A stretch of 64,000 nucleotides of DNA from Candidatus Obscuribacteraceae bacterium (lineage in GTDB: Bacteria; Cyanobacteriota; Vampirovibrionia; Obscuribacterales; Obscuribacteraceae). This document shows, piece by piece, positions 1-64,000 of this stretch (positions within the stretch are counted from its first letter, which is position 1; each line of letters starts with the position of its first letter). The notes beneath the pieces are model-generated. The model searched no databases. It was not told the DNA's origin and was given only the letters and a program-made list of their open reading frames with translations. The translations under genes were made by a program, and so were the position numbers. The stretch lies in the NCBI GenBank assembly GCA_044226015.1, contig JBGAHS010000002.1, positions 32,001 to 96,000 of the forward strand, read 5' to 3'.

Positions 1-1458
1 GATTTCTTGATCAAGAAAGACGGTACTGTTGAAATGTTTAGCAACCCGCAGCAAACAAATCAAAAAGAAATCGTTGTTCAATTCGAGAAAGACGGACAAA
101 ATTTTGATCTCACCGATGCACAAAAAGCAGCCGGCGCGAAATTCTATGACTACCTGCAAAGCCAGTTGAAAGCTCAGTTCCCACAGGCAGCAGCTGACGC
201 TTTCAAAGTCGAAGATCAACAAAACTTGCTTCGTTCAACAGACATTCCAAAGGAAGTCAAACAAAATCTGGACAGCAAAGCTGGAGTAAATCCAAGTTCC
301 GGACTGCCAGAAAATGCTGGACCAACAATTAGAGACACAAATAGAATCAGCCGTGGTGGCGCAACTTCTGATGTAAGACGCAGTGATGTCAACGAGATGA
401 CACCACCGGCACAAAGAATTCCAAACGAAGCAGACCGCATGGCTGCGATGAAGGACACCGTTGCAAGCTACGTCACTCGTGGTGAAGCAAAACCATACGA
501 GCATGTCTCTAAGCGCGGTGAGCGCGGCTGGGGTGTTGGTCGTTATGGCATGGACTACAAGCAAGTTTCTAACTGGCTTTCAGGACTAACTGACGAACAA
601 ATTCAAGAACTTATCAAACAAGGTAAGCTCAGTCCACAAGCAGCTGAGAAGCTGCAAAAGATGAGAGACTCTATTTTGAAGGCAAAAGCAAGCGGTAAGG
701 ACACTGACTTGCATCCATTCCTGAAACAAATGAAGGATGGAACCGGCACAGCTGAAGAAATGAAGGCTGGCGTAAAAGAATTCCTTCCAGATAAAGTACA
801 GGAACTTGCGGCAAGCGATCAAATCGCGAAGATCTCCGGTGAACTCTCTGCAGATCAAATCAAACGTGGAGAAAAACCAAGTGTAGACCCTGGTCAAGTT
901 GCCTTGTCTTTCGTGCTCGGACGCAACGTCGGCAAGGAAGAATTCGAAGGAAACCCGGACTACAAACAATTCGTTGAAAGCGCACGTCAGGCGTATCGCC
1001 TGCAAGAACAAGCACGCTTACAGTCAGGCGACATCATCAATGTAGAGAACATGAGCCAGGTTGGCCAGGCTCTCAACAAGATGGTCGGAATGCAGTTCTG
1101 GAGAGAAGCAGCAGGTGCGACCGAATACGGAAACAAGGGTTGCGCAATCGCTGTTACTCGCGCTCTTCAAAGCATGGGCGTAAAAATCGGAACACACCTC
1201 GATGTTACTGGTACGGCTCAAGACATGCGCCAGCGTGGCTGGAAAGAAGTGTCGGTTGCCGAGGCAATTCGCAGCGGGCAGCTCTATGTACCGGTAAACA
1301 AAGAAACCGGAAGCCATATCGGTCTCGGCATCGGCAGACAGATCTGGGAAAACAGCTCATCGCAACGTCAGTTTGTCACTCGCGATGTAAGTGCTTCAAC
1401 CCTGCGCCACAGTGGCAGAGCATTCATCGTGCCGATAGCTGAAACAAACAAAACTTAG
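1..1458 (+). CDS. Large putative peptidoglycan hydrolase, 5'-partial; C-terminal NlpC/P60/CHAP-like Cys-His domain and possible central lysozyme-like domain
   Basis: Frame is open from base 1, so the start probably lies upstream. C-terminal GNKGCAIAV...SHIGLG...WENSSS pattern gives a Cys/His dyad; central GWGVGRYGM resembles the GRYQ lysozyme-like hairpin. Confidence 0.5.
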   Translation, partial: DFLIKKDGTVEMFSNPQQTNQKEIVVQFEKDGQNFDLTDAQKAAGAKFYDYLQSQLKAQFPQAAADAFKVEDQQNLLRSTDIPKEVKQNLDSKAGVNPSSGLPENAGPTIRDTNRISRGGATSDVRRSDVNEMTPPAQRIPNEADRMAAMKDTVASYVTRGEAKPYEHVSKRGERGWGVGRYGMDYKQVSNWLSGLTDEQIQELIKQGKLSPQAAEKLQKMRDSILKAKASGKDTDLHPFLKQMKDGTGTAEEMKAGVKEFLPDKVQELAASDQIAKISGELSADQIKRGEKPSVDPGQVALSFVLGRNVGKEEFEGNPDYKQFVESARQAYRLQEQARLQSGDIINVENMSQVGQALNKMVGMQFWREAAGATEYGNKGCAIAVTRALQSMGVKIGTHLDVTGTAQDMRQRGWKEVSVAEAIRSGQLYVPVNKETGSHIGLGIGRQIWENSSSQRQFVTRDVSASTLRHSGRAFIVPIAETNKT

Positions 1459-1496
1459 TTCAGTATTGAGGCGCAAGCTTGCGCTGCTAATTAGTC

Positions 1497-1531
1497 AAAA
1501 AAAATCGCGACCCTCTCGGATCGCGATTTTT
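1497..1531. terminator. Bidirectional intrinsic terminator
   Basis: AAAAAAAATCGCGA-ccctctcgga-TCGCGATTTTT inverted repeat with A/T tracts on both sides, between convergent genes. Confidence 0.8.
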
Positions 1532-1555
1532 GAATTTTTCGGCGGCTTGCTTACC

Positions 1556-4315
1556 TTATTTTGCAGCAGCTTCTGCTGCCGGTGCATTGTCCAAGGTCTC
1601 CATCTTGAAGCCTGGAAGGATTCCACTTGTGGTGAGCAGATTCTCGCGTATTTTGCGAATGTCTGCACTCTTCAATGAAACATCTCTGTAGATGGTCAAA
1701 AGTTGCATACAGGTGAACAGGCAGAGATTCTTTCTCTTTGCGAACTCACCCATCGATCCGGGGAAGTCTTCATCAGTTCGTTCTTTCGGAGCTCTGTCTG
1801 CAAAAGTGCTAGCAACAAGTATGCCCTTAGGTTCAACGTCATACTTGCCCCAGTAGGTGATGACAGACTCAGCAAGCTCAGCCAGTTCAGAACGATTTGG
1901 TTGAGTCTGCGAGAACACAACTCTAACAATTGCCTGGGTCTTGTCTCCATCACTGAGCCAGACTTCACCAGCACTGGTCTCTGAAATTTTCACAGTCCAG
2001 CCAAGAGCTTCGAATACCTTGCAGCAGGCCTGCGTCAATCTGACGCCAGACAGCGAGAGCAGAGCATCTTTCAACTCACCCAAATTCTGGATGCGATCTT
2101 CTACGTCATTGATTTTTTGTTTTGCTCGGCGCACTTGTTCGTTGAGATCGGTCAACTCAACATGCAATTGCTTGAGTTCGCTGAAGGACACCTTTTGGCA
2201 CCAATCTGGTACGCCAGGACTGCTTATTTCTTGCTCCAATCTCGACATCAGGTCTTTCGCCTCCGGATAATTTGAATCACTTCTGGTTAAATCGCGCTCT
2301 CTCTGCTCTTCGCGCGCTTTCTTTCGAGCTTCCTCTTCTTCTTTGAGTCTCTCAAGCTCTCTCTTCATCTCGCGAGCTTTTTCGCGCTCACGGTCTTCTT
2401 CATAGGCCTTTTCACGCTCGCGCTCTTCCCGCTCTCGGCTAACTTTGCGTTCTTCTTCATCAATACGATCACGCTCACGCTGACGTTCTGCTTCTCTAGT
2501 ACGTTCAGCTTCACGTTCGCGTTCTTCCTCTTCAGCTTTAGCACGGTCGCGCTCTCGTTGACGGTCTTCGCGTTCGCGTTCGAGTGCACGCTCTTCGTCC
2601 CGTAAACGCTCCTTCTCTTCTTCTCTTGCTCTTTCTTCCTTCTCTTTCTCCTCCTTCTCGCGTTGACGAGCAGCTTCCTCTTCTCTTTCTCGAGCTTCTT
2701 TTTCCTCACGCTCTTTTTCGCGTGCACGCTCTTCTTCACGAGCTTTTTCTTCTTCGCGTTTGCGAGATTCTTCTTTGGCAAGCTCTTCTTGACGCTCTGT
2801 TTCTTCCCGCTCTTTGCGTTCTTTTTCGCGTGCTTCTTCTTGCTCACGCTCTTTAGCACGCTCTTCCTCGCGCGTCTTCTCTTCTTCTCGAGCCTTCTCT
2901 TCTTCGCGTTCTTTGCGCTCTTTATCTTTGGCTTTGGCTTCTTCTTCCTCGCGAGCTTTCTCTTCTTCTCGAGCTTTCTCTTCTGCACGAGACTTCTCTT
3001 CTGCACGAGACTTCTCTTCTTCGCGTGCCTTCTCTTCTTCGCGAGACTTCTCTTCTTCGCGTGCCTTTTCTTCCTCGCGCGCCTTTTCTTCCTCGCGCGC
3101 CTTACCCTCACGCGCTTTTTCTTCTTCGCGAGCTTTTTCTCGTTCCTTTTCCTTTTCTTTCTCACGTTCTTTAGCGAACGGAGGAACATCATCTTCTAAC
3201 TCTGGCCAATCGAGAGTGCTCTTCTTCTTTTCACTAACTGTCTGCGGCGATGGCTCGTCAAACAACTTGTTATCATCAAACAATTTATCAGCATCAATCA
3301 ACTTCTTGTTCGAGGCTGGCTCATCAAACAAGTCGTTGTTCTTTGATTCTGCTTTAGCACCGCCGCCTCCAGGGGCGAACAATGCATCAAGGGCGTCAAA
3401 ATCAGATACTCCAGAAGCAGCAGGTTTGTCGTAAGGCACATTCTTTTTCGATGAGTCAGAATCATCAGCGAAGAGATCATCAAGCAAATCTTTTCCTTCG
3501 ATGTCCGGCTCATTATCAGCATCTTTGCCTGCATCAGCTTTTTCTGGTTCCTTAGCAGCTTCTTTTGCTGGCGCTTCATCAACGATTTCTTCATCAGCTT
3601 TATCAGCGTCAGGACCCGTTCTCAGCTCTTGCCACTTGAGTATGCAATCTTTTAGAAGATCATCAGATTTGGTGTCATAAGGTGCCGGCAAAAATACCAC
3701 CTGTCCGCGTTTCGGTCCAGATGATTTGACAGCAGCAACAACTTTATCATCAGCCAGAGCTATGGCTGCATATCCATCACTGAGCTGATCTTTCTTGATA
3801 TAGGTACTCGACTCGTGTCCGTACTGTTCAAGATATGATGCGAACACATTACGCTTGCCTCTACCTGTAAGGCTTGCATTTTTAGTAGCTGAATTGTTAA
3901 TAACTCGCTCGTTGCCATCGCCTTTATCTGGGCAACATTCATAAAGCCAGAGATAATTGTCCATCGACAACGAAGCACCACCCACGGTGAATGGTGGCGC
4001 CAGGAAGAAAACCAATAGTCCACCTTTGGAGAGAAACTGTCTTAGCTCATGTTCTCTCAATTCCAATTCAGCACTAATAGATTCCAGGGTTGAGTCAGAA
4101 TCTAATTTGAGATTGTTTGCACCATCGCCAATGAGCTTATCTACCTGTTTTGCAGTGTCAGACTTTGGCTCAAACAAATGGATGATACTTGTCGGATTGA
4201 TGACAATTACATCGTACATCGCAAGGGGTTTTGCCTCCCCTAACGGAAGTGTCGATGAAACTCCCCAACCCGGGCAGTTAACCCTAAGAACCTTGTCAGC
4301 AGCTAAGTTACTCAT
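1556..4315 (-). CDS. About 920 aa protein: N-terminal globular domain, acidic linker, long E/R/K charged helix, coiled coil, C-terminal degenerate restriction-endonuclease-like domain
   Basis: ORF 1556..4486; ATG at 4315 is preceded by AGGA and the further upstream part overlaps a terminator. REEEKA repeats; C-terminal VFEALGWTV...PKGILVASTF. Confidence 0.7.
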   Translation of the reverse strand: MSNLAADKVLRVNCPGWGVSSTLPLGEAKPLAMYDVIVINPTSIIHLFEPKSDTAKQVDKLIGDGANNLKLDSDSTLESISAELELREHELRQFLSKGGLLVFFLAPPFTVGGASLSMDNYLWLYECCPDKGDGNERVINNSATKNASLTGRGKRNVFASYLEQYGHESSTYIKKDQLSDGYAAIALADDKVVAAVKSSGPKRGQVVFLPAPYDTKSDDLLKDCILKWQELRTGPDADKADEEIVDEAPAKEAAKEPEKADAGKDADNEPDIEGKDLLDDLFADDSDSSKKNVPYDKPAASGVSDFDALDALFAPGGGGAKAESKNNDLFDEPASNKKLIDADKLFDDNKLFDEPSPQTVSEKKKSTLDWPELEDDVPPFAKEREKEKEKEREKAREEEKAREGKAREEEKAREEEKAREEEKSREEEKAREEEKSRAEEKSRAEEKAREEEKAREEEEAKAKDKERKEREEEKAREEEKTREEERAKEREQEEAREKERKEREETERQEELAKEESRKREEEKAREEERAREKEREEKEAREREEEAARQREKEEKEKEERAREEEKERLRDEERALEREREDRQRERDRAKAEEEEREREAERTREAERQRERDRIDEEERKVSREREEREREKAYEEDREREKAREMKRELERLKEEEEARKKAREEQRERDLTRSDSNYPEAKDLMSRLEQEISSPGVPDWCQKVSFSELKQLHVELTDLNEQVRRAKQKINDVEDRIQNLGELKDALLSLSGVRLTQACCKVFEALGWTVKISETSAGEVWLSDGDKTQAIVRVVFSQTQPNRSELAELAESVITYWGKYDVEPKGILVASTFADRAPKERTDEDFPGSMGEFAKRKNLCLFTCMQLLTIYRDVSLKSADIRKIRENLLTTSGILPGFKMETLDNAPAAEAAAK
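2945..3142 (-). repeat. Coding 18-bp imperfect tandem repeat, about 11 units encoding R(E/A)EEK(A/S)
   Basis: Repeated cgcgaagaagagaaggca-like units; protein REEEKA/RAEEKS repeats. Confidence 0.85.
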
Positions 4316-4478
4316 AAATCCTATCCTTCGTTCAACCCTCGGAGCGGATAAACAACGCCCATCCATTGAGAGATATACCCAATGACAATTGAGCATCTCG
4401 CTTATTTGGACAATTAGATTAAATTTTGGGTTATCAAGAGGATCCTGAGCCCAGCTTGCTGACTTTGGCAGTCGCATT

Positions 4479-4515
4479 AAAAACAAAAAGAGACGTAGCC
4501 CTTCCGAACTACGTC
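4479..4515 (-). terminator. Intrinsic terminator of the 4574..4978 gene
   Basis: GACGTAG...CTACGTC stem followed on the minus strand by TCTTTTTGTTTTT. Confidence 0.6.
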
Positions 4516-4573
4516 ACTAATTTCTATTCAGATGCCTACTTATTGATCCAACAAGAGCAATTAATAAGAACCC

Positions 4574-4978
4574 TTATTTATCAGCATCGATTTCAGCGAG
4601 ACTGAAAGAAGCCTGGCTGAATGGTTTGTCCAAGCCGTGAACTAAAGCGTTCTTCGGACCGTAGTAAAGACCTTCACCGACTCCAACTATTGTTCCAAAT
4701 GGAACTGATGCAATGCTAGCGAACAAGTTTGGTGGAAAATCTTCTTTGCCACCAATGTTGTCAGCGAATGTTCCTGTGAACTCACGAATGCGAACTGCAA
4801 CTTGTCTGGTTACTGCAATTGGAGTTCCAACAACCGCTGCGCTACCGATTGCTACTGCTTTCAAAGGAAACATAGCTGTATTTTTAGCCATGTCGTTAAC
4901 GCTGTCAGCTTGAGCTGGCAGAGCTGCAAAAGCGCTTATTAATAAACTAGCAGCCAATATTGCTTTTTGATTCTTCAC
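4574..4978 (-). CDS. Small exported hypothetical protein
   Basis: GTG start with GGAGG RBS; Sec signal ending PAQA; Gly/Ala-rich helices. Confidence 0.75.
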   Translation of the reverse strand: MKNQKAILAASLLISAFAALPAQADSVNDMAKNTAMFPLKAVAIGSAAVVGTPIAVTRQVAVRIREFTGTFADNIGGKEDFPPNLFASIASVPFGTIVGVGEGLYYGPKNALVHGLDKPFSQASFSLAEIDADK

Positions 4979-5172
4979 TTCAAGACCTCCAAGTCCCTTG
5001 CCTGAGCTAAATGTTTCAAAGAGTGATATTTAGTAAAACCGCACACCTTCTGATAAAAAGGGGCTTGCATATCAAAACCGAAGTCATATTAGCACCGCAT
5101 CACAAGATACACAAACGAGAATTCCGGTAAAATCAAAAAAATAGACGAGAGTCCCAGTTTTAGGACACAGAG

Positions 5173-6378
5173 ATGTTAAAGCCAGGTTCAAATTATCACC
5201 GCAAGGGATTCGGGCTCAAGGATTCCATTAAGGAAGAATTGAGTAGGGAGTATGAGTCTGAACTCATCAGCTATATCAGACAGAACAACAACGAAGTAAA
5301 GAGGGGTGAGCTCACAATTCGCCTTGCCCAAGCATTCGGATTCTGCTGGGGAGTTGATAGAGCCGTTTCCATGGCATATGAAACTCGCAAGCAATTCCCT
5401 CAGCACAGCATTTGGATTACAAATGAAATCATTCACAATCCACTGGTGAATGAGAATCTACGTCGAATGAATATTCGTTTCATCGATCAAGACAGTGATG
5501 GTAAAAAAGATTTCTCGGAAATTAAAGAGGGTGACGTAGTTCTTCTTCCAGCTTTTGGGGCGTCCGTTCAAGAACTCGATCTGCTAGCTGCGATGAATTG
5601 CCAAATTGTGGACACTACCTGTCCCTGGGTTTCCCGAGTTTGGAACAGAGTTGATAAGTACAAACGCTCAGATTTCACAAGCATTATTCACGGCAAATAC
5701 AAGCACGAGGAAACAATCGCAACTTCCTCCAGAGCCGAACACTACCTCATAGTTCAAGACCTTGCAGAAGCGAAATGGGTAAGCAACTTCATCCTGAACA
5801 GCGGCTCTAGCGAAGCATTTCTCAGCAAATTCAAAAGCGCAGTTTCAAAAGGATTCGATCCCGAAAAGCATCTTGCCAGACTTGGCGTAGCAAACCAGAC
5901 TACGATGCTGAAAGGCGAGACTGAACAAATCGGCAAATTGATTGAACAGACGATGCTGAAAAAATATGGCGCCGCCAAATTAGCAGAACATTTTCTCAGC
6001 CCGGGCGATACCATATGTGATGCCACACAAGAGCGCCAGGATGCCATGCAACAGCTAATTGCTGATGACCTGAACCTTTATGTGATAATTGGCGGATACA
6101 ACTCTTCCAACACTGGTCACTTGCACGAAATGACCATTGCAAGCGGAAAGCCATCGTTTCACATTGATGGTCCAGATTGCATTTTGCCTGATAACACTAT
6201 TCGCCATAAACATGCACACAGCTCTGAAGAGAGCGTAAGCCCTTTTCTTCCAACGGAAGGACAACTGCTCATCGGTGTCAGCGCTGGCGCGTCAACGCCA
6301 GATCAGGTAGTGGCAGAAGTGATAGAAAGAATCTTTGCACTGCGCAAAGACAGTGTTGAAGCAACGAACGTTCAATAA
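5173..6378 (+). CDS. ispH: 4-hydroxy-3-methylbut-2-enyl diphosphate reductase, long cyanobacterial/plastid type
   Basis: FGFCWGVDRA, EIIHNP, DTTCPWV, NQTTM, TICDATQERQ, SSNT, AGASTP motifs; three Fe-S cysteines. Confidence 0.97.
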   Translation: MLKPGSNYHRKGFGLKDSIKEELSREYESELISYIRQNNNEVKRGELTIRLAQAFGFCWGVDRAVSMAYETRKQFPQHSIWITNEIIHNPLVNENLRRMNIRFIDQDSDGKKDFSEIKEGDVVLLPAFGASVQELDLLAAMNCQIVDTTCPWVSRVWNRVDKYKRSDFTSIIHGKYKHEETIATSSRAEHYLIVQDLAEAKWVSNFILNSGSSEAFLSKFKSAVSKGFDPEKHLARLGVANQTTMLKGETEQIGKLIEQTMLKKYGAAKLAEHFLSPGDTICDATQERQDAMQQLIADDLNLYVIIGGYNSSNTGHLHEMTIASGKPSFHIDGPDCILPDNTIRHKHAHSSEESVSPFLPTEGQLLIGVSAGASTPDQVVAEVIERIFALRKDSVEATNVQ

Positions 6379-6397
6379 AAGGGAATGGAGCGCGCGA

Positions 6398-7120
6398 ATG
6401 AATGAGCCTCGGTCTGCTGCACTCGTGACAGCCGGTGCTAAACGTATTGGCAGAGCACTGTGTCTCAGACTCGCCAGCATAGGGTTCGACATTGCATTAC
6501 ACTACAACCAATCAGAACAAGATGCAAAAAAAACCGCAGCGGAAATAGAGGCGCTGGGTCGAAAATGCACACTGTTAAAAGCAGACCTTCGCAAACGCGA
6601 AGAGGTAGCAAACATGTTTGAGCAAGCGTTCGACGCCTTCCCGCAGCTCAACGTGTTGATCAATAATGCATCTATTTGGAATTCAAAATCTCTGTTAGAG
6701 TCAAGTTATGAAGACTTCAATGAAAACTTCCAGGTTCATGTTGAAGCTCCATATTTCTTGATTCGTGACTTTGCTCGGAAAGTAAACGACGGCACTATCA
6801 TAAATATTCTAGATAGCAATGTAGTGAAATCTACAACAGCCCACTTTCCATATTTACTTAGCAAGAAAGCGCTCTACGAACTCACAATGCTCGCTGCAAC
6901 AGAACTGGCGCCCAAAATTCGCGTCAATGCGATAGCACCAGGGGCGGTACTAGTTCCTGAAGATGAGAGAAAAGACAAGTACGCAGCAAAATTTGCTGAC
7001 AATCCCCTTTCCCGCCCAGGAAGCCCCGAAGATGTGGCAGACACATTGGAGTTCCTCGTGAAAAGTAAACACATAACGGGTGAGTGCATTTTTCTTTCCG
7101 CGGGAAAACATCTGATTTAG
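6398..7120 (+). CDS. Short-chain dehydrogenase, pteridine reductase/FolM-like
   Basis: TAGAKRIG, ALHYN, NNAS, YLLSK, RVNAIAPG; ATG at 6398 after GGAG. Confidence 0.85.
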   Translation: MNEPRSAALVTAGAKRIGRALCLRLASIGFDIALHYNQSEQDAKKTAAEIEALGRKCTLLKADLRKREEVANMFEQAFDAFPQLNVLINNASIWNSKSLLESSYEDFNENFQVHVEAPYFLIRDFARKVNDGTIINILDSNVVKSTTAHFPYLLSKKALYELTMLAATELAPKIRVNAIAPGAVLVPEDERKDKYAAKFADNPLSRPGSPEDVADTLEFLVKSKHITGECIFLSAGKHLI

Positions 7121-7188
7121 CGGACAACAGCGCAAGCTTCCCGCAATCTCCGATCAGCGCTCGCCGCAGCAATTGTCTTTAGTCTAGA

Positions 7189-8295
7189 TTACTTCGTCTT
7201 TTTATCTAAGCCAGAAAGCGCTTCCGAGGCTGGCGTGTAATTAGGTTTCTTTTCCAGGACTTTCTTGAGCTCAGCTTTTGCTTCATCTTTACGCTGCTGA
7301 TTCTCCAGAAACTTCGCGTATGCAGTGCGAACGCGTTCATCATCTGGACTTACCTTCAACGCAGTCTTGTACTGTTCTTCAGCACCTGAAAGGTCGTTCT
7401 TCTTCACCAGTAGTTCTGCCAATCTGACGTAAGCCGGCATAAAGATTGGATAGTCTTTGATTGCCTTTCGCTCGCAAGCTATACCTTCATCAATTTTGCC
7501 GTCTTTCTCGGCCACTGCCCAGCCATAACCGCTCATAGCGACAGGATGTCCCTTCGCTCTTGCCAACACCGATTTGAAAGGTGGAATAGCATCAGCAGCG
7601 TTCCCTGAATCTACCAAAATATTTCCCAGAGCAAGCTGCGAATCAATTTGCTCAGAGTCTTTGCTTGCAAACTGAACCGCCTGCATTGCTTCATTCAGCG
7701 CATCGCGATAGTTTCTATTCGTGGACAAAAGCAAGGCCAGTTTCATATGAGCATCACAGCCTTTGGGTTTAATTTCGATGGCTTTTTTCAATTCCGCCAT
7801 CGCCTCGTCTCCCTTACCAGACGCCATATATGCGATGCCGAGGTCGCGATGGGCACCATAACTTGTTGGTTTCAGTTCTACGGCTTCTTTTAGAATGGCG
7901 ATAGAATCGGCGCCTTTGTTTTGATTCGCGTAAATATGACCAAGAATAATGCGGGCACCGAAAGACTTAGGGTCAAGCTTAAGTGCTTGTTTTTCCTCAA
8001 GAATTGCTGTTTCGTAATCTTCCTTTTCAGCCAACGCAGCCAGAGATGCCCCTAACTGCATATGCGCTTGCGAATTATCAGGGTTTGTTCTGATGATTTC
8101 GCGCAAGAGATCTGCTGCGGCTTGCGCCTTACCACCTTGCATGAGCGCATCTGCCTTTGCCAACTGCTTGCTTGGGTCTTCCGCAGCAAAGCCACTTTGC
8201 ACCGCACCAAAGCTCAGAGTCAAAACTGTCGAGAGTCCCAGGAATCTGCCAAAGTCTTTGCGCATTCGAATTTCCGCCTCTTGTTTTCCATCCAT
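7189..8295 (-). CDS. Exported tetratricopeptide-repeat protein
   Basis: Signal peptide followed by multiple TPR units (AHMQLG, AHRDLG, ALKLDP, AIEIKP). Confidence 0.85.
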   Translation of the reverse strand: MDGKQEAEIRMRKDFGRFLGLSTVLTLSFGAVQSGFAAEDPSKQLAKADALMQGGKAQAAADLLREIIRTNPDNSQAHMQLGASLAALAEKEDYETAILEEKQALKLDPKSFGARIILGHIYANQNKGADSIAILKEAVELKPTSYGAHRDLGIAYMASGKGDEAMAELKKAIEIKPKGCDAHMKLALLLSTNRNYRDALNEAMQAVQFASKDSEQIDSQLALGNILVDSGNAADAIPPFKSVLARAKGHPVAMSGYGWAVAEKDGKIDEGIACERKAIKDYPIFMPAYVRLAELLVKKNDLSGAEEQYKTALKVSPDDERVRTAYAKFLENQQRKDEAKAELKKVLEKKPNYTPASEALSGLDKKTK

Positions 8296-8443
8296 TCTTC
8301 AGCTCTTAATCAACGCCTTGACACGCTAAATTGAGCTTGCAGTGTGCGATACTATCAGAACTTTGCACAGCAAAGACAAACTGTCTTTCATAAAGACTAA
8401 ACCCTTGCGTCCATGGCAGTTTAACGACTCAGAGCATAGAACC

Positions 8444-9532
8444 TTGGCAGAACAGATAACAAACAAAAGTGCATGCATCGCAGACAATGCAGCCCAAAAC
8501 GCAGAACTGCACGACAGCCCTTTCATGAAAGCATGCAGACGCGAAAAAACGCCATACACACCGATCTGGTTGATGCGGCAAGCTGGTCGTTACATGAAAG
8601 AATTTCGGGACATCCGAGCAAAAGTTAGCTTCCTAGAGCTTTGCAAAAATCCTGAGCTTTGTTGCGAAGTAACAGTATTTGCACAGGAATGCCTGGGTGT
8701 TGATGCGGCGATCATCTTCGCTGACATCTTGCTTCCACTTGATGCACTGGGTGTAGGACTCGATTATGTAAAAGGCGAAGGTCCCGTAATAGCAAGACCG
8801 TTTAGAAGCGAAGAAGACTTAAAAGCATTACCAGATTTGAACGCAGCAGAGTCACTCGGCTACGTAATGAAGGCAATCTCTCTAACAAGAAGTGCACTAA
8901 AAAACAACATTCCTCTTTTGGGATTTGCAGCATGCCCATTTACATTGGCTTCTTACTTGATTGAGGGCGGGAGTTCACGTAATTACGAGAATGCAAAAGC
9001 TATGATGTATAGCCGCCCGGAACTCTGGAATGCTTTGATGGACAAGCTTGTACCGCTGAGCATAGACTACTTGAATGCCCAGATCGCAGCAGGTGCGCAA
9101 GCCGTGCAACTATTCGACAGCTGGGTTGGCTGCCTGTCGCCAGCTGATTATGAACGTTACGTTTTTGCACATACGAAGCGAATGATCGAAGGCATTAATC
9201 CGAATACTCCAGTAATCCACTTTGGAACAGGCAACACAACATTGCTACCATTGATGAAGTCTGCAGGTGGCCAGGTGATCGGATTAGACTGGCGCGTAGA
9301 CCTTGCTCAAACATGGAATTCACTTGGCGACGTAGCAGTTCAAGGTAATATGGACCCCTGTGTTTTGTTTTCGGGACGCGACTTCATTAAGTCAGAACTC
9401 AACAAGTTAATGAGCAGTGTTCAAGGCCGAAACGGTCATATATTCAACCTCGGGCACGGGGTTTTGCCGGGCACACCGGTTGACAATGTTAAACACCTAG
9501 TGGATCTTGTTCACGGAATCAAGGAAAATTAA
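8444..9532 (+). CDS. hemE: Uroporphyrinogen decarboxylase (start uncertain; ORF open from 8342)
   Basis: PIWLMRQAGRY, DAAIIFADIL, QLFDSW, QGNMDP, HIFNLGHGV. Confidence 0.97.
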   Translation: MAEQITNKSACIADNAAQNAELHDSPFMKACRREKTPYTPIWLMRQAGRYMKEFRDIRAKVSFLELCKNPELCCEVTVFAQECLGVDAAIIFADILLPLDALGVGLDYVKGEGPVIARPFRSEEDLKALPDLNAAESLGYVMKAISLTRSALKNNIPLLGFAACPFTLASYLIEGGSSRNYENAKAMMYSRPELWNALMDKLVPLSIDYLNAQIAAGAQAVQLFDSWVGCLSPADYERYVFAHTKRMIEGINPNTPVIHFGTGNTTLLPLMKSAGGQVIGLDWRVDLAQTWNSLGDVAVQGNMDPCVLFSGRDFIKSELNKLMSSVQGRNGHIFNLGHGVLPGTPVDNVKHLVDLVHGIKEN

Positions 9533-9625
9533 GTAATTGCGCGAAGCTGGTAAATTTGAAGGGTATAGATCAGAGGGTGAAAGCGGGAGTATACGTTGGT
9601 ATTCGGCGGCGGTCTGTCAATCAAA

Positions 9626-11080
9626 ATGATGACTAAAGAGGAGTCTGGGGCGGACCCTCTCAGAATTACAATTATCGGTTCCGGAATGGCTGGGCTTGCT
9701 GCAGCTTACAGACTGACACGACCTGGTGTTCTCGGCAATCGCACACCACAAGTTATTTTGCTCGAACGAATTTCGCGAGCAGGCGGAGCAATCAGCACCT
9801 ACGAACTTGAGGACTATACGCTCGAGTTAGGTCCCGACATGTTTCAGACAGAGAAGCCTGAAGCTATTAATCTCTGCGAAGAACTCGGACTGGCTGACGA
9901 AATCGTTTCTACCAATGAGAAAAACAGACGAACATTCATTGCGCATGGCGGACAACTGCACGCGTTGCCACCAGGCTTTCAACTTCTGGCACCAAGCCAG
10001 ATGGCACCGTTTTTCTCGACAAATTTGCTAAGCATGGCTGGCAAAATGCGCATGGCTATGGATCTTTTCATAGCTAAGAAAACGGACAATGAAGATGAGA
10101 GTCTAGCTCAGTTTGTGCGCCGCCGCTTTGGACAGGAAGCTCTTGAACGAATTGCACAGCCGATGGTGGGTGGAATTTACACCGCTGACCCAGAAAAGCT
10201 CAGCTTGAAGGCAACGATGCCTCGCTTCATCGACCTTGAGCAAAAGCACGGAAGTGTAATTCGCGGACTCATGTCTGAAAAGAAAAGCGGAGATTCATCA
10301 GAAGCAGCTGGTTGCAGATATGGTTCGTTTGTGAGCCTGCGACGCGGATTAGGCATGCTTGTCGAACGACTTGTTGCAGCTCTGCCACCAGACTGCATCC
10401 ACTACCAAAACCCTGTTGTCGCAATCGAGAAAGGAACCAACGGAAAAGCGTTTGATGTTGTGGTGGCCAGCGGAACTGTAGTTCCGAGCGACGTAGTAAT
10501 TATGTCTAGCCCTTCATTTGCTAGTGCTGAGATGATAACGACTCTGGATAATGACTCAGCAATTGACTTGAGAAAAATTCAGTACGCATCGTCTGCAGTG
10601 ATGAACTTGATTTACAATCGCGCAGACATTCCACATCCACTTGACGGTTTCGGCTTTGTCGTTCCGGCAATAGAAAAGCGCACCATTATGGCGTGCAGTT
10701 TTGCAAGCGTAAAATTTCCAGGTCGCTGCCCTCCAGAGAAAGCCATTCTGCGCATTTTCGTTGGTGGCGCACTTCAACCAGACGTGTACGATCTAACTGA
10801 TGAGCAAATTGAATGCTGCATGTGGGAAGATTTGCACACGTATTTAGGACTGAAATCAATTCCACTTCTTTCGCTAATAACAAGATATCCACGCTCAATG
10901 CCGCAATATCATGTTGGACACACGGCACTGGTTGCAGGCGTTCGAAACAGATTGAAAGCACTCCCCGGACTCTATCTAGCTGGCAATGCATATGATGGGG
11001 TTGGAATTCCAGATTGCATTCGCTCTGGAGAACATGCAGCAAAGCAAGCAGTTGAACTGCTTAGCGGAACGACTGTCTGA
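9626..11080 (+). CDS. hemY: HemY-type protoporphyrinogen/coproporphyrinogen oxidase (FAD)
   Basis: IIGSGMAGLAAA dinucleotide motif, LELGPD, GGIYTADP, GFGFVVP, MPQYHVGH, GVGIPDCI; follows hemE. Confidence 0.93.
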   Translation: MMTKEESGADPLRITIIGSGMAGLAAAYRLTRPGVLGNRTPQVILLERISRAGGAISTYELEDYTLELGPDMFQTEKPEAINLCEELGLADEIVSTNEKNRRTFIAHGGQLHALPPGFQLLAPSQMAPFFSTNLLSMAGKMRMAMDLFIAKKTDNEDESLAQFVRRRFGQEALERIAQPMVGGIYTADPEKLSLKATMPRFIDLEQKHGSVIRGLMSEKKSGDSSEAAGCRYGSFVSLRRGLGMLVERLVAALPPDCIHYQNPVVAIEKGTNGKAFDVVVASGTVVPSDVVIMSSPSFASAEMITTLDNDSAIDLRKIQYASSAVMNLIYNRADIPHPLDGFGFVVPAIEKRTIMACSFASVKFPGRCPPEKAILRIFVGGALQPDVYDLTDEQIECCMWEDLHTYLGLKSIPLLSLITRYPRSMPQYHVGHTALVAGVRNRLKALPGLYLAGNAYDGVGIPDCIRSGEHAAKQAVELLSGTTV

Positions 11081-11248
11081 GTCACTTATCAAACAGGCTC
11101 CTGACGATTCCAGCGCGCAAAAGCAGATAGACAATCCGAGCGAATGTCGAGATCCACGCCGCCAGGATAGCGGAGCTTGCAAGGGCACCAAGGTGGATTC
11201 ACTTTAATGATCCACTGATCTAGAGCCCCAGATCCAGCGGCAGCTGAA

Positions 11249-14200
11249 CTAAGTGTTCCAGAAGCCTCGGAAAAGGGTTTGCCAATTCTTGCGGAAATCA
11301 TTTCGTGCCATTTCCATCGCTTTTTTCGGAGGAATAGTACTCGGCGACCGGCTGCGATCTCCAGCTCGATTCAATCGAACTCTATAAGAAACATCTGGAA
11401 AAATTTGATATTCAGAAACTCCGACCCATTCGCCACCAGCATATATTTGTAGAGACAAACACAAACCTCTTGTGTCGCCATCTAGCATTTCGGACTCAAC
11501 GATATAAGCAATATCATCGAGCTTCTCAGGTTCTTCCTTTGGTGTCCAAATCGGATCACTCTCTTCAAAACCGATTTTGACCTCGGCGAGATCAGCCTTC
11601 GGAAGCAGATTTTGCTGATGTGAAACTGACTCTATCTTCTCTCCATACGCAGCCGGAACAGGCTCAGACCCTTGTGGTGCTTGTTCGTCTGGACTGAAAT
11701 TCATAGCGGGCTCATCGTTTAGCTCTAGACTTACGTCTTGCAAGTCGACAGCTTCCATTTTCGCAATAGGGTCGAGCTCGATATTTTCGCCACGCAAAAA
11801 ACCATCAGGGTTCTTTTCATAGGCAGCAATCGTCTGGGCGTTCGGCAGCTGAATCTGGTCGCCTCGCTTCAGCTGTGCCAGCGGATTACCTTTCGCATCA
11901 GTATCTAGCGGCAAATCATTTACGTAAGCAAGCAAGCGCCAGTGAGAAGGCTTGTTGTACAGTTTCTGCGCGATACTGCGCAGACCTTCGCCCAACTTAA
12001 CAGCATGCATCGATGCTTTTTCTGAAGCGGCACCACCCATAGCGGCACGAACATTTGCCTTACGCTCATCGTCAGAGGCACTCTTGCTAGAAAACGACCT
12101 GGTCTTCACAGGTCCCTCATCCTTCGCTTCACGATCATTGCCGATGAATTTGCGCATGGCAGTCATTCCTGCTTCCCATGCCTTGAGTTCATCTTCAGCA
12201 GAACCGTATGGAATTTTTCCAAAATTTATATGACCATATGAGCGCGTTGAACGCTTAAATTCATCGATAAACTTCTGGTTTGGAATAGTTATTTTCTGAC
12301 CAGGAAATAGCTTGGCATACTTCTTACCCTGGTAATCATGCAGCATGATCTGTCCACTGCTCTCATTTCTTGCATAAATGATTTGGGCAGTTCTACCAGA
12401 AAATTTGCCAGCAATTGAGTCGAGTGTGTCGCCTTCAGAAACAGTGTAGCTGAACTCTGCATCCTGATACTTTTTAGACTCTTCTTCCTTCCGCTTCTTC
12501 TCTTCTTCTTCCAGCTTTCTGAGACGATCTTTCTCCTTCTCCTCTTCGAGGCGTTCATCTTTCTCTTTTTGTTCTCTGTCTTGCTTTTCCTTGAGCTGTT
12601 GTGTCAACAGTTGCTCTTGTTGTAGCCTGAGCTCATCTTCTTTCTTTCTTCGACCTTCTTCTTCAAGCGACTGCGCAATGGGCTTTCCGTCAGGGGCTTT
12701 AAGATCACTTTGATTGCTTGACTGCAACTCTGCTTTGACCGTAGTCTCCACAACATTCTGACGTACATTCAAAGCCGGTTCATTTCTATCAGCTGGTCTT
12801 TCAGTCAATGCTCGAGTAATTTCGCCCCTGCTGAGCGCGTCTTTCACAACTTCAGAGAAGCGCCCCTTACCTTCGGTTAACTGCTGTATAAGTTCTCGAC
12901 CGCCAAGTTCTTTACCAGCTTCACGATTCGCGCCATCTTTGGCTTGAGAAAGCTGCACACCATCCTTAGTGGCAACATTTTCTTTGAGCATGCCTGCATC
13001 TTTATTTAGATTCATACCCAACTGTTCGCCAGGACGTCCGTCAAGACGTGCGGTCAAACCACGCTCACTCAGCGTGCTTAGGAAGTCTTTGTTTTGCATT
13101 CTCAGAGCCAGCTCTGCTCCAAGTGTGCCAAGTTCTTTAGGGCTCAAGCGGAATTCAGCGGCGCCCTTTTCTCCGAGAGAACGATTGAGAATACTCATCA
13201 GCTCTCTGCCGGGTTCTCGCCCTCCAGCTAGCTGCGTTTCTTTTAGACCTTTTAGAAGATCTTGCAAAATAAATTTGCTTTGCTCTCCAGTCGGAATCTT
13301 ATCTACATACCTGCCCTTCTCGCCAAGTAGATCTAGAACTCGACCAGACACACGGTCACTAGTTTGCAAAAGCTCAAATGCGTTTGATAGGCGTTGTTGA
13401 GTTTTGATATCTAAAGACTTGACATCGAGAGGAAAGCGCCCGCCATCCTGAGACCAACTCTTAAGCGCGCTTAACTGCTCTGGTTTGAGTCCCTTAAAGA
13501 GATCAGCAAGTGCAGCATCCTTCCCAGCTAGCTGCTTTCCTTCCTGAAACTTTGCGATGAGGTCAGCAAACTGCTGTCTCATCTCAGGTGAGCGCCCCAT
13601 GCCCTGCAGCTGTGCAATTAGCTTACCATCGACTTGCATAGATGCCGCTTCAGTTCTAACAGCAGCAGCCTTGTCTCGCATTTCGCCCTGAATAAAATCC
13701 TGCTTGCCAGCAGGATTTCGCCCTGCCGCATCTAAGATTCCCGCATCTTTGCCACCGTCACGAGGCTGGTGCGGACCTCCATCGCTGTGGTCCCCTCGTC
13801 CTTCAGGTCTAACACTCGAGCCGGGATTCTTAGGTGAGCCATCCGCGTTGTAGGCTACCTCGCCCCGCAAAGTGCCGGGCCCGCGCCCTGCATCATTGCT
13901 GGCATCAGGTCTACCAGGATGCGGATTGTATGGTCTCTCTCCCTGCGGCACCGAAAAATCATTTGCGGTTATTGGCTTAGAGGCTAAATCTGGACGAGCT
14001 TGATTCGGTTGAATTTGATTTCCATCGTTGTTACGAGGAATGCCATCATGCGGTCTACCATCGTGAGGACGCGGGTTGCCGTCCCCAGGCGTGCCATCTG
14101 CTCGCGGCACACGAGGCGCTATGCCACCAGGGGTAGCATCAGCTGTGGCGTGTTGATTGTGCGGAGCTTCCGCAGTAACCTGAGTAGCAGCAGCATCGTT

Positions 14201-14878
14201 ATGTGCTGCATTAGCCACACTAGCATCTTTCATCGCAATGGTATTTAGAGCCGCAGGACGTTCACCCTGCACGGGAGCATCTGGCTTAGCAACGGCAGGA
14301 CGATTCTCCAGAACTGGCGTTACTGTGCTACTGGTGTTTACCAATCCGCCTCGTTCCGAACCTCCCCTATCGACGGGCACCGGACGCGCACGTTCAGTTA
14401 GACTTTCAGACCCTCCAGGAGGAGCGGTGAGATTAGTGTTTCTTGGAGCAATACTTTCAACAACGTTGCCATTTTCGACTTTATTAAGGCTGGAAATTTT
14501 TCCGTCCTTATACTCAACGTTGTAGCTCGAAAAAGTTCCGCTTTTGTCAGCGATGAATGCAGTGGTCTGTCCTTCATGCGAACTAAGATAGCCCGAGTAT
14601 TGTTTTCCCGAACTATCCTGAAACTTCAAAGCCTGACCATAGCCCTGTGATTCAGTAGATTGTTTGTAGGAAAGTAATGCAGTGTTGCGATCAGAGAACG
14701 ATGACGGCGGCGCATCATTGGCTTTCTGGGAAAGTTCGATAGGACTGATTTGCTTGGCTTCGGATGGCTGAGCAGCCTGGTCATTCAGCGGCTTGCCGTC
14801 CAAACCCACGCGAGCCCGGCCCATATCATCGACTTTTGGTTCCTGATCTGGTCTAACTTTACTGGGATCCCCTTCCAT
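11249..14878 (-). CDS. 1209 aa LysM-domain protein with long low-complexity N-terminus and charged helix
   Basis: Two LysM-like domains: YTVSEGDTLDSIA...LFPGQKITIP and HAVKLGEGLRSIA...LKRGDQIQLP; no obvious Sec signal. Confidence 0.75.
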   Translation of the reverse strand: MEGDPSKVRPDQEPKVDDMGRARVGLDGKPLNDQAAQPSEAKQISPIELSQKANDAPPSSFSDRNTALLSYKQSTESQGYGQALKFQDSSGKQYSGYLSSHEGQTTAFIADKSGTFSSYNVEYKDGKISSLNKVENGNVVESIAPRNTNLTAPPGGSESLTERARPVPVDRGGSERGGLVNTSSTVTPVLENRPAVAKPDAPVQGERPAALNTIAMKDASVANAAHNDAAATQVTAEAPHNQHATADATPGGIAPRVPRADGTPGDGNPRPHDGRPHDGIPRNNDGNQIQPNQARPDLASKPITANDFSVPQGERPYNPHPGRPDASNDAGRGPGTLRGEVAYNADGSPKNPGSSVRPEGRGDHSDGGPHQPRDGGKDAGILDAAGRNPAGKQDFIQGEMRDKAAAVRTEAASMQVDGKLIAQLQGMGRSPEMRQQFADLIAKFQEGKQLAGKDAALADLFKGLKPEQLSALKSWSQDGGRFPLDVKSLDIKTQQRLSNAFELLQTSDRVSGRVLDLLGEKGRYVDKIPTGEQSKFILQDLLKGLKETQLAGGREPGRELMSILNRSLGEKGAAEFRLSPKELGTLGAELALRMQNKDFLSTLSERGLTARLDGRPGEQLGMNLNKDAGMLKENVATKDGVQLSQAKDGANREAGKELGGRELIQQLTEGKGRFSEVVKDALSRGEITRALTERPADRNEPALNVRQNVVETTVKAELQSSNQSDLKAPDGKPIAQSLEEEGRRKKEDELRLQQEQLLTQQLKEKQDREQKEKDERLEEEKEKDRLRKLEEEEKKRKEEESKKYQDAEFSYTVSEGDTLDSIAGKFSGRTAQIIYARNESSGQIMLHDYQGKKYAKLFPGQKITIPNQKFIDEFKRSTRSYGHINFGKIPYGSAEDELKAWEAGMTAMRKFIGNDREAKDEGPVKTRSFSSKSASDDERKANVRAAMGGAASEKASMHAVKLGEGLRSIAQKLYNKPSHWRLLAYVNDLPLDTDAKGNPLAQLKRGDQIQLPNAQTIAAYEKNPDGFLRGENIELDPIAKMEAVDLQDVSLELNDEPAMNFSPDEQAPQGSEPVPAAYGEKIESVSHQQNLLPKADLAEVKIGFEESDPIWTPKEEPEKLDDIAYIVESEMLDGDTRGLCLSLQIYAGGEWVGVSEYQIFPDVSYRVRLNRAGDRSRSPSTIPPKKAMEMARNDFRKNWQTLFRGFWNT

Positions 14879-15178
14879 GGTCGGCGCCTCGTGACGTGCT
14901 CTATCCTATAACTCAGTTCTAAAATACTAGCCAAACAATCAATTTACGAGGGCTTTGCCCTTAAACAGCCTACAAAGTGGCAAAATTAACAGACAGCTAG
15001 CGGCATTGAAATCTAAAACAGCATTATTACCTTGTCATTCCCCTAATGCACCCGTTTTTTCACCCTCCAGGGATTTCACAATGGAATTAATCATCTAATT
15101 TCAAGCTATAGAAAGTTGACCCTTCTGTACGCATATGCTAAGACCTTATTACGTTTCGAAGCAAAGAAAGTAGCGCCC

Positions 15179-15745
15179 ATGACCGTTCAAAATTCCAGCT
15201 CTGATGATGAAGAACTCGAAGACGAAGTCGATGATGACGACGACGACGAGGAAGATGAGCTTGTCAGACATTCTGGCAAACGCCAAATTCAGAAGTATTC
15301 GGTAAAAAATGGACACCTATTTCTTGAGATAGACGGTGGACTCCCAGTAATAGACTTGCGGGCAGACGGAACAATCGTAGCTCAAGCCAATGAAACCGAA
15401 AACATTGGCGAAATCGAAGAGATTCGCGAAGGCGTTGACAGGCTCGGGCGACGCCTCAGTCATTCAGGAGCGGCGCTTCGCGTATCCAATGCTAAATACA
15501 AGGGACATCAGCTTTATGAGATGTACAGGCGAGACCCCGAAACGGGCGGGCGCTTTGCTGCGTGGTTTGATGAAAGCGGACAGGCACAATTTCTCTATTT
15601 CAATGACGTTTTGCTTATGGTAAAGCAAGTGGAAGCGGTTCTGATGAAACTTGCTCACCTGGCAAATCCAGATCTCTCAACTTTCGAGGAACTTGCTTCC
15701 CGTCCCGCCCACGAAGAAGAAGCATGGATTAGAGCTAATAGTTGA
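15179..15745 (+). CDS. Hypothetical protein with poly-acidic N-terminal tract
   Basis: Long ORF divergent from the LysM gene; D/E run followed by a globular-looking region. Confidence 0.65.
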   Translation: MTVQNSSSDDEELEDEVDDDDDDEEDELVRHSGKRQIQKYSVKNGHLFLEIDGGLPVIDLRADGTIVAQANETENIGEIEEIREGVDRLGRRLSHSGAALRVSNAKYKGHQLYEMYRRDPETGGRFAAWFDESGQAQFLYFNDVLLMVKQVEAVLMKLAHLANPDLSTFEELASRPAHEEEAWIRANS

Positions 15746-15792
15746 AGAGGTAGATGAGTTTGAAGAGTCGAAACCGCAAACAAACAAATTGA

Positions 15793-18027
15793 TCAGTCAA
15801 CCTTCTTCCGACGCAAAAATGCTAGCGCCACTGGATGTTCATAAAAGCTTCTGTCGCCGTTCTTTTCAATCCATTTAAGATGCTTGATGGCATCTTGAGA
15901 TTTTCCATTTTGCAATTCATCCATTGCCATGTAGAAATACACCTCAGTCGAGCGCGAGTAACCACGAGCCTCTTCCTGGAAATCTTTAGCGCTCAAATCA
16001 TGGCTGAGATAACGAACAATAGGACCGGGCCAGGCATGAGCAGTAGTCTGCTTTTTAGCTTGCTCAAGTAAGGTTCTTGCTGCACTTTCATTCTTCAAAA
16101 ATCTGTAGGCAATAGAACCGACTATGTCAGCATAAACCCTGTCAGAATCTGGTTCGGAAGTGTTTGCAATAACGGACTCGGCATCGGCCGCAGATTCTTT
16201 GTATTTTTCCAGTCCGAGATAGGAATAAGAGCGTCCCAAGAAAGCTTGCACGCAGTCTGGGTCTAACTTGAGTGCTTCAGTGAGATCAGCACAAGCTTCA
16301 GCGCATTTTCCAACAGTCTGCTCAGCAGAAGCGCGAGCAATATAGCCTGCCTTGAATTTCTTTTGCTGAAGAGCCTTCGTATAATCTGCTATTGCCTTCT
16401 CGGGCTCGTCCACATCAGCCCAACCGCACCCGCGCGAGAAATACTCCGGCGCATTGCTAGCAGAAATTTTTGCCATTTGCTTTCTGGCTTGCTCTCTGAG
16501 CTTTTTTGCTTCATCAAGGTTTTGAGCAATGCCCTGGCCTTGCTCATACAAGGTAGCCAGCCGCATCTGTCCTTCCGCTTGCTCGTTGCTTGCATTTTTC
16601 TTGTAGAGATTGGCTGCACGTTCTAGAGATTCTGGAAAACCATATTGGTATGAAAGAAAGTTGCCATAGGCAATTGGTGCTCTGAGCAAATCGAGTTGCA
16701 TTGACAATTGCAAATACTTCTCGGCTTTAATCAGATCTTGCTTTTCACCATCTCCACGTTCATATGCGGCTGCAAGCGCGAGCATGCTCGCCATACTGCC
16801 TTTCTTTGATGCCATGTGATAATAGTAAACTGAGCGTTTCAGGTCGCGCTTTACTCCACTGCCATCGTGATACATCCAGCCGAGAGCTAGCATTGCTTTA
16901 GCTGACCCCTGCTCAGCAGCGGCTTTTGTCATATCAAACACTTGCTTCAGAGACTCATTTGATGCAGTACCATGTTCATCTAATTGATTGGCAATCTGCA
17001 TCATTGCATATTCATCTTTTTGCGCAGCAAGCTTACGTAAAGCAGCTTCGGCTCGCTCGTAGACAGAACCTGGCGCGTATATTTTCCGGAAAGTAGCACG
17101 GTCTCTTTCGGATAGCACAGGTGCGCCCGAAAAATACATCAGGTCGCCTGCATTACAAGAATGCCCTACAATTCCCAGCGCATGCCCAATTTCGTGCAGC
17201 AGAATCATGTGGCGATTAGCAACTCTCTTATCCGACTCGCAGGTGATTTCCGGATTGAAACGCAAAGGCTCTATCTTTGTTTTCAATACCGGAAAAACAG
17301 ACCACTCCGATGGTCCCGATGGAATAGGTATTGTGTGAGCAAGTACTGACCTGGAAAAGCTCAAATCAATCAATCGATCTTTCTGCGCAAATGAAATGTC
17401 AGCCGCTGCTGGATTGTTCACCACTTTGTAGGAAAGTCTGCCTGGAACGATGGAACACCACTCATCAAAACACCTTTTGATGAGCCTTCTGTCGAAATCG
17501 TTGAAACCATCTTTTTTCGAATTTTCAGGAATATATATCCGAATTGGCATCTGCTCAGCACGCCAGTAGCAAATGTTCGAATGGCTCACCAGCTCTCCGA
17601 AGTAATCATCTTTCTCCATAATCCGGCGACAGTCTAGAAGTTCCTTCAAAACAACCTTCACTTTGTTGTTTAACTTCTTGAAGTCGGGCTGATGCATAGC
17701 GTACTTATAATCGATTGTTCCCAGGTCAGGATGCCCCTCCATATCGTGCTTTTGAGCAGATGTGAGAAGTTCTACTGCAGTCATGTTGTTGAGAACGTTG
17801 AAATACTTAAAAGTGCCATTCTCTTGCTTGTAATAAATGTGCGAGTGAATCTTTATAGTCATCCACACAAATGTAATTAGTGCAAAGCCCATAAGCAGGA
17901 GAGCAAAACCAAGAATGAAATGCCGCCAATTAATACTGCGGACATCAGTTCCTGATTTAGCGGAATTGGGCGCGGGCTGCATCGGCATTCCATTCATCGA
18001 TGTCAAATCTATAATCCAAGAGATCAT
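15793..18027 (-). CDS. Membrane-anchored matrixin (M10-like) metalloprotease with Sel1 and TPR repeats
   Basis: N-terminal TM helix; HEIGHALGIVGHS...DLMY Met-turn; ALGWMYHDGSGVKRD Sel1 repeats; C-terminal TPRs. Start uncertain. Confidence 0.85.
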   Translation of the reverse strand: MISWIIDLTSMNGMPMQPAPNSAKSGTDVRSINWRHFILGFALLLMGFALITFVWMTIKIHSHIYYKQENGTFKYFNVLNNMTAVELLTSAQKHDMEGHPDLGTIDYKYAMHQPDFKKLNNKVKVVLKELLDCRRIMEKDDYFGELVSHSNICYWRAEQMPIRIYIPENSKKDGFNDFDRRLIKRCFDEWCSIVPGRLSYKVVNNPAAADISFAQKDRLIDLSFSRSVLAHTIPIPSGPSEWSVFPVLKTKIEPLRFNPEITCESDKRVANRHMILLHEIGHALGIVGHSCNAGDLMYFSGAPVLSERDRATFRKIYAPGSVYERAEAALRKLAAQKDEYAMMQIANQLDEHGTASNESLKQVFDMTKAAAEQGSAKAMLALGWMYHDGSGVKRDLKRSVYYYHMASKKGSMASMLALAAAYERGDGEKQDLIKAEKYLQLSMQLDLLRAPIAYGNFLSYQYGFPESLERAANLYKKNASNEQAEGQMRLATLYEQGQGIAQNLDEAKKLREQARKQMAKISASNAPEYFSRGCGWADVDEPEKAIADYTKALQQKKFKAGYIARASAEQTVGKCAEACADLTEALKLDPDCVQAFLGRSYSYLGLEKYKESAADAESVIANTSEPDSDRVYADIVGSIAYRFLKNESAARTLLEQAKKQTTAHAWPGPIVRYLSHDLSAKDFQEEARGYSRSTEVYFYMAMDELQNGKSQDAIKHLKWIEKNGDRSFYEHPVALAFLRRKKVD

Positions 18028-18175
18028 TCCCCCTGTAGCTTAGCAATTAACGGATGAGCCCGCACGCAGCTTGCTTATTAAAACAAAACAGCATAAGGCC
18101 CTGAGCCAAACTCGTGATACCTTTGTAGAACGTTCTCTATTGCAATGCGAGGCCTCTGGAGTCAGCAAGAAATCA

Positions 18176-19876
18176 ATGGTTCCAACCCAAATGACATCAA
18201 CTAGCAAAGGACGAAACAAAAACACGGTGGATGTAAGCGCTCCACCTGTTCTGGCTTGCATAGATATGGGCACCAACTCTTTCCACATGATTGTGTGCCA
18301 GGCTAGCGAAAATCACGATAATTTTGAGGTCATTACCAAGGTTAGAGATGCAGTGCCGTTTTTTCGACGGGCACTCACCGCTCACACCATCGACGAAACA
18401 GCGATGACCAGTGCATTGCGCATACTCAAAGACATGAAGACAAAAGCCGCGGAACATGGCGCCAGACGCCTGGTTGCGGTTGCAACATCAGCAGTTCGCG
18501 AATCTGACAATGGCGAACTGGTACTCAGCAAAATTAGAAACGAACTTGCATTAGATGCCCGCATGATTTCGGGTCGCGAAGAAGCACGGCTTATCTATTT
18601 GGGTGTTCTCTGGAGCATGCCCAAACTAAAGGGTAAGTTTGCAATCGTTGATATCGGCGGTGGAAGCACCGAAGTAATTGTTGCAGACCGGCATCGTTCG
18701 TACTTTTCAGAGTCTTACAAACTTGGTGCGGCGCGTCTCACACAACGCTTCTTCAAGAAAGATAGCCCCACCCCACAAGAAATTCGCGAACTTCACGACG
18801 AAGTGAGAGGCATGCTTAGACCCGCAGCCGCAAGAATTGCAGAAAGCGGTGGCTTCAGCCAACTCATCGGAACATCAGGTACGGTGCAAGCCCTGGCTAA
18901 ACTCGACCGCTCACGTCACAAAAAATCGGCTCAGCAAGAACTCGATGGATATGTGCTTACCTTGAGCGCCCTCGAAGAAATTGTGGCATTCCTGGAAGAG
19001 GCTTCGCTTGAAGGGGCAAAAATAAGCGGCGTCAGCAGCGATCGCAACCGCACAATTTTGGCAGGTTCGATTGTACTGCTGGAAGCCATGCGGTCTTTAG
19101 GCGTTAACCAAATCACGGTGTGCACAGCCGCACTCCGCGAAGGCGTTGTAGTGGACATGCTTCTGCAAGAAGGGTGGATTGAAGCTGGCTTGAGCGAGCA
19201 TCTCAACCCACGTGCACGAAGTGTCTATGCGCTGCTCGAAAAATATCAGGCAAGCGTTGAGCACGCCGAACAGGTCGCAGACCTTGCATTTCAAATTTTC
19301 GATAAAACCCGCGAACTCAAACTGCATAACTACGGGGACCAGGCGCTTCATATGCTGTGGTCAGCCTCAATGCTTCATGATGTCGGCATGTTCATTGGCC
19401 GAAACGGGCATCACAAGCACTCCTTCTACTTGATTAAAAACGGCGGCTTATTGGGTCATTCCGAGGAAGAAGTAGCGATTATCGCGAACATCGCCAGATA
19501 TCACAGAGGAAGCGAACCTAAACCGTCGCATGAAGCGTACACTCAGCTTGAGACTCAAGACAAGCAGATGGTCGCTGACATGGCGGCTATACTCCGATTG
19601 GCCGAAGCACTAGATAGAAGCCACAGACAAGTAGTGCAGCGCATTGAGTTTGACATTCAGGCGCCGTCAAAAGGTCAAGACAGGACGCCTGCCTCTCTGC
19701 TGATTTTTGTGCGCCAGGGCGAAAGCTGGGAGCCAGAAACGTGGGCACTCAAGGAAAAGAAAGCCTTCTTCGAAAAACAGTTTCTTTTGAAACTCAATTT
19801 TGAAGTGAGAGTAGAGAGCAGACCACAAATGACCCGAAGCGCCCTTAGCAGCTTCCGGTCAAAAGCCAGCCCTTAA
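18176..19876 (+). CDS. ppx: Exopolyphosphatase / pppGpp phosphohydrolase (Ppx/GppA) with C-terminal HD domain
   Basis: IDMGTNSFH, ATSAVRE, ISGREEARL, DIGGGSTE, LREG, LHDVG...HHKHS, ARYHR. ORF open from 18071. Confidence 0.93.
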   Translation: MVPTQMTSTSKGRNKNTVDVSAPPVLACIDMGTNSFHMIVCQASENHDNFEVITKVRDAVPFFRRALTAHTIDETAMTSALRILKDMKTKAAEHGARRLVAVATSAVRESDNGELVLSKIRNELALDARMISGREEARLIYLGVLWSMPKLKGKFAIVDIGGGSTEVIVADRHRSYFSESYKLGAARLTQRFFKKDSPTPQEIRELHDEVRGMLRPAAARIAESGGFSQLIGTSGTVQALAKLDRSRHKKSAQQELDGYVLTLSALEEIVAFLEEASLEGAKISGVSSDRNRTILAGSIVLLEAMRSLGVNQITVCTAALREGVVVDMLLQEGWIEAGLSEHLNPRARSVYALLEKYQASVEHAEQVADLAFQIFDKTRELKLHNYGDQALHMLWSASMLHDVGMFIGRNGHHKHSFYLIKNGGLLGHSEEEVAIIANIARYHRGSEPKPSHEAYTQLETQDKQMVADMAAILRLAEALDRSHRQVVQRIEFDIQAPSKGQDRTPASLLIFVRQGESWEPETWALKEKKAFFEKQFLLKLNFEVRVESRPQMTRSALSSFRSKASP

Positions 19877-20033
19877 CTTGACAATAATTCTACAATCTGC
19901 CTTAATTGCCTTTAACACTACTTCTGCCAAAAGGAACGAAGAACTCAGGGATAACCCCGGTTTAACAGGTGGAAATTCCAGGCATGATGTAGTCAGGCAA
20001 GTGGGCGCAGTCCAGTGCGTCCAGGAGGAATCA

Positions 20034-20276
20034 ATGAAGTTGCGTCTGCTTGTTACGGGTCTGATGGCTTTAATTTTGCAGTTTTCTTGCGGCGCGGCCC
20101 ACGCAGTCACATGGTTTGATACCAGCGTGCGACCAGACGGCGTAGGCGACACAGGCTATAGCCCAAGCAACAACAACGGACAAACTTACGCCGCACCCAG
20201 CGAAGACGGAGGAACCATCGTCTACGGTGGACAGGATGGCGAAGTTGTAGGCGATGTTTTTGATTCCGGCGACTAA
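20034..20276 (+). CDS. Small exported acidic, Gly-rich protein (80 aa)
   Basis: AGGAGG RBS before ATG 20034; Sec signal ending AHA; followed by a terminator. Confidence 0.75.
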   Translation: MKLRLLVTGLMALILQFSCGAAHAVTWFDTSVRPDGVGDTGYSPSNNNGQTYAAPSEDGGTIVYGGQDGEVVGDVFDSGD

Positions 20277-20302
20277 CGAAAGCCGCTTAAATTCAGTGTT
20301 TG

Positions 20303-20327
20303 AAACCGCTCGTGAGGGCGGTTTTTT
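20303..20327 (+). terminator. Intrinsic terminator
   Basis: AAACCGCTC-GTGA-GGGCGGTTT stem with GNRA loop followed by a T tract. Confidence 0.8.
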
Positions 20328-20863
20328 GTTGGCATTTTGTCCAACCGCGCAATTATCAATCGTCCTGCGCCATCCACAGGTCCTTTTACAGATACACGGA
20401 TCCTTTTATCCATTCTCAAGCCATTGATGCAGCGACATCTCTGCATCTCTATGACGGATCCGCCTGTGCAATAACAGAGCCCGGGACATCCACGTCAATT
20501 CACAATCCATTGATGCAAGGCGGATCCTTTTTGCAGAAACTTCGCATCAACCCAAAGAGAATGATGACACCGTATGTGCCACCACAACGAAACAAGCCAC
20601 AGCAACAATCTGTCGCACCATATACGCCACCAAGATCAAATAAAGTATCTGTACCGAAGTTTAACCGGACGAAAGATTAGCAATCCATAACACAAGTGTT
20701 AGAGAATCTTCTTTATCGGTTCAGACACAATGTCTAGACAGAAGACAAGAGGAGGGAATAGAATGGACGAAATTCGTCCCCCGCAGGAACGAAATTCCCC
20801 TTTAACCATCTACAGAAGTTGACTGTTTTTCAACAAGAACTTCAAAAGGTGCAGGATTCTATT

Positions 20864-21439
20864 ATGCCAATGCAAGCAATATCCCTCCTCATCGTTGACG
20901 ACGAGCCAGTTACAAGACGTGGGCTACAGCTTTTCGTTCAACAGTTGAAGGGAATTGAAGTTCTAGATGTAGCGATTGATGCAGAAGATGCCCTGAGCAA
21001 AATCGAAAATTTGCACCCCTCCGTTGTAGTAATGGACATTGGTCTCCCGGGAATGGACGGCATCTCTGCAGCTCGCGAAATAAAAAAAAGAAATCCCAAT
21101 CAAAAAGTTTTGATGCTTACTGCAAACGAAAGTGAAGATGCGATTTTCGGTTCTTTCGATGCAGGTGCTGATGGGTATGTCTTGAAGACAGCTTTCGCCA
21201 ACAGCCTTGAGCTGGCACTTAGAACTATAAAGTGCGGCTCAGTGTGGTTTGACCCGATGATTGCTCAAAAAATCTTGCAATTCGCCAGGGGAAACTCGCC
21301 AGTGTCGCAGTCAGCCACTCTTTCTAAGAATGAGCAGGGAGTTCTCGAAGAGCTTGCCAGAGAAAGCTGCAGTGATGGAGTCTGCCTGATCAATCCGAGT
21401 TTCATCGACAATTTAAGAAGAGCACGCTTTCATCCCTAG
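20864..21439 (+). CDS. NarL-like response regulator receiver with non-canonical C-terminus
   Basis: IVDDE, MDIGLPGMDG, MLT, GADGYVLK; the LuxR HTH is missing after LSKNEQGVLEELA. ORF open from 20819. Confidence 0.85.
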   Translation: MPMQAISLLIVDDEPVTRRGLQLFVQQLKGIEVLDVAIDAEDALSKIENLHPSVVVMDIGLPGMDGISAAREIKKRNPNQKVLMLTANESEDAIFGSFDAGADGYVLKTAFANSLELALRTIKCGSVWFDPMIAQKILQFARGNSPVSQSATLSKNEQGVLEELARESCSDGVCLINPSFIDNLRRARFHP

Positions 21440-21457
21440 ACCTCGTTTGAGCAAACC

Positions 21458-21550
21458 TGGATCCGGAACTGGTCTCTAAATTGGATCCGGAACTGGCTCG
21501 AACTGGATCCGGAACCCGAACCGGATTCGGATATGGAGCTAAACTGGATG
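21458..21550. repeat. Intergenic direct repeats of TGGATCCGGAAC (3 exact copies plus degenerate copies)
   Basis: Copies at 21458, 21482 and 21504; degenerate ccggattcgga near 21521 and aactggatg near 21542. Confidence 0.8.
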
Positions 21551-21571
21551 GATGCAAGAAATGTATTCCAG

Positions 21572-21603
21572 AAAGCAAAAGCGCCGCGCTGGCGCACGAC
21601 GCT
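21572..21603 (-). terminator. Intrinsic terminator of the START/SRPBCC gene
   Basis: Minus strand AGCGTCGTGCGCCAGCGCGGCGCT hairpin followed by TTTGCTTT. Confidence 0.55.
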
Positions 21604-21631
21604 CTCAGATTCTTTTCTGGACTAACCCTGA

Positions 21632-22345
21632 TTAGTTAGCCATGGGCTTTGATTGCTGAGCGATTTTTCTGTTCTCAGCGACCTTTTTCACATTGCTCAG
21701 ACGAGTCGCTAGTTTCTTCCCGGCGATGTTCTCAATAAAAGAACGTGGAGCTGGAACACCTATATCAATAAAAGAACCCAATTCGAGAATGGTATTTCCA
21801 TCTACATCAGGTTGGAGAATCCAGCTGCCTTCGACAGCTTTGAAACGATCTGACTTCAACAAGTGATAGTCAATTCTCTTATTAGTTTCTTCTGTACTTT
21901 TCAAAACACAAACGGAAGTACCAAGAACCGGAATCAATTGGAATTTTTGTTCCAGGGTTTGCTCAGTTTTACCGTGCTCATTTTTTCCTTCTTCCAGAAT
22001 CTTGCTATAAGCAAGGTCTGGATCAGACTTACGTTCTTCATGGACAGCTTCCCAAACATCGTGTGGCTGAGCATTGATCTTGATCTTCGCAGTTACCCAA
22101 CGGCGTCCGTTTGGCTTGGGAGCCGTACCGATTACTACCTGACCTTTTGATAGCTTTGCATGCTCTGCTTCGGTAACAACCACCAGCGGTGGCTCAGCCT
22201 TTGTCTCTGTTGTTGGACAGTGAGTTACGTGCTGGGTTTGCACTACATCAGCCGAGTTATTCGCAAGTGCTGGACTCGAACATAAAGACGCGAACGCCAT
22301 CATTACTGCGCCTTTTTTCACATGTTCAACAGTTGATTTCTTCAC
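21632..22345 (-). CDS. START/SRPBCC (polyketide cyclase/lipid-binding) family protein with signal peptide
   Basis: AKIKINAQPHDVWEAV, LLKSDRFKAVEGSWILQP, C-terminal helix; GTG at 22345 after TGAGGT. Confidence 0.8.
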   Translation of the reverse strand: MKKSTVEHVKKGAVMMAFASLCSSPALANNSADVVQTQHVTHCPTTETKAEPPLVVVTEAEHAKLSKGQVVIGTAPKPNGRRWVTAKIKINAQPHDVWEAVHEERKSDPDLAYSKILEEGKNEHGKTEQTLEQKFQLIPVLGTSVCVLKSTEETNKRIDYHLLKSDRFKAVEGSWILQPDVDGNTILELGSFIDIGVPAPRSFIENIAGKKLATRLSNVKKVAENRKIAQQSKPMAN

Positions 22346-22494
22346 AACACTTACCTCATACCGACTAAAGAATGTACTTGAACGCAGTAACAAACAGCTT
22401 GTTGTTAGTTGTTTGTTCCGTCTTGCTGACAAAAAGGAGAGCGCATCATGCTATACCAGATTGTCGACGAACTTAATTTATGAAGGTTCCTCAT

Positions 22495-23142
22495 TTATAC
22501 TCCGATTGGAATAAACTTGGGAACCAGTCGGCGCCACTTCATCTCTTCGCCATATTGTTTGTATTCAGAGCCCAAACTTTCGAGGAGAAGTTTTTCCTCG
22601 TATTTGGCTCTGTTAAGCCAGAGAGGTGCCACCAAAAATAGAGTCAAGCAAACTGCAAGGGGTGAAAGTGAGGCGAGCGATGCCCCAAGTACACTTTGAA
22701 TAATGCCTGAGTAAGCCGGGTGCATGACGAACTTCAACAATCCATCTTTACGCACCTTATGACCATCGAGTACTTCCGCGTCAGTGGTGAAGCACTCTCC
22801 TAAAGAATACCAGCCACCGATCATAAAAACCAATCCGCTAAAGAACTGAATTACACCCCACCAGCCGATCGGCTGAGCGGCTTCAGGAGCCACAAATGGT
22901 ATCGGACACAGAATCATCGCAAGTGTTCCGCCAATCAAACCAAATTGCGCTAAGAAGCCGAGAATCAGAACGATGACTGTTAGCAGAGTTGAGTATTGCG
23001 GTGCACGTTGAATCAGAAAATTCACTTCGTAAAAGACACCGGTTCCACGTCTCTGAAAACCTTTATATAGAACTGGCGCTGAAAGAAGAGCTCCGATACC
23101 AGCCAGAATTGCCGTGCATATGGTCGGCGGTGAAAGTTGCAT
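22495..23142 (-). CDS. Isoprenylcysteine carboxyl methyltransferase (ICMT/Ste14)-like membrane methyltransferase
   Basis: Multiple TM helices; GHKVRKDGLLKFVMHPAYSG, RAKYEEKLL...EYKQY, RLVP. Confidence 0.85.
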   Translation of the reverse strand: MQLSPPTICTAILAGIGALLSAPVLYKGFQRRGTGVFYEVNFLIQRAPQYSTLLTVIVLILGFLAQFGLIGGTLAMILCPIPFVAPEAAQPIGWWGVIQFFSGLVFMIGGWYSLGECFTTDAEVLDGHKVRKDGLLKFVMHPAYSGIIQSVLGASLASLSPLAVCLTLFLVAPLWLNRAKYEEKLLLESLGSEYKQYGEEMKWRRLVPKFIPIGV

Positions 23143-23159
23143 ACGAACCAGGATCCTCC

Positions 23160-23924
23160 CTAGAGATCAAAAAGCGTGTCGTTTAAATCGATATTGAGCT
23201 GGACATCTTTCCAATTTGTATGAGCAAACAGCTTTCCGTCCTTATAATCAAACCACTCGCGTGGTAACAATGTCTGTGGGTCTATGTAAGCGCGCTTCAT
23301 GAGTTCGTCTTTGGACGCACTCGTATAGAGTTCGATTATGTAAACGGGCTTCGGATGACCTTCTACTGTAACAGTCGATTCTGTCACCAAACTTTTCTTG
23401 CCTGCCTTAACAAAGTTAAGCATGACTTGGGACATTCCGTAGAAATCAGAATCAACAAGCGGGTATCCGTTACCTGACCGAACCCATTCAGAATCAGGGT
23501 CAACAGTTGCTACAAATTTCGACATCAAACCGCCGAGATGCCCTTTGACCTTTCCGTTCTTTAACAGAACTGCACACGAACCTTTCTTAAAAGGTCCCAA
23601 CTCCTCTGCGCGAATCTGACGAGGACGCTTGTAATAAAACTTACTGTTCTCTTCGATCGACTTTCCACCTTTGTAGACCGTCATGTGAGATTGAAATGTA
23701 TAGGACTTCAGCTGATCGGCAGCGTCTGCCATTTCTTTGAGAAAATCGGCGCCATCACGCATGCGCTCTTGAGTTTGTCCAGCTGCGGCTGAAACTGAAG
23801 TTGCTTTGTCTGGAACGCGGGTCGGCAGCTGGGTGCTTTCTGCAAGACCTGGATTGAGCAAACTCAACGCGAAAGTGGCAAGACTGATTTGCAGTAATCT
23901 GGAGAACCTGGTTCTAAAGTGCAT
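23160..23924 (-). CDS. Exported LolA-like (lipoprotein-sorting / DUF1571-like) protein
   Basis: Signal peptide; YYKRPRQIR, AYIDPQTLLP, VQLNIDLNDTLFDL C-terminal signature. Confidence 0.7.
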   Translation of the reverse strand: MHFRTRFSRLLQISLATFALSLLNPGLAESTQLPTRVPDKATSVSAAAGQTQERMRDGADFLKEMADAADQLKSYTFQSHMTVYKGGKSIEENSKFYYKRPRQIRAEELGPFKKGSCAVLLKNGKVKGHLGGLMSKFVATVDPDSEWVRSGNGYPLVDSDFYGMSQVMLNFVKAGKKSLVTESTVTVEGHPKPVYIIELYTSASKDELMKRAYIDPQTLLPREWFDYKDGKLFAHTNWKDVQLNIDLNDTLFDL

Positions 23925-24134
23925 CTGTATTGACTCTTGGTTTGGAGCTCAGTGTGAATAACCGGTTATATCTGGATATTAGGACCAAAAAAGGAAGTTC
24001 AGTTAACGAGACTTTCCCCTTTGCTAGCTTCCGCATGATTATGCCATGACTGCAAAAGCACGTTCCTTAGAGGTACTTGATGTTGCCAAGATCCGCCAGC
24101 GATGGCGCGGATTGAGCGCTGCGATAAAACTTAA

Positions 24135-24830
24135 CTAATTGGATCGTGCTCCCACGATCGATTCTTTCGGACACTCCCAGAGTGCAAGCGTCGCATCAAG
24201 AACCTCTTGGGCAGCCTCAGGAATTTGCTCACCGTGGGTCTCATTCAAATCGTCCAGCATACGCTTCATCCAGATGGCGTGGCGCATATGCGTTCTTGCA
24301 TGCAAGCGAACCCACTCTAACCCCTGGCTGATAAGCGCCGGCTCATATTCAGCTGCATGTTTTTCAAAATATTTTTCGCAACTCGGCAAAGCGGCGCGAC
24401 AATACATCGTCGCGGCCAGTTCGGCGGCAACTATGGAATGAATGCCCTCTGCAAAAGTCTTCCGGGTGCACATTTCAGTCATCACATCGCAAAGGTTCTT
24501 AGTCACAGGGCCCACCGGCGCTGCTTCGACCTCTTCTAAAGTGACGCCAGCAAGAGGAAATTGGTGCAAGAAAAGACCCTGATATTTACTTTCGTCATCG
24601 CTGAGACGATTCAGAAGCTGAGAAGCTGCGCTCATTTCAGGTGGCAAGGCATCCCTTACAGTACGAATGTTCTGTGGCAGCTCTTTCATAAAAGGCCAGA
24701 GGACGAAGATTATTTTTCGTCCACGTTCTCTGAATTTGCCATCAGCCAGGTCGATAAACCAGGGACTGACCGAGCAGCCCCAGCTTAGTCTTTCTATCAA
24801 AACTGGCATCCAACCTGGCAGAGACCCCAT
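24135..24830 (-). CDS. Heme-oxygenase-like diiron oxidase (HDO; UndA/CADD/PqqC-like)
   Basis: All-helical 231 aa; WPFMKE, LSDDESKY, AAELAA, EWVRLHARTHMRH match the HDO ligand-bearing helices. Confidence 0.65.
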   Translation of the reverse strand: MGSLPGWMPVLIERLSWGCSVSPWFIDLADGKFRERGRKIIFVLWPFMKELPQNIRTVRDALPPEMSAASQLLNRLSDDESKYQGLFLHQFPLAGVTLEEVEAAPVGPVTKNLCDVMTEMCTRKTFAEGIHSIVAAELAATMYCRAALPSCEKYFEKHAAEYEPALISQGLEWVRLHARTHMRHAIWMKRMLDDLNETHGEQIPEAAQEVLDATLALWECPKESIVGARSN

Positions 24831-25046
24831 CTAACCCTTTTCTTCCTCGCAACACACACTAAATGCGAAACTCTACTTTACCGCAGAGCAGTTAAGTCAT
24901 GGCATGGACGAAGCGCATTGCTTAACCCTTTTCAATGTTTTAAAGAAAGAAAGTTTCGCGAAAGGTTCCTTCGCTTGACCTCTTTTTACAAATTCGGAAC
25001 CCTGCTTCATCTCGTAGCCTTTGCTCTTTATGCTTTTCGCCACCCT

Positions 25047-25055
25047 TGATAGAAT
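25047..25055 (+). promoter_or_regulatory. Extended -10 promoter (TGnTAGAAT), probably a leaderless start of the GH3 operon
   Basis: TGATAGAAT lies 7 nt upstream of ATG 25063; no Shine-Dalgarno. Confidence 0.5.
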
Positions 25056-25062
25056 TCTAAAG

Positions 25063-25956
25063 ATGACAGTAAGCAGGCAAAACAAAACTGAACCATTCGT
25101 ATCTAACACTTTGACCAGGGTCGAGTCCGCAGATGGAACAGAAAATTTGATACGCGTTTGGGAAGCCACGGCTCCAGACGCCTTCGTTCTGTACTTACAC
25201 GGCATTGAAGGTCATAGTTTGTGGTTCGATGAGAGTGCGAGTTTTTTAGCTAAGCACGGAATAAGCACCTTCGCGCTTGATCGCCGCGGCTCAGGATGCA
25301 GCAAGGAAGCACGCGGTGATGCAAAAGATCCTCAGCAACTTCTGAATGATGTGCGGGCGGCGCTTAGATTCGCACGAGAAAAGTCCGCAAGAAAGCCACT
25401 CTTCCTGATGGCAAATTGCTGGGGCGCAAAACTTGCCGCAATTTTAGCGGAGAGGCAAAATCCAGAATCGCAGATGCTAGCAGGGCTGGTACTCAGTTCG
25501 CCAGCTATCGAAGTGAAGGTCGACCTTTCTTTCCAGGAAAAGCTGCAGGTAGCCTGGCGACTCTTGCTCGGCAATCGCGATCCGCTTCCACTGCCGCTAA
25601 AGGTTGAAGATTTCACGAACAACCCTGTTTATTTGAAATACATCGCAGAAGACACAAAGCGCCTGACCACAGCAACTGCTCGATTTTTGTTTTGCACTAT
25701 GCTCTTGACGAAAATGAGTCAACGCAGCGCAGAGAAAATAACGCTGCCGACACTTGTGTTGCAATCAGGAATTGACACCATAGTTGATGAGCCTGGCATC
25801 AAGAAATGGTTTGAGCGATTGGCTGCAAGCGATAAAAAATTTGTCTTATATCCTGAGGTGCACCACAGCCTCGACTTTGATGCGAATCCGCATGCCTACA
25901 GAGAAACACTGCTTGATTGGCTGCAAGAGCATTTGAAGGAGCATAAGCAGCCGTGA
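25063..25956 (+). CDS. Alpha/beta hydrolase (lysophospholipase/Hydrolase_4-like) with Cys at the nucleophile elbow
   Basis: LHGIEGH, DRRGSG, ANCWG in place of GxSxG, GIDTIVD, HHSL. Confidence 0.85.
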   Translation: MTVSRQNKTEPFVSNTLTRVESADGTENLIRVWEATAPDAFVLYLHGIEGHSLWFDESASFLAKHGISTFALDRRGSGCSKEARGDAKDPQQLLNDVRAALRFAREKSARKPLFLMANCWGAKLAAILAERQNPESQMLAGLVLSSPAIEVKVDLSFQEKLQVAWRLLLGNRDPLPLPLKVEDFTNNPVYLKYIAEDTKRLTTATARFLFCTMLLTKMSQRSAEKITLPTLVLQSGIDTIVDEPGIKKWFERLAASDKKFVLYPEVHHSLDFDANPHAYRETLLDWLQEHLKEHKQP

Positions 25957-27164
25957 GAATTCGTTCAATTGAAACCTTCAAGATAACTCTTCCTTTTCGC
26001 TTCGCGTTTGGACACTCGCTTGCCACGCGCGCCGAGTCCCGAAATCTGATCGTGAAAGTAACACTTGCCAATGGAATTTGCGGCTATGGCGAGAGCGTAC
26101 CGAGAGACTATGTCACAGGTGAAACGGTTGAACAGGCAGAAGATAACGTGCTGCTGAACTATGCACCAGCACTGCAGAAAACGTCATTTGATGACCCCAA
26201 AAAGCTTCTGAGCACCCTGAGCGAAACTTTCTTTTCGATGGGGCTTGATGACAAAATGCAAGGGGCATCATGGTGCGCACTCGAGCTAGCATTCTTAGAC
26301 GCTTGCAGCAGATTGCACGAGATGCAGCTTCATCAGCTCATTGGCACCCACAAGCAAGATAAGATTCGCTATGGCGGAACAGTTCCGTTTGGAAAGAAGA
26401 AAGCGCTTCAAGCAATTCTGAACTTCTATAAGATTTATGGCTTTGAAACTGTCAAACTAAAAGTCGGAGCAGCCAAGCTTGAAGATGACGTGGAGAAAGT
26501 GAAGTTGGCTCGCAGCATTCTAGGTGCAAATCGGAAGATTCGCGTAGATGCAAACTGTGCCTGGACACTGGATGAAGCGCTCAGAGCAGCTGAAGCATTC
26601 AGACCATACGGCATTCTTTCCTATGAACAACCCCTGCCAGCAAATAAATGGGACGAACTCAAAAAGCTTAGCGAGCAAATTGAAGAAGATGTTTTACTCG
26701 ATGAGTCTTTATGCACATTGAGGCAAGCAAGCGAACTAGCTAGCAACAGAATTTGCGATGCGTTCAACGTGCGCGTATCGAAGGCAGGAGGCATCTTTGC
26801 TTCGCAGAAAATGATTGATATTGCGTTGAATGCAAATCTGAAAGTTCACCTCGGGGCACAGGTTGGCGAAAGCGGAATTCTCAGCGCAGCTGCAAGACAC
26901 TTAGCTTTGACAAACGAGAAAATGGAAAATTATGAAGGGTCAGCAAACTTTTTTCTGCTGAAGAAAGACATCTGCAAAGAGAATCTAAATGCTGGACTCG
27001 GCGGTTTCGGTGACCTTCGTTTTGCAGCTAAGACTGGCGGTACCGGAATAAACATAATTGACAAAAATCTGAATTCGATGACTGATTCTTGTGATGAGAG
27101 TCAGGCAGATGCGATAACCCCCCGGGTCCAAAATCAAGGATCCTTGAGCCCAAAAGCGAGGTAA
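25953..27164 (+). CDS. Enolase-superfamily enzyme, muconate cycloisomerase/dipeptide epimerase subgroup
   Basis: GYGESVP, KLKVG, RVDAN, EQP, DES, NVRVSKAGG, GAQVGE; GTGA overlap with upstream gene. Confidence 0.9.
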   Translation: MRIRSIETFKITLPFRFAFGHSLATRAESRNLIVKVTLANGICGYGESVPRDYVTGETVEQAEDNVLLNYAPALQKTSFDDPKKLLSTLSETFFSMGLDDKMQGASWCALELAFLDACSRLHEMQLHQLIGTHKQDKIRYGGTVPFGKKKALQAILNFYKIYGFETVKLKVGAAKLEDDVEKVKLARSILGANRKIRVDANCAWTLDEALRAAEAFRPYGILSYEQPLPANKWDELKKLSEQIEEDVLLDESLCTLRQASELASNRICDAFNVRVSKAGGIFASQKMIDIALNANLKVHLGAQVGESGILSAAARHLALTNEKMENYEGSANFFLLKKDICKENLNAGLGGFGDLRFAAKTGGTGINIIDKNLNSMTDSCDESQADAITPRVQNQGSLSPKAR

Positions 27165-27166
27165 TT

Positions 27167-28858
27167 GTGGCGTTCAATCCTTACATTTTCATAGGGCAGT
27201 GTTATCGCGAGTTGACCCATATCAAAAAGTTCAAACAAGCGCTTTCTCGTCCGAGACAGGCTCAAGAAGAGAAACTGTTGAGCATTATTCGCCAGAACGA
27301 AAACACAGACTTTGGCAGGAAGCATCGTTTCTCTGAGATACGCAACATTCAGGACTTCCAGAGACTGGTGCCTCCAAACACTTACGAGACCCTTGAGCCA
27401 TACATAGAAAAGTCCATGGCGGGAGAGAGAAATCAGCTTACGACGGAGAAGCCGCTTATGTTTGCCACTACCAGTGGCACCACAGGCAAGCCCAAATACA
27501 TTCCCATAACTCCAACACACCTGAAGGACTACACCCACGCGTTTCACATTCACAACTGGGGAATGATTAAAGACAACCCTGAAGCGGTGCACCACCCAGG
27601 CGGACGTTACCTCATCTTCAATTCAAATGACGAAGAAGGTTTCACTAAAGATGGTACTCCATTTGGTGCCGTCTCTGGCTTGCTTCGCCGCAAACAATCT
27701 CCTCTTGTTCAGCGCTACATCGCACTGCCTTCACTGGTTAGCAGAATCAAAGACGTCGAATCAAAGTACTACACGATTTTAAGACTTTCACTGGTTCAAG
27801 ACATTATCGCTATTACGAGTTGCAACCCGTCAACACTTCTTCTGCTGGCAGATCAGTTGCAAGAACACGCGGCAAGCTTGATAAAAGATATCAATGACGG
27901 AACCCTGGCAAAATTCGTGAAACCGGGCGCAGATGTTGCCCAGGAATTGAGTACTTACTTGAAAGCTGACCCGGCGTGCGCAAAGCGGCTGTCTTCAATT
28001 CTAGAGAAAAAAGGCGAATTACTTCCAAGCGAAGCATGGCCAAACTTAAGAATAATAAGCGTCTGGAAGGGTGGTCCGATGCCTTTCTATCTCAAGAAGC
28101 TTCCAGAAAAATTTGGCAACATTCCATTTAGAGACTTTGGCTATATGGCCAGTGAAGGCAGAGGCACCATTCCACTGAAAGACGACGGAGCAGGTGGCGT
28201 GGCAGCTTTAACTTCTCACTTCTTTGAATTTGTGCCGGAAGAAGACGAAGGAAAAGAAGAAAGACGTTTTCTCACCTTAGACCAGCTCGAATTGGGCAAA
28301 CGCTATTTCATTCATTTCACAACCGCAGCGGGACTTTACAGATACAACATCAATGACTTGATGGAGGTCGTAGGCTTTGAGGAAAAGACTCCAATCCTTC
28401 AATTTGTTCAAAAAGGAATGGGCATTAGTTCCATCACTGGCGAAAAATTGACTGAAGAACAAGTCTCTGTCGCCTTGCAGTATGCAATCAGACAGCACAG
28501 CCTGGACCAGATTGATCATTTCATACTGGCAGTCGAGTTGGCTGACGTTCCGTATTACAAAGGATACGTTGAGAACTCTGGAGAGCTGCCTGAGTCTGTG
28601 CTCAGCGCCATGGCTCGAACAATCGACCTTTCTCTACAATTACAGAATATAGAGTACAAGGACAAACGCGAGTCCATGCGCCTTGCTCCTATTCAGTTAG
28701 TCGAGGTTCCGCGCGGAACTTTCAAACGACTCAGACAGCAGCGAGTTCATGATGGCGCACCAGAAGCTCAAGTAAAGATACCGTTTCTTACAAACAACAG
28801 CAGATTCAGCCAAGATATTGCTAAACTGACGAACGCAGAACTTGCACTACAGGTCTAG
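27167..28858 (+). CDS. GH3 family acyl-adenylate-forming amido synthetase
   Basis: TTSGTTGKPKYIP P-loop, YMASEG, FFEFVP, GLYRYNINDL, TGEK, QVKIP. Confidence 0.92.
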   Translation: MAFNPYIFIGQCYRELTHIKKFKQALSRPRQAQEEKLLSIIRQNENTDFGRKHRFSEIRNIQDFQRLVPPNTYETLEPYIEKSMAGERNQLTTEKPLMFATTSGTTGKPKYIPITPTHLKDYTHAFHIHNWGMIKDNPEAVHHPGGRYLIFNSNDEEGFTKDGTPFGAVSGLLRRKQSPLVQRYIALPSLVSRIKDVESKYYTILRLSLVQDIIAITSCNPSTLLLLADQLQEHAASLIKDINDGTLAKFVKPGADVAQELSTYLKADPACAKRLSSILEKKGELLPSEAWPNLRIISVWKGGPMPFYLKKLPEKFGNIPFRDFGYMASEGRGTIPLKDDGAGGVAALTSHFFEFVPEEDEGKEERRFLTLDQLELGKRYFIHFTTAAGLYRYNINDLMEVVGFEEKTPILQFVQKGMGISSITGEKLTEEQVSVALQYAIRQHSLDQIDHFILAVELADVPYYKGYVENSGELPESVLSAMARTIDLSLQLQNIEYKDKRESMRLAPIQLVEVPRGTFKRLRQQRVHDGAPEAQVKIPFLTNNSRFSQDIAKLTNAELALQV

Positions 28859-28865
28859 GAAAGAA

Positions 28866-29909
28866 ATGCAAACACAAAAGGTTCTTGTAACCGGCGCAAG
28901 CGGGATGGTTGGCTATCACACGGTGAAAGGGCTGCTCAGCCAGGGGCATGAAGTCACAGCTCTGATTAGACCCTCGAGCAACGATAGTGAGCTAAAAAAT
29001 CTCAAAGGAAACCTGTGGATTAAGAGAGCGGAGCTCAATGATGAAAACGCGTTGCGTCTCGCGCTGAAAGACAGCGACATCGTAATTCATGCCGCAGGCA
29101 TGGTAGACCCACATGCGAAGCGCGAGCAAATCTTCGAAGTAAATGTTGAGTGCACAAAGACCCTTCTTTCTCTGGCTGACGCCGCCAATGTCAAGCATTT
29201 CATTCATATTAGCAGCCTCTCAGTAATCACGGGACAGGGCGATTTGCACGGCGCAAGCGAGGACATGCCGCTGGTATATTGCGGCGAATCTTACGCAGAC
29301 TCCAAAGTTGATGCAGAAAAAGCAGTAACCATGTTTTTCGGTCGTGGCAGTATGATGGTCAGCATTCTGCGACCGGGTTTCATTTATGGCCCCATGGAAA
29401 AAGCATGGATGCCGCGCCTCATCGAAAACTTGCGCACAAGAAAAGCGATGCTTATTGATGGCGGAATTAAGCAAACCAACGTTATTTACGTCGACAATCT
29501 ATTCTCCGCAATAAGCCTGTCAATGCTAAACCCCAAAGCGGATAAGCAAGTTTTCAATCTCACAGATGGTGAGATTGTGACAAAGAAGGAGCTTTTCGAT
29601 GCCATTTGTGATGGCATGGGTTTCAAAAGAATCAACAAAGAAGTTCCGGGTTGGCTCGCTAAGGCTGCCTGTGAGGTGGTTTCATGCATCGCCCCTTATC
29701 TTCCAGAAGATTCGAGAAAAGGACTTTCACGTTTTTCAAGAGCCGCATTCAGGCTGGCTGGCGTCAATCAAGGCTTCGACATCAGCAAAGCAGAACGCGT
29801 TCTCGGCTATACCCAACGAATTCCATTTGGTGAAGGTATGCGCGTGACAGTTGAGTACTTTAAGAAGAACACAGCCGCGAGCAATCGCGATAAAGCAGCT
29901 GTAAAATAA
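28866..29909 (+). CDS. Extended SDR, 3-beta-hydroxysteroid dehydrogenase/OleD-like NAD(P)-dependent reductase
   Basis: TGASGMVG, HAAG, ISSLSV, YADSK, LRPGFIYGP; ATG 28866 after AGGA. Confidence 0.88.
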   Translation: MQTQKVLVTGASGMVGYHTVKGLLSQGHEVTALIRPSSNDSELKNLKGNLWIKRAELNDENALRLALKDSDIVIHAAGMVDPHAKREQIFEVNVECTKTLLSLADAANVKHFIHISSLSVITGQGDLHGASEDMPLVYCGESYADSKVDAEKAVTMFFGRGSMMVSILRPGFIYGPMEKAWMPRLIENLRTRKAMLIDGGIKQTNVIYVDNLFSAISLSMLNPKADKQVFNLTDGEIVTKKELFDAICDGMGFKRINKEVPGWLAKAACEVVSCIAPYLPEDSRKGLSRFSRAAFRLAGVNQGFDISKAERVLGYTQRIPFGEGMRVTVEYFKKNTAASNRDKAAVK

Positions 29910-29940
29910 GCAGACCAAGAACTCACGCGGAGTTAAAAAG

Positions 29941-30243
29941 ATGTCGGTTCTTCAACCTGTCGCAGACTTTGTGGTCGATTACATCGGTCGCCACAAGCAT
30001 CCGGTTAACGCGTTCTTACACATCTTCGGCGTGCCCATGGTTTTCTATGGTGTCTACAAGCTCTTTTGTGGGGAAAGTGAGCTTGCAATGGCTTGGACTC
30101 TAATAGTGTTTGGCTATGTGCTTCAATATCTGGGTCACAAGGCACAAGGCAACGAAGTGGGCGAGGTCACCCTCATCAAGAAAATTTGGAAAAAACTGGC
30201 GAAGAAAAATTCCGGCATAGAAGAGAGCGGCGCAAATGAGTGA
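29941..30243 (+). CDS. Mpo1/DUF962-like small membrane protein
   Basis: YIGRHKHPVNAFLHIFGVP and LQYLGH motifs with two TM helices; GGAG RBS. Confidence 0.75.
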   Translation: MSVLQPVADFVVDYIGRHKHPVNAFLHIFGVPMVFYGVYKLFCGESELAMAWTLIVFGYVLQYLGHKAQGNEVGEVTLIKKIWKKLAKKNSGIEESGANE

Positions 30244-31159
30244 ACAAAATCAGATCATCGCAGTGGACGGAGCTAGTGGATATGTCGGCAGCCACCTTAT
30301 CCACGCTTTATGCAAAAGTGGTGTCCGTGTTAGAGCAATCGTCCATCCTAAAGCTAACCTTTCGGACTGCCAGTTTCTCTCGGAATGCGGCGCCGAGATT
30401 TACAAAACCGACATTGATGCCAATTCGCCAACTCTGATAGACGCACTGACGGGAGCAAGCACCGTCATACATTTAATTGGAAGCATCGCTCCGAAAAAAG
30501 GGCAGAAACTTGAAGAGCTTCATGCAGGCATAACGCAGCAACTCGTAAAAGCAGCACAAAGCACTAACACTAAGATTTTGATGATTACGGCACTGGGCAC
30601 ATCAGCTGACGCCCTCAGCCAATATCACAAGACAAAATGGCAAGCAGAAGAGCTTGTTCGCAAGAGCGGATTGCCCTACACAATTCTTCGACCATCACTG
30701 ATTTTAGGCAGACAGGTTGGAAGACGTGACAGCAAGTTGATGGCACGATATATCGAGCTGATCAAAACAAGACCTAAAGTACCTCTTCTTGGGGGAGGCA
30801 AAAATCTACTGCAGCCGGTTTTCATCGGTGACTTAAGCCGCGCAATTTCAAAGCTTGCATTGAGTCAGGAAATGACTGGAAAGACTCTAGAAATTGGCGG
30901 TGCCGAAGTTCTTTCAATGCAAGAACTGGTGAGCAAGCTGATGGATGCTATCGGCAAACGCAAGCCACTGCAGCCGGTGCCTCCTGCTTTAGCGAATATC
31001 TTAGCCAGCGTGTTGGAGCTGGTGCAATCAGTTCCGATGGTAAGCAAAGACCAGGTGAAACTATCAACGACTGACAATATTTGCAGTGACAACGCACTGG
31101 AAAATCAACTTGCCTTAACACCAACGCCATTGGCTAAGGCACTGGCTACTTACAGATAG
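30236..31159 (+). CDS. Atypical SDR, NDUFA9-like NAD(P)H-binding protein
   Basis: DGASGYVG, SQYHKTKWQAE, LRPSLI, LQPVFIGD; 8-nt overlap with upstream gene. Confidence 0.85.
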   Translation: MSEQNQIIAVDGASGYVGSHLIHALCKSGVRVRAIVHPKANLSDCQFLSECGAEIYKTDIDANSPTLIDALTGASTVIHLIGSIAPKKGQKLEELHAGITQQLVKAAQSTNTKILMITALGTSADALSQYHKTKWQAEELVRKSGLPYTILRPSLILGRQVGRRDSKLMARYIELIKTRPKVPLLGGGKNLLQPVFIGDLSRAISKLALSQEMTGKTLEIGGAEVLSMQELVSKLMDAIGKRKPLQPVPPALANILASVLELVQSVPMVSKDQVKLSTTDNICSDNALENQLALTPTPLAKALATYR

Positions 31160-31160
31160 A

Positions 31161-32174
31161 TTGGAGTCAATTGTGCCAGCAGTACTAGTAACAGGGGCAA
31201 GCGGATTTCTGGGAGCACGACTGTGCGAACGACTTCACGAAATGGGTGTAGAAGTCAAAACATTCGGGCGCCAGGCTGCGCAAACCGAGCGATTAAATCG
31301 TCTGGCAATACCGCATGTTCAGGGCGATATCTGCGATCTTGACTCATTCAAAAAAGCACTGGTTGACGTAGGCGCTGTTTTCCACCTTGCAGGACTGGTT
31401 TCTTATCGCCGATGCGACTATGACTTGCTCTATAAAATAAATGTTTTAGGGACACGCAATGTAATGAAAGCCTGCCTTGAAGCAAATGTTCAAAGAGTGA
31501 TCAACATGGGCTCAATTGCTGGTATGGGAATTCCTGAGCCAGGCAAGCTTGGAACCGAAGAAATTGAATATAACTTGAAGGGTCACGGGCTGCACTATTG
31601 CGATACCAAATTCGAAGCAGAGCAAGAAGCATTAAGGGTTGCAAAACAAGGACTGAATGTCCTGTCACTTAACCCTGGTATCACATTTGGTGAAGGAGAC
31701 ACGCACCCTCACCACCATACTATTTTCAGATCAATGCTGAGCGGGTGGTTCATAGGCTATCCCGCCGGTGGAGTTATGTTTTCTGACATTGAAGATGTAG
31801 TTTCTACCTGCATCGCTAGCCTCAGCAGAGGACAGGCCGGGCAGAGATATGTGATCGGAACTGCAAACCTTAGCTTTAAAGAGGCTGGCGATATGTTAGC
31901 GACAGTTCTGAATGGACGCAAACCAATTTTTCAAATACCAGGTTGGCTGGCTGAGTCAGCAGGTGTAGTTTGCGAAACTGTCTTTCCTTTGTTTAAAATG
32001 AAACCAGCACTGTCATGGCAGGTTGCCTGGCTCAGTCAGAGAAAAATCTTCTATAGCTCTGACAAAGCTATTGCTGAACTGGGCTTGAACCAAACGCCAT
32101 TCATCGAAACGTTACGAAGAACTGCGCCATACTACCTGGGACAAAATTCCCAAGTACTTAGCACAGCACATTGA
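31161..32174 (+). CDS. Extended SDR, dihydroflavonol reductase/HpnA-like
   Basis: TGASGFLG, FHLAG, NVLGT, YCDTK, LNPG, SSDKAIAELG. Confidence 0.88.
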   Translation: MESIVPAVLVTGASGFLGARLCERLHEMGVEVKTFGRQAAQTERLNRLAIPHVQGDICDLDSFKKALVDVGAVFHLAGLVSYRRCDYDLLYKINVLGTRNVMKACLEANVQRVINMGSIAGMGIPEPGKLGTEEIEYNLKGHGLHYCDTKFEAEQEALRVAKQGLNVLSLNPGITFGEGDTHPHHHTIFRSMLSGWFIGYPAGGVMFSDIEDVVSTCIASLSRGQAGQRYVIGTANLSFKEAGDMLATVLNGRKPIFQIPGWLAESAGVVCETVFPLFKMKPALSWQVAWLSQRKIFYSSDKAIAELGLNQTPFIETLRRTAPYYLGQNSQVLSTAH

Positions 32175-32201
32175 ACAGGAAGGCAAACAACAGGAACTAA
32201 C

Positions 32202-33107
32202 ATGCATAAATTGCTACAACATTTATTTCTTGTTGCCAGCTTACTCATCATCGCTGCAACTCCAGGTCTGGCACAAAACAAGGCCACGGAATTGTCGGTG
32301 GGACCAAACGCCAAACTAAAAACCCGTTTTAGCGTGCCGTTAAATTTGCCAACCCTGTTCAACTACAAAACACGGGCCGAAATTCTAGCGATGCGGAAAA
32401 GGGAAATCGACAAGATTCCAGGACTTTTGAAATCACCTTATGAGCCTTACACACCAATATGGAGTGCAATTGAAGACGGCAAACCCTGGTGGGGATTAGC
32501 CGGTGCTGGCATCTTCGACTCTGGAAAAAGGAGCATGACCGGCCCAGCGGAAGAATCACGCTTCGTCATGAATCCCTATCTATTGGTTGCGGCAAACCCA
32601 GGAGCTGGTGGTATTTGGAACCCCGCAGCATTTACGCCCAAGGAAATGAATGACCCGGCTTTTCCATTTTTCTGGCTGCCAGAATCATTGGAAATTGATC
32701 CGACGCGCCCACTTGGAGTAGTGAAATACGACATTACAAAATGGCACCAGGACTGCATCGCAACCGGAAAACTCCGAGGAAGAGTTTCCATAAAGCGCTT
32801 CAGCCTCGTTGCTTATAACGCCAGAGATTTTGGCTACAACTATATTTACTTCAACCCTGAAAAATCCATCAACGTAATCAATGACATACCTACTCACGAT
32901 GCGGCTTTCATAAAACAGTTCATTCACTGCGGTGGCACATGTGGATGCCCAACGTCATGTTGCAACAACATGAGTCCATTCATGGATGAAATCGATCGAC
33001 TCAGAATTACACGCCTGCCAGCAAGAGCTGTTGTCTATTTATGGAAAGAGAGTCCAGCTGATGTGCAAAAATCGCCCGACATGGTTTTCCTGATCGAGTT
33101 CCACTAA
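32202..33107 (+). CDS. Exported hypothetical protein with C-terminal cysteine cluster
   Basis: Sec signal; HCGGTCGCPTSCCNNMSP; AGGA RBS, 27 nt after the SDR stop. Confidence 0.75.
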   Translation: MHKLLQHLFLVASLLIIAATPGLAQNKATELSVGPNAKLKTRFSVPLNLPTLFNYKTRAEILAMRKREIDKIPGLLKSPYEPYTPIWSAIEDGKPWWGLAGAGIFDSGKRSMTGPAEESRFVMNPYLLVAANPGAGGIWNPAAFTPKEMNDPAFPFFWLPESLEIDPTRPLGVVKYDITKWHQDCIATGKLRGRVSIKRFSLVAYNARDFGYNYIYFNPEKSINVINDIPTHDAAFIKQFIHCGGTCGCPTSCCNNMSPFMDEIDRLRITRLPARAVVYLWKESPADVQKSPDMVFLIEFH

Positions 33108-33262
33108 GATGACACCAAATATGGTGCGCTATCATTCGGTTCGCTTACGCCGATAATTAGTTACGAATAGTTCTTTGCAATCATTAAAGCTTAGCTGGAA
33201 GTTTTGGCGCATATAGCCAACAGGTGAGACAATAGATATTCGGGGATATGCAGGCATGATGC

Positions 33263-34462
33263 ATGTTTTGCAAAGGCAAGCTGAAAAGTCATCAATATAT
33301 TAGAAGAGCTGAAGCAAGCTCTTTTCTTAGCGCCTTCTTGGCGATAGCGCTTGTATTGCAGGTGGTTTCGCTGCCAATGGCGTTAGCTGCCGACAAAGCG
33401 GGTAGTTCGCCCCTGGATACAGCCAGCGCTTCAGTCGACGGTACTGAGCCTGACAAGTCGATGCTGGGCGAAATACCAGCAACAGATTCCCCAAAAGCAA
33501 AAGACGGCATGGTCGAGCAATCCGGCGACAGCAGTCCTGACTCCCCAAATTCTGCAACAAGCTCATCAGGCGACTCTGAATCATCTGCAAAAGCAGATGC
33601 GAGAAAGAAAAAGAAGAAAGTAGAGTTCGCAGACGTTCTTCCGACTCTCACCTGGATTGACCCAGATGTCGAACCTAAGGCTATCCTTCTCTGCGTACAC
33701 GGGCTAGGGCTGCATAACGATGCCTATGATGCATTCGGCAAAACTATGGCCAAACATGGCTACCTGGTCTATGCGGTGGATGTGCCGGGCTTCGGCAGCT
33801 TCAAAGCTGCAGAGGGTCGCGAGAGAATCGATTTCGACTACTGCCTCCGTGGAATTGAGCACACCTTACATTTCGTTCACAAAGTAAACCCTAAGATGCC
33901 CGTCTTCATTCTTGGCGAATCGATGGGTGGCGCTATTGCATTACGGGTGACTTCACAGCATCCAGAGTTGGTTGCAGGACTGGTAAGCTCCGTTCCATCA
34001 GGAGACAGATTTAATCAAGGCAAAGAAACTTTCAGAGTCGGGCTAAAACTGCTCACAGCTCCGAACAAGGAGTTTGACATTGGATCGAGCGTAATCAGCA
34101 GAGCCACGAGCAAAGACGACCTCAAAGAGCGCTGGGAAAAAGATCCCTTAAATAGGATGGCGCTTACACCGAAGGAACTCGTAAGGTTTCAAGATTTCAT
34201 GAATGAGAATCATGAAAGTGCTAAAAGCATTACCAATACACCAGTTTTGTTTGTTCAAGGCTGCAAGGATACTCTTGTCCGCCCGGAAGGCACAATGGAG
34301 CTCTACAACCAAATTTCCAGTCCAGATAGAGAGCTGGAATTAATTCATGATGGCGAGCACCTAATTTTCGAAGAGAATCAGTTTAATGATGAGGTGATCA
34401 AGAAACTAGATAAATGGCTAACTAGCCATCTCACCACAAGCAAACAACTAGGCAGCAAATAA
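33263..34462 (+). CDS. Exported alpha/beta hydrolase (lysophospholipase/monoglyceride lipase-like)
   Basis: Signal peptide and Ser-rich linker; VHGLG, DVPGFG, GESMGG, QGCKD, GEHL. Confidence 0.88.
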   Translation: MFCKGKLKSHQYIRRAEASSFLSAFLAIALVLQVVSLPMALAADKAGSSPLDTASASVDGTEPDKSMLGEIPATDSPKAKDGMVEQSGDSSPDSPNSATSSSGDSESSAKADARKKKKKVEFADVLPTLTWIDPDVEPKAILLCVHGLGLHNDAYDAFGKTMAKHGYLVYAVDVPGFGSFKAAEGRERIDFDYCLRGIEHTLHFVHKVNPKMPVFILGESMGGAIALRVTSQHPELVAGLVSSVPSGDRFNQGKETFRVGLKLLTAPNKEFDIGSSVISRATSKDDLKERWEKDPLNRMALTPKELVRFQDFMNENHESAKSITNTPVLFVQGCKDTLVRPEGTMELYNQISSPDRELELIHDGEHLIFEENQFNDEVIKKLDKWLTSHLTTSKQLGSK

Positions 34463-34488
34463 AAGAGAAGAAACTCAAGGGGAGTAAA

Positions 34489-35247
34489 ATGAATTCCGAA
34501 AAACAGATGAAGCTCAAACGTGTGCTGGGAGCGTTGATTCTAACAGCCACTATTGGTGGGCCTCTCGCGTCGATTGCTGCTCCAGCTCCTACAACTCCGA
34601 TGACATTGGGCAAGGCAGCGCTGGTTCAGAAAAATTATGCAAAAGCAGTGACAATATACGAGCAGGCAGCGAAAACCGACCAATACAAAAACAGCTGCGA
34701 ATGCCGTCTTGGACTGGGCAAATCGCTATGCTTGTTGGGCACAGCACAAAAGGGTGAGCTTCAATCAGCCACCTACAAGAAGGCTGCAAAAGAATTGCGC
34801 ACCGCCATTAGACTTGGCAGAGGCGGCGCTAATTCGCTTGAAGCCAACAAGATTTTGCTTACACAGCTTCCAAAATCAGCAACTGCTCCAAAAATGGGCG
34901 CTGACACTCCGATGATCGCAATGGCGCACGGAATCAGAGGTAGAGACCGCGGAACAGGCGAGGCCAAGCCAAAAATTCTTGAGTTCACTGCTAAATGGTG
35001 TGAGCCATGCAAACAGTTGAAACCTATCATCGATAAGGCTAAAGCTGATTACGGCGATAAAGTCGAATTCATTACTTACGATATTGATGATCCGAAATCG
35101 GAAAAAATCATCGAAGATTACGAAGTAAGCCCAATTCCAACCCTCATTTTCCTTGATGGAAGCAACCAGGTGATAACTTACTCGGTTGGATATTCTGGAG
35201 AAAACGGATTGAAGGCTGGCATCAAGAAGATTGTGCCGCAATCTTAG
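34489..35247 (+). CDS. Exported TPR-like plus thioredoxin domain protein
   Basis: Signal peptide; helical repeat region; FTAKWCEPCK and cis-Pro loop IPTLIF. Confidence 0.88.
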   Translation: MNSEKQMKLKRVLGALILTATIGGPLASIAAPAPTTPMTLGKAALVQKNYAKAVTIYEQAAKTDQYKNSCECRLGLGKSLCLLGTAQKGELQSATYKKAAKELRTAIRLGRGGANSLEANKILLTQLPKSATAPKMGADTPMIAMAHGIRGRDRGTGEAKPKILEFTAKWCEPCKQLKPIIDKAKADYGDKVEFITYDIDDPKSEKIIEDYEVSPIPTLIFLDGSNQVITYSVGYSGENGLKAGIKKIVPQS

Positions 35248-35271
35248 TCCGAAACTAAAGACTCGATCCCG

Positions 35272-35307
35272 AAGCGAGAGCGCGAGCTCTCGCTTTTGCC
35301 CTTTTTG
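35272..35307 (+). terminator. Intrinsic terminator
   Basis: AAGCGAGAGC-GCGA-GCTCTCGCTT 10-bp stem with GNRA loop, then TTGCCCTTTTT. Confidence 0.75.
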
Positions 35308-35378
35308 AAGCGGAACTAATTCACAGATCTTGGCTTGTGATAAGCTTTGACCATTGTTTATTGTGCAGGTGACTATTA

Positions 35379-36383
35379 ATGCTGAACCAACGCCAAAACG
35401 CATTAGCATTGCTGATTTCATTTTTGTGTGCGACACCTTCGGCATGGTCGACTCCAGCGTTTGAACTCCCACCATGTCCAACGGAAGACAACAAAGAGAC
35501 TAAAAAGTTACCGGTAGTAAATTTTGAATCCGATCAACGACAAGAAACAACACCAGCTCTTGAGAAAACAGAAACAAAAGACAAGCGCTCTAACGCGCCA
35601 CTTAGCACACTGGATAAAGCGGCAAAAGCAAATTTGATGCCACTAGCTTTAATACCATCAAAAAACGAGGCTGAAAAAGCAGAACAGATTTCACTCGAAC
35701 GACACAAAGAACAACTAAAGAACCTGTGGTCCGCCACTATTGAGCAGTCACCTGACATACAATTTGTGATTTCAGCTCTTCAACCAAATAGCAACGCGAA
35801 ACACGCCACAGCGGCGGCAATGAATCTTGTAGGCAGTACCTTGTTCAATGTCGGCGGAGCCTTGGCGCCAAATGGACCAGCGAAGATTGGCGTAAACATG
35901 GTTGGACCAGGATTAATCAAGAAGCTGTTCAGCGAAAACAGTACAGCACAAGTTTCAGTCGGAGAGACACTCGTTTTATACAAAATGGTTCGCGATATCG
36001 CTGATAACCTTGTTGATTCTTATTGGAATTATCGAAGAGCTCTGGCCGAGCGAGATACTGCGCAGGTCGACCTCGACGACTTAAAAAGACTAGAAGAGCA
36101 ATTGATGGAAGGCTCCAGCAATTTAGAAATCAGCAAATATGAGTACCTGTTACATAAGGCTGAGAGAGAGCTTCGCTCTAAATCCGAAGCATTGGCAATA
36201 TACCAACAACATCTTGCTGATTTGTGCGGAGTAGAGGCCCTAGCAAAACTAAATACAGAGATTATCGAAGAGAAGCAAACATTGGTAGAACTCATCGGAA
36301 GACCGGACATCAAAGAGCCTTTGTCTGCACCGAAATCAGAATCAGCGTTTACTATAGATGCAAATCTGAGGAAGAAGAATTAG
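35379..36383 (+). CDS. Exported helical/coiled-coil hypothetical protein
   Basis: Signal peptide; long heptad-rich C-terminal half. Confidence 0.7.
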   Translation: MLNQRQNALALLISFLCATPSAWSTPAFELPPCPTEDNKETKKLPVVNFESDQRQETTPALEKTETKDKRSNAPLSTLDKAAKANLMPLALIPSKNEAEKAEQISLERHKEQLKNLWSATIEQSPDIQFVISALQPNSNAKHATAAAMNLVGSTLFNVGGALAPNGPAKIGVNMVGPGLIKKLFSENSTAQVSVGETLVLYKMVRDIADNLVDSYWNYRRALAERDTAQVDLDDLKRLEEQLMEGSSNLEISKYEYLLHKAERELRSKSEALAIYQQHLADLCGVEALAKLNTEIIEEKQTLVELIGRPDIKEPLSAPKSESAFTIDANLRKKN

Positions 36384-36801
36384 GCGAACGCTCTATAAAA
36401 GAAATGGAAAAGCCCGAAGGCGTTTTCCGATTTTCAGATTGTGCCCAAAACTCCTGCCCATTCTTTCGCCGCTGCCAACCTGCAGTTGCATATGACCCTC
36501 TGGTTGAGGCAGCGAGCAACTCATAAACAGCTCGACCATGCTTGAGGTCGTCAGCGCAATACACCAGAGCGATGTGTTTTCCGATGGCCTCTCCTGGCTC
36601 ATATCCAAAAATGCGCTCAGCGCCCTGCGTCCACACCGTTATGAACCCGCATTCGTCACATTCCAGGTTAGCCAACTCAGCGGCTCCAGCGCGAACAAAT
36701 TCTGTTGTCCGACGCTTCGAATCGGCAGTGCATGGAGCCAGCGCGGCAAGACGATCACGGTCGGTCTTGTGCTCACCACTGCGGTTATATGGCAATTTCA
36801 T
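36352..36801 (-). CDS. Stand-alone PAS domain protein
   Basis: GFITVWTQGAERIFGYEPGEAIGKH and WQRRKNGQEFWA are PAS/PAC signatures; no output domain. Confidence 0.75.
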   Translation of the reverse strand: MKLPYNRSGEHKTDRDRLAALAPCTADSKRRTTEFVRAGAAELANLECDECGFITVWTQGAERIFGYEPGEAIGKHIALVYCADDLKHGRAVYELLAASTRGSYATAGWQRRKNGQEFWAQSENRKTPSGFSISFIERSPNSSSSDLHL

Positions 36802-36933
36802 TGGGCTGATACCTTACGCCAAAACTAACTTATTATGCTGACGAACTATCTACAAAACATCCTATATATTTAGGTTGAAGAATCTGTGAAGAACAAACAT
36901 TTTTGTTTACATTGCAATTTAATCTTCGATTTT

Positions 36934-36961
36934 TGAACTATCTCAAGCAAAAAGACGTCTA
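36934..36961 (+). promoter_or_regulatory. Putative ECF sigma-factor promoter
   Basis: TGAACT-N16-CGTCTA upstream of a membrane protein gene. Confidence 0.4.
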
Positions 36962-37143
36962 TTAAGTATTCGACGCAGAAAAACCTTGAGATTTATCACC
37001 GACTGACCAGGCGGAGGCAGACCTTTGCCCTGCGCCAGCTACTTTTGCGCCAGGGTCAAAAAAAGTTCAGATACAAGCTAAAAGATACCAAGCAAAGCCC
37101 CTTTGCTGGCACCGTATTCAGTACCACCGGAGATTCAGCTCTG

Positions 37144-37995
37144 ATGCGCAAACTCATTACTTTTTGTGTTGTAACCCTATTGCTGAGTCTTGTAGCTTTA
37201 ATGCTCGATCATTCCATGAATTCACTTAGCACCTGGATAAAGCCCGCTAAATTTGCTCTATCCATTTTGCTCTACGCAGTCAGCCTCCAATTCATCCAGC
37301 GATTCATAAACAGCCAACACGCCATTCTTCCAACCGTAGTTCAAGCAAGCCTTGTAGGTGGATTTATTGAACTCATCAGTACGCTTACTCAATCTGTTTT
37401 GATAAGCAGTGGACTCTCAAACCAAGTGAGCGATGGCATACTTTTGATTGTCGGGCGACTCGCAATAATGCCACTGGCTTTGCTTGATCTTCTGATGCTG
37501 GTCCTTCTTATGAAAGAAGAGAATCTGCCCCCGTTGCTCGGAAGTGCATTGAAGTGGGGGCTTGTCTTAACTGCAGTTGGCTTCATACCCGGACTTCTTC
37601 TGATCGCGCCGGAACCAGTACAAGCGTGCTTGTCGAGCAACACATTTTGCTCAGGCGGAAATCTGCGAATTGCTCATTTCACAGGTATACATGCACTCCA
37701 AGTTCTTCCATTGCTGGCTATCTATTTAGAGCGCTTTGACGGCAAGTTGTCACAGAACGAGCAGCTAAACATTTTGAGAATATCTGGGTTTTCTTACTTT
37801 GCTCTGATTCAAATTTTGACCTGGCAGGCGTTGTGTGATGAGATGGTTCTTTTCCCAGGAACCCAAACAAAGCAAATTTTTGAAATCTGGTTGCTCGCCA
37901 CTTCCGTTGCTATCAGCTCAAGCATCTTGTGGTCAAAGCTTTTGAGCCGTTGTTGGAAACAAGTCACTAATGAAGGTTCGTGCTACATAGGTTAA
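37144..37995 (+). CDS. Polytopic membrane protein of unknown function
   Basis: Several TM helices; WIKPAKF and GGNLRIAHFTGIHALQ conserved-looking motifs. ORF open from 37045. Confidence 0.7.
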   Translation: MRKLITFCVVTLLLSLVALMLDHSMNSLSTWIKPAKFALSILLYAVSLQFIQRFINSQHAILPTVVQASLVGGFIELISTLTQSVLISSGLSNQVSDGILLIVGRLAIMPLALLDLLMLVLLMKEENLPPLLGSALKWGLVLTAVGFIPGLLLIAPEPVQACLSSNTFCSGGNLRIAHFTGIHALQVLPLLAIYLERFDGKLSQNEQLNILRISGFSYFALIQILTWQALCDEMVLFPGTQTKQIFEIWLLATSVAISSSILWSKLLSRCWKQVTNEGSCYIG

Positions 37996-38023
37996 ACTAT
38001 CACCTGAATACGAGGTGACAGAA

Positions 38024-39202
38024 ATGAAATGGGCAACTTCATTAGCCCGAAATTCGTCTTTGGAGAAAGCTTTCACAAGCGCAGCTGAAGAAATCAAAGA
38101 GGCTCTTGGCTCTGCCCCTGACCTCCTTATTTGTTTCATTTCACCAAGCTTCAAAAACAATTACAGCGATGTGACAGAACTCGCAAAAAATTGTCTATCA
38201 CCGCAGCATTTTATTGCTTGCACAGCAGGCGGAATTATTGGTGGTGGGCTGGAACTAGAGAGAGAACCAGCCATTGCGCTCGCCGCCGCATTGCTTCCCG
38301 ATGTAAAGGTCACAACTTTCCATATAGACGATAAAGACATGCCAGATGGCGATGCGCCTCAAACCGCATGGGAGAAGCTGGTATCCGTTACATTCCGAGA
38401 CAGCCCGCATTTTGTTCTCCTGCCTGATCCTTTTTCTTTTCGCATCGATGTCTTAGCGGAAGGGCTAGACTTCGCGTTTCCGGGCTCGGTGAAAATCGGT
38501 GGGCTTGCCAGTGGCGCACACCAACCCAACCAAAATGCATTGTTTCTGAATGAGAAAATGTACCGAACGGGTGCCGTCGGCATCGCGCTTTCCGGCAACA
38601 TCGAAGTCGACAGCATCGTCGCGCAGGGCTGCCGCCCGGTGGGTCCAACGTTTCGCGTCACTGAGTGTCAAAATAATGTACTGCTAGAACTAGACGGACA
38701 ACCCGCCGTGAATGCGCTTTACAGCGTGCTGGAAAAAATGAGTGAAAAGGATCAGAAACTGGCAAAGTACTCGCTTTTCCTTGGTGTTGTAATGGATGAG
38801 TTCAAAGATAGTTTCCAGCATGGAGACTTTCTCATTAGAAATATCTTGGGATTAGAGCCGAATTCCGGGGCGTTGATTGTTGGCGAATTGTTGCGAAACG
38901 AACGAACAGTCCAGTTCCATTTGAGAGATGCAGAGACCTCTTCCGACGATTTGAGTAAAATGCTCAAAAGATACAAAGAGACTCAGCCGGCGCCGCCAGA
39001 AGGCGCACTGCTCTTTTCCTGCCTGGGTAGAGGTGAGCACCTATACGGCATACCAAATCATGATAGTGATATGTTCACCGAATCCATTGGCGAAATCCCG
39101 CTGGCGGGCTTCTTCTGCAACGGCGAGATAGGTCCTGTGGGCGGAACGACGTTCCTGCACGGGTATACTTCATCCTTTGCAATTTTTAGACCTCGAAGCT
39201 GA
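38024..39202 (+). CDS. FIST domain protein (NosP-like)
   Basis: CTAGGII, GGLASG, VAQGCRPVG, ELDGQPA, VQFHLRDA, LFSCLGRG, GFFCNGEIGP, LHGYT. Confidence 0.92.
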   Translation: MKWATSLARNSSLEKAFTSAAEEIKEALGSAPDLLICFISPSFKNNYSDVTELAKNCLSPQHFIACTAGGIIGGGLELEREPAIALAAALLPDVKVTTFHIDDKDMPDGDAPQTAWEKLVSVTFRDSPHFVLLPDPFSFRIDVLAEGLDFAFPGSVKIGGLASGAHQPNQNALFLNEKMYRTGAVGIALSGNIEVDSIVAQGCRPVGPTFRVTECQNNVLLELDGQPAVNALYSVLEKMSEKDQKLAKYSLFLGVVMDEFKDSFQHGDFLIRNILGLEPNSGALIVGELLRNERTVQFHLRDAETSSDDLSKMLKRYKETQPAPPEGALLFSCLGRGEHLYGIPNHDSDMFTESIGEIPLAGFFCNGEIGPVGGTTFLHGYTSSFAIFRPRS

Positions 39203-39262
39203 AGGCTACTTGTCTTTTGTCATGCTAAACTTAGCTCAGCCGCGCTTACTCGGGGGTTAAGA

Positions 39263-39799
39263 GTGATATTCACTAAACATACTGCCACGTTTTTAATGGC
39301 AATCTCGTTTCTGTACGCAAATTCAGCTTCGGCAGCTCCAGCAAAACCAGCAGCAAAGAAGGCTACACCTGCTGCAAAATCTGCCGCCCCGAAAGCAGGG
39401 GCAGGGTCAGCATCAGGCGCTCCCAGCGCAGCTCTCAATTCGTATGCGGACCAGATGCGCAATAAGATGGGCGGAAAATGGGATTATCCCAGCGGCAACA
39501 ACAGCGTCACGTTAGTCGTTAAAGTGTCGCAAGATGGCAGCGTGTCAGACCTCTCATTGAGCAGCTCACCGAAAAATACAGAAGCAGAACAAAAGGCAAA
39601 TGATGCTTTCAATTCGGCTCAACCTCTTCAACCGCTTCCGGGCGGCACGGCGTCAGCAGTCATAACTTGTAAGTTTGACTCTCAAGCAGACCAGTGGAAT
39701 TCGAAAGCCAATATTGCTGTTCGAATTGACCCACAAAAAGCAGCAGAACCAGCTGCCACCACAGACGGTGGCAGCACTCCGTCAACCCCAACTCCGTAA
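39263..39799 (+). CDS. Exported TonB/TolA C-terminal domain protein
   Basis: Signal peptide, Ala/Pro/Lys linker, YADQMRNKMGGKW...VKVSQDGSV...AQPLQPLP. Confidence 0.75.
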   Translation: MIFTKHTATFLMAISFLYANSASAAPAKPAAKKATPAAKSAAPKAGAGSASGAPSAALNSYADQMRNKMGGKWDYPSGNNSVTLVVKVSQDGSVSDLSLSSSPKNTEAEQKANDAFNSAQPLQPLPGGTASAVITCKFDSQADQWNSKANIAVRIDPQKAAEPAATTDGGSTPSTPTP

Positions 39800-39825
39800 G
39801 AACACCGAAATTGAAACAAGCAACA

Positions 39826-41346
39826 ATGTCACCATTCTGGGCAACCGAAAAAATCAGAAAAACTCAATACGCCGGCTCCTGGTACGAAAAAAATCCGGAC
39901 AAACTAAAATCGGAGCTAGACCAGTACATTGAGTCAGCAAAGACCACTCCGGATGAAAGCAGCGCGGAGTTGCTAAAGACCAATAGCGAACCAATAACCG
40001 ACGATTTGCTTGCAATCATTGTGCCTCACGCAGGATATATGTTCTCTGGTGCGACAGCTGCCTTCGCTTATAAGTCAGCCACTAAACGAGAAATCAAACG
40101 AGTTTTCTTACTCGGTCCATCACATCACATCGGGTTTCGCGGAGCAGCAGTGCCTGATGCTGAAGTGTTCGCGACACCACTGGGAGATCTGAAGGTCGAC
40201 ACTGAACTGGTTAATGAGCTGAAGACATACCCAATGTTTTCCACTCAGCCTGAGGTTCACCGCGTTGAACACTCACTAGAATTGCAATTGCCATTCATCA
40301 GACATTGTTTTGAAGGCGCAAAAATTGTACCCATCGTAATCGGTCAACTCAATGGAGAAGCAGACTCCAGACTCATCGGTGAAGTCCTAAAGCGCTTCAT
40401 TAAGAAGGACGACTTAGTCGTAGTAAGTTCTGATTTTACACATTATGGACCACGCTATGGCTATACCCCGTTCGGGCTCAATGAAGATGTGCCAACACGT
40501 GTCAGCGACATGGACGGCATCGCCTTCCGCCTTCTGAGCGACCTGGATCTTGAAGGCTTTGTCGATTTTCTCGACCGCACGGGTGACACCATATGTGGTA
40601 TGTATCCCTGCCAGGTTTTGTTGACCATGTTGCCGACAGCAACCCACGGTACCTTACTTAAGTATGCAACATCCAGAGACTCGCACGTCGAAGACGAAAG
40701 CAATTCAGTCAGCTATCTGGCAATTGCATTTTCTGGAGCGGAATGGGCATCAGAAGGTGAATCTGAAAACAGCACACCTCAATTTAGTGATGCTGAAAGA
40801 GAGAATCTTCTCAAACTGGCGAAGGGCACCATCAGCACATTCGTCAAAGAGAAGCGCTGCCCTACGCCAGTTGAACTCGGCGTAGACCTCACACCCAACA
40901 TGAAATCTTGCCGAGGAGTTTTCGTAACTCTCAACAAGGCTGCTCTTGATGGAGGCGAACACAAGCGTTTGAGAGGTTGCATAGGAAGCATTTATCCAAC
41001 GCGCGCCCTTCATAAAGCAGTTCAAGAAAATGCTATTGCAGCATGTTCAAGAGACCCAAGATTTGGACCGGTGTCCGTTAGAGAACTCGATGAATTGATG
41101 ATTGACGTCAATGTTCTGACTCCGCCGAGAAGAATCGCCGATTACAATGACATTGTTATTGGACGAGATGGTGTCATCTTGAGCAAGGGCGACTATCAGG
41201 CAGTCTTTTTGCCGCAAGTTGCAGTCGAATGGGGCTGGACGCTTGAACAAATGCTTACTGAACTGGCACTCAAAGCTGGGCTTGGACGTGACGATTGGCG
41301 CTCAGGTTGCCACTTCGATGTGTTCCAATCAGAAGAGATTCACTAA
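39826..41346 (+). CDS. amrB: AmmeMemoRadiSam protein B (Memo) fused to protein A (AMMECR1)
   Basis: Memo motifs AGSWY, VPHAGYMFSG, GPSHH, EHSLELQLPF, SSDFTHYG, TICG; AMMECR1 motifs GVFVTL, LRGCIG, RDPRF, FLPQV. ORF open from 39811. Confidence 0.92.
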   Translation: MSPFWATEKIRKTQYAGSWYEKNPDKLKSELDQYIESAKTTPDESSAELLKTNSEPITDDLLAIIVPHAGYMFSGATAAFAYKSATKREIKRVFLLGPSHHIGFRGAAVPDAEVFATPLGDLKVDTELVNELKTYPMFSTQPEVHRVEHSLELQLPFIRHCFEGAKIVPIVIGQLNGEADSRLIGEVLKRFIKKDDLVVVSSDFTHYGPRYGYTPFGLNEDVPTRVSDMDGIAFRLLSDLDLEGFVDFLDRTGDTICGMYPCQVLLTMLPTATHGTLLKYATSRDSHVEDESNSVSYLAIAFSGAEWASEGESENSTPQFSDAERENLLKLAKGTISTFVKEKRCPTPVELGVDLTPNMKSCRGVFVTLNKAALDGGEHKRLRGCIGSIYPTRALHKAVQENAIAACSRDPRFGPVSVRELDELMIDVNVLTPPRRIADYNDIVIGRDGVILSKGDYQAVFLPQVAVEWGWTLEQMLTELALKAGLGRDDWRSGCHFDVFQSEEIH

Positions 41347-41480
41347 GCTCTCGAACCACAGGTGTTTCAACCTTTGAACGAAGGCTTAGAGCAAAACAGA
41401 AAGCGCATATCCTGCGCGCCCCGCTTGGCGCATGTAATTGCACGTGTCATTCGGCGTTAACAAAACGGCAAAGTTGCTAG

Positions 41481-42008
41481 CTAAATCATGTGGATAGCAA
41501 TTTGCTCAAGAACAATTTGCAGGAACATGAACATCAGAAAATAGAGGCTGATTTCCTGTTTTACAAATCGATTCAGCTCGTTCTCAATACTCGGAATAGC
41601 TTTATTCATTTCTTCAGCTGATAGCATTGAGCTAGATACGATTACACGAGGGTTGTAGCGCAACAAGCCATAGCTGAAGGTTTCTTCGTTAGAATCAACA
41701 ACCGCAAGCTTTATCTTTGATACAGAAAGCTTCTGGCATTGTTGGTCAAGGTAAGCTTTTAATTCAGGGTTATCCTTTGCGACATCTTCGATTTGAATGA
41801 ACCTTGCTTTCAGATACTTTTGCTCACTCCAATCGAGCACCAGCGGTAGTATCAACGCAAATAGCACATTCCAGGAAACAGGCATTAGCATCGCGGCATT
41901 TGGACCAATTTCGCCTGACTTCAGCAAGCAAACAGCCAGCGCAGTAAGAAGAATGCCAATTCCGCAGCTTGTGAGCAGATATATTCGCAGAATCTTTGAC
42001 GGCTTCAT
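41481..42008 (-). CDS. Membrane protein resembling an inactive M48/M56 (HtpX/BlaR1-like) peptidase fragment
   Basis: Two N-terminal TMs; TFSYG...PRVIVSSSML; IENELNR where HExxH would be expected; C-terminal TM. Confidence 0.5.
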   Translation of the reverse strand: MKPSKILRIYLLTSCGIGILLTALAVCLLKSGEIGPNAAMLMPVSWNVLFALILPLVLDWSEQKYLKARFIQIEDVAKDNPELKAYLDQQCQKLSVSKIKLAVVDSNEETFSYGLLRYNPRVIVSSSMLSAEEMNKAIPSIENELNRFVKQEISLYFLMFMFLQIVLEQIAIHMI

Positions 42009-42425
42009 TCCTGTGGCTCTCAGACCAGTGAAAGTTTTTCTCTAGGTTTATCTTTCCCAATAGACAGGAATCCAAACCCAACGCCAGTTTTCAAGCGAAA
42101 AGCCCTGCTTTATAAGTCGCCGCGAAACATATGCGATACACCCACAAACAGAACCTCCGCGGACAGAATTCGTCAAAATTAAATGTGGTTTTCAAGCGAA
42201 GCAACTCATCAGGATTTTTCGTTTCGCCCAAAAAGTTGTTAGCTGAAAAATTTAAGCCAAAAGGGAAGTCCTCGCCCCTCCATAATATCGATTCAATTCA
42301 CAGCCATAAAGCTGATAAAAACAATCGATTGCGTCGATGGCACAAAACTGACTTAAACAATCGGGCGTTGTAGCTGCCAGACTGCATCGCACACAGCCCG
42401 GGGATGGAATGGGTCCGAAAGCTTG

Positions 42426-42998
42426 CTATTTAGCCGGCTCAGCGCCGCCGCCACCGGACATCTTCGACTTGATTTTTTCCATCATACTGGGGTCATTCAT
42501 AATTCGCTCTTTTATGGAATCAGGAATGTTGTCCAGCTTTCCACCGAGCTTATTTTTCAACTTGTCAATCATGTCGCCTGAGCCGCCACCCTCAATTGCA
42601 GCTGGACTTCCAGGCTTGCTTGCAGTCGGAGCCGAAATGGTCGAATCGCTGCCGGTAATCTGTGAACCCTGCGGGGGCAAAGGTTTTTGAGTCTTGAGAA
42701 TCTTCGCATTGTCAACTTGCTTGTTTAGCGCTGCATTAATCGATTCAATTCGAGGACTTATTTTTTCGGCAGCATCACCGGCTTTAACCTGTTCTTCAAT
42801 TGCTTTAAATGCCATCATGTAGGCACTTATGCCTATTCCTTGCGCTTTCGCCTGTAAGATGCGCTCATACAATTTCTGGCGAGCATCTTGCGCAGGCCCG
42901 GGGGTGACTCCATCTTCCGCAAATGAGGGGGATACAAAAGACAGTGCGATCAAGGTACCAAACAAAAGCTTGCTTCCCAGCTCGAATACTCTGCTCAT
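42426..42998 (-). CDS. Exported hypothetical protein
   Basis: Sec signal ending SFA; helical body; alternative ATG at 43019. Confidence 0.7.
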   Translation of the reverse strand: MSRVFELGSKLLFGTLIALSFVSPSFAEDGVTPGPAQDARQKLYERILQAKAQGIGISAYMMAFKAIEEQVKAGDAAEKISPRIESINAALNKQVDNAKILKTQKPLPPQGSQITGSDSTISAPTASKPGSPAAIEGGGSGDMIDKLKNKLGGKLDNIPDSIKERIMNDPSMMEKIKSKMSGGGGAEPAK

Positions 42999-43162
42999 CT
43001 CAATCTCTCCAATTCCCATTTCTCATGCTACTTCAGTTCAGCACTTTCAGCCTCAAATAAGCTGCACATCGCTGAATTAATCCTACCCATATTGACGCAT
43101 TTTTATAGCAGTTACGCTTTATTGGACGCCTGCATGTAAAATACTGCATGAATCAGCTCTGA

Positions 43163-43513
43163 ATGAGACAAGAATTGAGCCAGGGATTTTCAATCGACAA
43201 ATATTTGAAAGAGGTTGCCGGGCGGCTGAGACAAGCAGAAGCTGAGCGTGCACGAGGCGACCTGGCGCGCCTCGAAGAGCTAGAGCACACCTCGGACATG
43301 ACTCTAGTAAAAAAGTGGGGCTGGATAAGCGTTATTGTTGGCGCTGCATTCAGTTTTGTTGTGCTTCCTTTCATCGTAGGGATTGCGCAGCATTACGTTC
43401 CTGATTGGATTGGAACTTTGCTCTGGTCTGTAATCAAAGTTTCAATGGGAATGACTCTTTTAATGTTAGGTGTGACAATATACTTCACCATAGGTCCAAA
43501 TTCGGACCGTTGA
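43163..43513 (+). CDS. Small two-TM membrane protein
   Basis: Coiled N-terminus and two hydrophobic helices; upstream of the GS-like gene. Confidence 0.7.
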   Translation: MRQELSQGFSIDKYLKEVAGRLRQAEAERARGDLARLEELEHTSDMTLVKKWGWISVIVGAAFSFVVLPFIVGIAQHYVPDWIGTLLWSVIKVSMGMTLLMLGVTIYFTIGPNSDR

Positions 43514-43532
43514 AAAGGAAGAAGGACTTGGC

Positions 43533-44873
43533 ATGGATCTGGAAACAATAACAGCGCAAATCGAAGAAAATAACATTCAGCTGGTGCGATTTCTCTACTG
43601 CGACACAAGCAATTTAATTCGCGGGAAAGCTACCCATGTGTCCAGCTTCGAGGCGCGAGTACAATCAGGCATCGGTTTGGTGAAGGGCATGATGGCCATG
43701 AACCAGATGGATGAAATGCAAACCGACACCGGATATGGTGCCACAGGTGAAATCAGACTGGTACCAGATCTTTCAACATTCCGAGTTTTGCCATACGCAC
43801 CGTCTTCAGCACTCGTTCTTTGTGACATGCTTGAGTTAGATAAAAGCCCGTGGCTGCTTTGCCCCAGGTCGATTCTCAAACGACAGATTGATCAGTACAA
43901 GCAGCTTGGCATCAGCTTTCAGGCGGCTTTCGAACCCGAGTTTTTTGTAGCAAAACAAGATGGCGACAAACTCATACCAATAGACCAGAGCAATTGCTTC
44001 TCCACTGATGGTATGAATAAAGCCGCTACATTCATCGATGATTTTGTCAAAGCTTTAACTGTTCAAAATTTGTCGGTAGAACAATATTATCCGGAACTAG
44101 GACACGGTCAGCACGAGCTCAGTATCAAACATTCAGAGGCGTTAGAAGCCGCTGACAATCAGATTCTCTATAGAGAAACTCTGCGCGGCGTTGCCGCATT
44201 GCACGGACTCGTCGCAAGCCTTGCCCCGAAACCTGGTGAGAATCTACCGGGTAACGGTTGCCACCTCCACATATCTGCATGGGACAGTGATACCAACAGC
44301 AATCTGTTCTATTCCGATGATGGGCTGAGCAACTTTGGCAAGTGCTTTGTCGCTGGTGTGTTGCGCCATCTTCCAGCACTGGTGGCGATCACATGTCCCT
44401 CAGTCAATTCCTATCGCCGCTTGAAACCAAAATCGTGGGCATCAGCATACACATGCTGGGGTTATGAAAACAGAGAAGCTGCGGTACGAGTGCCATCGCT
44501 TTACTGGGAGAAAGAACTGGAGTCATCGAACATTGAAATAAAGTGCGTAGATTCTAGCGCTAACCCTTATCTGGTTTTAGCAGTAATTATTGCTGCTGGC
44601 ATGGATGGAGTAAAGAGAAAAATGACGCCACCAGAACCGGTATCAACAGACCCCAGCTCAATCAGCCCCGCCGAAGCCAGCGAGAAGAAGGTAGAAAGAC
44701 TTCCGGCTTCGCTGAAAGATTCTTTGAAAAAACTGTTTATGGATCAAACAGTAAAAGAAGCTCTCGGGGAAGAATTTGCAAGAGTCTATCTAAAAGTAAA
44801 AACATCAGAAGACAATTACTTTGCTAATTTGACTCCTGAAGAAGAGATAAAAGCCCACCTCACCCGCTTCTAA
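43533..44873 (+). CDS. Glutamine synthetase-family gamma-glutamyl ligase (FluG/NodGS GS-like domain)
   Basis: FEPEF, ELGHGQHE, GNGCHLHIS, NSYRRL, WGYENREAAVR, NIEIKCVDSSANPY. Confidence 0.9.
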   Translation: MDLETITAQIEENNIQLVRFLYCDTSNLIRGKATHVSSFEARVQSGIGLVKGMMAMNQMDEMQTDTGYGATGEIRLVPDLSTFRVLPYAPSSALVLCDMLELDKSPWLLCPRSILKRQIDQYKQLGISFQAAFEPEFFVAKQDGDKLIPIDQSNCFSTDGMNKAATFIDDFVKALTVQNLSVEQYYPELGHGQHELSIKHSEALEAADNQILYRETLRGVAALHGLVASLAPKPGENLPGNGCHLHISAWDSDTNSNLFYSDDGLSNFGKCFVAGVLRHLPALVAITCPSVNSYRRLKPKSWASAYTCWGYENREAAVRVPSLYWEKELESSNIEIKCVDSSANPYLVLAVIIAAGMDGVKRKMTPPEPVSTDPSSISPAEASEKKVERLPASLKDSLKKLFMDQTVKEALGEEFARVYLKVKTSEDNYFANLTPEEEIKAHLTRF

Positions 44874-44875
44874 TC

Positions 44876-46021
44876 ATGAGCTTTGAAGTAGAGAAATTCA
44901 TTTTCATCGACAATCACGCCCATTCGCTTTTGAAAAAGTACAATGAGCTCGATGAAATAGGTTTTCGTCAATCATTTAGCGAAAGTAACTCGCTGACTGT
45001 TCTCACTGAACATGTGCCGAACTCAATCCACTATATGGATTTGATGGACCAACTACATCGATATCTGGACATAAAAACCGAGCAGGAATTTATGTCGTTC
45101 AGAATGTCGCAACGTCCTGTAGATTACATTCAAATGCTCTGGGATGACGCATCAATCGGCGCCCTGATAATTGATGACGGATTTGCTTCCGGCGAAACAA
45201 TGAGCCTCGACGAACTCAGCAATTTAAGTCAGCGCCCTGTTTTCCATTGCAAGCGCATCGAGCCCTTAATGGAAGCTTGCTTTCAAGAGACTGATTCCTT
45301 TGAAGAACTGAGAAGAGAATTCGAGAAAAGACTTTTTCCAGCGACGACAAAGCGAAAGAGTGTAAGCCTGAAAACTATTTGCGGCTACCGTGGCGGACTT
45401 GAGCTGATGCGCCCCAGCGTAGCTGAAGCGGAATTAGACTTTATGCAAAGCAAGAAAAAAATTGCTGAAAGCAAAAGGAAATTTCGAATTTCAGCCAGCC
45501 CTCTATATCATTTCTTACTCTTGCAAGCATTTGAGATAGCGGCTCAAGAGGAGGTGCCGGTGCAGGTTCACACGGGCATCGGAGATGACGATGCAGACCT
45601 GGTTAAGTGCAACCCTGCGCTGATGCAAGGTATATTCAGGTCCAGAGCATATTCCAAAACGAAATTCGTTTTACTGCATTGCTATCCCTACATAAGAGAA
45701 GCTGCATTCATGTGCTCACTCTACAGTAACGTGTTCATGGACCTCTCACTATCCATTTCATTAGCTTCGCCGCGAGCAGCGAAAATGGTTTCAGAAGCAC
45801 TTGCCCTGGCACCAGCGAGTAAACTACTTGCAGGCAGCGATGGACATAGCAATCCTGAAAGTCACTGGTACGGGGCTCTCTGCTGGAAGCGAGGACTGAA
45901 ATTCAGTCTCTATGACGTGATCAATCAAGGAGTAATCACGCAGAGAGAAGCAGAAAATATTGCAGGACTGGTGCTACACAAAAATGCCATTAACCTGTAT
46001 AAACTCGAAGGTTTGGTTTGA
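44876..46021 (+). CDS. Amidohydrolase_2 family protein (FluG N-terminal-like)
   Basis: IDNHAH, KTICGYRGGL, QVHTGIGD, LLHCYPY, GSDGH; 2 nt after the GS-like stop. Confidence 0.9.
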   Translation: MSFEVEKFIFIDNHAHSLLKKYNELDEIGFRQSFSESNSLTVLTEHVPNSIHYMDLMDQLHRYLDIKTEQEFMSFRMSQRPVDYIQMLWDDASIGALIIDDGFASGETMSLDELSNLSQRPVFHCKRIEPLMEACFQETDSFEELRREFEKRLFPATTKRKSVSLKTICGYRGGLELMRPSVAEAELDFMQSKKKIAESKRKFRISASPLYHFLLLQAFEIAAQEEVPVQVHTGIGDDDADLVKCNPALMQGIFRSRAYSKTKFVLLHCYPYIREAAFMCSLYSNVFMDLSLSISLASPRAAKMVSEALALAPASKLLAGSDGHSNPESHWYGALCWKRGLKFSLYDVINQGVITQREAENIAGLVLHKNAINLYKLEGLV

Positions 46022-46142
46022 GCTAAGCGAATACTTTTTCTTGCATCCAAGGAGGGCTGAGAGCAATCAGAGCTTGTTGCAATCTGACTGGTGCGGATCT
46101 CGGCTGGGGGCGCTGGCTTCGGGCTGGCTTAGAATCGGGGAT

Positions 46143-46898
46143 CTATTCAGCGGGTATATATAGATTCAAACCGTGATCACCAAAGGGATCGAAGTCGTCG
46201 ACGTGAGCCACAAGTTCCTCACCCACTTTCACGTGCAAATGAGTAGCACGACCCGGCGGAATAAAATACCCCTGATGTTCGGGTGAGTAAAAGCCAAGCA
46301 TCTCTGCTCTTACATCCATTGTCTGTCCATGAAATTTCTGCGACTGATGCTTTTGCGGCGTAAGTGGCTTACCGTCATCCTTTACGTTCACCACATGCCA
46401 GGCAATTCTTCCAAAATGTCCTTTAATCAAAAAAGGGAATTGCCTTCGCAAAGGAAAATCATCGCCACCGACCATTGAACTCATCCACTGCTCAAACATG
46501 GCCGGGCTGCGGACAGAGTCAGGAACCATGAGCTTCTTCCACTTTTTGACAGAAGCCCACACTAGAAAAGCCGCGGACTCATTCCAATCGTGTTTGACTT
46601 GAATCTCACCTTTATTAGCACGAGATTCAGATGGAATAGAGTCCCAAATAAGTATTTCGCCTCTCAGCCCAGAGAGGGGACCTAACGCATAAAGGTGTTC
46701 TTTCGACTGCAAATCTTTTAGTGAAACCTTTGCCGCCGCATTGTCCTTATAGATTTCTTGCATAGAGCCGCGGTCATATAACACTATCTGCGGTGCTCTA
46801 AAATGTTTCGCCCAAACAGCAGCGCTGTCCTTCAGGAAGGGGGAAAAGAACCCCAGAACCAAAAGAACAGCGCTAATAACTGCTGAGCGAGGTCGCAT
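46143..46898 (-). CDS. Alpha-acetolactate decarboxylase-like protein with N-terminal signal/anchor
   Basis: LYALGPLSGLRGEILIWD, GFYS, THLHV...AHVDD Zn-binding histidines. Confidence 0.7.
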   Translation of the reverse strand: MRPRSAVISAVLLVLGFFSPFLKDSAAVWAKHFRAPQIVLYDRGSMQEIYKDNAAAKVSLKDLQSKEHLYALGPLSGLRGEILIWDSIPSESRANKGEIQVKHDWNESAAFLVWASVKKWKKLMVPDSVRSPAMFEQWMSSMVGGDDFPLRRQFPFLIKGHFGRIAWHVVNVKDDGKPLTPQKHQSQKFHGQTMDVRAEMLGFYSPEHQGYFIPPGRATHLHVKVGEELVAHVDDFDPFGDHGLNLYIPAE

Positions 46899-46901
46899 CG
46901 A

Positions 46902-47936
46902 TTACATCAAGGACTTCATGATTTCATCGAGAGCAGACTTCGGAGGACGAGTCACTGACTGTGGAAGTGTTGCCAGGGCTTGATCACCCAGGCTCATCAC
47001 TTCGGAGAATGGCTCGTTTTCTTCATTAACATAGAGCAACCCGGTCAAGAAATGTCTATCTTGCGCAGCTTTGTGCAACGTAGCGATTGCTTGTGCACGA
47101 TCCTTAGGATTGTAATCGTGCCCGGTCTTCTTCAATGTGATTTTTGAACCGTCATGCATTTCAACTTCTTGAACTGCACCTGGTTCATAGTCAACGGTGA
47201 TTTGCTCGTAGAAGCCAACATAACCGAGTTCATGCAATGGCTCTTCGTGCTCTTTGGCGTACTTATAGCCTTTTGTGGAGCCTTCGTGGTTATTGAAGGT
47301 GACACATGGGCTTACTACATCAAGAACAGCAGTTCCATTGTGTGACATAGCGGCTTTCATCAAAGCAACCAACTGTTTCGGGTCGCCGGCGAAAGAGCGT
47401 CCAACAAATCCGCAACCTAACTCAATTGCAAGACTGCAAAGGTCAATCGATTGCAACTCGTTTTGTGCTCCTGATTTCAACTTAGCGCCTTTCTCAGCAG
47501 TCGCGGAGAACTGTCCTTTTGTCAAACCATAAACGCCGTTGTTTTCAACGATGTATAGCATCGGAACATTACGTCTAACGATATGACAGAACTGACCTAA
47601 GCCGATGCTTGCCGTGTCGCCGTCTCCGCTCACAGCAATGAGCTTGAGATTTTTGTTAGCGAGTGAAGCGCCGGTAGCAACTGATGGCATACGGCCGTGC
47701 ACGGCGTTGAATCCGTGAGAGCGGCTCAGGAAGTAAGCTGGAGTTTTGCTCGAGCAGCCGATTCCACTGAGTTTTGCCACCATGTGAGGGTTAACGCCAA
47801 CTTCAAAGCAAGCTTTGATAATCTGCGCAGTGATAGCATCGTGTCCACAACCGTCGCAGAGAGTAGATGCTGAACCTTTGTAATCGGCTTGGGTTAAGCC
47901 AATTCGATTAGTTTTCGGTGCTGGTGCTGTAACCAT
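46902..47936 (-). CDS. korB: 2-oxoacid:ferredoxin oxidoreductase beta subunit
   Basis: LCDGCGH, SGIGCSSK, VHGR, SGDGD TPP motif, NNGVYGLTKGQFS, SPCVTF. Confidence 0.93.
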   Translation of the reverse strand: MVTAPAPKTNRIGLTQADYKGSASTLCDGCGHDAITAQIIKACFEVGVNPHMVAKLSGIGCSSKTPAYFLSRSHGFNAVHGRMPSVATGASLANKNLKLIAVSGDGDTASIGLGQFCHIVRRNVPMLYIVENNGVYGLTKGQFSATAEKGAKLKSGAQNELQSIDLCSLAIELGCGFVGRSFAGDPKQLVALMKAAMSHNGTAVLDVVSPCVTFNNHEGSTKGYKYAKEHEEPLHELGYVGFYEQITVDYEPGAVQEVEMHDGSKITLKKTGHDYNPKDRAQAIATLHKAAQDRHFLTGLLYVNEENEPFSEVMSLGDQALATLPQSVTRPPKSALDEIMKSLM

Positions 47937-47939
47937 TTT

Positions 47940-49760
47940 CTATTTCTCCTGCTCGAGTATAGCGTCAGTAATCGATCTTGCATCGATTGGCAGACCGTCA
48001 TAGTTGCGCACTGAACGCAGCTTCATTGAGAATTGCGGCAATTCCAATCTGATCAAATCGCGCATCTGAGCGTCGCGGTTTTGCTCGACAACATAAACAT
48101 GGTCGTACTTCTCAACGAACTTGTGCAGTTCTTCAGTGAAAGGTACAGCCTTAAGTCGCAAGTAGCTAGCTTCGAGGTTTGACGCCTTAAGCTGCTCAAG
48201 CGATTCTTTGATCGCTGGGTCGGAAGAGCCGAATGCGATGATGCCGACTTTGGCGTTCTTCGCTTCAATTAATTCCGGTTTTGGAACATAGCTGCGAGCA
48301 GTTTGATACTTCTTGTTCAAACGATCCATCAAATTGACGTAATCATCTGGACGCTCGGTATAGAGAGCTTTCTCGTTGTGACCACTTCCACGTGTGAAGT
48401 AGGCAGCCAACGGATGATCGGTACCAGGAATGGTGCGATAAGGAATACCATCACCATCAACATCGCGATAACGCTCGAATTTGCCCAGTTTTTCCAACTG
48501 CTCAGCATCGAGAACCTTGCCTCTATCGATTGGAGACTCAGGATACTTGAACTGGTCGGACATCCAGTTGTTCATTCCGAGGTCGAGGTCGCTCAAAACA
48601 AACACTGGTGTTTGGAAACGCTCAGCAAGGTCGAAGGCGGTAAGGGCATGCGTATAGCACTCTTCGACGGACCCCGGCAACAAGATAATGTGCTTGGTGT
48701 CACCATGCGACAACTGATAAGTGCTCATCAAGTCTGCCTGGTGAGTACGTGTAGGCATACCGGTTGAAGGACCAACACGCTGAACGTCAAAAATAACGGT
48801 CGGCAACTCAGCAAAATAACCAAGTCCGGTGAATTCACCCATGAGCGAAATTCCAGGACCGCTGGTTGAGGTCATGCTGCGTGCGCCGGCCCAGCCAGCG
48901 CCCAGAGCCATACCGATTGCAGCGATTTCATCTTCTGCCTGAACAATTGCAAAGCTTGGGTTGCCATCTTTGTCCACGCGGTATTCATGCATGTATTCAG
49001 CGAGGCTTTCGCAGAGGCTCGATGAAGGAGTGATGGGGTACCAGGTGACAACAGTCACACCAGCAAACATACAACCCAGAGCAGCGGCGGAGTTACCATC
49101 GATGATGATTTTGCCAGCTGTCTTGTCCATCTTCTCTACAAAGAAAGGATCTTCTTTCTTCAAGTTCTCTTTGGCCCACTGACGGCCTTTATTCGAGGCG
49201 GTCAGGTTCAAATCGATAGCCTTTGTCTTACCTTCGAACTGTTTAGCAATAGCCGCGTCTATTTCCTTCTGGTCAATATTTAGCAATTCGGCAACCACAC
49301 CAACGTAAATCATGTTGGTGAGCAGCTTCTTCATTTTTATATTGTCAGATGTTTCGCTGGCCAATTGAGCAAACGGAACCAGGTAATGGCGAACATCGCT
49401 TCTTACTTTGTCAAGATTCAGCTCACTTGGACTGATGCAAACTGCACCTGGTCTCAATGACCTGACATCCTCGACAGCTGTTTGCGGGTTCATCGCAACC
49501 AGAATGTCGATTTCTTTCTTTCTAGCAATCCATCCGTCCTTGTTCACACGAATTGTGAACCAGGTTGGAAGTCCTGCAATATTTGACGGGAAGAGGTTTT
49601 TGCCGCTTACCGGAATACCCATCTGGAAGATGGAGCGCATCAATACGTTGTTGGAAGATTGGCTTCCAGACCCGTTTACTGTTGCGACTTGAATCGAAAA
49701 ATCATTAATCACTTTGCCCTGTTCTGTTTTTTGGGCGCTGTCTGCTGCTAGGGTCTTCAC
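47940..49760 (-). CDS. korA: 2-oxoacid:ferredoxin oxidoreductase alpha subunit (gamma-alpha fusion)
   Basis: NGSGSQS, YPITPSS, QAEDEIAA, TSGPGISLM, QRVGPSTGMPT, VVEQN. Confidence 0.93.
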   Translation of the reverse strand: MKTLAADSAQKTEQGKVINDFSIQVATVNGSGSQSSNNVLMRSIFQMGIPVSGKNLFPSNIAGLPTWFTIRVNKDGWIARKKEIDILVAMNPQTAVEDVRSLRPGAVCISPSELNLDKVRSDVRHYLVPFAQLASETSDNIKMKKLLTNMIYVGVVAELLNIDQKEIDAAIAKQFEGKTKAIDLNLTASNKGRQWAKENLKKEDPFFVEKMDKTAGKIIIDGNSAAALGCMFAGVTVVTWYPITPSSSLCESLAEYMHEYRVDKDGNPSFAIVQAEDEIAAIGMALGAGWAGARSMTSTSGPGISLMGEFTGLGYFAELPTVIFDVQRVGPSTGMPTRTHQADLMSTYQLSHGDTKHIILLPGSVEECYTHALTAFDLAERFQTPVFVLSDLDLGMNNWMSDQFKYPESPIDRGKVLDAEQLEKLGKFERYRDVDGDGIPYRTIPGTDHPLAAYFTRGSGHNEKALYTERPDDYVNLMDRLNKKYQTARSYVPKPELIEAKNAKVGIIAFGSSDPAIKESLEQLKASNLEASYLRLKAVPFTEELHKFVEKYDHVYVVEQNRDAQMRDLIRLELPQFSMKLRSVRNYDGLPIDARSITDAILEQEK

Positions 49761-49938
49761 TGAGTTAGTACCTTAAATATGTGATGACGTAGGTCAAGTT
49801 TATCAAGGTACGGCGGGCATCTGGCCAAGCTACAAGATATGCTAATGATTTTCGGCAGTCAGATTGAAACACTTCAAAACATTTGTTCAGATAAGCAGCC
49901 AATCGTTAGCAAAAGAATGCAAAGGCGGCTGTCAAGAG

Positions 49939-51180
49939 TCAACAATAATGCTTTAGCTCTGCGAGGGTGAACGCTAACTGGTCTTCTTTGTGAACATAAG
50001 ACAAAACCAGGTGCTTGCCTTCTATCTCATAATAATGACCAGGATGCACAAGAATGTTCTTGCGCTCAAGCAAGTCCAGGGCTATATCTTCCTCATCGCC
50101 GCTAACAGGCAAAGTCAAATAGAACCCAGCTCTGGGCCGCACGAGCTTGCAGCCCGATAAAGCAGTCATAGCTATCTGCCTCTGACTCCGAATTCTGGCT
50201 TTCAACTCTGCCAAGAATGGCTTACCCAGCTCAAAGATATTGGGTAGGGCGAACTGCATAATCTCATTCACGGGAAGATAGGTGTCCGAAATCATTTCCA
50301 GAGCGGCTCTGGCACGCTTAACCTGCGCCCTGTCGCCACTCATCAAAATCCAGCCAACTTTGACGCCAGGCAAGGCGAATGATTTCGAGAGCCCATTCAA
50401 TGTAAACACAAGAGGAGCATTTAAGCTCAACAGGCGCGGCAACTTATGCTCGCCAAGCACAGAAGATTCCTGAATGTCCGCGCAGTTCTGTGAATCTTCG
50501 AGCACCGAGGACAGCGTTGTGGTGTTCTTGTGCGCCGGTGGCTCAAAAAGAAATTCAGAAAAGACTTCATCAGAAATAATTGCGAGCTTATATTTGCGAG
50601 CGATTCTTGCAAGCTCATTAAGCTCTTCTACGCCAGCATACATTCCTGTCGGATTATGTGGTGAGATCAAAACAATAGCGCGAGTGCGCTCGGAAATATT
50701 GGCTTCAAGGGCATCAAAATCAATACACCACTGACGGTGCTCAAGCAATTGATATGGAACCAACTTCACGTGACTCATCATAGCGATGTAGTCGAGCAGC
50801 GGATAAGAAGGGCTTGGACAGAGTATTTCGTCACCGGGGTTCGCCAACAATTTGAAGCAATAGAGAAAGGAGATACTTGTGCCGGGTGTAAGCAAGATGT
50901 TTTCAGCGTCAATCAATTCACCCTGCTGTGCGTAAAAATTAGAGACCGCAGCCCTGGCGATGGGCTGACCAAAGGTATCAGGTTTGTAGTGGGCGGCTTT
51001 GTCCAGCGATTCAGCGATAATCCGTGAAAGCAAGTTCTGAGGAAAGAGAATTCCAGCCTCGCTCAAATTAGCCCGAACCAGGTCAGTTAGGGGCTCTTTA
51101 GCAGCCTCTTTCTGCGCCTTAAGCTCATAGAGCGGATTCTTCTCCGCAACAAAATCAAATGCCAGGTCAGAAAATTTCAT
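49939..51180 (-). CDS. PLP-dependent aminotransferase class I/II
   Basis: PSYP, SPHNPTG, ISDEVF, GLSKSFALPGVKVGW. Confidence 0.9.
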   Translation of the reverse strand: MKFSDLAFDFVAEKNPLYELKAQKEAAKEPLTDLVRANLSEAGILFPQNLLSRIIAESLDKAAHYKPDTFGQPIARAAVSNFYAQQGELIDAENILLTPGTSISFLYCFKLLANPGDEILCPSPSYPLLDYIAMMSHVKLVPYQLLEHRQWCIDFDALEANISERTRAIVLISPHNPTGMYAGVEELNELARIARKYKLAIISDEVFSEFLFEPPAHKNTTTLSSVLEDSQNCADIQESSVLGEHKLPRLLSLNAPLVFTLNGLSKSFALPGVKVGWILMSGDRAQVKRARAALEMISDTYLPVNEIMQFALPNIFELGKPFLAELKARIRSQRQIAMTALSGCKLVRPRAGFYLTLPVSGDEEDIALDLLERKNILVHPGHYYEIEGKHLVLSYVHKEDQLAFTLAELKHYC

Positions 51181-51384
51181 GGCAGTAATATAGCATCAAG
51201 AGAATCCGCCATTTAGTCTTCTTCTAGATTTTGGTATCGATAACGTTTGGTTCACAGTGCAGCCCAATACTTCGCCCCATCGAGATTCACTATCGGAAAC
51301 TAGTCTTCGCATATTAGCCAAAATTATGGGAATATTGACTGCGATTATTGCTAATCAGATTACCGTTCATTTGAGAAAATTACA

Positions 51385-52428
51385 GTGCTGAAATCGGCTC
51401 GAACAAACAGCATTAATAAGGCCGTATTCAGATTCTCACTCTTGCTCGCGTTGATTAGCATCGCGCCTTTCGCTATCACAGGCTGCAGCACCAGAACAGA
51501 GAATGATGAACCCGAGCCCGATGATACACCTGTGCCGGCTAACGTTGAGACTTTGGTAAAAAAACGCGGCGACTACCTGAGCTTTTCAGTAGATGAACAC
51601 ACTAATGTTCCTATTAAATGGACTAAGAAAGGTCCTTTGACAGTTTACTTTCATCCGGTTTCGAACGATGTCGAAAGCTACCGCCCCAAGATGCAATTGA
51701 TTATGCACACAGCTCTGGCGAGTTGGACGAAAAAGACAAATGGTGCTGTACGATTTCAAATTGTGAAACAGCTTCCGGCTGACATCGAGATAAAGTATTT
51801 GGATTTCCCACCCGATGAGTCACACTCTCCGGGCTGCACAGACCATGCGCTTGGAGTTACATATGGGCGTCACAACGACAAGAGAATCAAAAGCAAAGAA
51901 ATCGTAATTTGTTTGCCACCGAACTCGACCGACCATCAGGTTCTACATGTCAGCGAACATGAACTAGGTCACGCGCTAGGACTGGGACACAGTCCAATAG
52001 AAACAGACGTCATGGCTACACACATGAATAACTCAGAACCAACCATAACTGACGAAGACGCGCGAACGGTTAAGCGCCTTTATAAATCGAGCACAGGGAA
52101 GCACGATGACGATCCGAAGTTTAACAAAAAGCGCTATATTCAAGATTGGAACGAGTTTGTAAAAGAGAAGATTTGCATACACTCGCACTCAGTTCACGAC
52201 ACCTGCACGCTGCGCATCGCAATTAATAACACCGGAAGAATGTTCAAACATCAGGTTCTTGCCGGGGAAGACTATGGCGAAACTATTCTAGATGCCCTCA
52301 AGCGCATCAACTTTTTTCCGGCACCAGACCTTGCGCCTGGTGATTGGCTGAGCCTCAAGATTAATGCATCGAAAGACCACGAAGTGACAATTAGTCAGAT
52401 CGACCTGATGCACGAACAGATTCCATGA
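51385..52428 (+). CDS. Matrixin-family metalloprotease lipoprotein with C-terminal TonB-like domain
   Basis: Lipobox AITGC; HELGHALGLGHS...DVM Met-turn; C-terminal ALKRINFFPAP. Confidence 0.85.
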   Translation: MLKSARTNSINKAVFRFSLLLALISIAPFAITGCSTRTENDEPEPDDTPVPANVETLVKKRGDYLSFSVDEHTNVPIKWTKKGPLTVYFHPVSNDVESYRPKMQLIMHTALASWTKKTNGAVRFQIVKQLPADIEIKYLDFPPDESHSPGCTDHALGVTYGRHNDKRIKSKEIVICLPPNSTDHQVLHVSEHELGHALGLGHSPIETDVMATHMNNSEPTITDEDARTVKRLYKSSTGKHDDDPKFNKKRYIQDWNEFVKEKICIHSHSVHDTCTLRIAINNTGRMFKHQVLAGEDYGETILDALKRINFFPAPDLAPGDWLSLKINASKDHEVTISQIDLMHEQIP

Positions 52429-52733
52429 GGGCTACTCGATCGTTCCAGCAATTGGGGCTCGCTCCAGCAATTAGGGCTACATTGCTTAAAGTAGGCTCTG
52501 TCTCAATTCCTTCTCCCCAGCTCACCACATATGATACCAAACGGATCCGTTAATAATCCAGAAGCCGCCAGGATGGCAGCACTACCAGAGCTTGTTGAAT
52601 GGACCCTACCGGAAGTAGACTTCCTCCTCCGAGCTTTGAATTAAATAATTCCTCCAGCTGAATCATAATGTGAAGGATCTGGGTAGATAGTAAATGACAA
52701 TGTAGTTTAAGCAGACTATTTGGGGATGATTTT

Positions 52734-53534
52734 ATGCAATTTGACAAAGCTGAAGGGCAAAATCCTGAGAAACAAGAAGCCCCCCAACCGAATTTTGATG
52801 TGGTGAAGAGCTTCCAGGAAGATCAACTCAGTAAAAACACCGAGAAAAGCATAAGTTCAACCGACAAGGCAAATTCCTCTACTGACACCGCTAAGGACTC
52901 GTTGAAAGAGTTGAACGCGTCACAAATTGCCGATTTGATAATAAAGAACAAAGGCTTCGGAGCTAAAGGTAGCGAAGACAGAGACAAAATTGACAGCGCA
53001 CTCGGAAAAGCTTTCGATAAAAGCATGAAGAACCCCGATACGGGAAACCTTAGCAAAGATGAAAACAAAGACTTGGCAAAGAAGGTCAACGAAGAGTTAG
53101 CGAAAAAGAACTCCGACTTACGTGTGGATTTCGACAGCAAAGGCGGTGGCGGTGGCGGTGGTCGACGCAGTGATGGGCTGAGTGAAAAACACCAGGAAAA
53201 AGATGGCAGCTTCAGTGTTACTGAAAAAGGTAAGCCCGTTGACGAAATTTCCATGCACGGCACAAAAGACACCGTTTATGACAAGAATGGAAAGGTTGTT
53301 GGAGAAAGAAGCTCAAGAGAAAGCGAAAACGGTGGCAGCGGTGGCGGCTGGGGTAAAGGTCCAGAGCACAATTCTAATTCCGACAAATCCGACAAATCTG
53401 GAAAAGATGAATTCAAGCTCGATGACTTCATTATAGAAGATGGCGGCAAAGGCGGCGGCGGTGGCGGTGGCGGCGGCAAAGGTGGCGGTGGTGGCGGCAA
53501 AGGCGGCGGCAAAAGCTTCCCCAAGAACGGTTAA
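52734..53534 (+). CDS. Hydrophilic Lys/Asp/Gly-rich hypothetical protein with poly-Gly tracts
   Basis: GGGGA RBS; three Gly runs; no signal peptide. Confidence 0.7.
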   Translation: MQFDKAEGQNPEKQEAPQPNFDVVKSFQEDQLSKNTEKSISSTDKANSSTDTAKDSLKELNASQIADLIIKNKGFGAKGSEDRDKIDSALGKAFDKSMKNPDTGNLSKDENKDLAKKVNEELAKKNSDLRVDFDSKGGGGGGGRRSDGLSEKHQEKDGSFSVTEKGKPVDEISMHGTKDTVYDKNGKVVGERSSRESENGGSGGGWGKGPEHNSNSDKSDKSGKDEFKLDDFIIEDGGKGGGGGGGGGKGGGGGGKGGGKSFPKNG

Positions 53535-53622
53535 CCATTATTTGCCGACTCTTTGTTTCAGAACGGCTTGAAGCAAAACGGGTATGATCAGTACAGGCTC
53601 TATCTCCGGAGGGGGTGCGTCA

Positions 53623-55302
53623 ATGCGTATTGGGGATTTACTGATCCAGGCAGGTTTTGTCACGCAACAGCAGGTCGATGCAGCACTCAAGCAGCAAAGT
53701 TCCGCTCGAAAGACTCCACTGGGCAAGCATTTACTCCTGCTCGATTACCTAACCGATGCAGAACTTGAGCTGGTACTACAGGCTCAGCGAAAAATTGCGT
53801 TTACAACCATGACCGACCAGCTTGCCATCGCTAGCTTGAAATACGCAAAGTTACATAGAGTAGATTTTGAAACCGCAAGCCGCATTGTTTTGAGCTCATT
53901 CGCTCAGGACTCCAGCAAGAAGATCACACAGCCACTGCCAAAGCCTGAGCAGCCACAAACACCGAAAGCAGATTCATCTATCGGTACAACAAAGATAACA
54001 GGCTCAACGGCGCGCTTTTCATCAAACCCCGACCAGCTTCTCAAGCTTAGCGAAACAGCATACGCTGAAAAACGCTTCGAAGAGTCAGCTAAAGCGCTTG
54101 AAGAAGTCAGAACGATTTACGAACGCAGCGATGGTTTCTCTACAGACCTTTTGATTCCTGTATATTCCAGACTGGCAGAAATATACTCATCACTGGGCAA
54201 AAATTCACTTGCAGAAGACCGCGTTTTGAAATTGATCCAGGTCTTGAAACAGGAAACGAAGCTGCTACCTGGCTCGATAACAGCAATTGCACAGGTTGCC
54301 CATAATTGCTCAAGACAGGGGCTCAACGAGCAAGCAGACAAGGTCTACAAGGTGATTCTTCCGCTATGGGCAAAACTTTTACCGTTTGAACAATCACAGT
54401 TTCCGTTTTACTTGCGAGATGCAATCTCATCTTCAAGAACCTGTCACAAAGCGACAAACAGAAATATAAGAATTGGCGAACTTCTCGTTGAAAGCAAGAT
54501 TTTAGAAGCGGTGCAATTTCAAGAAGCACTGCAAAAGAGCAAACGACTCAGACAGCCACTGGGCAAGGTTCTATCAGAATCAGGGCTAGTAAGAGTGCAA
54601 GACCTACGCAATGCAATGCGCGTTCAATTGATGTGCAGAGCCGCAGTAATTCCAGTGGAATACGCAGCACTTACAGTCATTGCAGCATCTTGCGCCAAGG
54701 AATCAGTTGACATATTTTTCAAATCATTCTACACATCGTTTGAAAACCCTGCTGCGCTGCTGTTACCGGAACTCATTGAAAAAATGGATAAACTTCTTGT
54801 TCTCGAAGAGAAATTGGGAATCAAGAACCCGGAAGTTGCATCACTCGCAGTAGAAGTTGCGGACATCTGTCTTCGCCGAAATGAAACAGAAGAGGCAGAG
54901 CTGATGCTGCGCCGCGCGCACGCAGTCTTCGCAGTGGAGTCTGAAACATACAGACTTGATTTGGCAAATACGTGTTACAAAATTGCTCGACTGCTTCAAG
55001 CAAAAAACAAATACGAAGAAGCAGAATTGCTTTTGATGCAATCAATGGAAATCAGGAACCGTTTGCTTGGCGACAAAGACCCTGAACTCGCGGAAGTATT
55101 AATCGAGCTGGGTTCATTGTATATCGGGCAGGGCAATTACCTTCCAGCAGCAGGTTTCCTGAAGTCAGCTTGGGCTATCATCGCCGGCAAGTGCGAAGCT
55201 GAGAAATCGCAATTTGTGCTCAAACTGCTCATCAAATGCTACGAGCAGATGGGAATTGAAAGTGAATGTAATATCTATCGCCAGCAGCTGCCAAACTATT
55301 AG
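53623..55302 (+). CDS. Protein with two MshEN-like (c-di-GMP-binding) domains and TPR repeats
   Basis: RIGDLLIQAGFVTQQQVDAALKQQ / LGKHL and RIGELLVES / LGKVLSESGLV; TPRs; ATG 53623 after GGAGG. ORF open from 53584. Confidence 0.8.
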   Translation: MRIGDLLIQAGFVTQQQVDAALKQQSSARKTPLGKHLLLLDYLTDAELELVLQAQRKIAFTTMTDQLAIASLKYAKLHRVDFETASRIVLSSFAQDSSKKITQPLPKPEQPQTPKADSSIGTTKITGSTARFSSNPDQLLKLSETAYAEKRFEESAKALEEVRTIYERSDGFSTDLLIPVYSRLAEIYSSLGKNSLAEDRVLKLIQVLKQETKLLPGSITAIAQVAHNCSRQGLNEQADKVYKVILPLWAKLLPFEQSQFPFYLRDAISSSRTCHKATNRNIRIGELLVESKILEAVQFQEALQKSKRLRQPLGKVLSESGLVRVQDLRNAMRVQLMCRAAVIPVEYAALTVIAASCAKESVDIFFKSFYTSFENPAALLLPELIEKMDKLLVLEEKLGIKNPEVASLAVEVADICLRRNETEEAELMLRRAHAVFAVESETYRLDLANTCYKIARLLQAKNKYEEAELLLMQSMEIRNRLLGDKDPELAEVLIELGSLYIGQGNYLPAAGFLKSAWAIIAGKCEAEKSQFVLKLLIKCYEQMGIESECNIYRQQLPNY

Positions 55303-56301
55303 TCAAAAATGATCTAGTTCAAGCATCATTGCGGGAAATTCTTCCGTCCATTCGAACATGAGTTCATCGTACTCTGGCTTCAGTGAGCGAATCATGGGGA
55401 AGGACCAGTCTCTCTCAACATGAGCAAGCCCACTCAGGGGCGGCTCCATGACGTTCCAGCCGCGCACATAGCTAGCCTCATACCTGGCCGCCAGTCTAAA
55501 AATCTCAGCCCAAATTGAACAGAACATCTGTGGGCTCGCGATTACTTCAAGAACACGAAGATAAGGACCTGACTGCTCAATCAGCGCATACCCGCTCTCA
55601 AATTTACCGTAATTGTCAGAGAGCAAACTCAACTTTGGCCAATTCAGCTTTGAGTGCTGAAATAAGAAAGCTTCTCTCCCCGTCTTATAACGCCAGTAAT
55701 CCTCATCTCTGGACATGCCGTAAGGCTGTCGCCGCAGCCACCGCCTATGGTGCCGAACCATTTCGGGAATATCTTCTGCTCTCATAGACCTGACGTTGAA
55801 TACTTCGTCCAAGTCCGGTGCTGACAGTTCATCAAGCTTACGAATTGAATACCGCAGCCAATCCGAATTGAGCTTGATTGAAAAAGAGGAATAATCGCAA
55901 AGGTCAAACCCGAACCTTTCATAAAACGCCGGGTCTATATCTGAATTGAGAACCATACCATCGAAGCCATCTTGCACGCAGGACGCAATGAGTTCATCAA
56001 ACATTTGTCCAGCGTATCCCTTGCCTCGATTCTCATCAGCGACAAAGACAGCGCCTACGCCAGCCATTTTGAATTCGCGACCTTTCGAGCAAAAAACAAA
56101 ATTGTATAACTTGCAGCTTGCCAGCACTTTTCCATCTTGGGAAACAAGTCCAAGATAATGGAGATTGCGTCGCCCCCAAGCAGAATGCATCTGCCACCAC
56201 TGGTAGTTCCTATAAGTGCTGCGGTCTAATCCGGGTGACCAGATTTCGAAATTCTCAGCGAGCACTTGATTAATTTCGCGATCTTCAAGCCGCCGGAGCA
56301 C
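55303..56301 (-). CDS. GNAT family acetyltransferase (tandem GNAT, Eis-like)
   Basis: GVGAVFVADENRGKGYA acetyl-CoA motif, FYERFGF. Confidence 0.85.
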   Translation of the reverse strand: MLRRLEDREINQVLAENFEIWSPGLDRSTYRNYQWWQMHSAWGRRNLHYLGLVSQDGKVLASCKLYNFVFCSKGREFKMAGVGAVFVADENRGKGYAGQMFDELIASCVQDGFDGMVLNSDIDPAFYERFGFDLCDYSSFSIKLNSDWLRYSIRKLDELSAPDLDEVFNVRSMRAEDIPEMVRHHRRWLRRQPYGMSRDEDYWRYKTGREAFLFQHSKLNWPKLSLLSDNYGKFESGYALIEQSGPYLRVLEVIASPQMFCSIWAEIFRLAARYEASYVRGWNVMEPPLSGLAHVERDWSFPMIRSLKPEYDELMFEWTEEFPAMMLELDHF

Positions 56302-56389
56302 ATTACCCTCTTGATCATTCTCGCCAAACAGCGTTCAATTCTATCTTCAAGGCTTACAATAAGTCCAGAATAGTTTAGAATATTGGCAC

Positions 56390-57724
56390 ATGAGTGAAAA
56401 GAATCAATTTACAGCGTTCCGCGGGCACATCATCAGCCCGATAGATTTCAACAGTTACGAAGACTACGCTGACGGCTGCCTTCTGGTCGATAAAGACGGA
56501 AAAATTGCCGATGTTGGAAACTGGCAAGATTTAGTCAAGCTCCATGGAACGCCAGCTCAAGTCGTTGACTACGGCAAGCGAGTAATCTTGCCGGGTTTCA
56601 TCGATTTACATATACATCTGGTACAAATTGCACAAACCGGACGGTCAGGTGACACACTTTTGGGCTGGCTCAATAAGTACATTTTTCCTGCAGAAGTAAA
56701 ATTTGCACGGAAAGAACATGCCACCAAACTCGCTGATTGGTTCTTCAGAGAGCTAGCGAAAAATGGCACCACATTGTCCTCGGTGTTCACTAGCATTCAC
56801 AAAGAAGCAGCAGATATTGCATTCACCAACGCAGCTGAGCGCGGCTGTCGAGTCATCATGGGCAAAACTCTGATGGACAGAAATGCACCGGACAATTTGA
56901 GCGAAGACTCTGAGCGTTCACTTGCAGAGTCGGAAGAGCTATGTTCAAAATGGCACAACTACGATAATGGGCGACTTCTTTACGCTGTCACTCCCCGATT
57001 TGCACCTACGTCGACAAGTAAGCAACTTTCTGGTGCAGCCGAGTTGTGGAAAAGGTTTCCAGGCTCATACATGCAAACACATCTTTCAGAAAATATTGAT
57101 GAGATCGCCTGGGTAAAAGAGCTATTTCCGGGCTGCAAAAACTACCTTGATGTTTACGCGAGCCATGGTCTCATTGGAAGAAACAGCCTGTTTGCGCACA
57201 GCATCCACCTGAGTGACCACGAAATGGAAAAGTTAGTCCAGTCTGAGTCAGCAGTTGTGCATTGCCCAAGCTCAAATTTGTTCCTTAAGAGTGGTGTCTT
57301 TCCATATCAAAGGGCGAAAACAAAAGGACTCAAAATGGGGCTTGGCTCTGACGTTGCAGCAGGACCAGAGATGTCTTTATTCAAAGTAATGAAGGACGCT
57401 GCATACGTTCAAACCGAATTGTGGCTTGGGGCTCGCGAATTGATGTATTTAGCGACTCTATCAGGAGCAAAAGCTGTAGGACTTGACGATAAAGTCGGTA
57501 GCTTGAGCAAAGGAAAAGAAGCTGACTTCGTCGTCATTGATCCCAACCTCAAGACCTCAGTACCGAGAGATATTCTGGAGCAGCCTGCCGACGAGATTCT
57601 CTCAAGCCTGGTTTATGTTGGAGATGACCGCATGGTTGCGGCCACTTATGTCAGAGGCAAAGCCATTTTCAAAAATGACGAAGTTTACGAACACAAGAAA
57701 GAAAGCCTTGCCCGCTCAGTCTGA
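56390..57724 (+). CDS. guaD: Guanine deaminase
   Basis: PGFIDLHIH, LLGWLNKYIFPAE, TPRFAPT, QTHLSEN, HCPSSNLFL, GSDVAAG. Confidence 0.95.
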   Translation: MSEKNQFTAFRGHIISPIDFNSYEDYADGCLLVDKDGKIADVGNWQDLVKLHGTPAQVVDYGKRVILPGFIDLHIHLVQIAQTGRSGDTLLGWLNKYIFPAEVKFARKEHATKLADWFFRELAKNGTTLSSVFTSIHKEAADIAFTNAAERGCRVIMGKTLMDRNAPDNLSEDSERSLAESEELCSKWHNYDNGRLLYAVTPRFAPTSTSKQLSGAAELWKRFPGSYMQTHLSENIDEIAWVKELFPGCKNYLDVYASHGLIGRNSLFAHSIHLSDHEMEKLVQSESAVVHCPSSNLFLKSGVFPYQRAKTKGLKMGLGSDVAAGPEMSLFKVMKDAAYVQTELWLGARELMYLATLSGAKAVGLDDKVGSLSKGKEADFVVIDPNLKTSVPRDILEQPADEILSSLVYVGDDRMVAATYVRGKAIFKNDEVYEHKKESLARSV

Positions 57725-57853
57725 GATTCACATTTGTAAATATAAACCGCCGCCATCTGGGCTTGTTAGCTAATTAATCTTACTTAGCTTCAATGAAAAC
57801 CGGTTCCTCCAAGATTTGCGCTACCATATTGGCTCACTTCAGAGGGAAACATC

Positions 57854-58438
57854 ATGCCAGTGGACCTGTCCAGACGTGTTTATAAAGACAAGCAACAAGC
57901 CACAGCGAATATTCGCGAAGTCTACTCTGGAGCCCAGGTCAGAGCGCGCATCGCCGAGATGGGAAAACAAATTAGCGAAGACTACCGCGACCTTGAAAGA
58001 CCAGTTGTAATCGGTGTCATGAAAGGAGCCATCTTCTTCCTCTCCGATTTAATGCGCGAAATTCAAACTAATGACCCTCTGCAGCTCGAGTTTGTGCGCC
58101 TTGCGAGCTACGGTTCTGCAACCGAAAGTTCCGGCACAGTTCAAACACCTTATTTGGATCTTCCCAACATAGCCCATCGACACATTCTCGTGGTCGAAGA
58201 CATTATCGATTCAGGAAGAACAGCGAAATTCTTTCTCGACTATTTAAAAGGCCAATTCGCTCCGAAGACTCTCAAGATGGCAGCATTGCTAGACAAACCA
58301 TCACGAAGAGTTGTTGAAATGGAAGCTGATTATGTTGGCTTCAAAATTGATGATTTCTTTGTCGTTGGGTATGGGCTAGATTATGCCGAGCAATTCAGAG
58401 AACTGCCGTTCCTTGGAGAAGTCACTGATTTCAACTAA
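57854..58438 (+). CDS. hpt: Hypoxanthine phosphoribosyltransferase
   Basis: MKGAIFF, VVEDIIDSGRT PRPP motif, LLDK, FVVGYGLDY. Confidence 0.95.
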   Translation: MPVDLSRRVYKDKQQATANIREVYSGAQVRARIAEMGKQISEDYRDLERPVVIGVMKGAIFFLSDLMREIQTNDPLQLEFVRLASYGSATESSGTVQTPYLDLPNIAHRHILVVEDIIDSGRTAKFFLDYLKGQFAPKTLKMAALLDKPSRRVVEMEADYVGFKIDDFFVVGYGLDYAEQFRELPFLGEVTDFN

Positions 58439-58492
58439 GTCCGGAATCTTGTTTAACGTTGCAGCGGGCGATGGAATTTTGCTGCATTGCGA

Positions 58493-58768
58493 CTAGCACA
58501 AACGAATTCCATTTGAATTTTCAGAATGGATTTTTGGGCGAACCGTTTCAGTTGCCTCGACAAACTTTGGTCTGAACATGAAACAAAAGAATGCCGATAA
58601 AGCTTTAGCAAAGCCAGTGACAGCATTGCAGTCGTTGGCACGAGCTTTTGCCAGCGATTTAAGCGTCGAGATGTCCTGGCGAGTAATTCTGCCATTTTCA
58701 GAGGGGCTCTGAGTATAGAGGAGTTCCAGGTTTTTGTGTTGATACATCGACATCTCAGCGTCCCCCAT
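58493..58768 (-). CDS. Possible small hypothetical protein
   Basis: 91-aa ORF filling the gap downstream of moeB; no recognisable motif. Confidence 0.3.
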   Translation of the reverse strand: MGDAEMSMYQHKNLELLYTQSPSENGRITRQDISTLKSLAKARANDCNAVTGFAKALSAFFCFMFRPKFVEATETVRPKIHSENSNGIRLC

Positions 58769-58851
58769 CAGTTGATGATTAGATATTAGGGAGCAAATCT
58801 GAAAACGATCTGAGAATGCGCGAAGCTTTTGCTTTAATGCTCTGGCCGAAC

Positions 58852-60000
58852 CTAGTATTGCGGCAAAGACGGGTCGACATCGCGCGACCAGGCTAAGACA
58901 CCGCCTGTCAGATTTCTGATTTTGGAATAACCGCGATCAACCAGGTAGTGCAAAGCTCTCATGGAGCGCCCGCCGCTCTTGCAGTAGACAACAATATCTG
59001 CGGATTTGTCCAATTCTTTTTCTCGTTCTACCAACTCGGAAAGCGGAATGTGTTTTGCGTTTGGAAGAATTCCCAGAGCTACTTCCTCGTAATTGCGAAC
59101 ATCGAGAAGAATAAGGTCCTTACCCTCTTTCAGTTCTTTGTCTAGCTCGATAGGATTTATTACTCGTGTCATTTCAGCCTCCTCTGTGCTGCATTGAATT
59201 TCCAAGTCTTTTAGCGAACGAATTGTCGCGTCCTTTGAACAAACCGGACACGAAGAACTTTTCAAAATTGGAACTGTATCGAAAGTCATCGATAAAGCGT
59301 CGTAAATCAAAAGCTTGCCCGAGAGTATTTCACCTACACCCAGCAAGATTTTTATGGCTTCACTGGCTTGAATACAACCAATCAACCCAGCCATCACACC
59401 GAACACACCACCTTCAGCACAGTTTGGAACAGCGTCAGATGGTGGAGGGTCGGGAAACAAGCACCTGTAACATGGACCGTTATTGTGAGAGAACACACTT
59501 GCCTGCCCATCCCAACGATAGATTGCTCCATGTACGTTTGTTTTGCCAGACAAGACACAGGCATCATTTACCAGATATCTCGTAGGGAAATTGTCGCTTC
59601 CATCTAAGACCAAATCGAACTCTGAGATGATTTCCAGAGCATTAGAAGCATCAAGCCTGACGGGGTACTCTACGACCTCAATTTCCGGGTTGAGGCTTTT
59701 GATTCTCTTCGCCGCTGAGCTTGCTTTGGATGCTCCAACCTCAAGGTCTGCATAAAGAATTTGTCTCTGCAAATTTGATCGATCAACTCGATCAAAATCA
59801 ACAATGCCAATTTTTCCAACACCAGCTGCAGCAAGGTAAAGTAGGGCAGGGGACCCCAAGCCACCAGCACCAACGACCAGCACGCTCGCAGTTTTCAGTC
59901 GTTGCTGACCGTCTGTGCCCACTTCAGGAAGCAAAAGGTGACGGCTGTAGCGAACAAGCTCTGATTGACTGAAAGACGATGACACCATAGATTTAGCCAC
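58852..60000 (-). CDS. moeB: MoeB/MoeZ-type E1-like adenylyltransferase with C-terminal rhodanese
   Basis: RYSRH, GAGGLGS, SNLQRQ, DNFPTRY, CYRC, PNCAEGG, CPVC, rhodanese YCKSGGRS. Confidence 0.93.
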   Translation of the reverse strand: MAKSMVSSSFSQSELVRYSRHLLLPEVGTDGQQRLKTASVLVVGAGGLGSPALLYLAAAGVGKIGIVDFDRVDRSNLQRQILYADLEVGASKASSAAKRIKSLNPEIEVVEYPVRLDASNALEIISEFDLVLDGSDNFPTRYLVNDACVLSGKTNVHGAIYRWDGQASVFSHNNGPCYRCLFPDPPPSDAVPNCAEGGVFGVMAGLIGCIQASEAIKILLGVGEILSGKLLIYDALSMTFDTVPILKSSSCPVCSKDATIRSLKDLEIQCSTEEAEMTRVINPIELDKELKEGKDLILLDVRNYEEVALGILPNAKHIPLSELVEREKELDKSADIVVYCKSGGRSMRALHYLVDRGYSKIRNLTGGVLAWSRDVDPSLPQY

Positions 60001-60256
60001 CGCTCAAAGCACAAACTATCTGTATTCGCTCTTGTCCGCTCAATGTATGCGATAAATCAGCAGCCAGGGTTTTGTCCACGTAGATTTTTATGTGTTGGCG
60101 AATGGCATCTTGCTCATCAATCATTCTGAAACGAATTCCCGGATGAGCTTGTTCAAGGTTGTGCAGCGCGTCAAATAACGTGTTGGCAGCCTTGATTTCA
60201 ACCTGATTTTTGTTTGCTGTGTAAGAGCGCAACGGACTTGGAATAAGTACTAACAT
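59993..60256 (-). CDS. MoaD/ThiS/CysO-family ubiquitin-like sulfur carrier
   Basis: IPSPLR N-terminus, 87 aa from ATG 60256, C-terminal SGG-stop; overlaps the moeB start. Confidence 0.88.
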   Translation of the reverse strand: MLVLIPSPLRSYTANKNQVEIKAANTLFDALHNLEQAHPGIRFRMIDEQDAIRQHIKIYVDKTLAADLSHTLSGQERIQIVCALSGG

Positions 60257-60266
60257 ATCGGAAGTC

Positions 60267-61385
60267 TCAGTTAAGTACAGTGACGGAGTAAATCTCTGGA
60301 AGGTGCTTAACGAGGCATTTCCAGTTCTCGCCTTCATCAGTGCTTCCCCAGATTTCACCCTGACTGGTACCGTAATAAAGCCCAAGTGGTTTTCTCGTGT
60401 CACAGGTCATCGCTTGTCTTTTGACAGTGAAATATGCGTTTTTTCTTGGCATACCTTTATCTTGCCGCTGCCATTTCTTGCCACCATCCTTGGTGACATA
60501 GACAGCAGGCTTTGCATCAGGACTTGTTCGTGGCCAAACTGTGCTGCCATCCATCGGGAATACCCACGCCCAATCGACTTTACGGGGATGCGCTACTATC
60601 GGAAAGCCAATGTCTCCAATTTCTGGAGGCATGTTCTTGCCGATGCGAACCCACTCATTTGATGGGCGGTCAATACGATAAATTCCGCAGTGATTCTGAT
60701 GGTATAGACGATCTGGGTTTAGTGGATGCAGTATCACACAATGAGGGTCATGCCCATATTCAACGGTCGGGTCGGGAAGGAACTCAGCTTCGACCCCTTT
60801 GTTCAGAGGAGTCCAGTGTAGCCCTTTGTCCTTTGATTCAAAAATTCCGCCAACAGAAATACCAATGTACATGTGATTAGCATCTCGAGGGTCAATCAAA
60901 ATCGAATGCACAAGGACGCCAGCAGGAGTCGGTCCGGTAGCAGTCCAATTTTCGTAGTTTGGATTGTCGTTAAATCCCGAAACAGGCTCCCAGGTATTTC
61001 CAGCATCTTCGCTGCGGAAAATTCCAGCAGGGGAAGTACCTGCATACCAAACGTTTGGTTCGCTCTCATGCCCAGGGCTAATCCAAAAAACAGTCTCTAC
61101 CGAACGTCCTTTTTCGCCCTCTGCAACCTTTGGGAAAGCAGGAGGGTGCTTAGCCTCCGTCCAAGTTACTCCAGCATCATTCGAAAAATATACAGTCGGT
61201 CCTAAATGCCCTGTCTTCGCAGCCATGACAACATTCTTAGTGTTTCGAGGATCACTCACTATGTGATAAATAATGTGACCTAAAAACAATGCGGGCGAAA
61301 TCGTCCACTTTTCCCGTTCTTTGTCGCTTGAGAGTACAAAAGCTCCCTTTCGTGTACCGACTAAGAGCGACACCTCTTTAGGCAT
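60267..61385 (-). CDS. BNR/Asp-box beta-propeller protein (sialidase/YCF48-like fold), cytoplasmic
   Basis: LLVGTRKG start; Asp-boxes SNDAGVTW, SEDAGNTW, SKDKGLHW, TKDGGKKW, STDEGENW; GGAGG RBS; no signal peptide. Confidence 0.88.
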   Translation of the reverse strand: MPKEVSLLVGTRKGAFVLSSDKEREKWTISPALFLGHIIYHIVSDPRNTKNVVMAAKTGHLGPTVYFSNDAGVTWTEAKHPPAFPKVAEGEKGRSVETVFWISPGHESEPNVWYAGTSPAGIFRSEDAGNTWEPVSGFNDNPNYENWTATGPTPAGVLVHSILIDPRDANHMYIGISVGGIFESKDKGLHWTPLNKGVEAEFLPDPTVEYGHDPHCVILHPLNPDRLYHQNHCGIYRIDRPSNEWVRIGKNMPPEIGDIGFPIVAHPRKVDWAWVFPMDGSTVWPRTSPDAKPAVYVTKDGGKKWQRQDKGMPRKNAYFTVKRQAMTCDTRKPLGLYYGTSQGEIWGSTDEGENWKCLVKHLPEIYSVTVLN

Positions 61386-61564
61386 GGTTTTCCTCCCTCA
61401 GATTCAGGATTGCTAGTTTACAAGAAAACCAGACTTGCAAGGCAAAGCGTTAACAAATGCTTGCCGGATAAGATTTCCCCGGAAACTGAAGCGGTACCAG
61501 GCATCGTCACAGAATCCACCCGAATTTAGGGTAGACTTAGTTCAGACAGTCAGGTAGAGAAAAT

Positions 61565-62296
61565 ATGATCCGAATAAAATCCATTCTCGTTATGGCAACA
61601 CTATTGTGCACTGTTTCCGTTGACGTTATTGCTTCTGCAGAAGATGAATCTGTCAATAAAACAAGCACTGAATCAAGCGAAGCAAAAGAGACAGCTGAGA
61701 CAAAAGATGCCCCCGAGTCACTTCCTTCGCCATCTCAGGTTTTGAAAGGTGGTGTCAGAGGTTCGGCAATCAAGCTTGAAGAGGGGCTGGATATGATCGA
61801 ACAGAGTGCAAGAATGGTCAAGGACCCCGCCCTTGAGATAGCAAAAGAGTGCACCAGAAAAGAAACTGCTGTCGCAAGAGGTCCGAATTACATTGGAAAT
61901 GGCATTGTGATTCCAGCGATAGGCAATCCAAACGGTACCTTTCAGGTGGGAGAACTTCCCGCAAGAAAGGATCGCGTTGAGAACTTCATCGCATCAGCGG
62001 CCGATGCGGTAAAAGCTCTGAGAACTCATGTCGATGGTTTGATTATTCCTGAAGGCTCCCCTGAAGAGATGACAAACCTCTGGAAAGGAATGCAAAGCAC
62101 AATGCAAGCCGCAGAGAATAACATCGCGAGCATGAAAAGCCTACTCGATGAAACGCCGGTGAAAAAAGGCGAAATCAAGCAGAAAGATGCAAAGCCTCTC
62201 GGACGAGCTGCTATGAAAATCTATGATTCTATGACAGCACTTGAAAAAATCAGAGCGCAGCTAGACGATATGGTGAAGCCCGAATTGAAGAAATAG
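61565..62296 (+). CDS. Exported helical hypothetical protein
   Basis: Sec signal ending ASA; acidic linker; helical body. Confidence 0.72.
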   Translation: MIRIKSILVMATLLCTVSVDVIASAEDESVNKTSTESSEAKETAETKDAPESLPSPSQVLKGGVRGSAIKLEEGLDMIEQSARMVKDPALEIAKECTRKETAVARGPNYIGNGIVIPAIGNPNGTFQVGELPARKDRVENFIASAADAVKALRTHVDGLIIPEGSPEEMTNLWKGMQSTMQAAENNIASMKSLLDETPVKKGEIKQKDAKPLGRAAMKIYDSMTALEKIRAQLDDMVKPELKK

Positions 62297-62346
62297 GATT
62301 GATTCGTTCCCGCAAAGTCTCCCCAGATTTACGGGACGAATCAATC
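62297..62346. terminator. Long hairpin between convergent genes
   Basis: GATTGATTCGTTCCCG...CGGGACGAATCAATC inverted repeat. Confidence 0.6.
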
Positions 62347-62360
62347 GAGGACCAGATCTG

Positions 62361-62855
62361 CTAGCGAATAACCTCCTTCACGGTTCCGGTACCTCCCAAA
62401 ACGTGACCATTGGATAGTGCACCAAACTCACAGGCGCCTCTAGCACGCAGCACTTTCAGTCTCACTGACTCATGCCCACTTAATTCAAGCCTCTTGAGAC
62501 TTTCAACGGCAGTGTTCTTCTGAGACTTGCCAGGTCCAGTCGCAATTTTAGAATAGACAGCTTCTTCAGAATCTGTGGACTCTACGCTGCCACCTTTTGA
62601 CTCGGATGGCTCAGAGCTAGCTCCAAGCGAGTCGCTTCCGAAATCTACTTCAGCGGGCTCAATAAACATCACCTGACGACCCTTGCTTTCGCGCGCTCTT
62701 CCAAAATAATTTCTGCCCGAAGAAATCGGAACCCTCACCAGTAACAAGCGCGGTTGCGGACACAACCATGCCACCGAATACGGTATCGCACTAAATATGC
62801 CAAAAACGCGAGCAAGCAGATCTTTTGTGGAATTACCTTTTGGGCGTTTTTCCAT
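62361..62855 (-). CDS. Hypothetical protein
   Basis: ATG 62855 after GGAGG; one hydrophobic stretch then a Ser/Glu-rich region. Confidence 0.45.
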   Translation of the reverse strand: MEKRPKGNSTKDLLARVFGIFSAIPYSVAWLCPQPRLLLVRVPISSGRNYFGRARESKGRQVMFIEPAEVDFGSDSLGASSEPSESKGGSVESTDSEEAVYSKIATGPGKSQKNTAVESLKRLELSGHESVRLKVLRARGACEFGALSNGHVLGGTGTVKEVIR

Positions 62856-63279
62856 ATGACCTCCTATACAACACCTGATATCTAGAAGCACAACACAATC
62901 TTGCTCCTATCTCTAAAACGTAATCGGACCCAAAAAAGTTCAATCAAAAAGCAGCTTGAGATCTTGATTTAATTTAGATAGAAATTCACAGCGTTTTTCT
63001 GTTCTCAGGCAGCTTTTTCAAGGGACAAAGTTACTCCTGCTCTCAGTGAGTTGTTGTTGCTTCATTTGCTGTGCATGCATTCTTACTTCAAGAAAAATGG
63101 AATTGCATGATTCTAAGTTGCAATGATTTGCTTTCAGTTCTGTTAGTGCCTGCACCTTCCTGTAAATGCATTCGCTTACCTCAATACAGCCACTAAAATG
63201 TACGGTCTTATTTTCAATATCCAGCAACTGAAATTTGCGGAGCAAAAAAGGGCATAAACCATGCATAAAAGGTATCGCT

Positions 63280-63906
63280 GTGAACACTAAGAAAAAAAGG
63301 CGCAAAAAGAAGCAACTGCCTCCTGTATTGCAGGATTGGCTGGATGAAATTCAAGATTGGTCTACCGGGCGAATCTGGTGGCCCAGATTGATTCTTCTGT
63401 TCTTTTTCCTGCACTTGCTGGTCTCACACATTAAAGACCCGATGTATAGCGACATCTTTAAGGGGCTAAACCTTGGAATTCACGAGATAGGGCACATGGT
63501 TTTCAATCCCTTCGGCGAATTCATGACTATTGCTGGAGGTTCACTGCTACAGTGCCTTGTGCCGCTTCTTTCAACCTTTATGTTCTTTCGCCAGCGCGAC
63601 TATTTTGGAATAACGGTTTGTTTTGCCTGGCTGTCCACAAATCTCTTCGACGTCGCGGTATATGCCGATGACGCACGCGCCCTCGCGCTGCCGCTGGTTA
63701 CGCCATTTAAGGGCGATGAGACAATCCACGACTGGAATTTCATGCTCGATAAGCTCGACCTGATGGCTTATGACCATAACATCGCCGGTATTTTGCGCCT
63801 TGCGGCAATTGTCTCCATGCTTTTCTCCATCGCCAGCGGATTTTATCTGGTCCTTCTAATGATGCAAAATCCAAAAACCAATACCGCAGCCGAGCAAGAG
63901 CCTTAA
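63280..63906 (+). CDS. Membrane protein with HExxH motif, putative M50-like intramembrane zinc peptidase
   Basis: Several TM helices; GIHEIGH, AGGS, YADDA, HDW. ORF open from 63235. Confidence 0.7.
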   Translation: MNTKKKRRKKKQLPPVLQDWLDEIQDWSTGRIWWPRLILLFFFLHLLVSHIKDPMYSDIFKGLNLGIHEIGHMVFNPFGEFMTIAGGSLLQCLVPLLSTFMFFRQRDYFGITVCFAWLSTNLFDVAVYADDARALALPLVTPFKGDETIHDWNFMLDKLDLMAYDHNIAGILRLAAIVSMLFSIASGFYLVLLMMQNPKTNTAAEQEP

Positions 63907-64000
63907 CGCCTAAATTAAACGGAAGGCTTTCAATGGGAGATCTACGGTAGACCGCCTTAGAAATCTTACATATACTTTTGCCAGGATGGGAATCGGGAGC

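Follow-up and report, generated by a model that had tools for sequence, protein, structure and literature searches.

What could a non-photosynthetic cyanobacterium make with an operon that sets a GH3-family ligase beside an enolase-superfamily enzyme, a lipase-like hydrolase and three SDRs? The locus belongs to an Obscuribacterales bacterium (genome completeness 92%) and lies in a window by which we mean the whole 64,000-nucleotide stretch of DNA analysed. Its genes are:

25063..25956, + strand: monoacylglycerol-lipase-like alpha/beta hydrolase (Hydrolase_4, 152 bits); core
25953..27164, + strand: MLE-subgroup enolase-superfamily enzyme (MR_MLE_C, 135 bits); core, the most constant gene
27167..28858, + strand: GH3-family acyl-adenylating ligase (GH3 N, M and C Pfam families)
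28842..29909, + strand: extended SDR 1 (GxxGxxG, YADSK; likely start ATG 28866); core in the order
29941..30243, + strand: small Mpo1-like (DUF962) protein (PF06127, 38 bits; conserved His motifs)
30236..31159, + strand: atypical SDR 2 (NDUFA9-like; YHKTK)
31161..32174, + strand: extended SDR 3 (HpnA-like; YCDTK); accessory
32202..33107, + strand: Cys-cluster protein (no Pfam family)
24135..24830, - strand: heme-oxygenase-like fold protein (CADD/UndA/TenA-like) with an incomplete iron-ligand set; accessory
23160..23924, - strand: exported DUF1571/LolA-like protein (DUF1571 under cut-off, 21 vs 27 bits)
22495..23142, - strand: ICMT/PEMT-family membrane methyltransferase (PF04140, 40 bits)
21632..22432, - strand: START/Polyketide_cyc2 lipid-binding fold protein (PF10604, 31 bits); accessory

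The initial annotation described seven tightly coupled plus-strand open reading frames from 25063 to 32174, and the junctions confirm this (-4, +2, -17, +31, -8 and +1 nt, the GH3/SDR1 junction being +7 nt rather than -17 if SDR1 begins at ATG 28866); the families it named, Hydrolase_4, MR_MLE, GH3 (N, M, C), three Epimerase-type SDRs and Mpo1-like, each score above the Pfam cut-off. Among 20 relative loci, which were selected through their GH3, the order hydrolase-enolase-GH3-SDR-Mpo1-SDR-SDR is kept in all 20 within contig limits, and enolase and hydrolase are both present in 19, the remaining locus being a contig end. The flanking housekeeping gene ppx, our control, is adjacent in 13 of the 20, and the order is thus conserved more than by chance. 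Orthologues also co-occur in Auribacterota, Omnitrophota and Pseudoalteromonas. Because the genes recur together in several phyla, the possibility that their homologues would prove scattered and not co-conserved fell away, and the idea is supported that the co-conserved genes form a lipid pathway through which an acyl chain is released, modified, conjugated and exported. Our literature search found no paper describing this gene set, and it matches no characterised pathway in the literature found.

The invariant centre of the set is the enolase rather than GH3: GH3 is missing from the operon in four genomes of the order (G022, G025, G026 and G027), and in G025 (94% complete) a GH3 search gave no match anywhere in the genome, so that conjugation may be optional or paralogue-borne. 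A GH3 orthologue is present in 23 of 24 other family genomes, and the Mpo1-like gene, found in 20/20 loci, is more constant than GH3 across the order. The enolase occurs in many bacterial phyla, exceeds no NCBIfam cut-off and, judged by its sequence, is a member of an uncharacterised MLE subfamily whose reaction is predicted only. Its catalytic residues are Lys168/Lys170, Asp199/Glu225/Asp250 and Glu328, and the second catalytic lysine position is occupied by Arg274, a change from K to R visible against 2p88, which we take to be an N-succinyl-Arg/Lys racemase, and against 3jva. Residue counts over 231 sequences show Arg at this position in 215, Lys277, three residues further on, in 228, His21 and Arg51 as invariant and Arg26 as frequent. 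According to the accessible part of PMC12006748, racemisation requires both lysines and OSBS dehydration the first alone. Arg in 215 of the 231 sequences argues that this enolase is probably a one-base dehydratase or isomerase and not a racemase. As to reaction type, we give elimination a little less than an even chance, consider epimerisation rather unlikely and cyclisation unlikelier still. Arg51 and Arg26 offer a possible binding site for a second acid group, a feature as compatible with a diacid as with an acylated amino acid. The genome has no MenD or MenB above cut-off and uses futalosine genes instead.

Across phyla the enolase pairs with one of three partners, namely the lipase-like hydrolase (18 of 80 enolase loci), a full-ligand diiron HDO (9) or a lipid-A-type (LpxL-like) acyltransferase (15); none of the 80 loci carried two of these, and 34 had no linked partner. 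Of 50 genomes without GH3 beside the enolase, 34 carry this GH3 clade elsewhere, 4 have weak matches only and 12 have none, all 12 being of the LpxL type, whose genomes are incomplete MAGs, all labelled Deltaproteobacteria/Desulfobacterota or unclassified, and may represent a single inheritance. Genome searches found the hydrolase in 0/8 LpxL-type, 0/5 HDO-type and 17/20 mostly planctomycete genomes. If hydrolase and GH3 together perform a single acyl transfer split into two steps, this would account for the lone acyltransferase of acyl-ACP type that is found next to the enolase precisely in those cases where the two are absent. That the enolase is kept there also makes the head group or the finished conjugate a more likely substrate for it than a free fatty acid.

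The GH3 protein carries the three nucleotide motifs (residues 102, 326 and 389), matches JAR1 at E 8e-36 and is predicted to form amides. The initial annotation saw no PKS/NRPS core, which is true only locally, because the second GH3 of this genome adjoins an iterative PKS and clusters in other phyla include a synthase. Lipid genes are neighbours in every phylum examined; 4 of 12 GH3 regions examined read FabG-ACP-FabZ-KS-KS-hydrolase-GH3 and two iterative PKS-PPTase-FabG-GH3, an Auribacterota cluster reads KS-KS-MT-GH3-DUF1571-MLE-hydrolase-SDR1-SDR2 and a Pseudoalteromonas cluster reducing PKS-thioesterases-GH3-hydrolase-MLE, with patatin, a PlsC-type acyltransferase and FadL as further neighbours.

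The hydrolase, whose best solved relatives are monoglyceride lipases (E 4e-14), has a Cys119-Asp238-His268 triad with Cys119 at the nucleophile elbow, and is predicted to free or transfer an acyl chain; the nucleophile is Cys in 20/20 family sequences, and among 14 distant ones Cys in 2 and Ser in 12. Of 150 representatives, 3 have hydrolase and enolase joined in a single protein. SDR1 has orthologues in Auribacterota and Omnitrophota loci (33.5%), and the Mpo1-like protein has one in an Omnitrophota locus (L081, 44%). SDR2 has an orthologue in the same order in an Auribacterota locus (L098, 35.8%) and a strong match in 1 of 43 distant genomes, and by these matches its conservation is confined to a few lineages. 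SDR3, which scores 210 bits on the HpnA model against a cut-off of 368, is present in 20/20 family loci and absent from the sister-family loci reaching that far (L227 and L229). The exported Cys-cluster protein does not belong to the set, as it lies downstream in only 2 of 20 loci (3 are cut by contig ends) and the genome encodes two further paralogues of it.

On the opposite strand, the protein first described as a diiron HDO keeps the heme-oxygenase-like fold (the model has pLDDT 89.8, and Foldseek ranks a TenA homologue, UndA and CADD as its best matches) and loses the diiron label, since two of six CADD-type iron ligands are missing; these positions, presumably His88 and Asp178 in CADD numbering, are kept in 0/14 orthologues. 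Its gene, separated by 210 nt from the LolA-like gene, is found in 13/20 loci and gone from 5 intact ones, and a search of those five genomes, run without a positive control, found it in none. The protein thus appears degenerate, dispensable and accessory here, and is possibly vestigial. The LolA-like assignment holds by language-model features (0.93-0.96) and not by its Pfam score; the gene is found in 16/20 loci, DUF1571 comes after GH3 in L098 (Auribacterota) as well as in planctomycete L187 and L188, and the protein is a predicted periplasmic lipid carrier. The ICMT-like and START proteins were named correctly, both exceeding their cut-offs. The methyltransferase, with four hydrophobic segments, is found in 18/20 loci, and ICMT-family genes likewise lie downstream of GH3 in distant HDO-type loci; the START-fold gene is found in 16/20 loci and has four paralogues in the genome.

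We propose, at roughly an even chance, that the operon supplies the cell envelope with a tailored N-acyl amino lipid; that the product is a lipid is quite probable, and that it contains an amide to an amino acid has slightly better than even prospects. The Cys hydrolase would free or pass on a long-chain acid, which in this organism may stem from the iterative PKS that adjoins the genome's second GH3, and GH3 would use ATP to activate it anew and couple it to an acceptor of the amino-acid type. The enolase would likely catalyse a one-base elimination (dehydration) or a double-bond shift beside a free carboxylate. The SDRs would set the oxidation state and the Mpo1-like protein would trim, a role taken from yeast Mpo1, which shortens 2-hydroxy fatty acids (Pfam description); the methyltransferase would then cap the product and the LolA-like carrier export it.

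By analogy, the operon could instead be a starter-unit or polyketide-tailoring module. Here a small dicarboxylic acid would undergo cyclisation or isomerisation on the enolase, GH3 would charge an ACP or PKS with it through adenylation, the hydrolase would serve for editing or release, and the product would be an unusual (e.g. ring-ended) fatty acid. We consider this unlikely. The best plasmid match of GH3 (31%) does lie within a PKS-P450-aminotransferase-dehydrogenase-GH3-F420 enzyme-FAH-ThrRS cluster and groups at 90% with Streptomyces parvulus CAE45676.1, which we take to be BorL; several phyla have ACP-KS-KS or PKS genes next to GH3, and Arg residues are conserved in the enolase capping domain. 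The BorL-like GH3 is sister to the enolase-linked clade (support 0.84/0.92), but on a long branch in a tree rooted on two distant sequences only. Against such a module, synthase clusters have GH3 at their end, preceded by thioesterases or hydrolases and followed by a periplasmic carrier, no dedicated long ACP was found in 6 Obscuribacteraceae genomes, and 12 genomes retain the enolase but not this GH3. Synthases linked in Planctomycetota, Auribacterota and Pseudoalteromonas also point to biosynthesis rather than to a remodelling or salvage cycle, an improbable reading. In such a cycle membrane or prey lipids would lose fatty acids to the hydrolase, 2- or 3-hydroxy acids would pass through dehydration and alpha-oxidation by the enolase, SDRs and Mpo1, and the acyl chain would be put back by GH3 or the LpxL-like enzyme, with no new head group made. 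That cycle would suit the monoglyceride-lipase-like hydrolase, its fusion to a ketopantoate-reductase domain in 2 loci, the patatin neighbours, FadL beside 7/15 LpxL-type loci and the constancy of the Mpo1-like gene; the operon in the window lacks beta-oxidation genes and uptake systems, and amides are the product of characterised GH3 enzymes.

A variant that shares the rest of our proposal makes the enolase an N-acyl amino-acid racemase or epimerase that turns the GH3 product into the D form, with Lys170 and Lys277 (or Arg274) as bases. Among solved sequences 2p88 and dipeptide epimerases come closest (E 1.5e-71 and 1e-66), the K-x-x-R of racemases is apparently swapped to R-x-x-K, and Lys277 could in principle be a second base; yet that closeness is partly general similarity, the second acid/base position is nearly always Arg, and the eighth strand reads Glu-Gly-Ser, not the Asp-x-Asp of dipeptide epimerases, which leaves this variant decidedly improbable. 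The least credible reading, very improbable in our view, is one of the models first offered, either a diffusible signal resembling a jasmonoyl-amino acid or an OleBCD-like route to hydrocarbons, with the SDR as reductase, GH3 making a beta-lactone and the hydrolase decarboxylating. OleD is the best NCBIfam match of SDR1, KS pairs beside relatives could condense two chains, and GH3 is clearly JAR1-like. But SDR1 scores 126 against a cut-off of 580, GH3 is not OleC, the cluster has no OleA, the nucleophile is Cys or Ser where OleB has Asp, and the enolase would be left without a role. Presence of the GH3 set in nearly every family genome, together with lipid-carrier neighbours, points to a structural envelope lipid rather than a signal, and no receptor or regulator is conserved alongside (a response regulator in 3/20 loci).

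How does the envelope-lipid proposal compare with known systems? The enolase shares Lys-x-Lys, three acidic metal ligands, the eighth-strand Glu and a capping domain with the MLE subgroup (OSBS/MenC, muconate cycloisomerase, N-succinylamino-acid racemase, dipeptide epimerases, cis-3-hydroxyproline dehydratase), and differs in its Arg and in invariant motifs of its own (His21, Pro-Arg-x-Tyr-Val-Thr-Gly-Glu and Gly-x-Gln-Val-Gly-Glu). Plant GH3 acyl-acid amido synthetases (JAR1, GH3.5, GH3.12) have the same fold and nucleotide-binding motifs, whereas the GH3 here is bacterial and operon-encoded, with a pocket matched to no plant substrate. In the borrelidin cluster BorE (an enolase), BorF (lysophospholipase-like) and BorL (a GH3) reportedly serve a cyclopentane-dicarboxylate starter; the likeness is of enolase, lipase-like hydrolase, GH3 and SDRs in one cluster, with BorL-like GH3 the nearest named relative, but our locus has no modular PKS. 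The planctomycete clusters carrying this GH3 resemble, by gene content and not alignment, the atypical FASII clusters of Kuenenia, Rhodopirellula and Desulfotalea (paired FabF paralogues, an extra ACP and FabZ), although the accessible text mentions no GH3, enolase or hydrolase (PMC2649909) and Obscuribacterales lack the long ACP.

The nearest model, missed by the initial annotation, which knew no characterised comparator, is the bacterial GH3 route OlsH/OlsI/OlsG. As far as the accessible portions of the sources go, Singulisphaera acidiphila OlsH makes N-acyl-ornithine from free fatty acid and ATP, is the only characterised bacterial GH3 in the literature found, and has its gene in one operon with those for a phospholipid-type methyltransferase and an O-acyltransferase of the alpha/beta-hydrolase fold (PMC12493201; the pathway is also reviewed in PMC12971839). 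Both loci thus contain a GH3 ligase, an alpha/beta hydrolase and such a methyltransferase, the host there has no OlsB-type enzyme, just as no OlsB-type N-acyltransferase (PF13444) was found in this 92%-complete genome, and in one relative GH3 is fused to a hydroxylase that scores best on the model for OlsE, the ornithine-lipid hydroxylase (213 vs 475 bits). In contrast, our GH3 scores 116 bits on the OlsH model (cut-off 620) and can be lost from the operon, our hydrolase has no OlsI-model match and a Cys nucleophile, and the enolase, three SDRs, Mpo1-like, LolA-like and START genes are extra. Our best reading, by analogy, is that the route would work like planctomycete OlsH/OlsI while not being a member of that system.

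The open reading frames proposed in the initial annotation were confirmed in place, and searches of Pfam and NCBIfam returned the same domains that it had called (Hydrolase_4, MR_MLE, GH3, three extended SDRs, Mpo1-like, ICMT/PEMT and Polyketide_cyc2), while its reading of the locus as a whole was supported in part and is corrected in what follows. The SDRs keep GxxGxxG and YxxxK, and none of these proteins scored above the cut-off for any named function in NCBIfam. The genes concerned are:

25063-25956, + strand: hydrolase, first gene of the operon (25063-32174)
25953-27164, + strand: enolase-superfamily protein, here called the enolase
27167-28858, + strand: GH3 protein
to 32174, + strand: SDR1, Mpo1-like protein, SDR2 and SDR3, in that order
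32202-33107, + strand: Cys-cluster protein, secreted and outside any known family; the genome encodes two paralogues of it (35% and 31%)
24135-24830, - strand: HDO-fold protein, divergent from the operon
also divergent, - strand: DUF1571/LolA-like protein, ICMT/PEMT-like methyltransferase and START/Polyketide_cyc2 protein

The + strand junctions measure, in order, -4, +2, -17, +31, -8 and +1 nt, on the - strand the genes are spaced by 210, 17 and 62 nt, and the divergent starts lie 232 nt apart. GC content across the operon DNA (0.46-0.49) is ordinary for the window, close homologues are labelled Candidatus Obscuribacterales, and a motif scan was uninformative, with 2 promoter-like sites against 13.6 in shuffles and 17 terminator-like sites against 15.0. 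An orthologue of the GH3 (51-76%) is present in 23 of the 24 other genomes of the family, and a GH3 paralogue (~40%) in most of those 24. Within 20 family loci fetched around the GH3 orthologue, and hence picked by GH3, the genes for GH3, SDR1, the Mpo1-like protein, SDR2 and SDR3 are each found in 20, and enolase and hydrolase each in 19, the one absence being a contig end; ICMT follows with 18, LolA-like and START with 16 each, and HDO-fold with 13, the flanking control ppx also reaching 13. The Cys-cluster gene, which begins 27 nt after the end of SDR3, recurs in 2 of the 20, and its assignment to the operon was not borne out. A second Hydrolase_4 protein at 33263-34462, of the Ser type, with a signal peptide and a thioredoxin-like neighbor, comes after the operon in 5 of 20 loci, none of them outside the genus. 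In eight loci of other genera (L230:15531-17872; L032, L033, L036-L040) SDR3 is followed by two paralogous membrane proteins of ~385 aa with His motifs and no Pfam family, candidate membrane oxidases for the operon pathway, and four homologues of this pair lie elsewhere in the genome that carries the window.

Searching for loci by enolase instead gave a survey of gene order independent of GH3. Four genomes have hydrolase-enolase-SDR1 without an intervening GH3: G022, from the same family and 98% complete, and G025, G026 and G027 from the sister family. SDR1 is followed by Mpo1 and then SDR2 in G025 and G027, by Mpo1 and then the contig end in G026, and by SDR2-SDR3 in G022, where Mpo1 was not called. 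Three of the four retain the GH3 paralogue, and a GH3 search of G025 returned no match at all. The constant part of the operon is enolase plus hydrolase, not GH3. The operon is a real, co-conserved and apparently undescribed pathway; no description of the gene set was found in the open-access literature searched.

The N, middle and C domains of the GH3 score 235, 75 and 63 bits against a Pfam cut-off of 23.6, and the three nucleotide-binding motifs listed in PMC12493201 are present at residues 102, 326 and 389, features that mark it as a predicted member of the GH3 acyl-acid amido synthetase family, which would form an amide. All 20 family sequences of the hydrolase have Cys at the nucleophile elbow, as do 2 of the 14 distant sequences. 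From its features the DUF1571 protein may be LolA-like, which makes it a lead. Of the "diiron HDO" originally proposed, the heme-oxygenase-like fold stands, with a good model (Foldseek TM 0.60-0.74 to a TenA homologue, UndA and CADD) and a match to CADD at E 1e-8; the protein is dispensable, and its Glu/His/Glu/His/Asp/His iron set is incomplete, two of the six CADD ligand positions being lost. Across 14 orthologues the first His is absent, Asp is replaced by His in 8, Asn in 5 and Gln in 1, and the last His is Gln in 2. The distant HDO that partners the enolase elsewhere, unlike the window protein, retains all six residues, and a profile comparison of the two (probability 2.8%) does not support orthology.

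Beyond the order, 10 of 150 genomes drawn from Cyanobacteriota matched the enolase; the PF14518 HDO lies directly upstream of it in 8 of these and GH3 is adjacent in 9, while an ICMT-family gene comes after GH3 in 3 and a fatty-acid-hydroxylase-GH3 fusion, with OlsE as best model, occurs in 1. A scan of species genomes with the enolase alignment found at least 583 relatives, the best 80 of which fall in Planctomycetota, Deltaproteobacteria, Chloroflexota, Myxococcota, Omnitrophota, Auribacterota, Calothrix and Pseudoalteromonas. The partners in these best 80 of at least 583 are HDO and GH3 (9), hydrolase and GH3 (9), hydrolase only (9), an LpxL-like acyltransferase (15), GH3 only (4) or none (34), counts to be read as a pattern and not a statistic because the genome groups are kin and partly incomplete; each of the same 80 loci has at most one of the three partners hydrolase, full-ligand HDO and LpxL-like enzyme. 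Fusions of HDO to enolase and of hydrolase to enolase are also present. For 50 of the 58 loci without adjacent GH3 the whole genome was searched: the GH3 clade is found elsewhere in 34, weak matches in 4 and none in 12, all 12 being of the LpxL type. Genome searches for the hydrolase gave matches in 17 of 20 genomes, mostly planctomycete, and in 0 of 8 LpxL-type and 0 of 5 HDO-type genomes; with the groups being kin and partly incomplete, these genome counts too are a pattern and not a statistic. At the 15 LpxL-type loci (Deltaproteobacteria/Desulfobacterota type, L080-L117) the acyltransferase gene is directly upstream of enolase, a convergent FadL gene is present in 7, and GH3 was found in none of the 12 genomes tested. 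Other neighbors recorded outside the order are FadL, patatin and PlsC-type genes. The fullest outside copy, in Auribacterota (L098), reads KS, KS, methyltransferase, GH3, DUF1571, enolase, hydrolase, SDR1, SDR2, its SDR1 (33.5%) and SDR2 (35.8%) being orthologues in the same order as in the window, and an Omnitrophota locus (L081) has Mpo1 (44%), an SDR1 orthologue, enolase and GH3. SDR2 has a strong match in 1 of 43 distant genomes, which counts against generality, and plasmid searches with the enolase yielded nothing but ordinary epimerases and MenC. In a related member of the class (L065:791-1942) Rid-family/chorismatase-like and ICMT-like genes converge on the enolase-GH3 pair, an arrangement that would fit an enamine-forming elimination.

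Several of these loci lie beside fatty-acid or polyketide synthase genes. In 4 of the 12 GH3 regions examined, GH3 stands at the end of a FabZ/ACP/KS-KS/hydrolase cluster, and in 2 it comes after an iterative PKS, the FAS genes having been scanned in L187 and taken for other regions from their own sequences and ACP matches. Four Planctomycetota loci (L187, L188, L194, L195) run FabG/FabZ-long ACP (132 aa)-KS-KS-membrane hydrolase-GH3(-DUF1571), resembling by gene content the atypical FASII clusters considered in connection with ladderanes (PMC2649909); the long ACP is present in 16 of 18 tested genomes of this cluster type and was not found in 6 family genomes. Tandem GH3 gene pairs occur in two planctomycetes (L190, L191), one pair adjoining an MMPL transporter. 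Pseudoalteromonas sp. MSK9-3 (L099/L196) has a compact cluster of a single-module reducing PKS, hot-dog thioesterase, type II thioesterase, GH3, signal-peptide hydrolase and enolase, with 90% relatives in the cultured bacteria P. citrea and P. aurantia. Outside the window, the same genome carries a second GH3 (C11:479154-480956; 36% to the window GH3) in a locus (C11:464318-480956) that also encodes a 2939-aa iterative PfaA-like PKS, a partner of 1497 aa and an HpnI/ceramide-glucosyltransferase-like protein. A PKS is adjacent to the paralogue in 7 of 7 paralogue loci fetched (L063, L064, L067-L071), where a proline-dehydrogenase-like gene often converges, and the paralogue locus is possibly the other half of the operon's lipid pathway. 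A stand-alone KS gene next to plsX-fabH-fabD (C11:991930-998908) is accompanied by fragments that resemble pieces of a second PfaA-like PKS.

The operon may make a tailored N-acyl amino lipid, a proposal on which we are evenly divided. A lipase or thioesterase beside each GH3 would release free acid for ligation, and such a hydrolytic neighbor would answer a need of the ligase because OlsH, the GH3 enzyme of the ornithine-lipid pathway of Singulisphaera acidiphila, uses free fatty acid and ATP (PMC12493201). Hydrolase and GH3 together would amount to one acyl transfer. In the LpxL-type family a single enzyme could transfer an acyl group from acyl-ACP, and family knowledge suggests that it may substitute for the pair. 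LpxL enzymes are also established to make acyloxyacyl esters, so an LpxL-like enzyme may instead take the place of a second acylation of the OlsI kind; in both cases the enolase would work within an acylation pathway. Judging from few loci, the oxidase partners (OlsE-like, full-ligand HDO) could provide a hydroxyl for elimination, and the SDRs, a ketopantoate-reductase fusion, the Rid-like neighbor and Mpo1 could handle an enamine, 2-oxo or 2-hydroxy acid.

What the enolase would do to such a lipid can be narrowed by its residues. In an alignment of 231 enolases (150 representatives, 80 loci and the window protein, with overlapping entries kept), Lys168, Lys170, Asp199, Glu225, Asp250 and Glu328 are each present in 230-231, and the Lys-x-Lys and the Asp/Glu/Asp metal ligands place the protein in the MLE subgroup. 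His21 (222/227), Arg51 (227/228) and Lys277 (228/231) are also kept. Where NSAR and dipeptide epimerases have their second catalytic Lys, on the sixth strand, 215 of 231 sequences carry Arg; this Arg274 aligns with that Lys in 2p88 and dipeptide epimerases, the solved proteins closest in sequence. An Asp-x-Asp at the eighth strand marks dipeptide epimerases, and the enolase has Glu-Gly-Ser/Ala there, without it. PMC12006748 states that in the MLE subgroup both lysines are required for racemization, and that OSBS dehydration uses the first only, the second stabilizing the intermediate. With Arg274 here, a one-base reaction is therefore favored, and one-base elimination, shift or cyclization would be more likely for this enzyme than racemization. 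A version of the N-acyl amino lipid reading with the enolase as racemase draws on the conserved Lys277, and we regard it as improbable.

Other readings give up the N-acyl amino lipid itself. Among named proteins, the GH3 is closest to one from Streptomyces that clusters with S. parvulus CAE45676.1, presumably the borrelidin protein BorL, and a borrelidin-like starter module is accordingly conceivable, a reading that we judge rather unlikely; in a tree that omits 19 near-redundant loci and fragments shorter than 420 aa, the BorL-like Streptomyces GH3 is a long-branch sister of the enolase-linked clade. Four stretches of Streptomyces records contained PKS and unrelated genes only, with no BorE/BorF. 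(The "borL" in PMC13386636 is a linker and not the borrelidin gene.) The solved proteins nearest to the hydrolase are monoglyceride lipases, which speaks for lipid remodeling or salvage; its neighbor is a predicted amide-forming ligase, which speaks against, and we also hold this reading to be unlikely. The GH3 matches the plant jasmonate enzyme JAR1 at E 8e-36, and the initial annotation had suggested a signal or an OleBCD route; the latter fits poorly, as SDR1 scores 126 against 580 bits on OleD, the ligase is a GH3 and there is no OleA at the locus, and Ole and signal models together appear very improbable.

More tentatively, we suggest as a possibility, somewhat doubtful for now, that a new enolase-superfamily reaction on a lipid defines an undescribed class of bacterial envelope lipid, with swappable acyl modules and with the operon among its fullest forms. 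The product would be, for example, an N-acyl dehydroamino acid or a ring formed from a hydroxylated head group; the acyl chain would come from a PKS, a special FASII or a lipase and be transferred by hydrolase plus GH3 or by one LpxL-like enzyme, in at least Cyanobacteriota, Planctomycetota, Desulfobacterota, Chloroflexota, Myxococcota, Omnitrophota, Auribacterota and Pseudomonadota. Methods for predicting enzyme function are routinely tried on the enolase superfamily, and an enolase that acts on a lipid and has Arg at the second base would, if true, be a new reaction type. Obscuribacterales are close non-photosynthetic relatives of cyanobacteria whose lipids had no coverage in the literature found, and a family-wide lipid, if true, would serve as a biomarker. 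The pathway is open to direct testing in carriers that are in culture (Calothrix PCC 7716, Pseudoalteromonas citrea/aurantia and planctomycetes).

Several known systems look similar. In the 92%-complete genome, a menaquinone MenH-MenC-MenE look-alike was rejected for missing partner genes (no MenD, no MenB over cut-off, MenC models below cut-off on the operon enolase; two futalosine-family genes are over cut-off), hopanoid/sterol tailoring (HpnA, SdmB) because squalene-hopene cyclase gave no match, and ceramide synthesis because no serine palmitoyltransferase exceeded the cut-off. Members of that last family comprise one in the bio operon and, among those scanned, one Kbl and one divergent protein (142 against 500 bits). 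A divergent BioF-family enzyme below all cut-offs is encoded at C3:387001-388119, and another short protein, with His motifs that by eye resemble those of Mpo1, is encoded after the biotin operon (C1:926337-926687). The one characterized bacterial GH3 pathway in the literature found is that of OlsH (PMC12493201), and the operon defines a second GH3 clade, itself widespread and linked to an unassigned enolase subfamily with at least 583 relatives. The authors of that paper ascribe the failure of OlsH to yield product inside E. coli to a shortage of free acid, and expect other bacterial GH3 enzymes to use different substrates. As with OlsH/OlsI/OlsG, GH3, hydrolase and methyltransferase share one locus in the window, in a genome without OlsB/OlsF (PF13444, the OlsB-type N-acyltransferase, was not found in the 92%-complete assembly); the window GH3 scores 116 bits against the OlsH equivalog cut-off of 620, and the hydrolase region (25021-25956) has no match to OlsI at E 0.001. 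By sequence, the operon falls outside that group, yet it would work like OlsH/OlsI/OlsG.
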